Virus record (IMG/VR): IMGVR_UViG_3300032247_000140
Coordinates: 1-37,549 of that record
DNA: 37,549 bases
Strand: one strand, 5' to 3'
DNA from: a virus
Taxonomy: Duplodnaviria > Caudoviricetes
The notes beneath the pieces are model-generated. The model searched no databases. It worked only from the letters and a program-made list of their open reading frames with translations, and had not been told where the DNA came from. This document shows positions 1-37,549 of the stretch, in pieces. The position numbers and the translations under genes were made by a program. The first letter of the stretch is position 1, and every line of letters begins with the position of its first letter.

Positions 1-1
1 G

Positions 2-343
2 TCTGATTTTGATATTGGTGATGGTCATAATTTTGGCTTTATATGGCGTCTCATACCAGACATTACCTTTGACGGTTCAACCTCAGCAGCGCCTTCCGCT
101 AACTTTACGGTAAGGCCACGTAATTTCCCCGGTTCTAATTACGGCTCATCAGACGACCCCGCAGTAGCAAGTGCTCAGTCTTATGTATCTACAACCACCT
201 ATAACGTCCAGCAATTTACCCAACAGGTTTATGTGCGGATTAGGGGTAGGCAGATGGCTTTCAAGATTTCCTCAACCGACCTTGGCACGCAGTGGCAGTT
301 AGGCGCACCTCGTATTGATGTCAGACCGGATGGACGCAGATGA
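2..343 (+). CDS. 5'-truncated tail tubular/head-tail stabilisation protein (C-terminal part)
   Basis: Frame 2 is open from the window start: SDFDIGDGHNFGFIWRLIPD...VYVRIRGRQMAFKISSTDLGTQWQLGAPRIDVRPDGRR*. The stop overlaps the next start (ATGA 340-343). The C-terminus resembles podovirus tail tubular B/stabilisation proteins. Confidence 0.65.
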   Translation, partial: SDFDIGDGHNFGFIWRLIPDITFDGSTSAAPSANFTVRPRNFPGSNYGSSDDPAVASAQSYVSTTTYNVQQFTQQVYVRIRGRQMAFKISSTDLGTQWQLGAPRIDVRPDGRR

Positions 344-1002
344 CGGTCTCACAAATCACAACCCAATTACGTCCAACGCAGCAACCTCGCCTGCCTGCGG
401 CTCCGGTTGAGTACGACCGCACATATATAGATTCATTAACAAGTATCTTGCGTCAGTATTTCAACCAACTGGATAACTACACCCAGTCGTCACTAACCAA
501 TACTGGTGGTCGGTTTTCTAGGAATGTATGCGGGTCTTTTCAAGATAGCACTACGCAGACAGCCACGGCTAATACGGCTACGGCAATGATATTTAACACA
601 ACAGATACAACCGCTACAAACAGCATATCTATTGTTTCTAATTCTCAAATTAAAGTTGTTTACCCCGGAATTTATAACCTTCAATTTAGCGCACAGTTTC
701 AAAATACAGACAACGCATCCCATGATGTAAGCATATGGCTACGTCAAAATGGAGTAGATGTGGTAGGTTCTAACGGCATTGTTGGGATGAGTCCGCGTTA
801 TAGCGCAGGCAACTATTTTCATACTATTGCAGGCTGGAACTATTTAGTAAGCATGGCGGCTAGTGATTACCTTCAGTTGTACTGGTCTACAAATAACGCG
901 GCGGTAACTCTTCAAGCCTATGCAGCGGGAGTAACCCCAACGCGCCCAACCACTGCTTCTGTTATAGCCACAATGACGTTTGTGTCTGGACCCCTTACAT
1001 GA
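340..1002 (+). CDS. Tail-associated virion protein with C1q/TNF-like beta-sandwich C-terminus
   Basis: N-terminal LPAAPVEYD plus a helix, then the beta-strand pattern IKVVYPGIYNLQFSAQF...VSMAASDYLQLYW. Coupled to the upstream tail gene. Confidence 0.55.
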   Translation: MTVSQITTQLRPTQQPRLPAAPVEYDRTYIDSLTSILRQYFNQLDNYTQSSLTNTGGRFSRNVCGSFQDSTTQTATANTATAMIFNTTDTTATNSISIVSNSQIKVVYPGIYNLQFSAQFQNTDNASHDVSIWLRQNGVDVVGSNGIVGMSPRYSAGNYFHTIAGWNYLVSMAASDYLQLYWSTNNAAVTLQAYAAGVTPTRPTTASVIATMTFVSGPLT

Positions 1003-1008
1003 TACGAT
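980..1008 (+). promoter_or_regulatory. Possible sigma70 promoter (extended -10) for the cupin/ejection-protein module
   Basis: TTGTGT(980-985)-17 bp-TACGAT(1003-1008) with TG at the extended -10 position. Confidence 0.35.
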
Positions 1009-1029
1009 TGACTTATCTAAAGGACTAGC

Positions 1030-1383
1030 ATGGATATCCCAAACACTAGTGGAAACCCTAACTATGTAAGGCAAAAACCTGATTATGTCGAGTTTGCTGA
1101 AGTAGATGACATTTGGATTCGGGCGTATTCCATACCAAAAGCTAAATCAATTTTGGCCCAACATGTTCATGCGCATGATCATGTGACTTTGGTTTCACGT
1201 GGAACAGTCCAAGCGTGGCAAGACGAAGAAGACATGGGTGAGTTTTCTGCGCCAGCAATCATCACGATACCTGCTGGTAAAAAACATATGTTCATGGCGC
1301 TCACAGATGATGTGAATTTATGCTGCCTGCATAACCTTCGTGGTACGGGACTAGATTTCCCAGAATTGATTAAGGAAGCCTGA
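1030..1383 (+). CDS. Cupin-fold protein
   Basis: Cupin motif 1 QHVHAHDHVTLVSRG and motif 2 IITIPAGKKHMF; SD AAGGA upstream. Confidence 0.8.
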   Translation: MDIPNTSGNPNYVRQKPDYVEFAEVDDIWIRAYSIPKAKSILAQHVHAHDHVTLVSRGTVQAWQDEEDMGEFSAPAIITIPAGKKHMFMALTDDVNLCCLHNLRGTGLDFPELIKEA

Positions 1384-1384
1384 T

Positions 1385-3376
1385 ATGCCAGAAATTTTCT
1401 TTGAAGCGTTTGAACTGGTTGCACCGGAAGCTGCGTCTTCTGTTTTACCTGCTGTTGCCCCCGAGGTTATCGGCACAGCCGCTGGCGCCAATGCGGGAGC
1501 CAATTTCCTTGGCAACATGTCTGCGGTTAACGCAATAGAAAATCCAGCGATAGCCCAAGAGATGACTCAGGCTGGTATTACTGGAGGCGGCGGAGCTGGT
1601 GCAAGCGGTATCAATGAAGAGTTAATTAGGCAACAACAAGCTAAGGCGATGGAGGTTGCTAACTCCGGTATTAATAGAGCAATGACTCCGGCTCAAGAGG
1701 CTTATTTACGTTCTTCTACTGCAAGCGTAGATAAGGTTTTGCCGAATAGTGCTATGCAATATTCCAATCCGTACATAAATCAGCTAAATCCCAATATTAT
1801 GTCGATGGAGACTGCCCCTAGCTCAAACGCACTAAGCAGGGGCATCATGGGAAATCCTTCTGTTAACGTGCCAACGGACTTAGTTGCAAATACAAATATC
1901 CCATCTGTGCCTACAGAAGTGGCAAATGCTAATCTTCCACAGCCGGGTTCTGTACTCGACAACGGCGGCATGACCTCGCCTCCATCTGCATTTGATAGGG
2001 GCTGGATTAAGGCTACGGATTGGATGGACAGCCATAGATTAGAGACCGCTGGTTTAGGTTATTTAGCCGCGTCCAAACTTGGGCTGTTAGATCCAAAGAG
2101 GACAAACTTTAGTAACGAGCCTTACAACGGCCCGCTATCTAGATATCGTATGTCGCCTGACTTTCAGCCGCGTTTTGCTAACCCTACTCAGTTCCAATAT
2201 ACGCCTCGGTATGCAGAGGGCGGCATCATGAGTTACGCCGCAGGCGGTCCAGTTGAGCAAATGTCTAATAACGCGGCTATTGGGGCAAACACTATGTATC
2301 CGATGGCTAACATGACTACGTCTGCATTTGCTACGCCTTACCAAGACCCTAAATCTACTAACATGATGGCATCCATGGCTCCGGCTGGTGGCGGCACAGT
2401 AGATCAAATGTCTGGCGAACCCAACATGCAGGGCACTCGTATGGCTGAAGGTGGCATAGCGCACTACGATTTTGGTGGAGTCATCGGTAATGCCGTCCAG
2501 AATGTTGGTAACGGAATCGGTTCTGCGCTAGGTGGCGTTAGTAATACCGTAGCTGATATTGGCTCTAATATGGGTCATATGTTCAAAGGCGGGGATCAGG
2601 CTGGTTGGGCTAATGTAGAAAAAATGCTAGGTGGCCCACCTACTGCTGATCAGGTGGCTAGAAAATATAGCAATTCAACCTTGTCTCAAAACGGTGTTAA
2701 TCCACAACAATATCAGTATGCGCCCCAATATGCTCAAGGTGGCGTCGCTCATTTCGCTAAAGGTAATCTTGCGGATTCGCTAAATTATTACAACAGCATG
2801 ATCGGCGGTACTGCAGACGAGCAAATGGCTAAGATGCGTACCCCTACTGGTGGACAAGGCGATGCAGGTATTTTTAGAGATACTGATCCAGACACAGCTT
2901 ACTTAAGCGCGCCAGAAGCCGCAGCAGTGCGCATGGCCAAGGTAAATGCTAAAGCTAACATGCAAGGGTTAACCCTACCTAGACCTAAACCCATCGGCAG
3001 AATAAATCTTAAGCCACAGGGAGTTAAACAGGCGGAAGCTAGTGGTTCCTCACTTGATCCTGAGATGGCTGCTTCTGGCGGAATCATGGGTGCTAACCTA
3101 GGCGGCTACGCTGCTGGTGGAAACCCTAGGTTGCTCAAAGGACCGGGGGACGGCATGAGCGACGACATCCCTGCAACTATTGCTAATAGGCAACCTGCTC
3201 GTCTAGCTGATGGCGAGTTCGTAGTTCCAGCCGATGTGGTATCACATTTAGGTAATGGCTCAACCGAAGCAGGCGCTAAGAAACTACATCACATGATGGA
3301 CTCAGTGCGCAAGGCGCGCACTGGCAATTCAAAGCAGGGTAAACAAATCAACCCAAACAAGTTCTTGCCTAAGTAA
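1385..3376 (+). CDS. Internal virion/DNA ejection protein
   Basis: A/G/N/M-rich 663 aa with repeated AxGG motifs. C-terminal GPGDGMSDDIPA...ARLADGEFVVPADVV resembles the GPGTGTSDSIPA..LSNGEFV motif of tape-measure/ejection proteins. Confidence 0.65.
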   Translation: MPEIFFEAFELVAPEAASSVLPAVAPEVIGTAAGANAGANFLGNMSAVNAIENPAIAQEMTQAGITGGGGAGASGINEELIRQQQAKAMEVANSGINRAMTPAQEAYLRSSTASVDKVLPNSAMQYSNPYINQLNPNIMSMETAPSSNALSRGIMGNPSVNVPTDLVANTNIPSVPTEVANANLPQPGSVLDNGGMTSPPSAFDRGWIKATDWMDSHRLETAGLGYLAASKLGLLDPKRTNFSNEPYNGPLSRYRMSPDFQPRFANPTQFQYTPRYAEGGIMSYAAGGPVEQMSNNAAIGANTMYPMANMTTSAFATPYQDPKSTNMMASMAPAGGGTVDQMSGEPNMQGTRMAEGGIAHYDFGGVIGNAVQNVGNGIGSALGGVSNTVADIGSNMGHMFKGGDQAGWANVEKMLGGPPTADQVARKYSNSTLSQNGVNPQQYQYAPQYAQGGVAHFAKGNLADSLNYYNSMIGGTADEQMAKMRTPTGGQGDAGIFRDTDPDTAYLSAPEAAAVRMAKVNAKANMQGLTLPRPKPIGRINLKPQGVKQAEASGSSLDPEMAASGGIMGANLGGYAAGGNPRLLKGPGDGMSDDIPATIANRQPARLADGEFVVPADVVSHLGNGSTEAGAKKLHHMMDSVRKARTGNSKQGKQINPNKFLPK

Positions 3377-3783
3377 TGCCTTTACACTACGTTCCACCTG
3401 TTCAATTACCTACGGTGTGGCCTGTCGCCGCGCCTTTATTGCAGAAAGCTATTGACTTAGATCCGTCTGTAGTAACAATCGAACAAGTTGAGTATGCAGT
3501 TCGTACGGGGCGTACCTTCCTATTAGTCTGGGAAGATCCGGACGAAGGCATCACTGGGGCAGTAACTCTTGAATTTATAGACTACCCGCGCGAGCGAGTG
3601 GCACACGTTGACTTAATGGGTGGTAAAGGCGTTGTCCGTAACCACGTGTTTGAAGAAGCTAAACAATGGATGCGCTCTATGGGTGCAACAAAAGCCCAAT
3701 GTTGGGCAAAGGGAACTCTGGTTCAAATGTACGAGAAGATGGGTATGGAAAATACTCATCAAGTCATGCGGATCAATCTGTAA
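3376..3783 (+). CDS. GNAT-fold acyltransferase-like virion assembly protein
   Basis: 135 aa with the pattern LLVW..GITGAVTLEF..AHVDLMGGKG..EAKQWMRSMGATK...LVQMYEKMG; sits among ejection genes, as T7 gp13/P22 gp14-like genes do. Confidence 0.6.
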   Translation: MPLHYVPPVQLPTVWPVAAPLLQKAIDLDPSVVTIEQVEYAVRTGRTFLLVWEDPDEGITGAVTLEFIDYPRERVAHVDLMGGKGVVRNHVFEEAKQWMRSMGATKAQCWAKGTLVQMYEKMGMENTHQVMRINL

Positions 3784-3797
3784 ATTAGGAGACTCAT

Positions 3798-6263
3798 ATG
3801 GGCGGTGGCGGCGGTGGACAACCCACACAAACAACAAGTACTTCGTATCAAACGAACATACCCGAATACGCACGTCCGTACGTAGAAACAATGCTTGGCG
3901 CGACTCAGCGTCAGTTGTTTCAAGGAACTCCCACAGGCGATGGCGGCTTCAATATAACTGGTTTCCAACCATACAAAGCGTACGGCGGAACGTACGACGA
4001 GCAAGGCAACCAGACTTCTTATGACCCCGGCAAATCAGTAGCTGGGTTCAGTCCTCTACAACAGCAGGCACAACAAGGCGTTGCTGGACTACAAGTGCCC
4101 GGTCAGTTTGATCAAGCTATGCAAGGTACTACCGCTGCAGGTCTTGGCGGCTTTGGGGTGGCTAATCAAGCTAACGTAGGCGGTTTCCAAAATCAAATCG
4201 GTGGGTACATGAACCCATACATGAACCAGATTTTGGCTCCTCAATTAGCGGAGGCTAACCGCAATTACGATATTAGCGGCATGAATCAACAAGCTAAAGC
4301 AACTCAAGCAGGGGCTTTTGGTGGTTCGCGTGAAGCAATCATGGCTGCGGAAAACGAACGCAACCGCAACATGGGGCTTAACCAAATAATTGGTCAAGGG
4401 TACAACCAAGCCTACAACCAAGCACAGCAACAATACAACCAGAACATACAGAACCAACTTGCTGGCTATGGATTGGCTGGACAACAAGCAGGTCAGTTGG
4501 CTGGTATTGCTGGACAAGGGTTGACTGCTCAACAAGGCATCTATGGTCTTCAGAACCAGATGGGCGCACAGCAGCAAGCGCTGGAGCAACAGAAAGTCAA
4601 CCAAGCGATGCAAGACTATGCTAATGCACAGCAGTATCCGCTTATGCAGTTGGGCACTATGTCCAATATGCTGCGTGGCTTGCCAATGCAGGCTCAGACT
4701 ACTAACCAGTACGTTGCGGCTCCTAATCCAATCACTCAGGGTATTGGTGCTGCAGGCGCAGCTGCGTCTTTATATAACGCTACTAAAAATGCTGAAGGCG
4801 GCATGATCAAGTCCATGGCGTCAGGCGGTATTGCATCTGTGCCCCGCTACGATGTGGGCGGCAGAATCCGTGCGCAACTAGAAAACATGGACGCTAAAGA
4901 ACTGCGGCAAGTAGCTGAGACTTCTGAAAGTCCTGAGATGCAGAAGATGGCTAGAGAAATCTTATCTAGAAGCGTACCCGTACAAGCCGCGTCTGGCGGC
5001 ATCATGCATTTTGTTAAAGGTGATGAAGTTGAATCTGATGTAGAACCTCTGCCAAAAGAAGGCGTCATGATGGCGGAAGCAAAAATTCCAGAACCTAAGA
5101 TGGGTGGACAAGCAGATATTCGCGGTATCAATGCTGCGCCTGTGCTTAACAATGTTGGACAAACTAATGCACAAAAAGCTTTTCCGTTGACGTCTGAAGG
5201 CATCATGAGCAACCCTGCTTTTGGCGCTAGTCCAGCTGCGATGGGTTTAGCTAACAAAGCTATTTTGGAAGCTGATAAAACTGAAGAACAACGTAAAGAA
5301 GACTTGAGAGCCAAGTACGGCCCCAACCTTGCCCTGCAAAACTACAGAGCAGAGGAGATGGAGCGCAAAGCAAACTTAGGCGATGAGTTAGCGCGCCAAA
5401 AGAATATGCGTCTTGCTGAATTTTTTGCTACTTGGGGATCAACCCCCGGCCCAACTCTTGTGGCTGGTATGACTGCATTGAAGGCTAAGATTCCTTCATT
5501 CATTGAAGATGAAAAAGAAGCCAGAAAACTAAAACGCGAAGCAGACAAGATCATCTTTGAACTTGATCAAGCTGCGCGCAACGAAGAAATTGGGCTTACA
5601 GATAAAGCCGCTGCGCAAAAGAACGAAGCAACTAAAAATGCTATGGAATTCCAAAAGGTGGTTGAGGCAGCGAAAGAGAAACAACTTGCTGCGGCATCGC
5701 ATGTTAAGAGTTCAGAGCTTACATCTGAGGCCACTAAATTTTCTGCTACTGAACATCGTAGAGCCAGTGAATTAATTGCTGCATCTAATAGAGAAGCTAC
5801 TGCGCAACGCGCAACTGAGGCCAATTCAACTAAGGCTTACCAACAATCTTTAGCTGCACAGGAAGCAGTACGCCGTACAGTAGAAGGCATTGAGAGAGAA
5901 AAGTCTGCACCTAATAGTCAGTATGCGGCGGATATGAAAACCATATCTATGTACGAAGGAGCTGATTTAGATGCGGCGGCTAAGAAACGTCTTGAAGCAG
6001 CCCAAGCACGTGTTGAGGCAAAAAATGAAGAATTCCAAAAACGTATTAATAGCGCTGAGAAAGTAGCAGAGACAAGTACAAACCGCTATCTCGAAATAAA
6101 AGGCGAAGCTCCACCTACTAGTGGCGGCACAAACTCTACTACCACAGAAGAAAGACCATCTTGGGTTCCTAAAGAAGCTAAAAAAGCACAGAATGGTGAT
6201 TGGTATATACCTAATCCAGATAAACCGGGCAAATATCTAAGAGTCAAACCACCTAGTCAATAA
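3798..6263 (+). CDS. DNA ejection/pilot protein
   Basis: SD AGGAG; starts MGGGGGG; Q/G/A-rich N-half with an AGAFGGSR motif, coiled-coil E/K/A-rich C-half, terminal WYIPNPDKPGKY motif. Confidence 0.7.
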   Translation: MGGGGGGQPTQTTSTSYQTNIPEYARPYVETMLGATQRQLFQGTPTGDGGFNITGFQPYKAYGGTYDEQGNQTSYDPGKSVAGFSPLQQQAQQGVAGLQVPGQFDQAMQGTTAAGLGGFGVANQANVGGFQNQIGGYMNPYMNQILAPQLAEANRNYDISGMNQQAKATQAGAFGGSREAIMAAENERNRNMGLNQIIGQGYNQAYNQAQQQYNQNIQNQLAGYGLAGQQAGQLAGIAGQGLTAQQGIYGLQNQMGAQQQALEQQKVNQAMQDYANAQQYPLMQLGTMSNMLRGLPMQAQTTNQYVAAPNPITQGIGAAGAAASLYNATKNAEGGMIKSMASGGIASVPRYDVGGRIRAQLENMDAKELRQVAETSESPEMQKMAREILSRSVPVQAASGGIMHFVKGDEVESDVEPLPKEGVMMAEAKIPEPKMGGQADIRGINAAPVLNNVGQTNAQKAFPLTSEGIMSNPAFGASPAAMGLANKAILEADKTEEQRKEDLRAKYGPNLALQNYRAEEMERKANLGDELARQKNMRLAEFFATWGSTPGPTLVAGMTALKAKIPSFIEDEKEARKLKREADKIIFELDQAARNEEIGLTDKAAAQKNEATKNAMEFQKVVEAAKEKQLAAASHVKSSELTSEATKFSATEHRRASELIAASNREATAQRATEANSTKAYQQSLAAQEAVRRTVEGIEREKSAPNSQYAADMKTISMYEGADLDAAAKKRLEAAQARVEAKNEEFQKRINSAEKVAETSTNRYLEIKGEAPPTSGGTNSTTTEERPSWVPKEAKKAQNGDWYIPNPDKPGKYLRVKPPSQ

Positions 6264-6265
6264 AT

Positions 6266-9200
6266 ATGGCAAAAGAAAAATACATAACGGAAGAGGTCGA
6301 TTACGACCCTTTCGCTAAGAAAGAACCTCAGTATCAAACTGAGGAGGTTGACTTTGACCCCTTTGCCATAAAACAAGAAGAAAAGAAAAAAGCGGCGAAG
6401 GTAGAACCCTATGTACCGCTAAAAACAGAAGAGCGACCACAGGATCAAAGTGTTCTTCGCCAAGTTGCAGACGTTCCTTTAAAGCTAGGGGCTGGACTTG
6501 TCACAGGCGTTCGCATGGTTGCCGATGCTATGGGCGCGGATAGCGGCATATCTAAATCTTTACGTGGTGTAGAAGACTATATAGCTGATCTATATAGCGC
6601 ACAGTCTAAACAAGATAGCAAAGAGATTGCGCGCATCATGAAAGATGCGGAAGATAAAGGTGTAGGCGAACAAGTTTTAGCTGGTGTTAAAGCGTTTTCT
6701 GTAGCGCCTGTTGATATATTAGTAAATGCTCTTGGTACTAGTGCGCCTGCTATTGCTGGTGCTTTGCTTACTACTTTGGCTGCCGCGCCTGCTGCTGTTG
6801 CTACTGCCGCTGGTCTTGGTATCGGCGCGATTATGGGCGCTGGAACTATTAAAGGTTCTGTTTATGATGCCACTAAACAAGTTTTGTCTGAGAAAACAAA
6901 ACTATCTCCACAAGAAATTGAAGCTCGCGCAGTTAAAGCACAAGAGTACGGTGGTGAAAACTTAGATAGTATTTTGATTGGCGCTGGGTTAGGCGCGTTT
7001 GGTGCATCAAGTGGTATTGAGCCTGTAATTGCGCGGCAGTTAGCTAAGAGTATTACTGCTAGAGCCGTAGCTACCGATGCTGAGAAGGCCGCAGCACAAG
7101 CTGCTACAGCCGCCGCAGTTAAAGCATCTACCCGTGAGGCTACAGAAAAAGCCGCTGAACGCGGCGTGTATAAAAACGCTGCAATTACAGGTGTAAAAGA
7201 ATTTGCTGGTGAAGGGCTTGAAGGCGGACAAGAACAGATGGCGCAAAACTATGCGCAAAGACGCGAAGGTTTTGATGTACCGGTATATCAAGGTGTAGTT
7301 AGCCAAGCTACTATGGAAGGTCTTGCTGGCTTGGGCATGGGTTCAGTGGGTGGATACAAAGAAGCTTCTTCTGCTCAACGCGAATTAATGCGGGAGAAGG
7401 TTGAAAAAGAAGGCCCAGATAAAACAACCAAGAACGTGATGACCACGACTGGGTTGACTGGCGAGAAGATAACTCCTAACGCTACTGCTGATGATATAAA
7501 TACTTTGGTGCCAGCCACTAACAAAGCTGGACAGTCTTTAACCGATGCTGCGCCCGAGACTGTAAACGCAAAACAACAAGCTGATGATACGGCTACTAAA
7601 GAAGCTGAAAAAGCTAAGATATCTCTTGATGAAGCCACTACAAAAGCTAACGAACTTATTGCAAAGGTTGACGGTGGTGGAAAATCAAAACAAAGCGAAA
7701 TCCGTCAAACTGCCGCAGGTCTCGGAGTCAAAATCCCGTTTGGTACGTCAAACGCGGATGCGCTCGAAATTATCCGTCAACACATCCAAGGAGCGCAGGG
7801 TGCTACAGGATCTCAACAACAGTCAACTGGAGCAGGCGCTAACGTGGTTACACAGCCCAGTGCAAACGCCCCCGCCGGAGGAACTACAGCAGCTCAACCA
7901 AGTGGAGTGGCTGCTACTAACGCAGCTGCTGCACAACCTGCTGGAGGAAAAGCTGCACAGCCCGCTTCACTAACTAAGACTGCCGCACAACAAGACGAAG
8001 ATTTATTAAAAGGTTTGTTTGGCGATGATGGTTTGCCTTCTGTTGGTAGCGCACGTCGTACCAAAGCGCAGATGGAAATGGATGCCAAGTTAGATCAACT
8101 AGGCAGAAAATACGGCTTAAATCGTAGCGCTGACGAAACACCTAAAGATTTTGGCGCGCGCATTAAAGAAGCTATTGACTTTGAGAAGATGCGTGAAGGA
8201 CAGCCACTGTCCGCCTTGTCTGACCAAGACATCGCTAAACAGACTTTGCGTGAAGACGCATCGTACATACCACCCGACCTGCAGATTGAGGCATACGAAA
8301 AGGCGCGCCAAAAACACAATGAGTCTATAGAGCGAGACCCAGAGACAGGCGAGTTGATGGATGAAGAACTCCCTGCCTATAAAGAGCTTTCCCCCGATGA
8401 CCGACGTGTCTATTTCCAAGAAGGACTAAAGCGCCCCGGTGCTGGTACAGAACAAGAGCATGCTGCCGCAGTCAGAAAACTAGCGGACTATCGTAGCGGT
8501 GTAAAAGAAGAAGCCGAACCGTACCAAATGAAAAACAAAGCTGGTGAACTTTTGTTCAATCCAGATGGCACTCCTATGATGGCGCAAACTACTTTGCCCG
8601 GAGAAAGCCAAGCAAGAGATTCATACAATCGTGAACGTGATGCATTTGGGCGCAAGACAGGTTTATCTTATGCTTTCCCAGCTTGGAATACTTTGTCTCA
8701 AGAAAGCAAACGTGCATATATAGCAATCAATAAAACAGACACTGCACTAGAGCAGGACATGGCATTTCGCGCAGTAAAAAGACAACTACAAGCGGAGAAG
8801 GTTGAGACTGCCGCAGGTGAAAAAACCGAAGCAGAACAATCTAGAGTAACAAATCGTATTCGGGACATCATAGAAAAATCTAGGCTTAGAAAAGAAGATC
8901 GCCTACCTGATCACGTATTAGAGTCTTTATTTAAAGGCGACATCAAAGCCGTACTGAAATACATCAGTGAAGAAGGTAACGGTGTAAAACTTAAAAAAGC
9001 AGCTGACTTCTTTATGTCAGGCACTCGTCGCACTAAGAGCGGCACTATTCTGCCTGTCTTTAAAAAGGCAACCATAAAGATACGCGACTCTATTTCTATG
9101 GGCGTGTTTCGTAGTTTGGCTAGTACGCTTGCGGATATTGACGGTTTAAAAGTTAACGTCGTGTTTGACGAGAACATGATCTACGATCAGCTTGCGCGAT

Positions 9201-12200
9201 ACGATGCTAAAACTAATACGATATATGTTGGCCCTAACGGATTGAATGAAGCAACTATCTTGCATGAGTTAGTGCATGCCGCTACTGTAAAGATAATTCA
9301 TCAGTTCTATACCGATGCATCTAAGCTAACTCCACGTGCTAGACAGGCTGTAGAGCAACTTATTGCTATCGCAGCTGAAGCTAAGAAACGTCTTGGCAGT
9401 AGATTTCCTAATGCGTTTGATAACTTGTATGAGTTTGTGTCGTACTCTCAAACCGACATAGATTTCCAAGAAGCGTTGCACAGAGAACAAGTTGGTAAGT
9501 TAGCAACTACTACTAATAAAACAGAAGAGCAATCTCAAGAACTACAGCTTCAACGCGAATCTACTAAAGGCGCAGCGCTATACGATGGATTAGTTGATAC
9601 CTTATGGAATGCTTACACAGGTACGCTTGCCTATCTATATAAAGTATTTACGCCTAACGCTAAGAATACAAAGATAGTATTGCCGACTGAGAAAACTGGC
9701 TTTGCTCGTAAGCGCACTGCGGCAGAGATTGAAGAAGGTATTGCTTTAGAAAAAGCAGCGCGGGGCGAGAGGCGGCAGACTAGAGAAATGTCAGAGGCTG
9801 AAAAGGAAGCGTTAGCGCCTGAGAAGCTATTTGATAATCCCGATGAGGAAATGGATGAAGCAAGTATTCCTCCAGCTCCACAAGATTTAGTAACGCAATA
9901 TGGTGTAAGCAACTTACAAAGAGCCATACTACGTGAGCCCGGCTACAAAGGCAACTTGCTGCTAGAGGCAGCGGAGATGTTTCAGTTAATTCTTGCTGCA
10001 CCAGAAGGCGGTATTGCACAGTTGGCGGGTAAACAAGGCATCGGCTCAGAACTTGCCGCTACTAAACCAACACCTACTCCGTCTACGCCTGCTGAAAAGA
10101 AAACCCGCGAAGGCGGTATCTACGACAAAGACCTACGTCAGAGCTACAAGCTATCTAAGTTAGAGAAGTTTGGTAGTACGGCTAAAGCGTTCTTAAAACG
10201 TATTACGACTGCGCAAGGTTGGAGAACCACTGCTAAGGAATACATTGACCGTACTTACGCTGTGCGTTATCGTGAGCGCCAGCTTAGTATGGCTGGTTTG
10301 ATTGAACGCGATCCAACTAAAGCGTTTAATAATGTTGCTGAACTGATGACGCTTGCATCAGGCACAGCGCGTAACTATCTAATTCAGTATTTAGATAAAC
10401 CAATGATGGATCTGCGTAGTTCTATTGCAGAGCTAGCTAAGTTAACTAAGAAAAACATTGAGGATGATATTCTTCCAACACTACACATGTTGGGTGAGGC
10501 ATTTGGTGAGCCAGAGAAACGCCACATGAAGTGGGTCTTGAGCGTGCCACTTAGTACAACTAAGAACCTAATGCACAACGGTAAAGCCATCAGTGCGGCG
10601 CAACGTCGTATTGATTTAGTGGGTGATCCTCGCACCGGTAAAGCTGGTATTGTTCAAAAAATAAAGTTAACTCCAGCGCAACAAAAACAAGTGCGCGCTG
10701 AATTAGAAGCATTAGCTAAAAACCATGCTGACGCTTTAGGTGACAGCCCGCGCATTAAGAACGACAAGATACGTGAACGTGCATTAACTAAACGCCAAAA
10801 GAAAAATCAGCTTGGCGTGATGGATATCAACGAGGACAGCGATACCTACAACGTGTTAGGTATTAACAAGCAAGAAGTTGATTTGCGTATGGAGCAGTTC
10901 AATGCTATGAGCGCAGAAGAGAAAGCTCTCATAAACAAGATCATGGATAACATCCGCACAATAACTGCGGAAACTGCTGAACTTAATAAGATCGGTAACT
11001 ACTGGTCATATCCAGTGTCTAACATCGTTGGTATATACGACTACCAGAACTACATGCCGTTCAAAGGTTTGGCTAAACACTCTGTCGTAGATGAGTTAAT
11101 TGACCCAGAAAGCGGTCGCACTAAGACAAGTCGCTTGCTTCAACAAGAAGAACATGCAGCACATGGACGTTTCAGTGTCTCTGACAACCCAATACTGCAG
11201 ACTATGAGCGATGCCTATCGTGCCGCTGGTCGTGCTGGACGTCGTGACTTTATGCAGGCAATCTTGAATGCGGTCAAGCCAGACAAAAAGAAAAATCCAA
11301 ATGGCACGGGAATCATTGATGGCGAAGTTGTAGAGCGCATAGAGTTCCCAGAGCGCGAAACAAAAGATCTATCTAAGTACCAAGGTAAGTCGTACATATT
11401 TGTATACGGGCCTGACGGCAGTCTTAGTATCGTTAAGATTAACGAAAAAGAAATTCTTGAGGCATTGCGCTATCAGTACCAAGAGAATGGTTTTATGCTT
11501 GACATGGCTAGCAAACTAACTAATACAGTTGGTTCGTTCCATACTAGATGGAACATTAACTTTGCGGCTAAAAACTTTGTTAGTGACACACTGCAAAATG
11601 CATGGAAGATCGGTACTGGAATAACAGGCCCGTTAAGCTCGCTCAAGTATCTAGTCGATACAGCTGGTACAACTATAGTTAAAAATGGTCTTGGCAAAGC
11701 CATGCAGGTCGCTATTCTTTATGAAAAGGGTGACGAAGTAAGTAATCGCATGCTGCGAGACTTGATTGAAAAAGACGAGTTTGTCCGTGATATGGTTGAG
11801 CTGTTAAAGATTGGCGGCAAGACTGCTTACCTACAGAGCTACTCGCTTAAATCTAGTTTGCAACAGTTAGAAAAAGAATTGACTACAAATGGCGTAGCCA
11901 AGACTCTAGAAGCAGCTGAAAAGATTGCCGATGTCTGGGGCGCTATGTTTGAATTTACTAGCCGAACCGCTGCATACCAACTGTTCAAACGTGAGTATCT
12001 GAAAAAAGAAATTGAAAAGGGTACGTCCAACGACAGAAATGGCAGGGAGATGTCTCCAGCAGAACAAGCCGCTGCTGTACGTGCCGCTGCGGATACAAAA
12101 AATTTGACCAACTTTGAAGTGGTTGGCTCAAAGTCTAAATATATGAGTGCCCTCTACATGTTTTATAGAGCATCGGCATCTAGTGCCTTGAGTACTATGG

Positions 12201-13378
12201 AAGGCACAGCGCCAGCATTTAGAAGGATGGCGTGGGCTGAGTCTCAGCTACCCGCTAATATACGCAACAACCAAGTAGCTCTAGATAACTGGAGAAAAGA
12301 ATACGCTGTACTACAACGTAATTCGCAGATCATGATCGGTGGTTTGATTGGATTTGGCTACTGTCTGTATCTCATGTCCATGATGCTGGCTCCTGATGAT
12401 GAATGGAAGCGCAACACAACTAAGTATGACAACATGGAGCAGTGGACTCGCTATGCGCGTTTCCATCTACCAGAATCGGTGTTGGGTGCTTTGGGTCTGC
12501 GTAAAGATACAGTGCTGCAAATACCATGGGGCTTCGGTCTAGGTTCGTTTGCATCTATGGGCGCACAGATAGCTGGCATGGTTCATGGGCAGACATCCTT
12601 TAAAGATGGCGCAGCAAATATTGTTGCTGGTTCACTAGCTGATGCATTCCTGCCGTTGCCAATATCTAAGATACCTTTCTCTGAGAAGCCGGGTCTAGCT
12701 GGGTTTGACACGATCATGCCGTCTATCCTGCGCCCTTATTTCGAGTATCTAGTTAATACTGACGGTGTGGGTCGCGGCATTAATAGCACCATGAATCGAC
12801 GTCTAGGCGATGCCTACACAGGTAGCGATCGTGTTCCAGAAGTTTATAAAGACGTAGCTGACTATGCGTTCCGCATATCAAATGGTGAATGGAGTTGGTC
12901 ACCCAACACACTGTATTTCTTTGCCAACAGCTATATAGATGGTATTGCCCGTTTTGGTGAGCTTGGATACTCATTAACTAAAGTTGATACTGGGGCAAAG
13001 AACTTTAATCCCAAGACTGATCTGCCATTGTTTGGTTCATTCTTTGGTGCTAAAGCCAACGTCGATGCAAAAGAATACGGGAACATGGAGTCACGTATTA
13101 AAGAACTAGACAAGCAGCTTTACACACTGGAACAAAAGTATCCAGAGCGCGTGCCTAGATTTGAGAGCCAGTATCCGTTTGCCCGTCCTGTCATAGAGAT
13201 GTATAAACAACGACAAGGCGAACTCAACAAGCTGCGCCACGAGGCGACTGTGATCCGTACAGATAGATACCTATCTCCTAAAGATAAAGAGAGCCGCCTT
13301 AAGATTGTTACGTTTGAAGAGAACTTAATCAAACATGCAATGGTGCAAGACTTTAAAGCTTATGGCATGAAGAACTAG
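6266..13378 (+). CDS. Giant internal virion polyvalent protein (zincin-like metallopeptidase domain; LPD38-like C-terminus)
   Basis: 2370 aa; ARYDAKTNTIYV...ATILHELVHAAT...YEFVS (HExxH plus downstream Glu); hydrophobic G/A-rich segments; C-terminal LQIPWGFGLG...PYFEYLVNTD resembles LPD38. Confidence 0.7.
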   Translation: MAKEKYITEEVDYDPFAKKEPQYQTEEVDFDPFAIKQEEKKKAAKVEPYVPLKTEERPQDQSVLRQVADVPLKLGAGLVTGVRMVADAMGADSGISKSLRGVEDYIADLYSAQSKQDSKEIARIMKDAEDKGVGEQVLAGVKAFSVAPVDILVNALGTSAPAIAGALLTTLAAAPAAVATAAGLGIGAIMGAGTIKGSVYDATKQVLSEKTKLSPQEIEARAVKAQEYGGENLDSILIGAGLGAFGASSGIEPVIARQLAKSITARAVATDAEKAAAQAATAAAVKASTREATEKAAERGVYKNAAITGVKEFAGEGLEGGQEQMAQNYAQRREGFDVPVYQGVVSQATMEGLAGLGMGSVGGYKEASSAQRELMREKVEKEGPDKTTKNVMTTTGLTGEKITPNATADDINTLVPATNKAGQSLTDAAPETVNAKQQADDTATKEAEKAKISLDEATTKANELIAKVDGGGKSKQSEIRQTAAGLGVKIPFGTSNADALEIIRQHIQGAQGATGSQQQSTGAGANVVTQPSANAPAGGTTAAQPSGVAATNAAAAQPAGGKAAQPASLTKTAAQQDEDLLKGLFGDDGLPSVGSARRTKAQMEMDAKLDQLGRKYGLNRSADETPKDFGARIKEAIDFEKMREGQPLSALSDQDIAKQTLREDASYIPPDLQIEAYEKARQKHNESIERDPETGELMDEELPAYKELSPDDRRVYFQEGLKRPGAGTEQEHAAAVRKLADYRSGVKEEAEPYQMKNKAGELLFNPDGTPMMAQTTLPGESQARDSYNRERDAFGRKTGLSYAFPAWNTLSQESKRAYIAINKTDTALEQDMAFRAVKRQLQAEKVETAAGEKTEAEQSRVTNRIRDIIEKSRLRKEDRLPDHVLESLFKGDIKAVLKYISEEGNGVKLKKAADFFMSGTRRTKSGTILPVFKKATIKIRDSISMGVFRSLASTLADIDGLKVNVVFDENMIYDQLARYDAKTNTIYVGPNGLNEATILHELVHAATVKIIHQFYTDASKLTPRARQAVEQLIAIAAEAKKRLGSRFPNAFDNLYEFVSYSQTDIDFQEALHREQVGKLATTTNKTEEQSQELQLQRESTKGAALYDGLVDTLWNAYTGTLAYLYKVFTPNAKNTKIVLPTEKTGFARKRTAAEIEEGIALEKAARGERRQTREMSEAEKEALAPEKLFDNPDEEMDEASIPPAPQDLVTQYGVSNLQRAILREPGYKGNLLLEAAEMFQLILAAPEGGIAQLAGKQGIGSELAATKPTPTPSTPAEKKTREGGIYDKDLRQSYKLSKLEKFGSTAKAFLKRITTAQGWRTTAKEYIDRTYAVRYRERQLSMAGLIERDPTKAFNNVAELMTLASGTARNYLIQYLDKPMMDLRSSIAELAKLTKKNIEDDILPTLHMLGEAFGEPEKRHMKWVLSVPLSTTKNLMHNGKAISAAQRRIDLVGDPRTGKAGIVQKIKLTPAQQKQVRAELEALAKNHADALGDSPRIKNDKIRERALTKRQKKNQLGVMDINEDSDTYNVLGINKQEVDLRMEQFNAMSAEEKALINKIMDNIRTITAETAELNKIGNYWSYPVSNIVGIYDYQNYMPFKGLAKHSVVDELIDPESGRTKTSRLLQQEEHAAHGRFSVSDNPILQTMSDAYRAAGRAGRRDFMQAILNAVKPDKKKNPNGTGIIDGEVVERIEFPERETKDLSKYQGKSYIFVYGPDGSLSIVKINEKEILEALRYQYQENGFMLDMASKLTNTVGSFHTRWNINFAAKNFVSDTLQNAWKIGTGITGPLSSLKYLVDTAGTTIVKNGLGKAMQVAILYEKGDEVSNRMLRDLIEKDEFVRDMVELLKIGGKTAYLQSYSLKSSLQQLEKELTTNGVAKTLEAAEKIADVWGAMFEFTSRTAAYQLFKREYLKKEIEKGTSNDRNGREMSPAEQAAAVRAAADTKNLTNFEVVGSKSKYMSALYMFYRASASSALSTMEGTAPAFRRMAWAESQLPANIRNNQVALDNWRKEYAVLQRNSQIMIGGLIGFGYCLYLMSMMLAPDDEWKRNTTKYDNMEQWTRYARFHLPESVLGALGLRKDTVLQIPWGFGLGSFASMGAQIAGMVHGQTSFKDGAANIVAGSLADAFLPLPISKIPFSEKPGLAGFDTIMPSILRPYFEYLVNTDGVGRGINSTMNRRLGDAYTGSDRVPEVYKDVADYAFRISNGEWSWSPNTLYFFANSYIDGIARFGELGYSLTKVDTGAKNFNPKTDLPLFGSFFGAKANVDAKEYGNMESRIKELDKQLYTLEQKYPERVPRFESQYPFARPVIEMYKQRQGELNKLRHEATVIRTDRYLSPKDKESRLKIVTFEENLIKHAMVQDFKAYGMKN
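6278..6367 (+). repeat. Tandem peptide repeat Y(I/Q)TEEVD(Y/F)DPFA at the N-terminus of the giant protein
   Basis: KYITEEVDYDPFA and QYQTEEVDFDPFA in the translation. Confidence 0.85.
7800..7973 (+). CDS. Putative nested out-of-frame gene, 57 aa, amphipathic helical protein
   Basis: SD AAGGAG at 7788-7793, GTG at 7800, TAA at 7971-7973: MLQDLNNSQLEQALTWLHSPVQTPPPEELQQLNQVEWLLLTQLLHNLLEEKLHSPLH. It coincides with the low-complexity linker of the 2370-aa protein. Confidence 0.55.
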   Translation: MLQDLNNSQLEQALTWLHSPVQTPPPEELQQLNQVEWLLLTQLLHNLLEEKLHSPLH

Positions 13379-13581
13379 CCAACGCGCCAGACCCGTACAC
13401 CTACGTGTGAGTCTTTGACTGTAACGTATGACTTAACACGGACTTTGGCGCGTTTGCTTCCGCTGTCAACTGCATAGATCATCTCTGCAAAGCGCAGAGT
13501 AGGGATGAAGAAGCTGTCACCTATCTCCATCCCTTGAAACGGAAAGATCCACTCAGGTTCTTTAAGTTCACTCGGTATCAT
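13375..13581 (-). CDS. Small conserved phage protein, probably DNA-binding (FPF..MEIGDSFFIP...GVRVWR family)
   Basis: Probable ATG at 13581 overlaps the end of the primase gene; motifs WIFPFQGMEIGDSFFIP and VGVRVWRV. Confidence 0.7.
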   Translation of the reverse strand: MIPSELKEPEWIFPFQGMEIGDSFFIPTLRFAEMIYAVDSGSKRAKVRVKSYVTVKDSHVGVRVWRVG

Positions 13582-16426
13582 GGAAGAAACCATCAGGCAA
13601 CTGGGTCTTGAACCAATACAGATTAGTTGGGTCAATATGGATGGCGCTCTTCCAACCTGTAGTCAGTCGTCCCTTCTTGTCTTCAATCAACGAACCGTTC
13701 TCCCGCATCTCAAACTCAAATTCACGGCTGCTAATCTGGCACTCTGCCAAATACTTCTTGAGTGCAGTCTTAGATACCTGCAGTAGATTCTCATCGCTAG
13801 ACATACGTGCAACGATCTGGTTCGTAGGTTCTTTGGTGACCTTACCCTCCTTAATAACCAGCAGGCTGTTGGTGTTCTTGTGCAGGAAGTCAGACAGTAC
13901 AGATGGATAGTCAGTGCGGTTGACTTTAACTACCTTATCACGGATAGTGATCATCTCGCGCACAGTCTCGTGGTAAACACGAGATACATCTAAATTGATG
14001 ATGTTGGCGTTGTGCGCCATCGTGCCAGACATACAAGCCGCAGACATTAAGTTTTGGTAGAAACGATACGTGCCGTCATCGCCAAAGTCTTTAGTGAATT
14101 TCTCATCCCACATCAGCAGGTTGTCTTCTATATAACTGTCCCCGAGACGCAAGCCTTCTTGGATGATCATCGGGCCGACGTGTCCATAGTTATAGTTAAA
14201 TGGGTTGAAGATGCGTTTACCCAGCGCTGCGCCACCTTCAGCTGCTAGCATAGGCGGTTTGTGGATTAAGAATTCAATCAAACGTGCGGCTTCACCGTCA
14301 GGCGTAGCCTTGATCAACTCAAACTTATTGTAGGCTGACTGGTTAGTAGTCATGATGCCGACCATAGAAGCGGACATCTCATGCTCACGTTCTGCATTAA
14401 TTGATCCTTGCATCCTAATCTTGGCTTTACCATGAGAGATCTTATGCACTAACTGAGACAGAATCTTGGAGTCCTTGTTTGAGATTTCGTCAACGCCAAG
14501 CGGGATGTTGTGCAGTCCAAGGAAGCGACCGACCATACCGTTGTCTGTTGCTTCAAACACGCTAAGGTCTTTCGGATTACCCCACATACTTAACGCTGCA
14601 TACATAGCACCTGTCTTGGCACTACCAGACTTACCCAACAAACAGACAGTCACACCAGAAGTGGTCGTATATGTCATGTAAGGCGACGCCATACCGCAAA
14701 GCATGGTGAACGCGTGCATCTCAAACCCCGGATTGTTTAGATGATCTGCTGACTCACGCCACTTCTCGTATGTGCCACGTGGTATCAAGTGCTTGGTCAG
14801 TCCGCGCACAAAGGGTGAAGCTGGGGCATCAATGATTTCTCCGTTGTATAAAACTTCGCGTTTACCAATAACAAAGCTACGAGTAGGCCAAGCAATCTCG
14901 TCAGCAGGCTCTTCAGTCCAGCCCATCTGCATGCGCATCATCTCAGCCTTGTCGTTGAGTTGCATGTACTGACCCCATTTAATTACATAGTTCATAAGGT
15001 GCGGTAGTTTCTCAGTTGAAGCAAACACGCCATTTGATGACATGAGTGCCTTAAAGTTTTCTTGGGCGTACACCTGTTTCATGGGTACGAGGATTTCACG
15101 GATAGGGTCTTTGGGTAACTCTAGGCGCATCAACAGGCATTCACCATCATGCTTACTAAACATCCTGCGCACAGGAAAGAATTCATGTGGCAATACAAGG
15201 ATGGGGTCTTGCGGTACAGCTTCGCCTTTCTTGTTGTATTTGTTCGGTGGCTGGTAATAGATACCGCCATTCGCACCTTTTAAGAATGGGAATAAATAGT
15301 CGGGGAAAGCAGAAACTGTTTGGGTATCCGCCTCTTGCCGAACTGATTCCGCTTTATCTGCCTTGGGTGCGGGTTTGAATGACTTTCCCAAGACGATTGG
15401 ACTAGTGATCTTTCCTTTGTGCTGGCATCCCTCGCATCGCTTGGGATAGTTTTCATTGAACCATTCACAGGTTCTTGGAGCAGGCGCGCGATTTGCGACT
15501 TTTTCTGTTTCTTCATATGTGTATCTTGGATCAGGATTAGATAGTTCATGGATGGCAGTTGCACCATCATCACAAAACTTAGCGATTGATATGACTGCAT
15601 GCCACATCGGTTCTTCTAAATTAGCTGCGTTAATCAGCGAATACTTAACCTGTTCGCATCCTCCTTCATCATCTATACTTTTCTGCGCCAAGACTTCAAA
15701 TGATTTACCGAAGTTATCCAGCTTGAGCATTTGCTTGGTATCTTCATCCAAACCCTTAGACACTGATGCCAACACATCGTCAACCTGTTTAGGTGCGGGT
15801 GCTTGCACTTCGCCAAAGAACTCTTTCATCTCGTCCCAGTTGTAGACTGGGAACTCATCAACCATGAAAAAGGTTTCGCGCTTTGGTTCAAACTTGTGGT
15901 TGAACGTCTCAGGGCAACGCAAGATACGGGCAGCGTCTGCTGATACTGCTGGGTCAATATTCACGGTGCTGAGACACAACGCTTTGAACTTCTCTGCGTA
16001 TGGCTTCCACTCATCGCGTGGAATGTTTCTATCAAAAGGCCAGTAGGCATGGACGCCACCGCCTGAGTCAGTTACCACGGGTTCTGGTAAACCTGTCTCG
16101 TCTAAAAGTTTTTGCAGTGCTTCAAGCGCTAAGTCTTTGTCTGCATACTTTCCTGTTGGGTTATCTTCGTCATCAAACAATGCGCCTACATCAAAATCAA
16201 CAAAGAATGAGCGTTGGTAAATACAGTCTTTTGCTTGACGGCTATGTCCCTCGAATGTACCCATCGCTATGAACAAGTCATAGCCGTTGTTTTTTAGGTT
16301 TTCAATTGTGTCGATTGCCTCGTCGAGCGTCTCTGCAAAGTGATGCCGCAGTTTTTTGTTCTTAACTGAAGCGACGCAGTAGACACCCTGACTTGGTAAT
16401 GCTTTCTCGTAGAATTGTTTTAACAT
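13568..16426 (-). CDS. Primase-helicase (AEP/RepB-like primase, Cys cluster, DUF927-like region, P-loop helicase)
   Basis: FFVDFD and VVTDSGGGVHAYW...ARILRCPETFN (AEP motifs); TCEWF..RCEGC; Walker A GKSGSAKT; Walker B LGVDEI. Confidence 0.85.
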   Translation of the reverse strand: MLKQFYEKALPSQGVYCVASVKNKKLRHHFAETLDEAIDTIENLKNNGYDLFIAMGTFEGHSRQAKDCIYQRSFFVDFDVGALFDDEDNPTGKYADKDLALEALQKLLDETGLPEPVVTDSGGGVHAYWPFDRNIPRDEWKPYAEKFKALCLSTVNIDPAVSADAARILRCPETFNHKFEPKRETFFMVDEFPVYNWDEMKEFFGEVQAPAPKQVDDVLASVSKGLDEDTKQMLKLDNFGKSFEVLAQKSIDDEGGCEQVKYSLINAANLEEPMWHAVISIAKFCDDGATAIHELSNPDPRYTYEETEKVANRAPAPRTCEWFNENYPKRCEGCQHKGKITSPIVLGKSFKPAPKADKAESVRQEADTQTVSAFPDYLFPFLKGANGGIYYQPPNKYNKKGEAVPQDPILVLPHEFFPVRRMFSKHDGECLLMRLELPKDPIREILVPMKQVYAQENFKALMSSNGVFASTEKLPHLMNYVIKWGQYMQLNDKAEMMRMQMGWTEEPADEIAWPTRSFVIGKREVLYNGEIIDAPASPFVRGLTKHLIPRGTYEKWRESADHLNNPGFEMHAFTMLCGMASPYMTYTTTSGVTVCLLGKSGSAKTGAMYAALSMWGNPKDLSVFEATDNGMVGRFLGLHNIPLGVDEISNKDSKILSQLVHKISHGKAKIRMQGSINAEREHEMSASMVGIMTTNQSAYNKFELIKATPDGEAARLIEFLIHKPPMLAAEGGAALGKRIFNPFNYNYGHVGPMIIQEGLRLGDSYIEDNLLMWDEKFTKDFGDDGTYRFYQNLMSAACMSGTMAHNANIINLDVSRVYHETVREMITIRDKVVKVNRTDYPSVLSDFLHKNTNSLLVIKEGKVTKEPTNQIVARMSSDENLLQVSKTALKKYLAECQISSREFEFEMRENGSLIEDKKGRLTTGWKSAIHIDPTNLYWFKTQLPDGFFHDTE

Positions 16427-16441
16427 GTCTCGTCAGAGTTG

Positions 16442-16465
16442 AAAAGAGCGGGACGATGCCCGCTC
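16442..16465 (-). terminator. Intrinsic terminator/attenuator-like hairpin just upstream of the primase start
   Basis: Minus strand GAGCGGG-CATCGT-CCCGCTC-TTTT. Confidence 0.55.
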
Positions 16466-16479
16466 GATGAAAGAAAGGT

Positions 16480-16595
16480 GGAGGATGGAGTTGGTTTTCT
16501 GCCCCTGCCACTAGACTGCGTTGCCTAGGACACGTCTAGGGTTAAGAGCAATGTTTGGGGCGCAATGACCCGCACGAGCACAATCCCCGCCCTCC
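16480..16595 (-). ncRNA. Putative structured intergenic RNA
   Basis: Outer stem GGAGGGCGGGGATTG/CAACTCCATCCTCC with G-U pairs on the minus strand, enclosing TGCTCT/AGGGGCA and CTAGAC/GTCTAG stems. Confidence 0.4.
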
Positions 16596-16602
16596 GATTT
16601 GG

Positions 16603-16917
16603 CTAATCGAACTTCCTCCCAACCATATCTTCAAGATACGCTTTGGCTTCTTTGACAGTTTTGGCTGGCAACAAACCCTTGGCTGTATCGCTTTCAATTA
16701 AGTCGGTAAGTGTTTCCACTTTTAGTAAGTTCTTGTGACGAATAGGCTGACCACGGAACCAGCTGAACACAGTCATGCGAGATACCTCCAGCGTCTGCGC
16801 CACAAACTTAGTAGGCAAGTTTGCCTTAACACAAGCAAGGGCTAGGGCAGTACCTGCCCTATTAGGGTTTGCCTTATGTAGCTCAATCAAAAAAGCTTCA
16901 CTGTATGTCCGTGACAT
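16603..16917 (-). CDS. HTH (XRE/Cro-like) transcriptional regulator
   Basis: LPTKFVAQTLEVSRMTVFSWFRG helix-turn-helix signature. Confidence 0.75.
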   Translation of the reverse strand: MSRTYSEAFLIELHKANPNRAGTALALACVKANLPTKFVAQTLEVSRMTVFSWFRGQPIRHKNLLKVETLTDLIESDTAKGLLPAKTVKEAKAYLEDMVGRKFD

Positions 16918-16926
16918 TCCTAATCC

Positions 16927-17796
16927 TTATTTCTTAGACCACTTCTTCACAACATCAGATATTTGTTTCTCATCTGTTGGTGAAGCCTTAGTTGTTTCGC
17001 GCTTGATTGGCTCGGGCATATCCGCCTCTGCTACCTCTTCACGGACACGCTCAGGTGTTGCGACCTCTGTATCACCTGTGGTATCGCTTTGGAAGACGTT
17101 CATCTTGATAGCCGCCTCTGCAGCGGGGCTCTTAGCCTGACGCGCAATGATTGGCAAGATGTCGTCATCTACACGACCTGCGGGGCTGAACAATACCTTG
17201 GGCGTAGGTGCTTTAGTATCGAATGCCATCTTAGTAATAACCCTACCTGCAGACACATTGTGCGAAGCCAAGTGCTGAATGTAAGGACGGAAAGGCCAAC
17301 GCCCAGTATCTTCTTTACCGAAAGCAGAAGTTGCTGGAAGCACCAACTGCATCACGTCACCTGCTGGGTCTTTAGGAAGAACCACGGCTGTGCGCCAAGA
17401 CAGACGGCAAGCAGTACCCTTACCACCCTGACCAGAACCTTGTACAGATCTGGAGCATTCGTTGCATGCGGGTGCGCAAGGCGTTTTGACTTCTGGGTCT
17501 GGTGTTTCAGAGTCGGTTGACCAGCAAGTTGGGCTAATCTTTTGCCCTTCTTGGTACGCGCCCTCGTAATACATACGAGATGCTTTATGCGCCATCTTGA
17601 CGAAGATCACCTCCATATGGCGGTCTTCGATAGCACCGATTTCTTTGCCCCCCGCGTATTTGCGGAACACGCCACCCTTGATAGAGATGCGTTTGTTGCC
17701 TTGACGGGCGCCACCTGCTACGGCAAGCGTGTCGTCATCTAAGCCCTCAACTGGGACTAAATTACCACTGAACATGGTTGCGAGATCATTACTCAT
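16927..17796 (-). CDS. Putative single-stranded DNA-binding/replication protein
   Basis: KRISIKGGVFR...PTCWSTD...CNEC...GTACR..LVLPATS; acidic linker and C-terminal VVKKW; lies between helicase and primase. Confidence 0.55.
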   Translation of the reverse strand: MSNDLATMFSGNLVPVEGLDDDTLAVAGGARQGNKRISIKGGVFRKYAGGKEIGAIEDRHMEVIFVKMAHKASRMYYEGAYQEGQKISPTCWSTDSETPDPEVKTPCAPACNECSRSVQGSGQGGKGTACRLSWRTAVVLPKDPAGDVMQLVLPATSAFGKEDTGRWPFRPYIQHLASHNVSAGRVITKMAFDTKAPTPKVLFSPAGRVDDDILPIIARQAKSPAAEAAIKMNVFQSDTTGDTEVATPERVREEVAEADMPEPIKRETTKASPTDEKQISDVVKKWSKK

Positions 17797-17826
17797 TTGA
17801 GTTTCCTTTGTTACTAAATTGACTAA

Positions 17827-18243
17827 TTAAGAGGGTTTACGCACGACTATCGTGAATTCCCTCATCACATTCACACCGGGGGGCAAGCCATCAGCTTTGC
17901 GTTCGGCAATGAATTCTTTGAAGTTGGTTTGGGCAATCCTTGCCTCCAACAACTCTGGCATTTCGTTATCCATAACAAACTTCCTAAACGCTGTCCCGTC
18001 GCTGACGGTGTAACGCTCGTTAAGTTTGCGCATAACGGTGCCGTAATCTGTCTTGATGCTTTTGGCATTCGACTCGTTGCAGTGCGCCATGAAGGTCTGA
18101 GACAAGACATCCAACTCGGCTTTGAGTTCTTTGTCCTTCACTAACCATTCGGCTTCCATTCTTTCACGCTCATTTCTAATTGTCAAGTATACCTTGACTA
18201 ATTCATCCAATTTTGTATCGACAATTTCTTCTACTTCGCTCAT
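17827..18243 (-). CDS. Conserved phage replication-module protein
   Basis: Coiled-coil N-terminus, SIKTDYGT and LPPGVN motifs; ATGA-coupled to the helicase. Confidence 0.6.
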   Translation of the reverse strand: MSEVEEIVDTKLDELVKVYLTIRNERERMEAEWLVKDKELKAELDVLSQTFMAHCNESNAKSIKTDYGTVMRKLNERYTVSDGTAFRKFVMDNEMPELLEARIAQTNFKEFIAERKADGLPPGVNVMREFTIVVRKPS

Positions 18244-19796
18244 AGACCTAACTCCTGTTTGTACAACTCAACCAAACTTTCGTGCATGTTGACCTTGCCT
18301 TGGAGCATGTGATAGATCTTTCTTTCAGCCTCCGACCCTTGCAGGTGTACGACTGTCATACTGTTCTTCTGCCCGACACGATCAATACGCGCTATGCATT
18401 GCAGATAGGTTTCCACAGACATGACTGGCGACCAAAACACAACTGTGTCGGCAGCAGTCAACGTCACCCCATGCGATGCGGCTTGCGGTTGAATAATTAA
18501 GACTCGTGGATTTGTTTGTGTCTGAAACCGATTGATGATCTCAGAACGTTCCCTAGCTGGGACAGCACCGTTTATTACTTCATTGACTACTCCCTGTTGA
18601 TTTAAAAATTTACCTACTAACTGAATGGTGTGCGTGTAAGGCACGAAAACTATGACCTTGTGTTGTGTCTCGTCTAGCACTTCCATTAGCGCATTGAGAC
18701 GGGGCGACACGTCAAACTCAACGACCTCTTTTGTGTCGGTGTACATTGCACCGCCAGAGATCTGCAACAACTTACTCAGCATCGCTGCCGCGTTTACCGC
18801 GCTGATCTGCTCACCAGCTGCCGTGATTAGCATCTCTTTCTTGAGCGCCCTGTAATACTTGTCTACTTGATAGGTCAGTGGTACTTCACGAGTCTGATAT
18901 ACCAAGTCAGGTAAGTCAAGGCAGTCAGCCTTCTCAAATCGGATGGCGGGTTGCAAGGCGTTGAAGACAGAAGTCTTGCTTGTATCTTTTGGAATCCATT
19001 TGAAGCGGGTGATTTGTTGCATGACTTTGTCACGCCACGCGCCATAAAACCTAGGCACGCCAGACGGGTTAACCAACTTGGCAAGACCGAACGCATCTAG
19101 TGGAGACTGCGATGCAGGTGTGCCCGTCATCATCCAAAGACGGGTTGAAGGGGTGATCAATTTAGCCAATGTTTTCCAGCGTTTCGTAGAAACAGTTTTA
19201 TATGCATTAGCCTCGTCAATAACAATTAGGTCAAACCCTGCTTTACTTATTTCTTCTTCAACTGTGGCTACGCCATCGAAGTTGATGATCACAAACTCAT
19301 ACTCTCCGTTAATAACCTTCTTACGCTTGTTGCTGTCTCCGTGAGCTACAGCAACGGTTCGGTGCATGGCTGTCTTAAAGATGTCGGCCTGCCACGCTGA
19401 ATACATAATCGAGAGCGGGCAGATGACTAGGACTCGTTTGATTAGCCCCTTGTTCATCATGTAGTCGGCTGCCCATATTGCAGAGGATGTCTTACCCGTG
19501 CCAGCCTCATTGAAGCAGAAGCACCGGTCGCGTAGCACTAGGTATGAGGCAGTAATCCTCTGGTGGACGAATGGCGTATAGAGGCCGGGCCAGTCGTATT
19601 CTTTATCCATCGGGCTAGGGGCATCGCCATACAAACGAACAAGTCGTTGCATCTCGGGTAAACCCCAATAAACCATGATGCTTGCATCGAAGCCGTTGTC
19701 GCTAAGTACCTCGACTCGATCTATGAATCCAAGGATGTGTTGCAAATCCTTAGATGGAACTACCATGTGGACTGCTGTGTCCTGTACAACTTTCAT
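18240..19796 (-). CDS. SNF2-family (SF2) helicase
   Basis: NEAGTGKT (I), LIVIDEA (II), MTGTP (III), HGVTLT (V), QCIARIDRVGQ (VI). Confidence 0.92.
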   Translation of the reverse strand: MKVVQDTAVHMVVPSKDLQHILGFIDRVEVLSDNGFDASIMVYWGLPEMQRLVRLYGDAPSPMDKEYDWPGLYTPFVHQRITASYLVLRDRCFCFNEAGTGKTSSAIWAADYMMNKGLIKRVLVICPLSIMYSAWQADIFKTAMHRTVAVAHGDSNKRKKVINGEYEFVIINFDGVATVEEEISKAGFDLIVIDEANAYKTVSTKRWKTLAKLITPSTRLWMMTGTPASQSPLDAFGLAKLVNPSGVPRFYGAWRDKVMQQITRFKWIPKDTSKTSVFNALQPAIRFEKADCLDLPDLVYQTREVPLTYQVDKYYRALKKEMLITAAGEQISAVNAAAMLSKLLQISGGAMYTDTKEVVEFDVSPRLNALMEVLDETQHKVIVFVPYTHTIQLVGKFLNQQGVVNEVINGAVPARERSEIINRFQTQTNPRVLIIQPQAASHGVTLTAADTVVFWSPVMSVETYLQCIARIDRVGQKNSMTVVHLQGSEAERKIYHMLQGKVNMHESLVELYKQELGL

Positions 19797-19821
19797 TACT
19801 GTCCTTTACTGAATTAAAACG

Positions 19822-19962
19822 TAGCCCCTTACGGGGGCTAGTCGATCAAGCCTGTCGTGCCAAGGGAGATTGACATCTAGGAAGCACCGCTTGATTGACA
19901 TGGTTATTTGGGGGAAAACAACTAGGAACCCCGCGTTGCTCACTGCATGCCTAACAGCAACG
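19822..19962. ncRNA. Putative structured RNA between the HNH and helicase genes
   Basis: Consecutive stems TAGCCCC/GGGGCTA (19822-40), GTCGATCAAGC/GCTTGATTGAC (19841-99), GGGG/CCCC (19911-32), CGTTGCT/AGCAACG (19934-62). Confidence 0.45.
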
Positions 19963-19963
19963 A

Positions 19964-20272
19964 CTACTTCCTGCGTTCTTTCTTGCTGGTCTCGGACACC
20001 AAGTTACCCTTGGAGTCTCGTCTAAATGAGCGATTTTTAGCCGCTGATTCAATCCGCAATCCGTCTTTGTTTGAACCACCTTTGTCAAGGGCAACCACAT
20101 GCGCAACGTCCTTGCCTTTTCGGGCAGGAGATTCTTTAGTCACAGTGCCCGTATCGCGTTTGTCTATAGCGCGACGACCGCGCTGACGTTCCATGCGACG
20201 CTCGTGTTCACCACGGGCTTTCTGTTGTTCATACTCTTTAGCGTAGGGTCTAGGTTTGTTTACGTAGGGCAT
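19964..20272 (-). CDS. Small HNH endonuclease-like protein
   Basis: Likely start MPYVNKPRPY at 20272; GKDVAHVVALDKGGSNKDGLRIESAAKNRS matches the HNH pattern. Confidence 0.75.
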   Translation of the reverse strand: MPYVNKPRPYAKEYEQQKARGEHERRMERQRGRRAIDKRDTGTVTKESPARKGKDVAHVVALDKGGSNKDGLRIESAAKNRSFRRDSKGNLVSETSKKERRK

Positions 20273-20274
20273 AT

Positions 20275-20934
20275 TCACCTTCTGACTTTGTGAAATTCGC
20301 AGGTGGTGACGGGACACCAACCGCAAAGGGGGGTTCTGTTTGGATTCCAAACACCCGTCTCGAATGAGGTTTCTAACTGTATCAGAGCGGGTACAAACGC
20401 GCCCCATAAATCATCGATCTGACTGCGGGTGTATTCCTCATCCATGAAGCTGTTATGCACAATGAATAGGAGTCCCGCCTTGATACGCTTGACCTCGGGG
20501 AAGTGAGCAAAAGTCATGAGCGCCATCAGCTTTAACTGTTTTGGGTCAGGGTACTTGTTGCTACCTGTCTTGTAGTCAACGATGTAGGCGGTATCGCCAT
20601 CCACAATCAGTAAGTCTACGATGCCACGCACATAGCGTTCGGGGTTGTCAAACGCACAGGCAGAGCCGTCACGATACAAGCCCATCTCATGTTCGGGATA
20701 GCGTGTGCCATCGATCTCCAAGAGCGAGTCCAAGATCGGCTGAAAGTGTTGATAGTTCTTGGCAAGTGGTATGCCTTCACCAACATAATCTTCGCAAGCC
20801 TTATGCACCTCAGTGCCATAGGTCATCTGCTGTGTGACTTTCTTCTCATACCGCTTCAGCACCTTGACTTCGTGGTACTGCCGTGGGCAGTTGACGTACT
20901 CTTTGAGAGCGGAGAACGACCAAGTAAAACTCAT
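20275..20934 (-). CDS. PD-(D/E)XK Cas4/RecB-like exonuclease
   Basis: SFS..NCPR, GTEVH, GIVDL..IVDYKTG..QL; C-terminal CGWCPVTTC (four-Cys Fe-S pattern). Confidence 0.88.
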   Translation of the reverse strand: MSFTWSFSALKEYVNCPRQYHEVKVLKRYEKKVTQQMTYGTEVHKACEDYVGEGIPLAKNYQHFQPILDSLLEIDGTRYPEHEMGLYRDGSACAFDNPERYVRGIVDLLIVDGDTAYIVDYKTGSNKYPDPKQLKLMALMTFAHFPEVKRIKAGLLFIVHNSFMDEEYTRSQIDDLWGAFVPALIQLETSFETGVWNPNRTPLCGWCPVTTCEFHKVRR

Positions 20935-21270
20935 TTATTTTCCAAAGATGTTGCTATGCCACATCGAGACTGATGGCATATGGTTATGTGATTTAGTTGG
21001 TGTTGTGTATCCCACATGTGTTACCCAGCCAAGAGTCTTTAATACGCGAACACCTGATACCCAAACATTTGGATGCAAGGTCTTTGGTCTAAACAACATC
21101 TTGTTGGCGCAGTATTCACGAAACTCATCGCCAAGCACTACAGGCTTTTGTGCGAGTAATTCTTCAGCGAGTTCAAGATAGCGTTCAACAAAAGCGGGCT
21201 CTACTTTGTACGCCTTCTCCCAGCATTTGTCTGCTAGTTCTAAAGCGTTTTCCATTCTAGTGCTTATCAT
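20935..21270 (-). CDS. Hypothetical phage protein
   Basis: 111 aa, coupled to neighbours; HPNVW..G motif. Confidence 0.7.
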   Translation of the reverse strand: MISTRMENALELADKCWEKAYKVEPAFVERYLELAEELLAQKPVVLGDEFREYCANKMLFRPKTLHPNVWVSGVRVLKTLGWVTHVGYTTPTKSHNHMPSVSMWHSNIFGK

Positions 21271-21482
21271 GTGTTTCTATCCTTTAATGCTTGTTCAATC
21301 GCTCTGGCAAATGCAATCTGTCCGTCAGGCATAGACCCACCACCGTGTGTTCTTTTAGTCTCTGCAAAAATATCTAGGATTACTACTGTGGGCAACCCAA
21401 CCCAAGGTTTCTTGTAGTCTTGAATGTCATCATCATCTTCTACTCTGCGGTGTGGCACTGATATGCCGATTGGTCTAGTCAT
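21267..21482 (-). CDS. Hypothetical phage protein (PWVGL...FARAIE motif)
   Basis: ATGA overlaps at both ends. Confidence 0.7.
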   Translation of the reverse strand: MTRPIGISVPHRRVEDDDDIQDYKKPWVGLPTVVILDIFAETKRTHGGGSMPDGQIAFARAIEQALKDRNT

Positions 21483-21724
21483 GCTTGTCCCCTTGCTCTG
21501 ATTGCTTTGGCGTATCCATCAAGTATTGTTGCTGTGTAATTTTGAAGCCATACATCGCTTTTAAGTCCACCCAAATCTGTTCTCTCAAGCAACTTTGCAC
21601 ACGCCTCACGCTCCTCCAACACAGGCTCACGCTCAGGCAACGGATGCCCCGCTAATCTGTATGCTTCATCACGCCATAGTTGTGCGCGTTGTTTGTGGTA
21701 TTCACAGGTAGGGCATTCGTTCAT
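21479..21724 (-). CDS. Hypothetical phage protein (CxxC; EREACA...AIRARG motif)
   Basis: ATGA overlaps at both ends. Confidence 0.7.
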   Translation of the reverse strand: MNECPTCEYHKQRAQLWRDEAYRLAGHPLPEREPVLEEREACAKLLERTDLGGLKSDVWLQNYTATILDGYAKAIRARGQA

Positions 21725-21960
21725 ACCTTGCCTTCCAGTTCTGTTATGCGAGCATTTAGAACGCGCACCAACTCAGTCAAGATTTCTACCTCTGCTGTAA
21801 GTGCGTGAATGATGTGCTTCGGGTTATGATCTGCTTTCTCGTATACGCCATCATATAAATTAAGGCGTCTGTTCTCGTCATGCAAGGCTTGCAGTACCGC
21901 TTCTTTGCGTTGCTTGGCTTGCCGTTCAATGTCGTTGAATGCTTCATCTTCAGGTGTCAT
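21721..21960 (-). CDS. Hypothetical coiled-coil phage protein
   Basis: SD AAGGA upstream; stop overlaps the next start. Confidence 0.7.
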   Translation of the reverse strand: MTPEDEAFNDIERQAKQRKEAVLQALHDENRRLNLYDGVYEKADHNPKHIIHALTAEVEILTELVRVLNARITELEGKV

Positions 21961-21975
21961 TTGTCAATTCCTTCT

Positions 21976-23859
21976 TTACTTATACTCTACCATATCGCCA
22001 TAACTTTCGCCATACTGCGCTTCACAAGTCACGGGTAAACCCTTAGCCCAGTCAGGCGCCCAATTCATGCACTCGACGATATATGCGAGTGCGCTATTTA
22101 GTTCCGCCTCTTTAACGACAACAACCGCAGCGTCATGCACCGTGAGGGCGACGCGATACTTCTCCTGTATCTTGAGCATCTGTTGCCCAACGACAATCCG
22201 CGCCAAGGCTTGAACTACGTTTTCAACTAGCGATCCGCCCCATAGACCGACAGGGCCCTTACGTGACTGATATTCGTATCGGGATTTAGATTCTTCAGTA
22301 TTAAGATGTAGCTTGGGGTAACGAATCATTAGCCCATTCGGTAGTCGCATGCCGTCTTTTGTAACCATCACGCATCTGTGCTGACCATAGTAATAAGCCT
22401 TGAGCCTGCCCCAATCAGCAAGGTCTCTGATTGCATCATCACCTTCACGCCACAACTCGATGATCTTGTCGTTGGCTTCTCGGTATGTATTAACAAACTC
22501 TTTAGCCTCGTCTTCAGTAACGATCGCGCCGGGGGGACTTGTCTTGAGCGTGTGTTGAAGTTTTAACGCACCAGTCCCATAGCCTAAACCCAGAATACAG
22601 GTTTTGCCAACGAAGCGTTCCACTGGATTAGCCTTCGTGATGGGCTTGCCATATATCTTGGTTGCGAAGAGCGAATAAACATCTTCTCCCTTTGCGAACT
22701 GCTCGACCACATCATTCTGTCCTGCCAACCATGCGAGGACACGCGCCTCGATTTGAGACGAGTCGCAGTTGATAACGAAGTGACCATCGGGCGCAACCAC
22801 CGCGTTCTTGAGTGCCTTTTTCTTTTTATCTCGACTTGGGAGATTTTGGAAATTGACTTTATCAGAGCCTGCCCATCTGCCTGTGTGAGCGCCATAGTAT
22901 TTGAGTGGGATGGGTAGCTTGCCTTTATTACGCTTGCCAATATCGATGAATCTCTCAATCCTTGATTCTTCGATGGTTGACTTAGTCCCAAGACGCACCG
23001 CGCAGAGTTGCTGTATGAAAACATTATCCGCCTCCATAAGCGCCAAGAAGCCCTCATCGTTTTTAGCCAGCGCATAGGTTTCCTTTCCAGTTGTTTTGCT
23101 TGTCTTCATCGGCACAGGGATGCCGTGTTCTGTTAGTAGTCCTGCAAACTGTTTGTTGCTTGCAAGTTTTTTTCTAACCTGCTCTGCTGTCTCGCAGTTG
23201 AGTTTCTCCATCAAGCCTTCGAGCAAAGCGTTCTTCTCTTCGCGTAGTTCGTCGCCACGTTCTTGTAGGAGGGCGTCGTCCACATGGAACACAGGCTCGG
23301 TGAACATGCGCAATGTCATATCTATAAGAGATAACTCATCGTCAGGGGTCGCGCTCGACAATCTTTGGAAAAGCTTAAATGTGAGTGCCACGTCATTCTT
23401 GCAATACTCACCATAGCGTGCCAACTCTTCCCTCGTGAAGTCTAGCCGTTGCTTGCCTTCCGCAGATATAACTTCATCGCCTTTTTTACCGAGGTTATAT
23501 TGCTCTGCCAATTTAGCCAACGAACCACCAACCTCCACGCCATGAATCGCACGCGCCATGCATAGCGTATCGAACATAAACTTCGGCTTGATGCCAAACA
23601 ACCAAGTAAGAATACATCCATCGAAGAGCGTGTTGTGACATAGAAGCGCAGATCCCGGGATATCTAAGCGCTCGAGGTAATCTAAGATTTCCTTACGCGA
23701 GCCCGAGAACCACTCCGCTGCGCCACCGTCTATCTGAACGCCAACGCCTATGACTTCAAAGCGCTTGTCACGCACATACTCTTCAGTAGTCTGATGCTTG
23801 AAACCAAGTTTGATCTTGGAGTCGTAGTAGGTCTCAAAGTCGAGAGTAATTAAACTCAT
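21976..23859 (-). CDS. polA: Family A DNA polymerase with 3'-5' exonuclease
   Basis: Start MSLITLDFETYY at 23859; ExoII HNTLFD; ExoIII YCKND; TGRW..NFQNLP; motif A DSSQIEAR; motif B RFVGKTCILGLGYG; motif C TVHDA. Confidence 0.95.
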   Translation of the reverse strand: MSLITLDFETYYDSKIKLGFKHQTTEEYVRDKRFEVIGVGVQIDGGAAEWFSGSRKEILDYLERLDIPGSALLCHNTLFDGCILTWLFGIKPKFMFDTLCMARAIHGVEVGGSLAKLAEQYNLGKKGDEVISAEGKQRLDFTREELARYGEYCKNDVALTFKLFQRLSSATPDDELSLIDMTLRMFTEPVFHVDDALLQERGDELREEKNALLEGLMEKLNCETAEQVRKKLASNKQFAGLLTEHGIPVPMKTSKTTGKETYALAKNDEGFLALMEADNVFIQQLCAVRLGTKSTIEESRIERFIDIGKRNKGKLPIPLKYYGAHTGRWAGSDKVNFQNLPSRDKKKKALKNAVVAPDGHFVINCDSSQIEARVLAWLAGQNDVVEQFAKGEDVYSLFATKIYGKPITKANPVERFVGKTCILGLGYGTGALKLQHTLKTSPPGAIVTEDEAKEFVNTYREANDKIIELWREGDDAIRDLADWGRLKAYYYGQHRCVMVTKDGMRLPNGLMIRYPKLHLNTEESKSRYEYQSRKGPVGLWGGSLVENVVQALARIVVGQQMLKIQEKYRVALTVHDAAVVVVKEAELNSALAYIVECMNWAPDWAKGLPVTCEAQYGESYGDMVEYK

Positions 23860-24068
23860 TCTTCTCTTGCTTTCATCATTGCGTCTGCCATTGCGTAGCA
23901 AGATTCAGCAATTTCATCTGATGGGGGTTTATCACCTTTAGAAAATACGATGCCCATCTCTACACTTGACATGACCCCCTGCAATACCTTGCCTGCAAAG
24001 TAATCACGCAAGGTCATACCTCGATGAGACAAAAAATTCTCGTGCGGAAATGCTGATATATTTTTCAT
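23856..24068 (-). CDS. Conserved phage protein (GMTLRDYFA family)
   Basis: AFP...GMTLRDYFAGKVLQG...CYAMADAMMKAR. Confidence 0.8.
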   Translation of the reverse strand: MKNISAFPHENFLSHRGMTLRDYFAGKVLQGVMSSVEMGIVFSKGDKPPSDEIAESCYAMADAMMKAREE

Positions 24069-24101
24069 AGTGGTGCGTCCTCGTATTGCTGTGTTTGTTT
24101 C

Positions 24102-24347
24102 TTAGTAGATGCGCGCATTACTTTTTCTAACACGCGGGGGTCTACGCGTTTGAATGGATTCCAATCGTTTGCGGATATTTTCAAGATGAGTTCTGCGTTC
24201 GTAGTCAATCGCTTCTTGCGGGATGACAAGTTCTTGGGTTGTAAATCGGTGTTCGTTTGCACATTCTCTCCTTCGTATTTGCCCAAATGTGGGCGATTGT
24301 CTTGTTTCTTTCACTAGTGACCATGCACCGCACTCGGGGCATTTCAT
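24102..24347 (-). CDS. NrdR-like zinc-ribbon protein
   Basis: MKCPECG..VKETR..IRRRECANEHRFTTQE; no ATP-cone domain. Confidence 0.75.
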   Translation of the reverse strand: MKCPECGAWSLVKETRQSPTFGQIRRRECANEHRFTTQELVIPQEAIDYERRTHLENIRKRLESIQTRRPPRVRKSNARIY

Positions 24348-24706
24348 ACCGATCTCGCTTGCGCGGGGTTGTATGCGGTGGTTGATATAGTGCCACTACC
24401 TATCGAGGTACTAAACAAATTTCTTGGGTCAGTGAGCCCTGTCGCGTAGCGATCTTTGGCTTGATAGCGAATAGTATTTTCAGCGCTACCCAATGGTTCA
24501 CGCTCGCCTGCTAGTGTTGCAAGAACCTCTCCATTGAAGCAATCAATTTCTGCTCGCTTAAGCGCTTCTTTAAGTGCTTGCTTGTCCTCGTCGGGTAGAC
24601 ACCCTGTCATGTTCATAACTCGCGTCCACTTGGAAGCCAAGCCCTCTACAAATTCTTCGGGGTGAGACGCCATGCGTGCGATCAAAATTTCTGTTCCTGT
24701 TTCCAT
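24344..24706 (-). CDS. Hypothetical phage protein
   Basis: SD AGGAG then METGTEILIARMASHPEEF at 24706; stop overlaps the next start. Confidence 0.7.
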   Translation of the reverse strand: METGTEILIARMASHPEEFVEGLASKWTRVMNMTGCLPDEDKQALKEALKRAEIDCFNGEVLATLAGEREPLGSAENTIRYQAKDRYATGLTDPRNLFSTSIGSGTISTTAYNPAQARSV

Positions 24707-24728
24707 TGTTAAACTCCTAAATTTGCGG

Positions 24729-24776
24729 AACTGGTATCTAACTAGCGTCCCACCCAAAGATGGAAGGCTAGTTAGA
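24729..24776 (-). promoter_or_regulatory. Hairpin followed by the GATACCAGTT motif
   Basis: 10-bp stem TCTAACTAGC/GCTAGTTAGA (24737-46/24767-76) abutting AACTGGTATC (24729-38), the core of the early-region repeats. Confidence 0.5.
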
Positions 24777-24792
24777 AGTTTGAAGGGAGGGT

Positions 24793-25254
24793 TTACTTGG
24801 CTAACTTGGCGATCTCACGATTGAGATACCAGCGTGCCTTGCATAAGTCCTCGTGCTTGTCGCCCTTGTGATCGGCTCGCGTAATGTATTTCACAACATT
24901 GCCCAAGTTGTAGCCCAACTCTTTGGCTTCGATAAAGTCAATCGTCTCCATGCCACCCTTTGTATAGTGGGGCGGGTTGTTGACCATATCGGTGTGATGC
25001 ACTTCAACGATGCGTTCCGATGCGCCTTGCATGCGTTGTTTTGCCTTGCCTGTCGTAGCCATATAAACTAATTGCGCAATGGATTCTGCTTTCGATTGAC
25101 TCGCGGGTGAGTTAGCGATCTTCTTGCGTGCCTTAGTCATCAAGTTGTATGCGTAAGTCTTTGAGACTTTAAACTTCTTGAGGACATCATCCACTTTTGC
25201 TTGTGGGTTGTTCGCCAACAATGTAGCGATCTCGGTTACTTTATTAACTTTCAT
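24793..25254 (-). CDS. DUF3310-domain protein with N-terminal HTH-like region
   Basis: DMVNNPPHY..GMETIDFI..GNVVKYITRA.HKG..EDLCKARWYL; start MKVNK at 25254 after SD AAGGAG. Confidence 0.85.
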   Translation of the reverse strand: MKVNKVTEIATLLANNPQAKVDDVLKKFKVSKTYAYNLMTKARKKIANSPASQSKAESIAQLVYMATTGKAKQRMQGASERIVEVHHTDMVNNPPHYTKGGMETIDFIEAKELGYNLGNVVKYITRADHKGDKHEDLCKARWYLNREIAKLAK

Positions 25255-25453
25255 TTGCCTTCTCCTTTTTGGTTTGGCGTTTAACTGATACGATTCCAAC
25301 CCCATGTTGGTCTCGTGCTTCTTGCATAGCATCTGCGAGTTCGTATGCTAGGGCGGGAATAGTGGGCGGGTGTTCTCCTTTCATAAGTAGCCCAATCATT
25401 GCAAACCCTGCATGTAGATCTCGCAAATTGCTACGATCTTCTTCATCTGTCAT
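25244..25453 (-). CDS. Hypothetical protein, second member of the LRD..A / AY.LADAM family
   Basis: NLRDLHAGFAMIG...AYELADAMQEAR. Confidence 0.7.
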   Translation of the reverse strand: MTDEEDRSNLRDLHAGFAMIGLLMKGEHPPTIPALAYELADAMQEARDQHGVGIVSVKRQTKKEKANES

Positions 25454-25739
25454 ATGACATTTCCTTTATTAATAAATCTAAAAGAGGTAGAGAGTCCTCG
25501 TTGATAACAATCGAGCGCCCACCTGCATTTACGATTTCTTGTAGATTCTTGAGTTGCAGTGCAGTAGCCTTGCCCCTGCCTGCCTTGGCTTCTATCGCCA
25601 AGAACTTTCCTTGATAACAACACAGGAAGTCGGGGACTCCTGCGTCACCATACCCCGCACCATGTGGCATCGCATACCATATTGAATATGATCTAAGAAT
25701 TTTCTTGATCTTCTCTTTGACCTTGACTTCGGGGGTCAT
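25443..25739 (-). CDS. VRR-NUC-like nuclease / putative Holliday junction resolvase
   Basis: TPEVKVK...GVPDFLCC.QGKFLAIEAK....TALQ. Confidence 0.85.
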   Translation of the reverse strand: MTPEVKVKEKIKKILRSYSIWYAMPHGAGYGDAGVPDFLCCYQGKFLAIEAKAGRGKATALQLKNLQEIVNAGGRSIVINEDSLPLLDLLIKEMSYDR

Positions 25740-25840
25740 ATGTCCTCCCTACACATCCATACGATTGCCACACCGACTAGAACAATAATGATTGCGCCCA
25801 GTCCCATCAGTAATACTGTCCATGCAATAGTCTCAAGCAT
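25736..25840 (-). CDS. Small single-pass membrane protein (34 aa, not in the ORF track)
   Basis: MLETIAWTVLLMGLGAIIIVLVGVAIVWMCREDI*; SD AAGGAG; stop overlaps the VRR-NUC start (ATGA). Confidence 0.7.
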   Translation of the reverse strand: MLETIAWTVLLMGLGAIIIVLVGVAIVWMCREDI

Positions 25841-26207
25841 TTTCTTTCTCCTTAGTTAGTGTCCCACCCTTGAGTGAGTTCAAAGTTAAGCGATCTAGTG
25901 CCAAGCAAAACCATGTATCAGATACACGCCAACCTACCATTGATAGTTCGGGCATGCTGACGCTATAAACATCTAATTTTTGTAACCTATGCTCGGGTAT
26001 GAGATTGGGTTGTGGTGACGCAAGAATCATCGCCATCTTTGATTTCAATACATCAGGCAATGTCTTTTCATCGTAGTGGCGCACAAGATCATCAGATACA
26101 AACACGCTGTATTTGTTCTCGAACTTGTGCAAAGGAACTCTAATGAGATTCCAATCCTTCGGATGCACGACAGGGCTCATGTGTCCTAGCATGGTGTCAC
26201 CATCCAC
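25833..26207 (-). CDS. Hypothetical phage protein
   Basis: Open frame tightly packed between neighbours; true start may be 26192. Confidence 0.65.
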   Translation of the reverse strand: MDGDTMLGHMSPVVHPKDWNLIRVPLHKFENKYSVFVSDDLVRHYDEKTLPDVLKSKMAMILASPQPNLIPEHRLQKLDVYSVSMPELSMVGWRVSDTWFCLALDRLTLNSLKGGTLTKEKENA

Positions 26208-27103
26208 GCATGGTCGAACTGCGAGGGACGAGAGTGATAGAAGAACACTGCATCGAGGTTTGGGTCATAGTTGTCCATGATAGGTATGACACCTTGCTTG
26301 TTATGGTTAGAGTTCTCATAGGCTAACTTGGTCATAGTCATCACTGGAATGAACTCCGCAAGTTGCTCGTAACTACTGTATCGTTTGAATGGTTCAACTG
26401 TTTCATAACATAATTTACTTGCATCTGAACTCACTGTTGTTAACTTGAATTTACCGACAAGGTAATGGTTGTTCGTATCAACACCAATCATGTAGAAAGG
26501 GTTAGTAAAAAACCGATTACCTTCTTCGATCTTTGTTTTCTTGATGTTATCAGCGTTCTCAAATTTGTCAAGTATTATTTGACATTTATTTTGGTCTATC
26601 TTCACCCATTCACTATTAGGATTTCTACCTAGTGCCATCAACATCAATGCATGAACTTCATTACCAGTCAACCCATGCTCTTTGTTGTGATCTCCAAGTC
26701 CTCTGCGAAACCTACTTACTGCATCAGTGAGTCTGCGCACATAGCCGTTAGTTGTTTTCTCCACAGAAGGCACTGCTTCCATACGCTTGAGTGTTGCCAT
26801 GAGTGAAGAGATCTTTACGCTACTGACAGTCTCTTTATCCTGATTAGTGCTACCTCGTTGTTTCCTATACCAAGGTGAGCGATAGTTGTATTGGGTGTAG
26901 TCGTGGTCATACCATACTTGGCACACAGCGAAACCATTAGGGTGAGACATCATGTAACTCTCTGATGAACCAACATTCTTATAGATCTTTAGACCATAGG
27001 TAAATTGCAACTCACGCACCAGTGGGAAGATCTTTGAGGCTTTCAACTCCTCATACATCTGCTCACTACCAAACCCTTCAACAAAGTATTTCTCTACTGA
27101 CAT
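26186..27103 (-). CDS. Hypothetical phage protein
   Basis: SD GGAG then MSVEKYF at 27103; about 305 aa. Confidence 0.75.
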   Translation of the reverse strand: MSVEKYFVEGFGSEQMYEELKASKIFPLVRELQFTYGLKIYKNVGSSESYMMSHPNGFAVCQVWYDHDYTQYNYRSPWYRKQRGSTNQDKETVSSVKISSLMATLKRMEAVPSVEKTTNGYVRRLTDAVSRFRRGLGDHNKEHGLTGNEVHALMLMALGRNPNSEWVKIDQNKCQIILDKFENADNIKKTKIEEGNRFFTNPFYMIGVDTNNHYLVGKFKLTTVSSDASKLCYETVEPFKRYSSYEQLAEFIPVMTMTKLAYENSNHNKQGVIPIMDNYDPNLDAVFFYHSRPSQFDHAWMVTPC

Positions 27104-27104
27104 C

Positions 27105-27299
27105 TCAATCTCCCAGTTGTGGTTCTCTAACTTTAATGATGACCGCATAGTCAAGTGACTTGATATGCTTGATCGTCTCCTTTGTAAGCGTTACTGTCCC
27201 TGCAATTCGTGCAAAGATACACGCCTTCTCGCACACAGGGTAAAACTTTGTTACCCCATACACATCTCTCATCTCTACTTCTATGGCATTTAGACTCAT
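27105..27299 (-). CDS. Conserved small phage protein (VYG..FYP.C..A..FA..AGT.TLT motif)
   Basis: Start MSLNAIEV at 27299 overlaps the upstream stop. Confidence 0.7.
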   Translation of the reverse strand: MSLNAIEVEMRDVYGVTKFYPVCEKACIFARIAGTVTLTKETIKHIKSLDYAVIIKVREPQLGD

Positions 27300-28375
27300 G
27301 TTGCTTGCTCCACTTGTTGACCGTTGACCATTACTTTCACACCCCAATCGCATGCGGGATAACGCTTGCCACCCGCACACGGCACTTCCTTGAGGATGTC
27401 AGGGTTCTTCTTATAAACTTCTTTAGCAACTCTGCGCTTAGTAGCCATGAAGATGTTCTCAGGTGTGTCATCAGTATGGTTGTTCATGCCATACCTCATG
27501 CGATACCCTACATGCCTGACTTCGTGTGCAAGAGTAAACAATAGCAGTGCATCCAGTGGCGCATCGTTTATTAGTTTCTCAGCGTGTTCTGTATATTCCT
27601 TCTTACGACCTACATGTTCCTTGTATGCATTCACGCCAAGTAGCCCATCGACGATCTCAATACAAGTGTTGTTAATGGTGTGCAAATCCATAGCCTTGAG
27701 CATTACCTCAGAAACTTTAAACATATGCTCATACTTTGACAACAGCCCCTTTCCACCCTTGCGATCAACATGGTTGATGACTACCTCATATGGTGTTACT
27801 GCTTCCATCGTGTTGCAGTTGACCCGCAAGCCTTTCCATATCGCATGGAACACAGCGTTGTCATCTAGCATGTCGATCGCATATACCATCCCACCTCTGC
27901 GTGAATCCGTAGAAAAGTAGCCCGCACTATGCTGAGATAGAAAGCAACGATCGCCTTGCCAGTAGCGTGACTTAGTGAACTCAAACGAGTTGTCAGGGCG
28001 CACAGTGCCGACAATGTTGTGACCTCTGTCTCGTCTGTGGTATTCAAACTGTTTGGGTAAAGATACCCATTTATCATCGACAATCTCATGCTTCGCCCAC
28101 TTCATTACATAGGTCTGCGCTCTCTCTGTGCCAGTTGCTTTTCTGAACTTTCTGTGTTCGAGTTTCAGTCGTATGTATTCGAGCCTATCAATCTCAGTTG
28201 AGTTCCATGTCTCTCCATACACGATGTCAAATACTGTGTAACCATCTTCGTCTCGTCTAAGAAAGTATTTGTTGTTCTGCTTGCGGTTGCCAAGCGGAAA
28301 CCTATTTACGTTCCCACGGAAGGATGGGACTGTATTTGTGATCTCAAGCAGTCGCTTGTAGTTAAACGCTTTCAT
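27296..28375 (-). CDS. Hypothetical phage protein (359 aa)
   Basis: Long ORF, ATGA-coupled on both sides. Confidence 0.75.
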   Translation of the reverse strand: MKAFNYKRLLEITNTVPSFRGNVNRFPLGNRKQNNKYFLRRDEDGYTVFDIVYGETWNSTEIDRLEYIRLKLEHRKFRKATGTERAQTYVMKWAKHEIVDDKWVSLPKQFEYHRRDRGHNIVGTVRPDNSFEFTKSRYWQGDRCFLSQHSAGYFSTDSRRGGMVYAIDMLDDNAVFHAIWKGLRVNCNTMEAVTPYEVVINHVDRKGGKGLLSKYEHMFKVSEVMLKAMDLHTINNTCIEIVDGLLGVNAYKEHVGRKKEYTEHAEKLINDAPLDALLLFTLAHEVRHVGYRMRYGMNNHTDDTPENIFMATKRRVAKEVYKKNPDILKEVPCAGGKRYPACDWGVKVMVNGQQVEQAT

Positions 28376-28602
28376 GTTTTCCCTTTCATTTCATCAAGAC
28401 AAGTTAATACATCCCGCCATAGGCGGGGGCTTTGTGTGTTGCTAGCAAGTTTCTCTACGCAGAAGAAATAAGCACCATCGCCCATGTCTGCTGTTAGTTC
28501 AATCGCTATCTCTCTAGACATACGATGTCTCGATATGTCTGTTATAGGTTTCATGGATGCATTCTCCATAAGTTGTATCATCGTGGGACTAATCATCGCC
28601 AA
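28372..28602 (-). CDS. Hypothetical phage protein
   Basis: Coupled to neighbours. Confidence 0.6.
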   Translation of the reverse strand: MAMISPTMIQLMENASMKPITDISRHRMSREIAIELTADMGDGAYFFCVEKLASNTQSPRLWRDVLTCLDEMKGKT

Positions 28603-29890
28603 ACACTACTTTCTTGCCGACTGGGGGCTCGAAGTTTTTATTGCGTGTGATCATCCATAGAGTTGGACTAGAGATATTCCACTGGATGTCATGCTCTAGG
28701 TATCCGTCAGTGAACACTAATACACATTCGGCATTGAGTTTCTCTTTGTTTATATACTCACTGACGCATGACACGGTAGTTCCCCCACCGCCTAGTGGTT
28801 TCAACAACGATGCGATGTTCTGATAATCGGCTCGGCTGAACACTTGCTCACCGTGAACTTGGGTGTCCCACCACAACACACGAACCTTCTCAGGTTGGGC
28901 GATGTTGCAAACAGAGACCAGTTCCGTAGCGAACTCAGTTATCTCCTCACTACCAATAGAACCCGATGTATCAAAGCCAACGATAACCTCGCCTATCGTT
29001 TCGTTCTCTACACTTGGCGAGAGAATGTCGTTAGCCAAATGGCGCTTGTTCAACTTGCGCCATGTGAACTCATCCTTGCCTTGGATTGAAGATGTCACGA
29101 AGTCACGCAACGCTTCACGCCAGTCAATCTTGGGCTCGAGTAGTTCAGCGATTGATCTAGGAATCTTTGCACCCATGCGACCTGCGAGCATTCCACCCTC
29201 ACGCAATGCACGATCGATGCTGTCGTTGAGTTCCTTGAGTTGCTCTTGAGACAGTTCACCACCGAAGTCATGCTCGTCTGAGTTAGAAAGGTCATAGACC
29301 TTGCCGTTGACTTCAACCGACTCCCACTCTTCCTTATCTTGCTTCCCACCCGACTGTGGGTTGCTATCTCCATCGGCAGGGTTGCTAGGGTTGTCGCATG
29401 GTTTGCCGTTCTGTGGCTTGGGCTTTGGCTTGGCGTGCTTCTTGAGATAGTTGTATACCTCACGCATTGACCAGTTGTGGAACATCGGGTCATATATATC
29501 GTTCTCATACAGTTCAACGATACGCTCGGTCGTGCCTGCCACGCATCCCTTAATATTCTCAGTGATATCGTTGACCACAAAGTCAGCCGCCAGATTAGCC
29601 ATGTTGCGGTTCTCTTGGAACATACCCTTACCGAACGATACATGCTTCAATGCCACATGCAAGTTCTCGTGCAAGATCAAGCCACGCAACTTGGCTTCGT
29701 TAGGGATAGTCTCGAGATGCGCACGACCATAGACCTTGTTGACACCATCGGTGTATGCCGTAGGACATCCGCTATCCACGACCTTGGTAGTTCCCATCAA
29801 CATCACGCCCGAGTAGAGCGCAGTCTCAGGGTGTTTCATCAACGCCACATGTCCACGCTTGATGCGTGTCTCTTGCTTATTTGTTTGCAT
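28589..29890 (-). CDS. DUF2201-like metallopeptidase plus VWA-domain protein
   Basis: PTAYTDG, ILHENLH (HExxH), N.AAD..VN, MIDAS DTSGS, GGGT, FTDG; start MQTNKQE at 29890. Confidence 0.88.
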   Translation of the reverse strand: MQTNKQETRIKRGHVALMKHPETALYSGVMLMGTTKVVDSGCPTAYTDGVNKVYGRAHLETIPNEAKLRGLILHENLHVALKHVSFGKGMFQENRNMANLAADFVVNDITENIKGCVAGTTERIVELYENDIYDPMFHNWSMREVYNYLKKHAKPKPKPQNGKPCDNPSNPADGDSNPQSGGKQDKEEWESVEVNGKVYDLSNSDEHDFGGELSQEQLKELNDSIDRALREGGMLAGRMGAKIPRSIAELLEPKIDWREALRDFVTSSIQGKDEFTWRKLNKRHLANDILSPSVENETIGEVIVGFDTSGSIGSEEITEFATELVSVCNIAQPEKVRVLWWDTQVHGEQVFSRADYQNIASLLKPLGGGGTTVSCVSEYINKEKLNAECVLVFTDGYLEHDIQWNISSPTLWMITRNKNFEPPVGKKVVFGDD

Positions 29891-30080
29891 TTGTAACCTC
29901 CATTTCGAAACCTTCATCGGTCTCTTTGATTTTTAATTTGCCAATGGCAACTTGGTGAAAGATATTCATAGTCTGTTGCTTGAATGAATGTATCTCTGCC
30001 CTCTGCTTGAAGTAGAGATAGGTCATCACGACCATGCCTATGAACAAGACGAACTCCAACTCTGTGATAGTGATCATCAC
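29877..30080 (-). CDS. Small membrane-anchored protein
   Basis: N-terminal hydrophobic FVLFIGMVVMTYLYF; SD AAGGA. Confidence 0.65.
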   Translation of the reverse strand: MMITITELEFVLFIGMVVMTYLYFKQRAEIHSFKQQTMNIFHQVAIGKLKIKETDEGFEMEVTNANK

Positions 30081-30148
30081 AATTCCTTTCTGCTGTTAAT
30101 GTTTAAATAGATACCCACCCCTGCGGGGGGCTTTAGATACGACTGTCG

Positions 30149-31276
30149 TTAGAACATGTCATGATTGTTCTTAGCCCACTCAGAGATCTTCTGATTGTTG
30201 CGAGCCAAGCGGATGGACTTCTGATTGCGCATCATCATGGTGAAGAACACTGCTTGCACCTCACTGGATGGAATGCGATCAACGAACCCCATGAACTTCG
30301 TCAACTGATCTTGCGTCTCAAGCACATCGACTGCTTGGAACATGATCATCAACTGCGCACTGATGTCCTTGGGGACTTCGATACCCTCGGGGTCTTTGCA
30401 GATGTCCTTCACATCAGCCAATGATTTCTCCAACATCAAGAATGCTGAGAGATCACCTGCGAATGACGCACCGACTGTGCCTGCCAATGCGACCTTCAAC
30501 GAGTTCTCAGTCATCTTGTCACGATTGCGCACGATGACATCTGCCTTCGCCAACGAGCGAGGAGAGACAAACGAGAGACTCGTCATTGATGGTTTGAAGA
30601 TGTATGGGTTGTCGTTCTGATCACCGTCAATGTAGGATGCCAAGCAACGAGGGAACATCGCAACACCCGCACGAATGACACGAGAGATATTATTCTCTGA
30701 TGCCCACTGCAACCACTCATTCACATTGGGCTTCGCCATGCGCATCAAGCACACACGATTGCCTGCGTGGGCGAGCATGTTGTCACCGACACCATCTGAT
30801 GCATTATTAGATGTGCCGAACACGATGGACTTCACATCGCCTTTCTTTGGCAATGCCTTGTCACCGACCATACGCTCGAGCATGAGCCTAGTGAAGATCA
30901 CTTGCAATAACTTCGGAGATTTCATGAACTCGTCAAGCAAGATGATCTTAGGCTTGGGGTCTGAGAGGTTGAACAACTCCGACACATAGTATTCCAACTG
31001 ACGATTGGCATGGTTGGGAATAGTCATACCGATGTCCGACATATCTTTCACGGGACAATCGACATAGATGTAGTCATACTTGTCGCCCTCGATGCTTGTG
31101 CCGTCTGCGGGAGAGCGCCACTTGTCACCGTTGTCTGTTGCTATCATAGTTAATAGCGAGGTCTTACCACAACCGGGTTCGGACTGGATGATCGGAGTTA
31201 ACTCTCCACCGATCAGTGGGATGATAGTGCGGAGTTCGTTGATGGAAACTGTATTGACAAACTGAACTTTAGACAT
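30149..31276 (-). CDS. MoxR-like AAA+ ATPase
   Basis: Walker A SEPGCGKT, Walker B ILLDE, sensor-1 GTSN, arginine finger NR, SPRS; partner VWA gene downstream. Confidence 0.85.
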   Translation of the reverse strand: MSKVQFVNTVSINELRTIIPLIGGELTPIIQSEPGCGKTSLLTMIATDNGDKWRSPADGTSIEGDKYDYIYVDCPVKDMSDIGMTIPNHANRQLEYYVSELFNLSDPKPKIILLDEFMKSPKLLQVIFTRLMLERMVGDKALPKKGDVKSIVFGTSNNASDGVGDNMLAHAGNRVCLMRMAKPNVNEWLQWASENNISRVIRAGVAMFPRCLASYIDGDQNDNPYIFKPSMTSLSFVSPRSLAKADVIVRNRDKMTENSLKVALAGTVGASFAGDLSAFLMLEKSLADVKDICKDPEGIEVPKDISAQLMIMFQAVDVLETQDQLTKFMGFVDRIPSSEVQAVFFTMMMRNQKSIRLARNNQKISEWAKNNHDMF

Positions 31277-31329
31277 AGTTAATTACTTTCTTTACTGATG
31301 TTGAACTGATAGGAACGTCTCTGCGGGTG

Positions 31330-32250
31330 TTAGACGCAAGAGAACGAGCCGAACTTCCCGAGGATGCTGTCAACATCCTCCTTCACTGAGTTGCGCACCG
31401 CATCGGACTCACGAATGAGTTCAGCGTCTACGCCCTCTAGTGTTCTCTCTAACGATGCCCGAGCCTCTTCAAGTTCAGGACTGTCGGTTAGGTTGAACTC
31501 CTTGAATGACTCGCACATCTCTTTCGCTTTCAAGATGGTCGTGTCATAAATCTTGCGCTTCTTGGTCTTGGTCTCACCAGTGTTATCGTCAACGCCAATA
31601 TCGTCAACGCCACAGCAATGGCTAATGCTTTTCATGACATCCAAGAACCTTGTTTGCTGTTCCATCATCACGTGGGACACTATTTCCTGTGCTTGGTTAG
31701 AGTATGTGGCAAACAAGTCATCAGCGATGTCATTACTGATCGCACAGCGAAAGTCATTCATCGGCACTTCGCTCACGAAAAGTCGAACACCGAATTTAGA
31801 TGCCAGTTCCTCTTTAGCGGGATAGTCATTACGGTCGAACATGTCGCCTTGCTTGAACGCCATGTCGCTCACGATGCTGTCGTATTCAGTCAAGAACTCG
31901 CCTAAGAGTTTATGAAATGATGTCTCATGCTCGTTGTATTCCTGCTTGAATTTGGGCATGTCAACCGATGGCAGATAATCTTGCGCATTATTCCAACGAT
32001 AGGTTCTGCGCTTGACCCAGTTATAGATTGTTTGACGATAGTTCACGATCGCCTTGTGCTTGGGGTGATCGGCTAGTAAGTTCTTCACATACTTGCCCGC
32101 GTGTTGATCGGCTTTCTTTGCCGTAGTAACCTCATTGCTGATGCCACGGTCTTGCTTTGTAGCAGACCACACATTGACATCGACATGCACTAGCATGCCC
32201 GAGGTTGCAAGACTAATAAGATGCTTTGGCTTTGTAAGTTCCATATTCAT
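31330..32250 (-). CDS. Conserved phage protein (DUF3150-like) preceding the AAA/VWA pair
   Basis: MLVHVDVNVWSATKQD...KNLL...FDRNDYP...DFR; SD AAGGAG spacing favours the 32250 start. Confidence 0.65.
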   Translation of the reverse strand: MNMELTKPKHLISLATSGMLVHVDVNVWSATKQDRGISNEVTTAKKADQHAGKYVKNLLADHPKHKAIVNYRQTIYNWVKRRTYRWNNAQDYLPSVDMPKFKQEYNEHETSFHKLLGEFLTEYDSIVSDMAFKQGDMFDRNDYPAKEELASKFGVRLFVSEVPMNDFRCAISNDIADDLFATYSNQAQEIVSHVMMEQQTRFLDVMKSISHCCGVDDIGVDDNTGETKTKKRKIYDTTILKAKEMCESFKEFNLTDSPELEEARASLERTLEGVDAELIRESDAVRNSVKEDVDSILGKFGSFSCV

Positions 32251-32337
32251 GGACATTCTCCTTTGGTTAAAAACAAATCCCACTGATGCGTGGGCTACTA
32301 TTTAGCGGGGAACTCAGGACGCTTCCCAACTGTCATA

Positions 32338-32366
32338 AGTATAACACAACTTGACATATGAGTAAA
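32338..32366 (-). promoter_or_regulatory. Sigma70 promoter for the 32250/AAA/VWA operon
   Basis: Minus strand TTTACT-17 bp-TATACT with extended TG; near-copy of the 33431 promoter, sharing the leader GGGAAGCGTC. Confidence 0.75.
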
Positions 32367-32371
32367 GCGTT

Positions 32372-32794
32372 TCACTCAACTTTTTCATCTACCCAGTCGC
32401 AGATGATCTGTCTCCTGAGACTGATGTAGTCCTCTTCGAGATCACCGAACTCCTTCTTGGTGATGTCATCTTCGTTCTCGCCTGTCTCAATGTATTGACC
32501 CACGATGCATGGGTTGTCCTCGTTGAACTCTCGTGCCAACTCCCACAACTCCGTGTGTGCCTTCACCTCGTCGTAGTCGGGATACCACTTGATGTCGTAT
32601 GGTGTATGGAAGTTGAACTGCCACTTAGCCATGTCGATCTCGAGCCACTCGTTGATCGAGTCCTTTTTGTCAGTCCATAGCGCAGGTATCTTGGACTTGG
32701 CTTCGGCTAAGAATGTGCTAAACGATTGCTCGCTCTTCTTATCGTCATCGCCCACGAATCGTATGGTGTATGCCACCAATGATCTATAACCCAT
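32372..32794 (-). CDS. Hypothetical acidic phage protein
   Basis: MGYRS start after SD GGAGG; IKWY.DY and GENEDD motifs. Confidence 0.7.
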   Translation of the reverse strand: MGYRSLVAYTIRFVGDDDKKSEQSFSTFLAEAKSKIPALWTDKKDSINEWLEIDMAKWQFNFHTPYDIKWYPDYDEVKAHTELWELAREFNEDNPCIVGQYIETGENEDDITKKEFGDLEEDYISLRRQIICDWVDEKVE

Positions 32795-33017
32795 TGACAC
32801 CTCCCTTGTGTGATGAATTCAAACCCTTCAACAATGACATGTCTGTAACCAAGATGTAGTTGGACTTGGGCATCGGCACAACTGTGCGCACCACACGCTT
32901 GGCTTCGGACTCACCGCATGGCATGCACATCTTGTAACCAAGACTCCACCGAGCCGTGGGATAAGTTATGCCACAGACACGGCACTCTGCTCTGAATATT
33001 AAGTTTGTATCAGTCAT
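32784..33017 (-). CDS. C4 zinc-finger protein (DksA/TraR-like finger)
   Basis: CRVCG..YP.AR..LGY..CMPCGE. Confidence 0.65.
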   Translation of the reverse strand: MTDTNLIFRAECRVCGITYPTARWSLGYKMCMPCGESEAKRVVRTVVPMPKSNYILVTDMSLLKGLNSSHKGGVNGL

Positions 33018-33337
33018 TATGGTTCTCCGATTGTTGGCAACATGTCGCTGTCCATGTCGATGGGCAGTGGGCGATTACCTGTCGCTTGTGAATATGTCTC
33101 ACGATGGAACTCCATCTCCCGCACAAAGAAGTGTGTCTCCAACTTCTCAGGGTCTTGCTCACACAGCCATGCATCCCACAGCGCAAGATCTTTGTGTGCA
33201 TAGATGCCTATGGTTTTCTCGCTAGATGCAGTGACTTCGATCAGCGCATAGACTGACTCAGGCAGAAAGGGGTTCGGTATTAGATTGGCTTCCACGGCTT
33301 CGTGGATTGCAATACTAAGTTGTTTCATCTGTCCCAT
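33017..33337 (-). CDS. Hypothetical phage protein
   Basis: SD AAGGAG then MGQMKQL at 33337. Confidence 0.7.
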   Translation of the reverse strand: MGQMKQLSIAIHEAVEANLIPNPFLPESVYALIEVTASSEKTIGIYAHKDLALWDAWLCEQDPEKLETHFFVREMEFHRETYSQATGNRPLPIDMDSDMLPTIGEP

Positions 33338-33430
33338 AATGATCTCCTTGTTGATAAATTGATAACGAATCCCACGGATGCGTGGGACACTAAGTAAGGA
33401 TGTCTGCAAGACGCTTCCCGACTTGCTCTC

Positions 33431-33459
33431 AGTATACCATAACTTGACATATAAGTCAA
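33431..33459 (-). promoter_or_regulatory. Strong sigma70 early promoter
   Basis: Minus strand TTGACT-17 bp-TATACT with TG extension. Confidence 0.8.
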
Positions 33460-33471
33460 GGCTTTTATACT
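33444..33471 (+). promoter_or_regulatory. Overlapping divergent sigma70 promoter facing the putative origin
   Basis: TTGACA(33444-49)-16 bp-TATACT(33466-71). Confidence 0.55.
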
Positions 33472-33492
33472 ACTTTTTTATCTAGTAATTCT

Positions 33493-33846
33493 TGTTCCAG
33501 TTGTTCCAAATGTTCCAATTTCTTAACTTTACTTTTAGAACTTGAGATTTTAAAATTCTGTAAGAGGAAGTATTAGTTTTGAGTGCTTTTTCTTATAAAT
33601 ATATAATATAATATATTTAATAAATTAAGTGTGTTCCAATGTTCCAGTGATTTTGGGGGTAGATACCCTGTCGGGTGATTCTTTTTGCACTGGCTGGGCA
33701 AAGGTCTTGACCTCAGTGATCTGCCAAGTTTCCCCCATCCTGCCGAGAATCACTGGAACATTGGAACAAACGCTGTAAGTCGTTGATTCATAAGGCGAAT
33801 CTTGTTGCCACTTTGTTTGCTTGTTCCAGTAATTTTTTGGAACAAA
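33493..33846. other. Putative replication origin (iterons, AT-rich tract, IHF site)
   Basis: Nine TGTTCCA/TGGAACA heptamers; 21-bp perfect inverted repeat 33632-52/33748-68; almost pure A/T tract at about 33587-33628; AATCAACGACTTA (minus, 33776-88) matches the IHF consensus WATCAANNNNTTR. Confidence 0.65.
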
Positions 33847-33953
33847 CTTATTTGTTGCCCAGTTTGTATCGCCTAAGTTTCTCAGATTTGAAATCCCACG
33901 CATACGTGGGACGTTATTTAAGGTTTTCAGAATTGATGGTCACGCTCACGTCG

Positions 33954-33981
33954 CGCGCGAGGCAATATAACTGGTCTCAAA
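33954..33981. repeat. 28-bp conserved intergenic element, copy A
   Basis: CGCGCGAGGCAATATAACTGGTCTCAAA. Confidence 0.9.
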
Positions 33982-33991
33982 TAGCGGGCGC

Positions 33992-34026
33992 AAAAAAAAG
34001 CCCGACATGGCGAACCATGTCGGGCT
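33992..34026 (-). terminator. Intrinsic terminator
   Basis: AGCCCGACATGG-TTCG-CCATGTCGGGC-T8. Confidence 0.9.
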
Positions 34027-34033
34027 GTCCTAC

Positions 34034-34630
34034 TTATTTGTAGGTCTTCCAAAAGGCACTGACTGCCAATTTGAATTTTGCGGGATCGGCTGTTGTGTCA
34101 CCTTTTGCGTGTTTCACCTTTACCGATTTTTCCTGTGCTGTGAAAGCATTAGCCATTGACTGTGCGAAGTCCAGCGTTGTGCGTGTCGATGTCTGTCCTT
34201 TGTTTAGGATCTTATTGGCTTTCGCTTTTAAGTCACCCAATCGGTTAGAACAGTAATCAGTGACGTCATCACGCCATTTCTTAACCAAGCCATGCAAGGC
34301 TTCATTTGTGCCTTTCAGTTTTCCAAATTCTTGCGATGTGTAGGAAAACGCATAAGCCACACCAATCTCGATCTTTTCGATCTTTTTGTTTTTGATGTGT
34401 TCATCAGTAGCAACGACATAGTTTCGATCGATGACGGCATAGGTGATGGGTGGCTTATTGTCATTGCAACGCAAGCGATAACCCTCATACAGTTCAGCCC
34501 TTGCTTCAGCAGGGACTTCAGCGGGAAAGCCTGAGATCTTATCGATCGCATACTTTGCTTGTTCCTCCAATGTGTCACCTGTTTTTGCCTGTTGATAACC
34601 TAGATCCTTTAGTGATGTGAATGTAGTCAT
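34034..34630 (-). CDS. Early hypothetical protein, paralog 2
   Basis: SD GGAG; shares FTS.KD..QQA and KIEIGVAYA(F/Y)SYTSQEFGKL...YCSNR..DLK..AN.ILN with 34866..35540. Confidence 0.85.
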   Translation of the reverse strand: MTTFTSLKDLGYQQAKTGDTLEEQAKYAIDKISGFPAEVPAEARAELYEGYRLRCNDNKPPITYAVIDRNYVVATDEHIKNKKIEKIEIGVAYAFSYTSQEFGKLKGTNEALHGLVKKWRDDVTDYCSNRLGDLKAKANKILNKGQTSTRTTLDFAQSMANAFTAQEKSVKVKHAKGDTTADPAKFKLAVSAFWKTYK

Positions 34631-34779
34631 GTTGACTCTCCAAAAAAGTTGATAAACATCGGCAGAAGATCTTCTATCCGATAACTATATATACTGGTTT
34701 TTGTAGGCTTAAGTAAAGTCCCATCGATACGTGGGACATTAAATAAGAGATTCACGCACCACACGGCTCGCACCCGACT

Positions 34780-34807
34780 CGCGCGAGGCAATATAACTGG
34801 TATCAAA
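34780..34807. repeat. 28-bp conserved intergenic element, copy B
   Basis: CGCGCGAGGCAATATAACTGGTATCAAA. Confidence 0.9.
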
Positions 34808-34817
34808 TAGTGGGCGC

Positions 34818-34851
34818 AAAAAAAACCCCGCAGACCTTTCGATCTGCGGGG
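34818..34851 (-). terminator. Intrinsic terminator
   Basis: CCCCGCAGATC-GAAA-GGTCTGCGGGG-T8. Confidence 0.9.
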
Positions 34852-34865
34852 CGGGGGCTAAGTGG

Positions 34866-35540
34866 TTACGCGTTCCACTTCACCATAAACGCAACCTTTG
34901 CGTCGTTGAACCGCTTGTCGTTAGCGGTGTTGTCACCTCTGGCCTTTGCGCCTTTGAGTCTTGTAGGCGCGGTGTCTTTGAACCATTCATCCACGAACTC
35001 TGCAAAGTTCTTATTTGCGGTTCGGGTGCGTTCCTTACCTTCGTTCAAGATAGTATTAGCACGACGCTTTAAGTCTGCCATACGATTAGAACAATAAGTA
35101 GCGCACTTCTCGCGGATCATCTTGACCAGTGTGTGAAGCGCGGGGCGCGTTTGAGCAAGTTTGCCAAACTCTTGTGAAGTGTAAGAGTAAGCATACGCGA
35201 CGCCTATCTCTATCTTCTCTACATTGGCGGTGTCCATGTGCTCAGGAGTAGCGCGGACATAGTGCCCGTCTACTACCGCGTAGACCTTCTTAGGAAAGAG
35301 GTGATCGAAGCGCATACGATAGCCGTCGTAGATCTCGTCTTTGACTTCGCTAGGTATGTCCTTCGGGAAACCCGCACACTTCTGAATGGTGTAGCGAGCA
35401 AACGCTTCGAGCGTAGAGTCGGCACCCGCTTGCTGGAACGCCCCGTCTTTGAACGAGGTAAACGAGTCTGCGAACATAGCGTCTGCTACGGGTGAAGTGC
35501 TAGTTTGAGTCTTAGCAGACTTGGCTTTAGATGTTGCCAT
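34866..35540 (-). CDS. Early hypothetical protein, paralog 1
   Basis: SD GGAG then MATSKAK at 35540; homologous to 34034..34630. Confidence 0.85.
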   Translation of the reverse strand: MATSKAKSAKTQTSTSPVADAMFADSFTSFKDGAFQQAGADSTLEAFARYTIQKCAGFPKDIPSEVKDEIYDGYRMRFDHLFPKKVYAVVDGHYVRATPEHMDTANVEKIEIGVAYAYSYTSQEFGKLAQTRPALHTLVKMIREKCATYCSNRMADLKRRANTILNEGKERTRTANKNFAEFVDEWFKDTAPTRLKGAKARGDNTANDKRFNDAKVAFMVKWNA

Positions 35541-35693
35541 GGTGTTCAATCTCCATAAAAATGAACGATTACAAAACATCAGTAAGAGAATTCATTACTG
35601 ACAATATATATGTAGCGGATTGTGGAGTCTTAAGTAAAGTTCCACCGCTTAGTGGTGTCTTAAATAACGCGCCCACACCGCGCACGCCTGTCC

Positions 35694-35721
35694 CGCGCGA
35701 GGACATATAACTGGTATCAAA
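35694..35721. repeat. 28-bp conserved intergenic element, copy C
   Basis: CGCGCGAGGACATATAACTGGTATCAAA. Confidence 0.9.
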
Positions 35722-35741
35722 CCCTCCCCGTAGGGAGGGTT
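35719..35741 (-). terminator. Hairpin/weak terminator abutting element copy C
   Basis: AACCCTCCC-TACG-GGGAGGGTTT. Confidence 0.55.
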
Positions 35742-35746
35742 GATGC

Positions 35747-35935
35747 TCAGCGCACTCTGCTGTAGTCTTCGCCATCTATCTTGGCGCAGAACGTAGCACG
35801 TTGCACTTGTTCTCTAGCCTTACGAAAGAACTCGTAACGACTAGGTAGTTCAGAGAAGGGGCGACGTTGGTACATCGCCTCTCTCATTGCGTGCCACACA
35901 TGGGCACGCCAGATGTTACGTTGACCCGTTGTCAT
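35747..35935 (-). CDS. Early hypothetical protein
   Basis: MTTGQRNIWRAHVW... from 35935, overlapping the end of the upstream gene. Confidence 0.55.
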   Translation of the reverse strand: MTTGQRNIWRAHVWHAMREAMYQRRPFSELPSRYEFFRKAREQVQRATFCAKIDGEDYSRVR

Positions 35936-36137
35936 CTTTAAACGCTGGGTCAATCCAGAGCAGTATCTGCACCATGAGCAGACCACCAACTACAAACACT
36001 ACAGTGTCCCAACCGATATAGTTGTTACCTGATGTAATGCCTAGGTTGATGCAATACATACGAGACATGAACACCATGCCGATGATGAACCAAGTGAGGG
36101 CATCGATCACCCTCCGAACTCCACGAACTGCTGTCAT
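35916..36137 (-). CDS. Early two-TM membrane protein
   Basis: SD TAAGGAG then MTAVRG; hydrophobic segments ALTWFIIGMVFM and TVVFVVGGLLMVQILLWI. Confidence 0.7.
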   Translation of the reverse strand: MTAVRGVRRVIDALTWFIIGMVFMSRMYCINLGITSGNNYIGWDTVVFVVGGLLMVQILLWIDPAFKDDNGST

Positions 36138-36177
36138 AGCAATCTCCTTAAGATGGGGGGCTTTCGCCCCCCGAGTG

Positions 36178-36396
36178 TTAGCAGTAATAGCGTACTGCGA
36201 TGCGCTGACCAAAGAGGTTGGTCACCTTGCTGAACTGCTGTCTTGCGACAGCATCCTTACGGCTATGAAGCCACATCCAAGCCAGAGCACCTGACTTAGT
36301 CCAAGTCTTATGCACAGTCGTGCAGTCAGACACGCATACCGAGGCGGTATACAAACCGTGGTTACGAACCCACTTACGTATCCCTTTAGTGATCAT
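36178..36396 (-). CDS. First early gene, hypothetical protein
   Basis: SD GGAG; HKTWTKSGALAWM motif. Confidence 0.65.
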   Translation of the reverse strand: MITKGIRKWVRNHGLYTASVCVSDCTTVHKTWTKSGALAWMWLHSRKDAVARQQFSKVTNLFGQRIAVRYYC

Positions 36397-36503
36397 CTAG
36401 ATCTCCCTAAGAGTTAAACATATATGCAAAGCATCATTACCTTGCATACTATACTTATAGCGGATCTGGTGTACCCATTGCAAGTTATAGCGGATAGTCC
36501 ATC

Positions 36504-36558
36504 GCACCCCCACACCCCCAAACCCCATTTGGGTCCCCCCTCATACCCCATACCCCAT
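36504..36558. repeat. C-run tract (G-quadruplex-capable on the minus strand) at the early/late divergence
   Basis: Six runs of four or more C within about 55 bp. Confidence 0.6.
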
Positions 36559-36778
36559 AATGAACACAAATAACACCACAGTTTTTCAAATCTCCACGTA
36601 TATGTCCAGTTTACTCACGAAGTCCCAGCGCCACGCCGAAGCTCCACATCACTATCCATGCGGCATAGCGGGCATTCACCTTTTGCTAGCAGTAAGTACT
36701 TATTGCCGATCTGAAGTACCCCCCTTGTCTTTTTAAACGCTAAAGTCAAAAAATTTTTTACAAAAAATTTCCAAAAAG

Positions 36779-36787
36779 TGGTATATT
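36779..36787 (+). promoter_or_regulatory. Extended -10 promoter with upstream A-tracts for the packaging operon
   Basis: TGGTATATT preceded by repeated A/T tracts at 36748-36777. Confidence 0.55.
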
Positions 36788-36792
36788 CGGCA

Positions 36793-36868
36793 CGCGGTGT
36801 GGAGAAGCAGCCATCTCGTCTGTCCCATAGGCAGAAGAACACAAGTGCAAGTCTTGTCATCGCAACCA
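36793..36868 (+). tRNA. Non-canonical initiator-like tRNA-Met(CAT) or tRNA-like element
   Basis: Cloverleaf: acceptor CGCGGTG/CATCGCA with C1xA72 mismatch, D stem GAGA/TCTC, anticodon stem TCTGT/GCAGA, loop CCCATAG (CAT at 36826-28), T stem ACAAG/CTTGT, discriminator A, encoded CCA. Confidence 0.85.
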
Positions 36869-36883
36869 CACGGAATCTCCGAC

Positions 36884-37459
36884 ATGACAGATATATTAGT
36901 ACCGCCCATAGAGGAAAACATCCCTCTACCGGAAAATGCCAAAGAAGCATTTCCTGATCTCACTGCAGAGCAAGAGCTGCAGATGAGGGCCAACGTCATC
37001 AAACTAATGTCAGACCTGACTGGTCAAGAACTATCTCCAACGAAAGAAAACGCGGAAGAAGCTAAGAAGATAGCGCGGGATATGATCAACAATCCCCAGT
37101 ACCGCCCCGATTACGCCAAGTACCCCAATGAGACTCTAGCTATGTTGGCTGGTATGGTGGCTCAGATGAACGTATCTATCGTTGATGAGCTGTCAGAACT
37201 TAAGATGTACGTGGTAAATAAGCTCGTTGCAGAGATAGAAGCTGCAAAAGACCCCAAGATTCGCGTCGCTGCCCTAGGAAAACTAGGGGAAGTGGACGGA
37301 GTCGATGCGTTTAAGAAGCGTTCTGAGGTAACACATAAGGTTCTTTCTATACAAGAGGTAGAAGCTGAACTATTAGAGACCCTTGGAAGCCTAGAACACA
37401 AGGTAATTGACGTCGAAGCCCGAGAAATCGTGAAAAATGACCCAACAACTAACGCCTGA
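36884..37459 (+). CDS. Putative terminase small subunit
   Basis: Likely start MTDILVPP at 36884; helical protein with RVAALGKLG..GVDAF; first gene of the rightward module, overlapping the next ORF. Confidence 0.55.
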   Translation: MTDILVPPIEENIPLPENAKEAFPDLTAEQELQMRANVIKLMSDLTGQELSPTKENAEEAKKIARDMINNPQYRPDYAKYPNETLAMLAGMVAQMNVSIVDELSELKMYVVNKLVAEIEAAKDPKIRVAALGKLGEVDGVDAFKKRSEVTHKVLSIQEVEAELLETLGSLEHKVIDVEAREIVKNDPTTNA

Positions 37460-37549
37460 ACAGCTATTTAAGCTGCGGCAAGCGTTGCCGACCATGCCTG
37501 ACAAGCAGAAACGGCGTGTTCTTGAGCTTCTAAAGACCTATGACACCCA
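37437..37549 (+). CDS. 3'-truncated ORF, probably terminase large subunit N-terminus
   Basis: MTQQLTPEQLFKLRQALPTMPDKQKRRVLELLKTYDT..., open to the window end; call rests on gene order only. Confidence 0.45.
   Translation, partial: MTQQLTPEQLFKLRQALPTMPDKQKRRVLELLKTYDT

Follow-up and report, generated by a model that had tools for sequence, protein, structure and literature searches.

A probable small gene nested out of frame in the linker of a giant LPD38/HExxH phage gene

The window analysed here, a stretch of 37,549 nucleotides from a Caudoviricetes virus (IMG/VR record IMGVR_UViG_3300032247_000140), contains a gene for a giant protein of 2370 residues, inside which the +1 frame holds a short ORF with initiation signals of its own. 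This raises the question of whether the short ORF is a gene, which of the two readings of this DNA selection maintains, and what a small protein encoded at such a place could do. Based on comparison with relatives, it is very probable that positions 7800-7973 constitute a real, separately translated protein-coding gene. Its direction of origin and its role are proposed more tentatively.

The nested ORF and its host gene

The features to which the analysis refers are the following.

6266..13378, + strand: host gene (ORF; Pfam; homologs), encoding the giant protein (2370 aa), which carries an HExxH motif and, at its C-terminus, an LPD38 domain
7787..7975, + strand: host-frame linker, aa 508-570, QGAQGATGSQQQ...KAAQPASL, a low-complexity translation of the DNA that also holds the nested gene
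7788..7793, + strand: putative Shine-Dalgarno (SD) sequence AAGGAG, 6 nt before the start; the host codons there read Q-G-A
7800..7802, + strand: GTG start codon of the nested gene, in the same alignment column as the ATG/GTG of relatives
7800..7973, + strand: probable nested gene of 57 codons and a TAA stop, +1 relative to the host frame, encoding a predicted small acidic helical protein
9263..9277, + strand: HELVH (H1000-E1001-x-x-H1004), zincin-like motif in the giant protein, located some 490 aa downstream of the nested ORF
12422..12994, + strand: LPD38 domain of the host protein (Pfam PF18857, aa 2053-2243)
13568..16426, - strand: primase/helicase-like gene, convergent, after the giant gene (phrog_25314, E 4e-70), used as a synteny marker

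All the elements reported by the first-pass annotation are present inside the 6266-13378 ORF: AAGGAG, a 6-nt spacer (CGCAGG), the GTG and a 57-codon ORF in the +1 frame, closed by TAA at 7971-7973. The range 7788..7973 given there runs from the SD through the stop, the ORF proper being 7800-7973. The product, VLQDLNNSQLEQALTWLHSPVQTPPPEELQQLNQVEWLLLTQLLHNLLEEKLHSPLH, has 57 residues, a predicted mass of 6.6 kDa and no cysteine. The ORF also coincides, as had been noticed, with a low-complexity stretch of the host protein, namely residues 512-570, which are rich in G, A, T, P, Q and S and end just before KTAAQQDEDLL. The +1 frame is open farther upstream, to an ATG at 7584 (129 aa; 135 codons from stop to stop). 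Homology and variant patterns support GTG 7800 as the true start: the closest relatives, L244 (93% identity) and L245 (82%), start with GTG as well, and the population variants at 7741 and 7762, upstream of this GTG, are non-silent in the nested frame.

Taken as a single sequence, the ORF is no more than chance would give and is not significant (P about 0.26). We drew 20,000 synonymous resamplings with the host residues and the codon usage of the gene held fixed; in 25.5% of them the +1 frame had no stop over the 57 codons. Of 500 shuffles of the whole gene, 99% contained a +1 ORF at least this long. The significance of the nested ORF therefore comes only from the comparison with its relatives.

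The host protein matches PF18857 with 65.2 bits, against a gathering cut-off of 27, and its gene matches phrog_2206. We collected 88 homologs of 1719-2561 aa, and all 88 carry PF18857. H1000, E1001 and H1004 are invariant in 40 homologs, and a motif of the HExxH type is found downstream of the nested gene in 72/86 hosts. No Pfam peptidase family matches the HELVH region at E values up to 1; from the motif, this domain is a putative member of the zincin-like enzyme class. The giant protein is probably a polyvalent protein of the virion/ejection type, packaged and delivered into the cell, because phi24B gp47 and the giant gene of KPP25, annotated in its record as 'virion structural protein', provide the analogy. 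The linker is poorly conserved and variable in length among the 88 homologs, and its reading appears to evolve without detectable constraint.

Conservation of the small gene and selection on the two frames

The family was confirmed by tblastn in 221 of 271 viral stretches and in 216 of 539 metagenome stretches, the latter scanned with a query pattern built from an 11-sequence alignment; both scans were guided by the peptide and could find intact copies only. Among loci collected through host motifs only, the small gene is present in 54/78. Nesting in this frame, with the long ORF at -1 relative to the small gene, recurs in 119/120 hits, in 80/80 metagenome hits and in 34/36 hits to divergent members. 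In the protein collection, the family amounts to 160 representatives of 50%-identity clusters (E up to 1e-3), and the copies in databases are dispersed entries without a name, labelled 'hypothetical protein' and coming mostly from short contigs. The prediction that standard gene callers would miss the nested ORF agrees with its absence, in any of three start versions, from a collection of 15 billion proteins.

The comparison with relatives that the first-pass annotation had proposed finds SD, start and stop conserved in the nested frame. Among 86 unique genes, the start codon is ATG in 79, GTG in 6 and TTG in 1, with ATG/GTG at one alignment column in 85/86, and the length is 56-59 aa in 84/86. 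A GGAG or GAGG core lies at -16 to -4 in 81 of the 86, versus 4.6% of 67,782 control windows, and an SD core is seen at 76/80 metagenome loci. The small protein stays constant across extremely diverse flanking giant genes. The small gene is missing from some true giant-gene orthologs (L198, L195), and among the roughly 450 loci there are also split forms (L174, L238).

Several searches delimit this distribution. In the GenBank/INPHARED phage collection, no match was returned by blastn of 7400-8400, by tblastn of the 57-aa window peptide and of the L081 peptide (E up to 10), or by tblastn of the giant protein. The cultured relatives identified through the DNA polymerase (about 34% identity) are Rhizobium phage RHph_TM3_14A, the Pseudomonas phages KPP25 and Rollin, and Aeromonas phage phiA008; the whole records of these four contain no family member (0/4), and an HMM search of the KPP25 giant gene likewise found none. 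Among genome contigs, nine stretches fitted the pattern and none was confirmed as a family member. Since L198, L195, KPP25 and the three other cultured phages go without a copy, the small gene is not indispensable to every such giant protein.

The first-pass annotation had also expected the nested frame to be the constrained one, and this is borne out by identities, substitution ratios, a gene-wide scan and natural variants. Pairs of relatives share 55.1% identity when translated in the nested frame and 34.0% in the host reading, with the nested value higher in 3654/3655 of them; the frame-specific ratios that had been called for, from 117 pairs, are dNN/dNS 0.203 (nested) versus dNN/dSN 1.118 (host), the pairs and loci being phylogenetically related, so that such counts are not independent events. 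Nucleotide entropy at nested codon positions 1/2/3 is 0.99/0.66/1.20. As nested position 2 has the lowest entropy, the host third position is the least variable of the host positions in this region. In a host-only control block, the entropies at host positions 1/2/3 are 0.92/0.76/1.49; this block comprises host aa 575-775 in the 19/86 sequences possessing it, the flanks not being alignable at fixed offsets. Across the whole gene, host position 3 is less variable than position 1 in 66 of 2035 windows, all of them within host aa 479-585.

Natural variation agrees with these comparisons. In near-identical populations, each of the six variants inside 7800-7973 alters the host protein but leaves the nested peptide unchanged, whereas 17/19 variants outside it are silent in the host frame (hypergeometric probability of the contrast about 1.6e-4, the sites being drawn from four runs of two studies, with some contigs at depth below 5). 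The synonymous changes tolerated in the nested frame include CTG/TTG and CCA/CCG. These patterns indicate that purifying selection at 7800-7973 is acting on the nested reading and not on the linker of the giant gene.

The nested gene is predicted to encode a small, acidic protein whose helical fold is modelled with confidence: AlphaFold2 gave a pLDDT of 87.4 and a pTM of 0.68 with 103 sequences in the alignment. Net charge averages -4.9 (range -10 to 0) over 86 members, of which 3 contain cysteine. The best Pfam hit, FGAR-AT_N (E 0.0022, in 3/11 members), is below any cut-off, and the best matches are at E 0.014 in PHROGs and E 0.29 among PDB sequences. Foldseek reached E 1.3 in BFVD and E 2.5 in the PDB, the ESM Atlas gave no usable match, and a wide structure comparison peaked at a Z of 4.6, which is noise level. 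Homeodomain, Myb and FF three-helix proteins appeared in it at Z 3.6-4.6, which reflects a common arrangement and not kinship. The searches of Pfam, PHROGs, PDB, BFVD and ESM Atlas thus returned no significant match of the small protein to a known family or fold.

Stand-alone copies, origin and rival explanations

Two relatives carry the small gene outside any giant gene. The record of L325 spans 58.9 kb, is rated 100% complete and contains one family copy only. There, the small gene is preceded by an AGGAGG of its own and begins 18 nt downstream of a giant HExxH gene of about 2021 aa, on the same strand, and phrog_25314 lies convergent after it, as it does after the giant gene of the window. 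The full ORF of this giant gene matches the zincin region of the window at E 4.7e-8 and also matches the C-terminal ends of giant-protein PHROGs. The homology is seen with the full ORF and the PHROGs only: in pairwise BLASTP, a 987-aa piece of the upstream ORF reached E 2.1 at best, and hhalign of the upstream ORF against the giant-protein profile was not significant (probability 0.3%). In L324, the small gene follows, on the same strand, a 423-aa ORF matching phrog_4287, 'DNA ejection protein'.

A joint role of the small protein and the giant ejection-type protein is made plausible by these two stand-alone relatives, in which the gene keeps its place immediately behind a giant or ejection-protein gene. 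The first-pass annotation had suggested a chaperone, inhibitor or assembly factor of the giant protein, a hypothetical role for which linkage, kept in these two relatives, is the one argument. We regard such a role as an evenly balanced proposition, its basis being two stand-alone loci and a linkage that the overlap itself forces. Specific roles, such as an assembly or packaging partner or a keeper of the HExxH domain, are each much less probable. The small protein would be made by internal initiation at AAGGAG-6 nt-GTG on the late mRNA of the giant gene, would thus be co-expressed late with the giant protein, and its acidic helical product would then work together with it. Among the 16 runs listed with the sequence, none is an RNA dataset, and a promoter and terminator scan around the start stayed at background, promoter-like sites included.

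The term overprinted gene, used by the first-pass annotation, has to be divided. The comparative evidence points to a real overlapping gene; the direction that the term implies, with the nested reading as the newer one, may be reversed, the ordered small gene being the older reading and the neutral linker of the giant gene the newer. Codon usage weakly points the opposite way to this order/disorder argument, with values of 0.614 for the host frame versus 0.580 for the nested frame and the nested one higher in 30/85 (p 0.002, on non-independent sequences). In a broader scenario, which we consider somewhat unlikely, the small gene would be the older reading and encode a partner protein dedicated to giant HExxH/LPD38 ejection proteins; it would have been engulfed as out-of-frame read-through joined its flanking genes into one, which would leave the linker as a neutrally evolving overprint. 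Giant polyvalent phage genes would then routinely hide conserved small partner genes at module junctions.

A gene can be real and its product still have no dealings with the giant protein, its position being a historical accident of a tolerant linker or gene junction; it might, for instance, be a small acidic protein that inhibits a host protein or serves as its decoy, either produced late or delivered to the next cell. This reading is less likely than not. The consistently negative charge of the family speaks for it, as does the constancy of the small protein amid very diverse flanking hosts, by which the partner could be something else, and some giant-gene orthologs manage without the small gene. 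Against it, the free-standing copies (n=2) still have a giant or ejection-protein gene immediately upstream on their own strand, and Pfam and PHROGs, the resources used here, return no defence or counter-defence family.

The readings that deny a separate gene fare far worse. On the chance-ORF reading, the A/Q/G/P/T linker has almost no T at codon position 2, which would make +1 stops impossible, and the resamplings and shuffles described above speak for it. Chance leaves unexplained, however, why the start codon and the SD hold one alignment position, the near-constant length, the higher identity and low dNN/dNS of the nested frame, the unique dip at the host third position, the nested-silent variants and the free-standing copies, and as far as sequence evidence reaches it is refuted, with next to no probability left to it. 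Programmed ribosomal frameshifting, which would cut the giant protein short and give it an alternative C-terminus, is very unlikely. It draws on a database gene call, P0188 (266 aa), that passes from host-frame-like sequence into the nested frame, and on the 72 codons open before the GTG in the window; P0188 derives from one contig of 1238 nt, however, and an in-frame upstream stop lies within 10 codons in 18/86 genes and within 30 codons in 65/86, in several directly before the ATG. A C-terminus made by frameshifting implies a frame open to the shift site and needs no start of its own, whereas here ATG and SD are conserved, the two upstream variants are not silent in the +1 frame and free-standing copies exist. 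Conservation of a nucleic-acid element (RNA structure, regulatory site, packaging or recombination signal) in place of a peptide is extremely improbable. No support for it was found; variability follows codons, with position 3 > 1 > 2 in the nested frame, the changes tolerated are synonymous ones, the RNA fold around the start has a z of -0.15, and the peptide alignment gives a confident fold.

Comparison with known systems

A small protein family that is widely conserved, well folded by prediction and invisible to annotation thus appears to sit inside giant phage genes. It would add an unstudied component to the giant ejection/polyvalent proteins, whose biology is only now opening up, and offers an unusually clean natural case of one frame under selection and the other drifting. 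'Low-complexity linkers' of giant phage proteins may accordingly be shadows of other genes, and knock-downs or mutations of such giant genes would also strike the nested gene. Our literature searches turned up no paper that describes a nested gene within the gene of an LPD38 protein or a giant ejection protein.

By its C-terminal LPD38 domain, the host gene can be likened to phi24B gp47, PTXU04_00025 and KPP25 gp01. PTXU04_00025 (2198 aa) is reported to be required for infection to be efficient (10.1101/2023.09.18.558157). The excerpts of the papers on these three giant genes contain no mention of a nested gene, and the KPP25 giant gene has no copy.

Gene-within-gene coding is textbook knowledge for tiny phages and for spanins; in phiX174, E lies in D and B in A, both overprinted. 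In phage lambda, Rz1 is a small gene wholly inside the longer same-strand Rz, in the +1 frame and with its own ribosome-binding site, and Rz/Rz1 spanins, whose two products act together, also occur in 'separated' architectures (PMC6139136; PMC5295617). Like Rz1 in Rz, the nested ORF is contained in full within a longer same-strand ORF that is read in another frame, and has putative initiation signals of its own; its family also has separated forms (L324, L325). As judged from these comparisons, it exhibits the architecture, the initiation signals and the purifying selection of the class of embedded same-strand overlapping phage genes. It is not an o-spanin: the window peptide has neither lipobox (as defined in PMC6139136), Cys nor signal peptide, cysteine is rare in the family, and the host is a 2370-aa LPD38/HExxH protein, not an i-spanin of about 150 aa in a lysis cassette. 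In contrast with Rz/Rz1, where both readings are functional, the host reading of the nested-gene DNA appears to evolve neutrally.

Another parallel is overprinting, as in the tombusvirus pair of p19 in p22 (PMC11044054) and as treated in two reviews (PMC8227390, PMC3494269). Like the phiX174 and tombusvirus cases, the present locus would give two proteins from one DNA stretch, with one frame ordered and constrained and the other tolerant. Those cases belong to tiny genomes under size pressure, whereas the nested gene described here lies on a dsDNA phage contig no shorter than 37.5 kb, in the linker of a giant multidomain gene.

Signals and architecture of the nested gene

The giant gene (6266-13378, plus strand, 2370 aa) encloses a small ORF of 57 aa in its +1 frame, with the following features.

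7788-7793, plus strand: SD sequence AAGGAG, with a 6-nt spacer before the GTG
7800, plus strand: GTG start of the nested gene, assigned from the sequence and from relatives
7971-7973, plus strand: TAA stop of the nested gene, read from the sequence

The first-pass annotation had described an SD, a spacer, a GTG and 57 codons in the +1 frame of a low-complexity stretch, and this description was accurate. The ORF covers residues 512-570 of the giant protein, a G/A/T/P/Q/S-rich stretch, and stops just short of KTAAQQDEDLL. By itself, it is statistically unremarkable: with the giant protein's residues and codon usage as given, the +1 frame was unbroken in 25.5% of 20,000 resamplings, and 99% of 500 synonymous shuffles of the whole gene contained a +1 ORF of 57 codons or more. 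The +1 frame can hardly hold stops, because the stretch consists of A/G/P/T/Q/S codons without T at position 2. It is also open farther upstream, to an ATG at 7584 (129 aa), with 72 open codons before the GTG.

Local HMM searches of 161 loci gave 120 matches, all reading in the same direction as the giant gene. For 119 of these, the enclosing ORF is long (500 aa or more) and in the -1-relative frame; in no case did a long ORF of the other frame enclose the match. All 80 metagenome loci are nested in the same relative frame. In 86 unique genes, the start codons fall in one alignment column (ATG in 79, GTG in 6, TTG in 1), a GGAG/GAGG core is found at -16 to -4 in 81, compared with 4.6% of 67,782 control windows, and the length is 56-59 aa in 84. 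The stop is TAA in 44, TAG in 36 and TGA in 6, and an in-frame stop lies at most 10 codons upstream of the start in 18. The SD, start and stop first noticed in the window are thus conserved across relatives, with ATG or GTG in 85 of the 86 genes; the nearest relatives, loci L244 (93% identity) and L245 (82%), also start with GTG. In the database protein P0188 (266 aa, 1238-nt contig), the gene call passes from G/A/T/P sequence resembling the giant frame into the C-terminal half of the nested frame (…LESLNQLEWFLLRRMLDSLLQEKENNPVQ), which may reflect an indel in its contig or a natural fusion.

Selection on the two overlapping frames

Mean nucleotide entropy over the 86 sequences was 0.992, 0.657 and 1.202 at nested codon positions 1, 2 and 3, so that the third position of the giant frame is its least variable. 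In a control block coding for the giant protein only (aa 575-775), for which 19 of the 86 sequences could be aligned, positions 1, 2 and 3 of the giant frame gave 0.922, 0.762 and 1.487, whereas the same 19 sequences gave 1.103, 0.954 and 0.563 in the overlap. The specificity of this pattern was checked gene-wide on an alignment of 23 full giant genes (2064 codon columns, 2035 windows of 30 codons): position 3 of the giant frame varied less than position 1 in 66 windows, and every one of them falls within aa 479-585. Pairwise amino-acid identity was 55.1% in the nested frame versus 34.0% in the giant frame, and was higher in the nested frame in 3654 of 3655 pairs. An OLGenie-style count on 67 ungapped genes (117 pairs, divergence at most 0.20, SS sites too few for use) gave a dNN/dNS of 0.203, which indicates that the nested frame is under purifying selection, and a dNN/dSN of 1.118, with no such selection detectable on the giant frame. 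All the counts in this comparison of frames are drawn from related sequences, which are not independent events. The nested frame is therefore the constrained one, as had been supposed from the window alone.

Contigs from four other runs of two studies, at least 85% alike and some with a depth below 5, provided 25 variant sites in 7500-8300. None of the six variants inside 7800-7973 changes the nested peptide, and each of them alters the giant protein (T>I, V>A, S>G, A>T, A>V, A>T). Of the 19 outside it, 17 leave the giant protein unchanged and 17 are non-silent in the +1 frame (hypergeometric value ~1.6e-4). The variants at 7609, 7642, 7741 and 7762, in 7584-7799, are all non-silent in the +1 frame, so the upstream extension looks like a by-product of composition; those at 7741 and 7762 favour GTG 7800 as the start over ATG 7584 or ATG 7758.

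Product, distribution and genomic setting

The nested gene encodes an acidic protein of ~6.6 kDa (mean net charge -4.9), with Cys in only 3 of 86 members. In the AlphaFold2 model, a helix at 7-18 is followed by a Pro-rich turn that includes a short helix, and then by a long helix at 34-53; the pLDDT was 75.8 from 11 sequences, and 103 sequences gave a pLDDT of 87.4 and a pTM of 0.68. The near-invariant residues are mainly hydrophobic (L5, A13, L17, L29, L32, W37, L44 and L47), together with E50. No match above noise was obtained in Pfam, PHROGs, PDB sequences, Atlas or fold searches. An o-spanin identity was ruled out by the lack of a lipobox Cys and of a lysis cassette.

In the first relatives, L001 and L002, the giant protein is ~61% identical and the +1 frame is open at the homologous site; the nested peptide has the same EKLHSPLH-stop end as in the window, preceded by AAGGAA, 6 nt and ATG, and the giant-frame residues differ. 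The peptide is also present in far more distant giant genes. Scans with an 11-sequence alignment, which could find intact copies only, confirmed 221 of 271 stretches on viral contigs, 216 of 539 on metagenome contigs and none in one-per-species prokaryote genomes. When 1.84 billion cluster representatives were searched with a profile, 160 proteins matched at E <= 1e-3 (42 at E <= 1e-10), all small (29-266 aa) and nearly all matching at their own C-terminal end; those looked up were unnamed or "hypothetical protein", mostly on short contigs. The expectation that gene callers would miss the gene was borne out here, as the window's own ORF was absent from the protein collection in all three start versions. 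The locus set built on giant-gene motifs only is, like the gene-wide scan, free of the intact-copy bias; it has the nested gene in the +1 frame at 54 of 78 loci. The other 24 include loci cut at contig ends, distant proteins sharing only the HExxH region, and the true orthologs L198 and L195. L198 has a full-length giant gene with a homologous N-terminus and lacks the nested gene; in L195 (aa about 230-290), a (GGGTGNDTL)n-type repeat linker takes its place and no family member was detected. Carriers are widespread in uncultured, largely freshwater-labelled contigs, including contigs 95-99% alike in one freshwater-labelled run.

The sole Pfam match of the giant protein is LPD38 (PF18857, aa 2053-2243, 65.2 bits), which was present in all 88 homologs found (1719-2561 aa); the HELVH motif (aa 1000-1004) is unchanged in 40 homologs. 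In preprints, the large LPD38 protein of phi24B is presented as a virion or ejection protein, and that of PTXU04 as needed for efficient infection (10.1101/2023.09.18.558157). At the N-terminus (6287-6367, plus strand, aa 8-34), a tandem acidic motif, TEEVDYDPFA ... TEEVDFDPFA, repeats 17 residues apart and might serve as a short peptide for targeting or docking. The window is an entire virus record of 37,549 bases, whose other genes serve replication (DNA polymerase, helicases, primase/helicase, exonuclease, nucleotide kinase); by DNA polymerase, the closest cultured phages are Rhizobium phage RHph_TM3_14A and Pseudomonas phage KPP25 (~34% identity). The giant genes around the nested gene are very diverse: the window-type block follows it in only 19 of 86, and 72 of 86 have an HExxH motif downstream of it. 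The modules after it can differ wholly while the nested gene is constant, as with LLDQAKDIVITAQRASPSLIQRGL... in locus L079 versus TLYHGTNTQYDTLDPEKSGGMVFFGEDL... in locus L113.

Separate copies were sought with two divergent subfamilies, in which 34 of 36 loci are nested and two, L324 and L325, are free-standing. In L324, the small gene comes directly after a 423-aa ORF whose match is phrog_4287 (E 4e-8), "DNA ejection protein". The record with L325 is 58.9 kb long, is rated 100% complete and has one copy of the family; its genes at this place are in the following order:

giant gene of ~2021 aa (HExxH at aa 881), 18-nt gap, AGGAGG and small gene, convergent primase/helicase phrog_25314

This giant gene matches the zincin region of the window (BLASTP, E 4.7e-8), and by its C-terminus it matches the final parts of PHROGs of giant proteins, e.g. 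phrog_10089 positions 4248-4627 of 4647 (E 1e-60). The phrog_25314 gene is convergent after the giant-gene block both in the window (13568-16426, minus strand) and in the distant L325 (3355-6168, minus strand), which indicates a conserved junction of structural and replication modules. As both free-standing copies sit beside a giant or ejection-protein gene, the association holds where overlap does not force it (n = 2).

Origin and possible working of the nested gene

The nested gene may have been born in a tolerant linker by classical overprinting, which fits the orthologs without it (L198, L195) and the codon usage, which in the giant frame (0.614) resembles that of the remaining giant gene a little more than in the nested frame (0.580). 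Alternatively, an older small gene may have been engulfed as the genes next to it merged into one reading that runs through it. Engulfment fits an ordered small protein within a neutral, disorder-like giant reading. It fits an argument quoted in PMC6139136, by which disorder is in general a mark of the newer out-of-frame reading. It also fits the free-standing copies next to giant genes and the giant genes split at this spot in L174 and L238. In L238 (2-679, 633-4943), the upstream ORF stops 47 nt past the small-gene stop and the 1436-aa downstream ORF is in the small gene's frame; in L174 (3285-3992 and neighbours), four pieces in different frames make up the giant gene. Both contigs may have genuinely split genes, or frameshifts introduced by assembly.

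The nested ORF is very probably a real gene, with its own signals, selection, predicted fold and linkage to giant genes. Against these, a chance ORF, to which its unremarkable openness would point, is very improbable, and so are a frameshift product and a nucleic-acid element. A promoter scan and an RNA fold around the start showed neither a promoter-like signal nor structured RNA. Ribosomes would probably start at the internal SD and GTG on the giant gene's transcript, and the small protein would then be made simultaneously with the giant protein. We give about an even chance to the two acting together, in assembly, packaging or holding a domain of the giant protein in check. That the small protein acts independently, on the host, is a less probable but still serious alternative.

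In the literature searched, we found no description of a small-protein family nested in a giant LPD38 or ejection-protein gene. The family is undescribed in the libraries searched; judged from sequence, the giant LPD38 gene that surrounds it appears neutral there in its own frame. Gene-within-gene arrangements of this kind are known from phiX174, and the nested gene lies in the giant gene in the same kind of arrangement as Rz1 in Rz.

Follow-up and report, generated by a model that had tools for sequence, protein, structure and literature searches.

Background

The MetRS identity of tRNA-fMet resides in the CAU anticodon together with A73, and its formylation determinants comprise a mismatch at 1:72, the G2:C71 and C3:G70 pairs, and A11:U24. 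Phages such as T5 and D3 encode initiator-type tRNAs of their own, and eukaryotic initiators are marked by an A1:U72 pair and other T-loop features. Among the three consecutive G:C pairs of the anticodon stem, G30:C40 alone suffices and is essential in E. coli, according to PMC5389676, which also describes natural initiator variants with au/GC/GC, GC/GC/gu and au/GC/gu stems. PMC8887486 reports that in humans C33 occurs only in tRNAMet(i), that this residue is common to multicellular organisms, and that it blocks the formation of t6A37 by E. coli TsaBCDE in vitro.

Here, we describe an initiator-type tRNA-Met(CAU) of 76 nt with an encoded CCA (positions 36793-36868, + strand) from a freshwater phage. 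With E. coli tRNA-fMet (metZWV/metY) it shares the CAU anticodon, C1 opposite A72, G2:C71, C3:G70, A11:U24, A73 and G30:C40, as well as U8, A14, G15, C48, U54 and A58. It differs from that tRNA in having C33 in place of U33, A18:G55 in place of G18:U55, A13:U22, one rather than three G:C pairs in the anticodon stem, and G38. Like the initiator-type tRNAs of other phages, it is viral, has the CAU anticodon and carries a mismatch at 1:72; unlike those situated in tRNA clusters, it is a single cassette at the predicted +1 of a promoter, ahead of an ORF in the small-terminase position and of terL. The cytoplasmic initiator tRNA-Met of multicellular eukaryotes also has C33, a likeness that does not imply homology.

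The phage genome and its predicted late promoter

The window, i.e. the whole stretch of DNA analysed, is a linear IMG/VR record of 37,549 bases with a completeness estimate of 59%. Its + strand carries genes over positions 1-13378, the last of which, a 2370-aa ORF, weakly resembles the N4-type virion RNA polymerase, while the - strand between 13568 and 36212 encodes the replication genes, namely DNA polymerase, helicases and a primase-helicase. Genes on the + strand start again at 36884 with a 191-aa ORF (36884-37459), and the tRNA sits in the divergent region that heads this late block of packaging and structural genes. The ORF is a putative small terminase (terS) by its position, has no match in PHROG or Pfam, and has about 1200 related stretches estimated in IMG/VR, 80 of which were fetched. 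It is followed by the 5' end of terL (37437-37549, + strand), which runs off the window and is identical at 32 of 37 positions to the N-terminus of the protein from locus L021; the latter matches PHROG 38, the terminase large subunit, with an E-value of 2e-101. In the relatives, too, terL lies directly 3' of the 191-aa ORF. The location assigned to the tRNA in a preceding sequence-only reading, at the predicted transcription start and ahead of the packaging genes, is borne out. Among cultured phages, those nearest in terL are Phage DSL-LC04 (51% identity) and the Pelagibacter phages HTVC027P and HTVC023P (47-48%), with the Synechococcus/Planktothrix phage group at 43%. A blastn search with 36400-37549 against cultured phages gave no match, and an exact 26-nt search in IMG/VR also found none. 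Pfam and PHROG scans of the window recovered no translation- or tRNA-related enzyme, no recognisable defence or counter-defence gene adjoining the tRNA, and no integrase among the ORFs scanned.

The predicted late promoter of the + strand consists of an extended -10 element, TGgTATATT (36779-36787), and a putative -35-like hexamer, TTTACA (36757-36762), located 19 nt upstream of it within a 34-nt block that occurs once in the window and is conserved in the related loci L001-L005 and L191. A consensus promoter/terminator scan of 36200-37549 flagged nothing, the tool allowing a spacing of 16-18 nt versus the 19 nt seen here; a TGnTAYAnT- or TATAYT-type word is present 5' of the first late gene in every one of the 76 relatives whose upstream region extends far enough. 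Five bases separate the -10 hexamer of the window from C1 of the tRNA. In 16 of the 76 relatives the first late gene is leaderless, with the A of its ATG 7-8 nt after the hexamer, and the transcription start is therefore likely to be fixed at position 7-8. From this arrangement of sequences, we infer that the transcripts of the window start at G2 or C1. At the other end, a 15-nt spacer (36869-36883, + strand) leads from A76 to the ATG at 36884, as had been noted together with the want of a strong SD: the only SD-like word in it is a weak GGAA (36872-36875), at the same place where relatives have GGAG or ACGGAG.

A complete initiator-type tRNA

ARAGORN, a check proposed in the sequence-only reading, calls a single tRNA in the window, a tRNA-Met with the anticodon CAT at 36793-36868 on the + strand. 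In a local scan of 36600-37000, the same segment passes the gathering cut-off of the Rfam tRNA family (RF00005; 42.0 bits against a cut-off of 29, E 1e-07). A filtered gathering scan of the whole window with Rfam, as well as the prefilter of the genome search, missed the tRNA, which looks like a filter effect. These calls uphold the earlier description of a complete 76-nt initiator-like cloverleaf, and the features listed there can be read directly in the sequence. A SAM-II match at 36905-36952 was set aside as a chance match (18.6 bits against a cut-off of 44).

The D-stem, GAGA/UCUC, provides the A11:U24 and A13:U22 pairs and encloses a D-loop, AGCAGCCA, that is devoid of GG and reads by homology as A14 G15 C16 A18 G19 C20 C20a A21, with G19 kept. 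The anticodon stem (U27-A43, C28-G42, U29-A41, G30-C40, U31.G39) bears the loop C32 C33 C34 A35 U36 A37 G38; the T stem is A/U-rich, and the T-loop, UGCAAGU, contains U54 G55 C56 A57 A58. The tertiary positions U8, A14, G15 and C48 are all present. The molecule thereby combines the MetRS identity (CAU and A73) and the complete set of formylation determinants (a non-Watson-Crick 1:72, G2:C71, C3:G70 and A11:U24) with the traits of a variant class, namely G55 together with A18, and C33 together with the A13:U22 D-stem. A tRNA-Ile2 (lysidine) identity was set aside by virtue of the 1:72 mismatch.

The three G:C pairs at 29:41, 30:40 and 31:39 had been described as lost. This holds for the outer two, which are U29-A41 and U31.G39, and does not hold for the middle pair, given that G30:C40 is kept in the window and is G:C in all ten aligned relatives. 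As the consecutive run of three is absent, and given the natural exceptions recorded in PMC5389676, we file the tRNA as an initiator-type variant rather than as a canonical tRNA-fMet. Within its group the copy in the window is the most deviant: in addition to U31.G39 and the A/U-rich T stem, its G38 can pair with C32, resulting in a 5-nt loop. The cloverleaf has a fold energy of -17.2 kcal/mol, or -19.8 with the C32:G38 pair, against a predicted minimum of -22.8, and the z-score of the fold relative to shuffles is -2.06. G38 and U31.G39 are the only lineage-specific changes of this tRNA, and could equally be mild decay or adaptation.

Conservation and covariation in related phages

An independent metagenome contig, L191, has a tRNA identical at 76 of 76 positions behind the same promoter (56/60). 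In comparison, the spacer matches the window at 12 of 15 positions, the following coding sequence at 257 of 340 (about 76%), and the region further upstream at 82 of 140 (about 59%). Contigs from sequencing runs concur: a 105-nt contig of run X9 in Logan covers 36772-36875 with zero differences, and among the differences listed for the contigs of runs X2 (10 differences and one gap over 36684-37250) and X7 (77 differences and four gaps over 36718-37250), none falls within the tRNA. The listed sequencing runs that contain the sequence include no RNA dataset. A metagenome scan for G38-type copies returned four loci, among which L191 alone is a tRNA; the others, L192-L194, were rejected as chance matches.

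More distant homologs were collected with a 15-nt word from the 5' end of the tRNA, which retrieved 61 IMG/VR stretches; ARAGORN, run on 60 of these (L141 being left out), placed a tRNA-Met at the word in 10. A pattern running from the D-arm to CCCATA (C33, 6-8 nt gap) yielded 49 further IMG/VR stretches, and the GAGA D-stem form with U33 has an estimated 670 or so stretches in IMG/VR. The closest relative of the tRNA, L119, is 81% identical to it and occupies the same slot in the same phage family. Homologous tRNAs are found in this slot in L063, L064 and L133 as well, and in each of these four loci 5 nt separate the hexamer from C1.

The covariation analysis that had been suggested for relatives was carried out on an alignment of ten phage tRNAs that share the TGC T-loop. 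Since the search patterns fix the D-arm and the anticodon loop, these parts are uninformative; the acceptor, anticodon and T stems were unselected. In this alignment 99% of the 200 cells are paired and 11 of the 20 stem pairs have changed on both sides, a level reached by none of 500 shuffles, with controls slid out of register pairing in only 35-50%. G2:C71 and C3:G70 hold in nine of the ten relatives, and across 36 sequences position 1:72 is either a mismatch or an A:U pair.

These observations bear on the notion that the element is a decaying pseudogene or an attachment-site remnant without function. Consistent with it, the tRNA is absent from most relatives, one of which (L060) exemplifies a decayed copy, and its cloverleaf is not the predicted minimum-energy fold. 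Nevertheless, all stems pair, every identity element and the encoded CCA are kept, the 76/76 identity is maintained between phages whose flanks are only 59-76% identical, and no integrase was recognised among the ORFs scanned. We accordingly regard such an origin as highly improbable. The retained identity elements, the co-varying elbow (see below) and the 76/76 conservation instead point to a working initiator-type tRNA, as opposed to a leader or a pseudogene.

A co-varying alternative to the G18:U55 elbow pair

The sequence-only reading had raised a compensatory A18/G55 swap as a possibility, and in the sets examined this proves to be without exception. Among 36 distinct sequences of the C33 phage set, all 11 with G55 have an AG-N-AG D-loop (A18 G19), and all 25 with U55 have G18; in one sequence, L170, A19 occurs with U56. 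The U33 phage set comprises 100 distinct sequences, 97 of which were scored, three having been left out by parsing: 20 have A18 with G55, 76 have G18 with U55, and one has C55. Of the best 30 Patescibacteria initiators by score, 13 have A18:G55 and 17 have G18:U55. Pooled over these sets, A18 goes with G55 in 44 of 44 cases and G18 with U55 in 118 of 118, and the closely related pair L166 and L149 from large phages differ by exactly the 18:55 swap. A18:G55 is hence a co-varying alternative to the near-universal G18:U55, and the elbow is maintained. A literature search found no paper on this swap or on the initiator tRNAs of candidate-phyla bacteria.

Cellular counterparts and the question of the host

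Initiator-type tRNAs with C33 were also sought in species-representative genomes, where they are estimated to occur in 830 or so stretches. The 120 C33 loci listed include DPANN archaea, Weissella, Leuconostoc, Fructobacillus, Mycoplasma, Omnitrophota and Patescibacteria. The full combination of the GAGA D-stem, A18, C33 and G55 is present in eight of 123 C33 initiator-type tRNAs from cellular genomes: five in genomes named as Patescibacteria lineages, two in genomes of 0.5-0.7 Mb, and one in G412, a 3.8-Mb MAG labelled 'Gammaproteobacteria', in which the phage-type copy lies on a 7-kb contig and the genome's own initiator is canonical. In five small Patescibacteria genomes, a tRNA of this type is the only initiator candidate, no other sequence matching the model built from the phage tRNAs with a high score (81-95 bits, with the next at 61 or below), and it adjoins a canonical elongator tRNA-Met and a tRNA-Asp. 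Among the best 30 Patescibacteria initiators, C33 occurs in six and GAGA in nine, both being variable within the class. In the control, 151 Pseudomonadota genomes, the best 30 matches comprise 29 canonical initiators and the above 7-kb contig, and eight further matches from lower in the list are canonical too.

The Patescibacteria initiators (L435-L439) resemble the phage tRNA in their GAGA/UCUC D-stem, AGYAGYA D-loop (A18), C33, UGCRA T-loop (G55) and 1:72 mismatch. Unlike the copy in the window, they retain two of the G:C pairs (au/GC/GC) along with A38, in many cases have no encoded CCA, and are situated in a Met-Met-Asp tRNA cluster rather than downstream of a phage promoter. Nearest to the window's tRNA among the cellular copies are L227 and L196, identical to it at 56 and 53 of 73 positions, respectively, while L196 matches the phage copy L097 at 63 of 72 positions. 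Taken together, C33, A18:G55, the GAGA D-stem and au/GC/GC stems are class features rather than a signature of this phage. The earlier portrayal of a rewired anticodon arm was accordingly overstated: the departures are there, but G30:C40 is kept, and C33 and the reduced 3GC motif recur in Patescibacteria initiators, which removes the claim to uniqueness. On these comparisons, the window's tRNA is likely to be a working tRNA of a little-described variant and not a uniquely rewired one.

The same class features weigh on the idea that the tRNA is a nuclease-resistant substitute or a decoy, with C33, G38 and the weakened stem selected to escape a host tRNase of the VapC type. Position 38, an A in nearly all relatives, is G38 in the window copy and is followed there by G39, and positions 38 and 39 presumably lie at the VapC cut site. 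MAG G412 provides an instance of a phage-type copy carried on a 7-kb contig besides the genome's own canonical initiator. Nuclease escape by phage tRNAs has been published as a general hypothesis (PMC10264068), and VapC of enteric bacteria targets tRNA-fMet, as cited in PMC10264068 and PMC12482277. However, cellular Patescibacteria initiators naturally have C33, A18:G55 and a reduced 3GC motif, A18:G55 being common in the sampled phage initiator-type tRNAs as well, and these traits are therefore not readable as a specific escape signature. Furthermore, no defence or counter-defence gene was recognised beside the tRNA, and according to PMC10264068, phages as a rule do not carry tRNA-fMet genes where VapC-LT2 acts. 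We thus consider selection for nuclease escape quite unlikely.

It could also be envisaged that the tRNA represents a copy of the initiator of the host itself, in a phage family that infects Patescibacteria (CPR bacteria). In this regard, five of the eight cellular tRNAs with the exact GAGA/A18/C33/G55 set, among 123 C33 tRNAs from cellular genomes, are in genomes named as Patescibacteria, and A18:G55 is found in 13 of their best 30 initiators versus none of the best 29 and none of the eight lower-ranked ones from Pseudomonadota. Yet A18:G55 is also seen in 20 of the 100 U33 phage tRNAs, the contigs of which have listed lengths of up to 376 kb (L361), and a 198-kb contig carries the C33 copy L166, which differs from L149 by exactly this swap. 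Moreover, Pelagibacter (47-48% identity) or cyanobacteria are the hosts of the cultured phages nearest in terL, the au/GC/GC stem of L097 is that of the alphaproteobacterial-type initiators L584 and L588, and a search of 401 Patescibacteria genomes with the phage helicase gave distant matches only (13 genomes, 23-28% identity), a result of little weight for the host. A Patescibacteria host is thus possible and weakly supported, and we hold derivation of the tRNA from such a host to be doubtful, at a level comparable to that of nuclease escape.

An accessory cassette in a slot for several RNA modules

Only two of the 80 fetched relatives, L063 and L064, have a tRNA upstream of the homolog of the 191-aa ORF, and these two tRNAs are identical to each other. 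Five long relative records (three complete with terminal repeats and two near-complete) show no match to the tRNA model. The nearest relatives, L001-L003 and L005, whose ORF is 83-92% identical, have the same promoter followed directly by GCAACGGAG...ATG. The tRNA gene is an accessory, dispensable cassette.

Comparison of the 76 relatives with enough upstream sequence reveals three arrangements at this location: in addition to the 16 leaderless loci, there are 49 with a 19-33-nt leader and 11 with an insert measuring 96-127 nt. The inserts comprise two tRNAs, one decayed tRNA-like element (L060), four RNAs of about 100 nt that we term class d, and four of about 80 nt termed class e. The L060 element is a decayed homolog that scores 15 bits against the phage-tRNA model, and shows the outcome of relaxed selection. 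Class d has changes on both sides in 13 of 32 predicted pairs, indicative of covariation; class e shows little sequence variation. A pattern scan of IMG/VR for class d returned 45 stretches, six of which are real (L472, L488, L491, L492, L493 and L507), the others being chance matches. Rfam searches of 10 loci at E<=1 recovered three tRNAs and two weak chance matches, and nothing for the other leader RNAs. Besides an initiator tRNA, the slot thus accommodates two or more unrelated structured RNAs, of which one clearly covaries, and this sharing of one slot by several RNA modules is the most unusual aspect of the system. In each of the 14 insert-bearing loci examined, the closing helix has its first paired G at the seventh base after the hexamer, with a pyrimidine before it; in the tRNA this G is G2. 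In most cases the closing helix is then followed by ACC.

An alternative that draws on these regularities assigns the element a mainly cis-acting role: it would form a structured leader at the 5' terminus of the packaging mRNA and serve as an end-protecting helix or a tRNA-like processing handle, with its tRNA identity incidental or secondary. The presence of a structured insert in the same slot in 11 of the 76 relatives, the constant placement of the first paired G in 14 of 14 loci, the covariation of the class d RNA (both partners altered in 13 of 32 pairs), and the ACC after most closing helices are all consistent with such a role. However, a leader would have no need of CAU, A73, CCA, a 1:72 mismatch, A11:U24, G30:C40 or a co-varying elbow, all of which are kept. 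Moreover, 49 of the 76 relatives are without such a structure and 16 are leaderless. The suggestion of a leader RNA in the sequence-only reading gains some unforeseen support from the slot, in which other structured RNAs do occur, but does not account for the retention of every element of tRNA identity. A predominantly cis-acting role is on balance unlikely, though leader and tRNA roles are not mutually exclusive. In operation, such a leader would resemble the tRNA punctuation of mitochondrial transcripts or the mascRNA of MALAT1, in which a cleavable tRNA-shaped module marks a transcript boundary; unlike these, the module in the window keeps its full decoding identity, and its processing is putative.

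A proposed route to a late start tRNA

Our preferred interpretation, which we hold with moderate confidence, is that the element is a real, conserved, phage-borne initiator-type tRNA-Met(CAU) at the predicted +1 of the late promoter, which is released from the packaging transcript as a formylatable start tRNA. Its assignment draws on ARAGORN, Rfam, conservation, and the covariation of both the stems and the 18:55 pair. Under this proposal, transcription from the +1 of the late promoter would begin at G2 or C1, so that little or no 5' processing would be required. A 3' cut after the encoded CCA would then free the tRNA from the transcript of the packaging genes, and the tRNA could be charged by MetRS, formylated, and used in initiation late in infection. 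The benefit to the phage might be extra initiation capacity at this stage, or the replacement of a depleted or cleaved host initiator.

A more speculative extension, which we rate as an unlikely one on a par with the cis-acting leader, is that the +1 slot of the late promoter is a swap-in site for 5'-terminal RNA modules, each with its first paired G at the predicted start and an acceptor-like helix at its end. Host tRNA-processing enzymes would read these modules as tRNA-like handles, which would thereby determine where the packaging mRNA begins and what becomes of it; the tRNA would in that case double as a start tRNA produced free of RNase P.

Significance

Phage-borne tRNAs are now mostly read as counter-defence. 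The tRNA described here illustrates that apparent escape mutations, such as C33, the TGC T-loop and a weakened 3GC motif, can be no more than usual traits of a class, found in cellular initiators as well. It also draws attention to the A18:G55 alternative elbow, which is frequent in the initiators of phages and Patescibacteria, and to a single promoter-proximal slot with interchangeable RNA modules that begin at the predicted transcription start. The elbow swap and the module slot bear on tRNA maturation (Psi55, Gm18 and RNase P) and on the handling of late transcripts by phages.

RNA elements and decayed forms in the leader slot

The slot that begins at the predicted +1 of the late promoter, ahead of the first late gene, is occupied in the window by the initiator-type tRNA-Met(CAU) (36793-36868, + strand), and at other loci by a structured RNA of about 100 nt, termed class d (L007:102-201, L010:2869-2968, L013:2877-2975 and L024:2878-2977; a fifth sequence is L492:215-313), which has no match in Rfam. 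Class d begins at the +1 predicted for a promoter of the same type as the window's late promoter, and its closing helix (GTTGG../..CCAAC) encloses an inner hairpin in which compensatory changes are clear. Across the five sequences both sides are changed in 13 of the 32 pairs. A putative pseudoknot (AGAGA/TCTCT) is possible from the sequence, its two sides being invariant among these sequences and hence free of any covariation signal. The versions of class d in L492, L493 and L507 follow a similar promoter, but the sequence downstream of them differs.

The same slot as that of class d and the tRNA also holds an element of about 80 nt, class e (L048:2888-2964, L058:336-416 and L062:461-542). This element comprises a closing helix of 9 bp (GTTAGCGCA/TGCGCTAAC) together with an inner helix; comparison of the three sequences reveals a change on both sides in a single pair.

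A decayed homologue of the window's tRNA is found in this slot at a further locus (L060:2515-2601). A closing helix is still present, as is an arm resembling that of the anticodon (CTAGG CCCATAG CCTAG), which shares G38 with the tRNA of the window; the D and T arms are no longer recognisable, and it attains 15.3 bits (E 0.81) against the model built from the phage tRNAs. In 16 of the 76 relatives (L030, L032, L033, L053, L055, L057, L065-L070, L072, L073, L075 and L079) the region upstream of the match suggests that the first late gene is leaderless, its ATG beginning 7-8 nt after the -10 hexamer.

In the divergent intergenic region of the window, C-rich tracts (ACCCCC, CCCCCAAACCCC, TCCCCCC and ACCCC repeats) stand in series at 36500-36560. 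On the 5' side of the late promoter, the relatives have in common a ACACCCCCC box and, after it, a short hairpin with imperfect pairing. The C-rich/ACACCCCCC region could represent a promoter or terminator of the opposite gene block.

Detection, elbow variation and distribution of C33

The window's tRNA scores 42 bits when the Rfam scan is local; both the whole-window gathering scan with filters and the first look of the genome search dropped it. tRNAs of this variant class may be overlooked by annotation pipelines.

Among large phage contigs, L166 on the one hand and L149 and L145 on the other carry closely related tRNAs with identical acceptor and T stems that differ in the elbow pair (A18:G55 versus G18:U55), which indicates that this pair toggles within one phage lineage.

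A 3.8-Mb "Gammaproteobacteria" MAG (G412) contains a canonical initiator tRNA and, on a 7-kb contig, a phage-type one that combines a GAGA D-stem, A18, C33, G55 and an encoded CCA, the pair being G412:C418 (L545) and G412:C282 (L550). In several C33 initiator-type genes of DPANN archaeal genomes (L195, L217, L257, L258, L262, L265 and L273) the tRNA likeness ends directly after CCCATAA or CCCATAT, as would be expected of an intron adjoining the anticodon loop. C33 is further present in otherwise canonical initiator tRNAs of cultured Leuconostocaceae, namely Weissella, Leuconostoc, Fructobacillus, Convivina and Eupransor (L200, L208, L210, L214, L233, L246, L269, L292 and others), and is therefore not limited to phages, CPR bacteria or eukaryotes.
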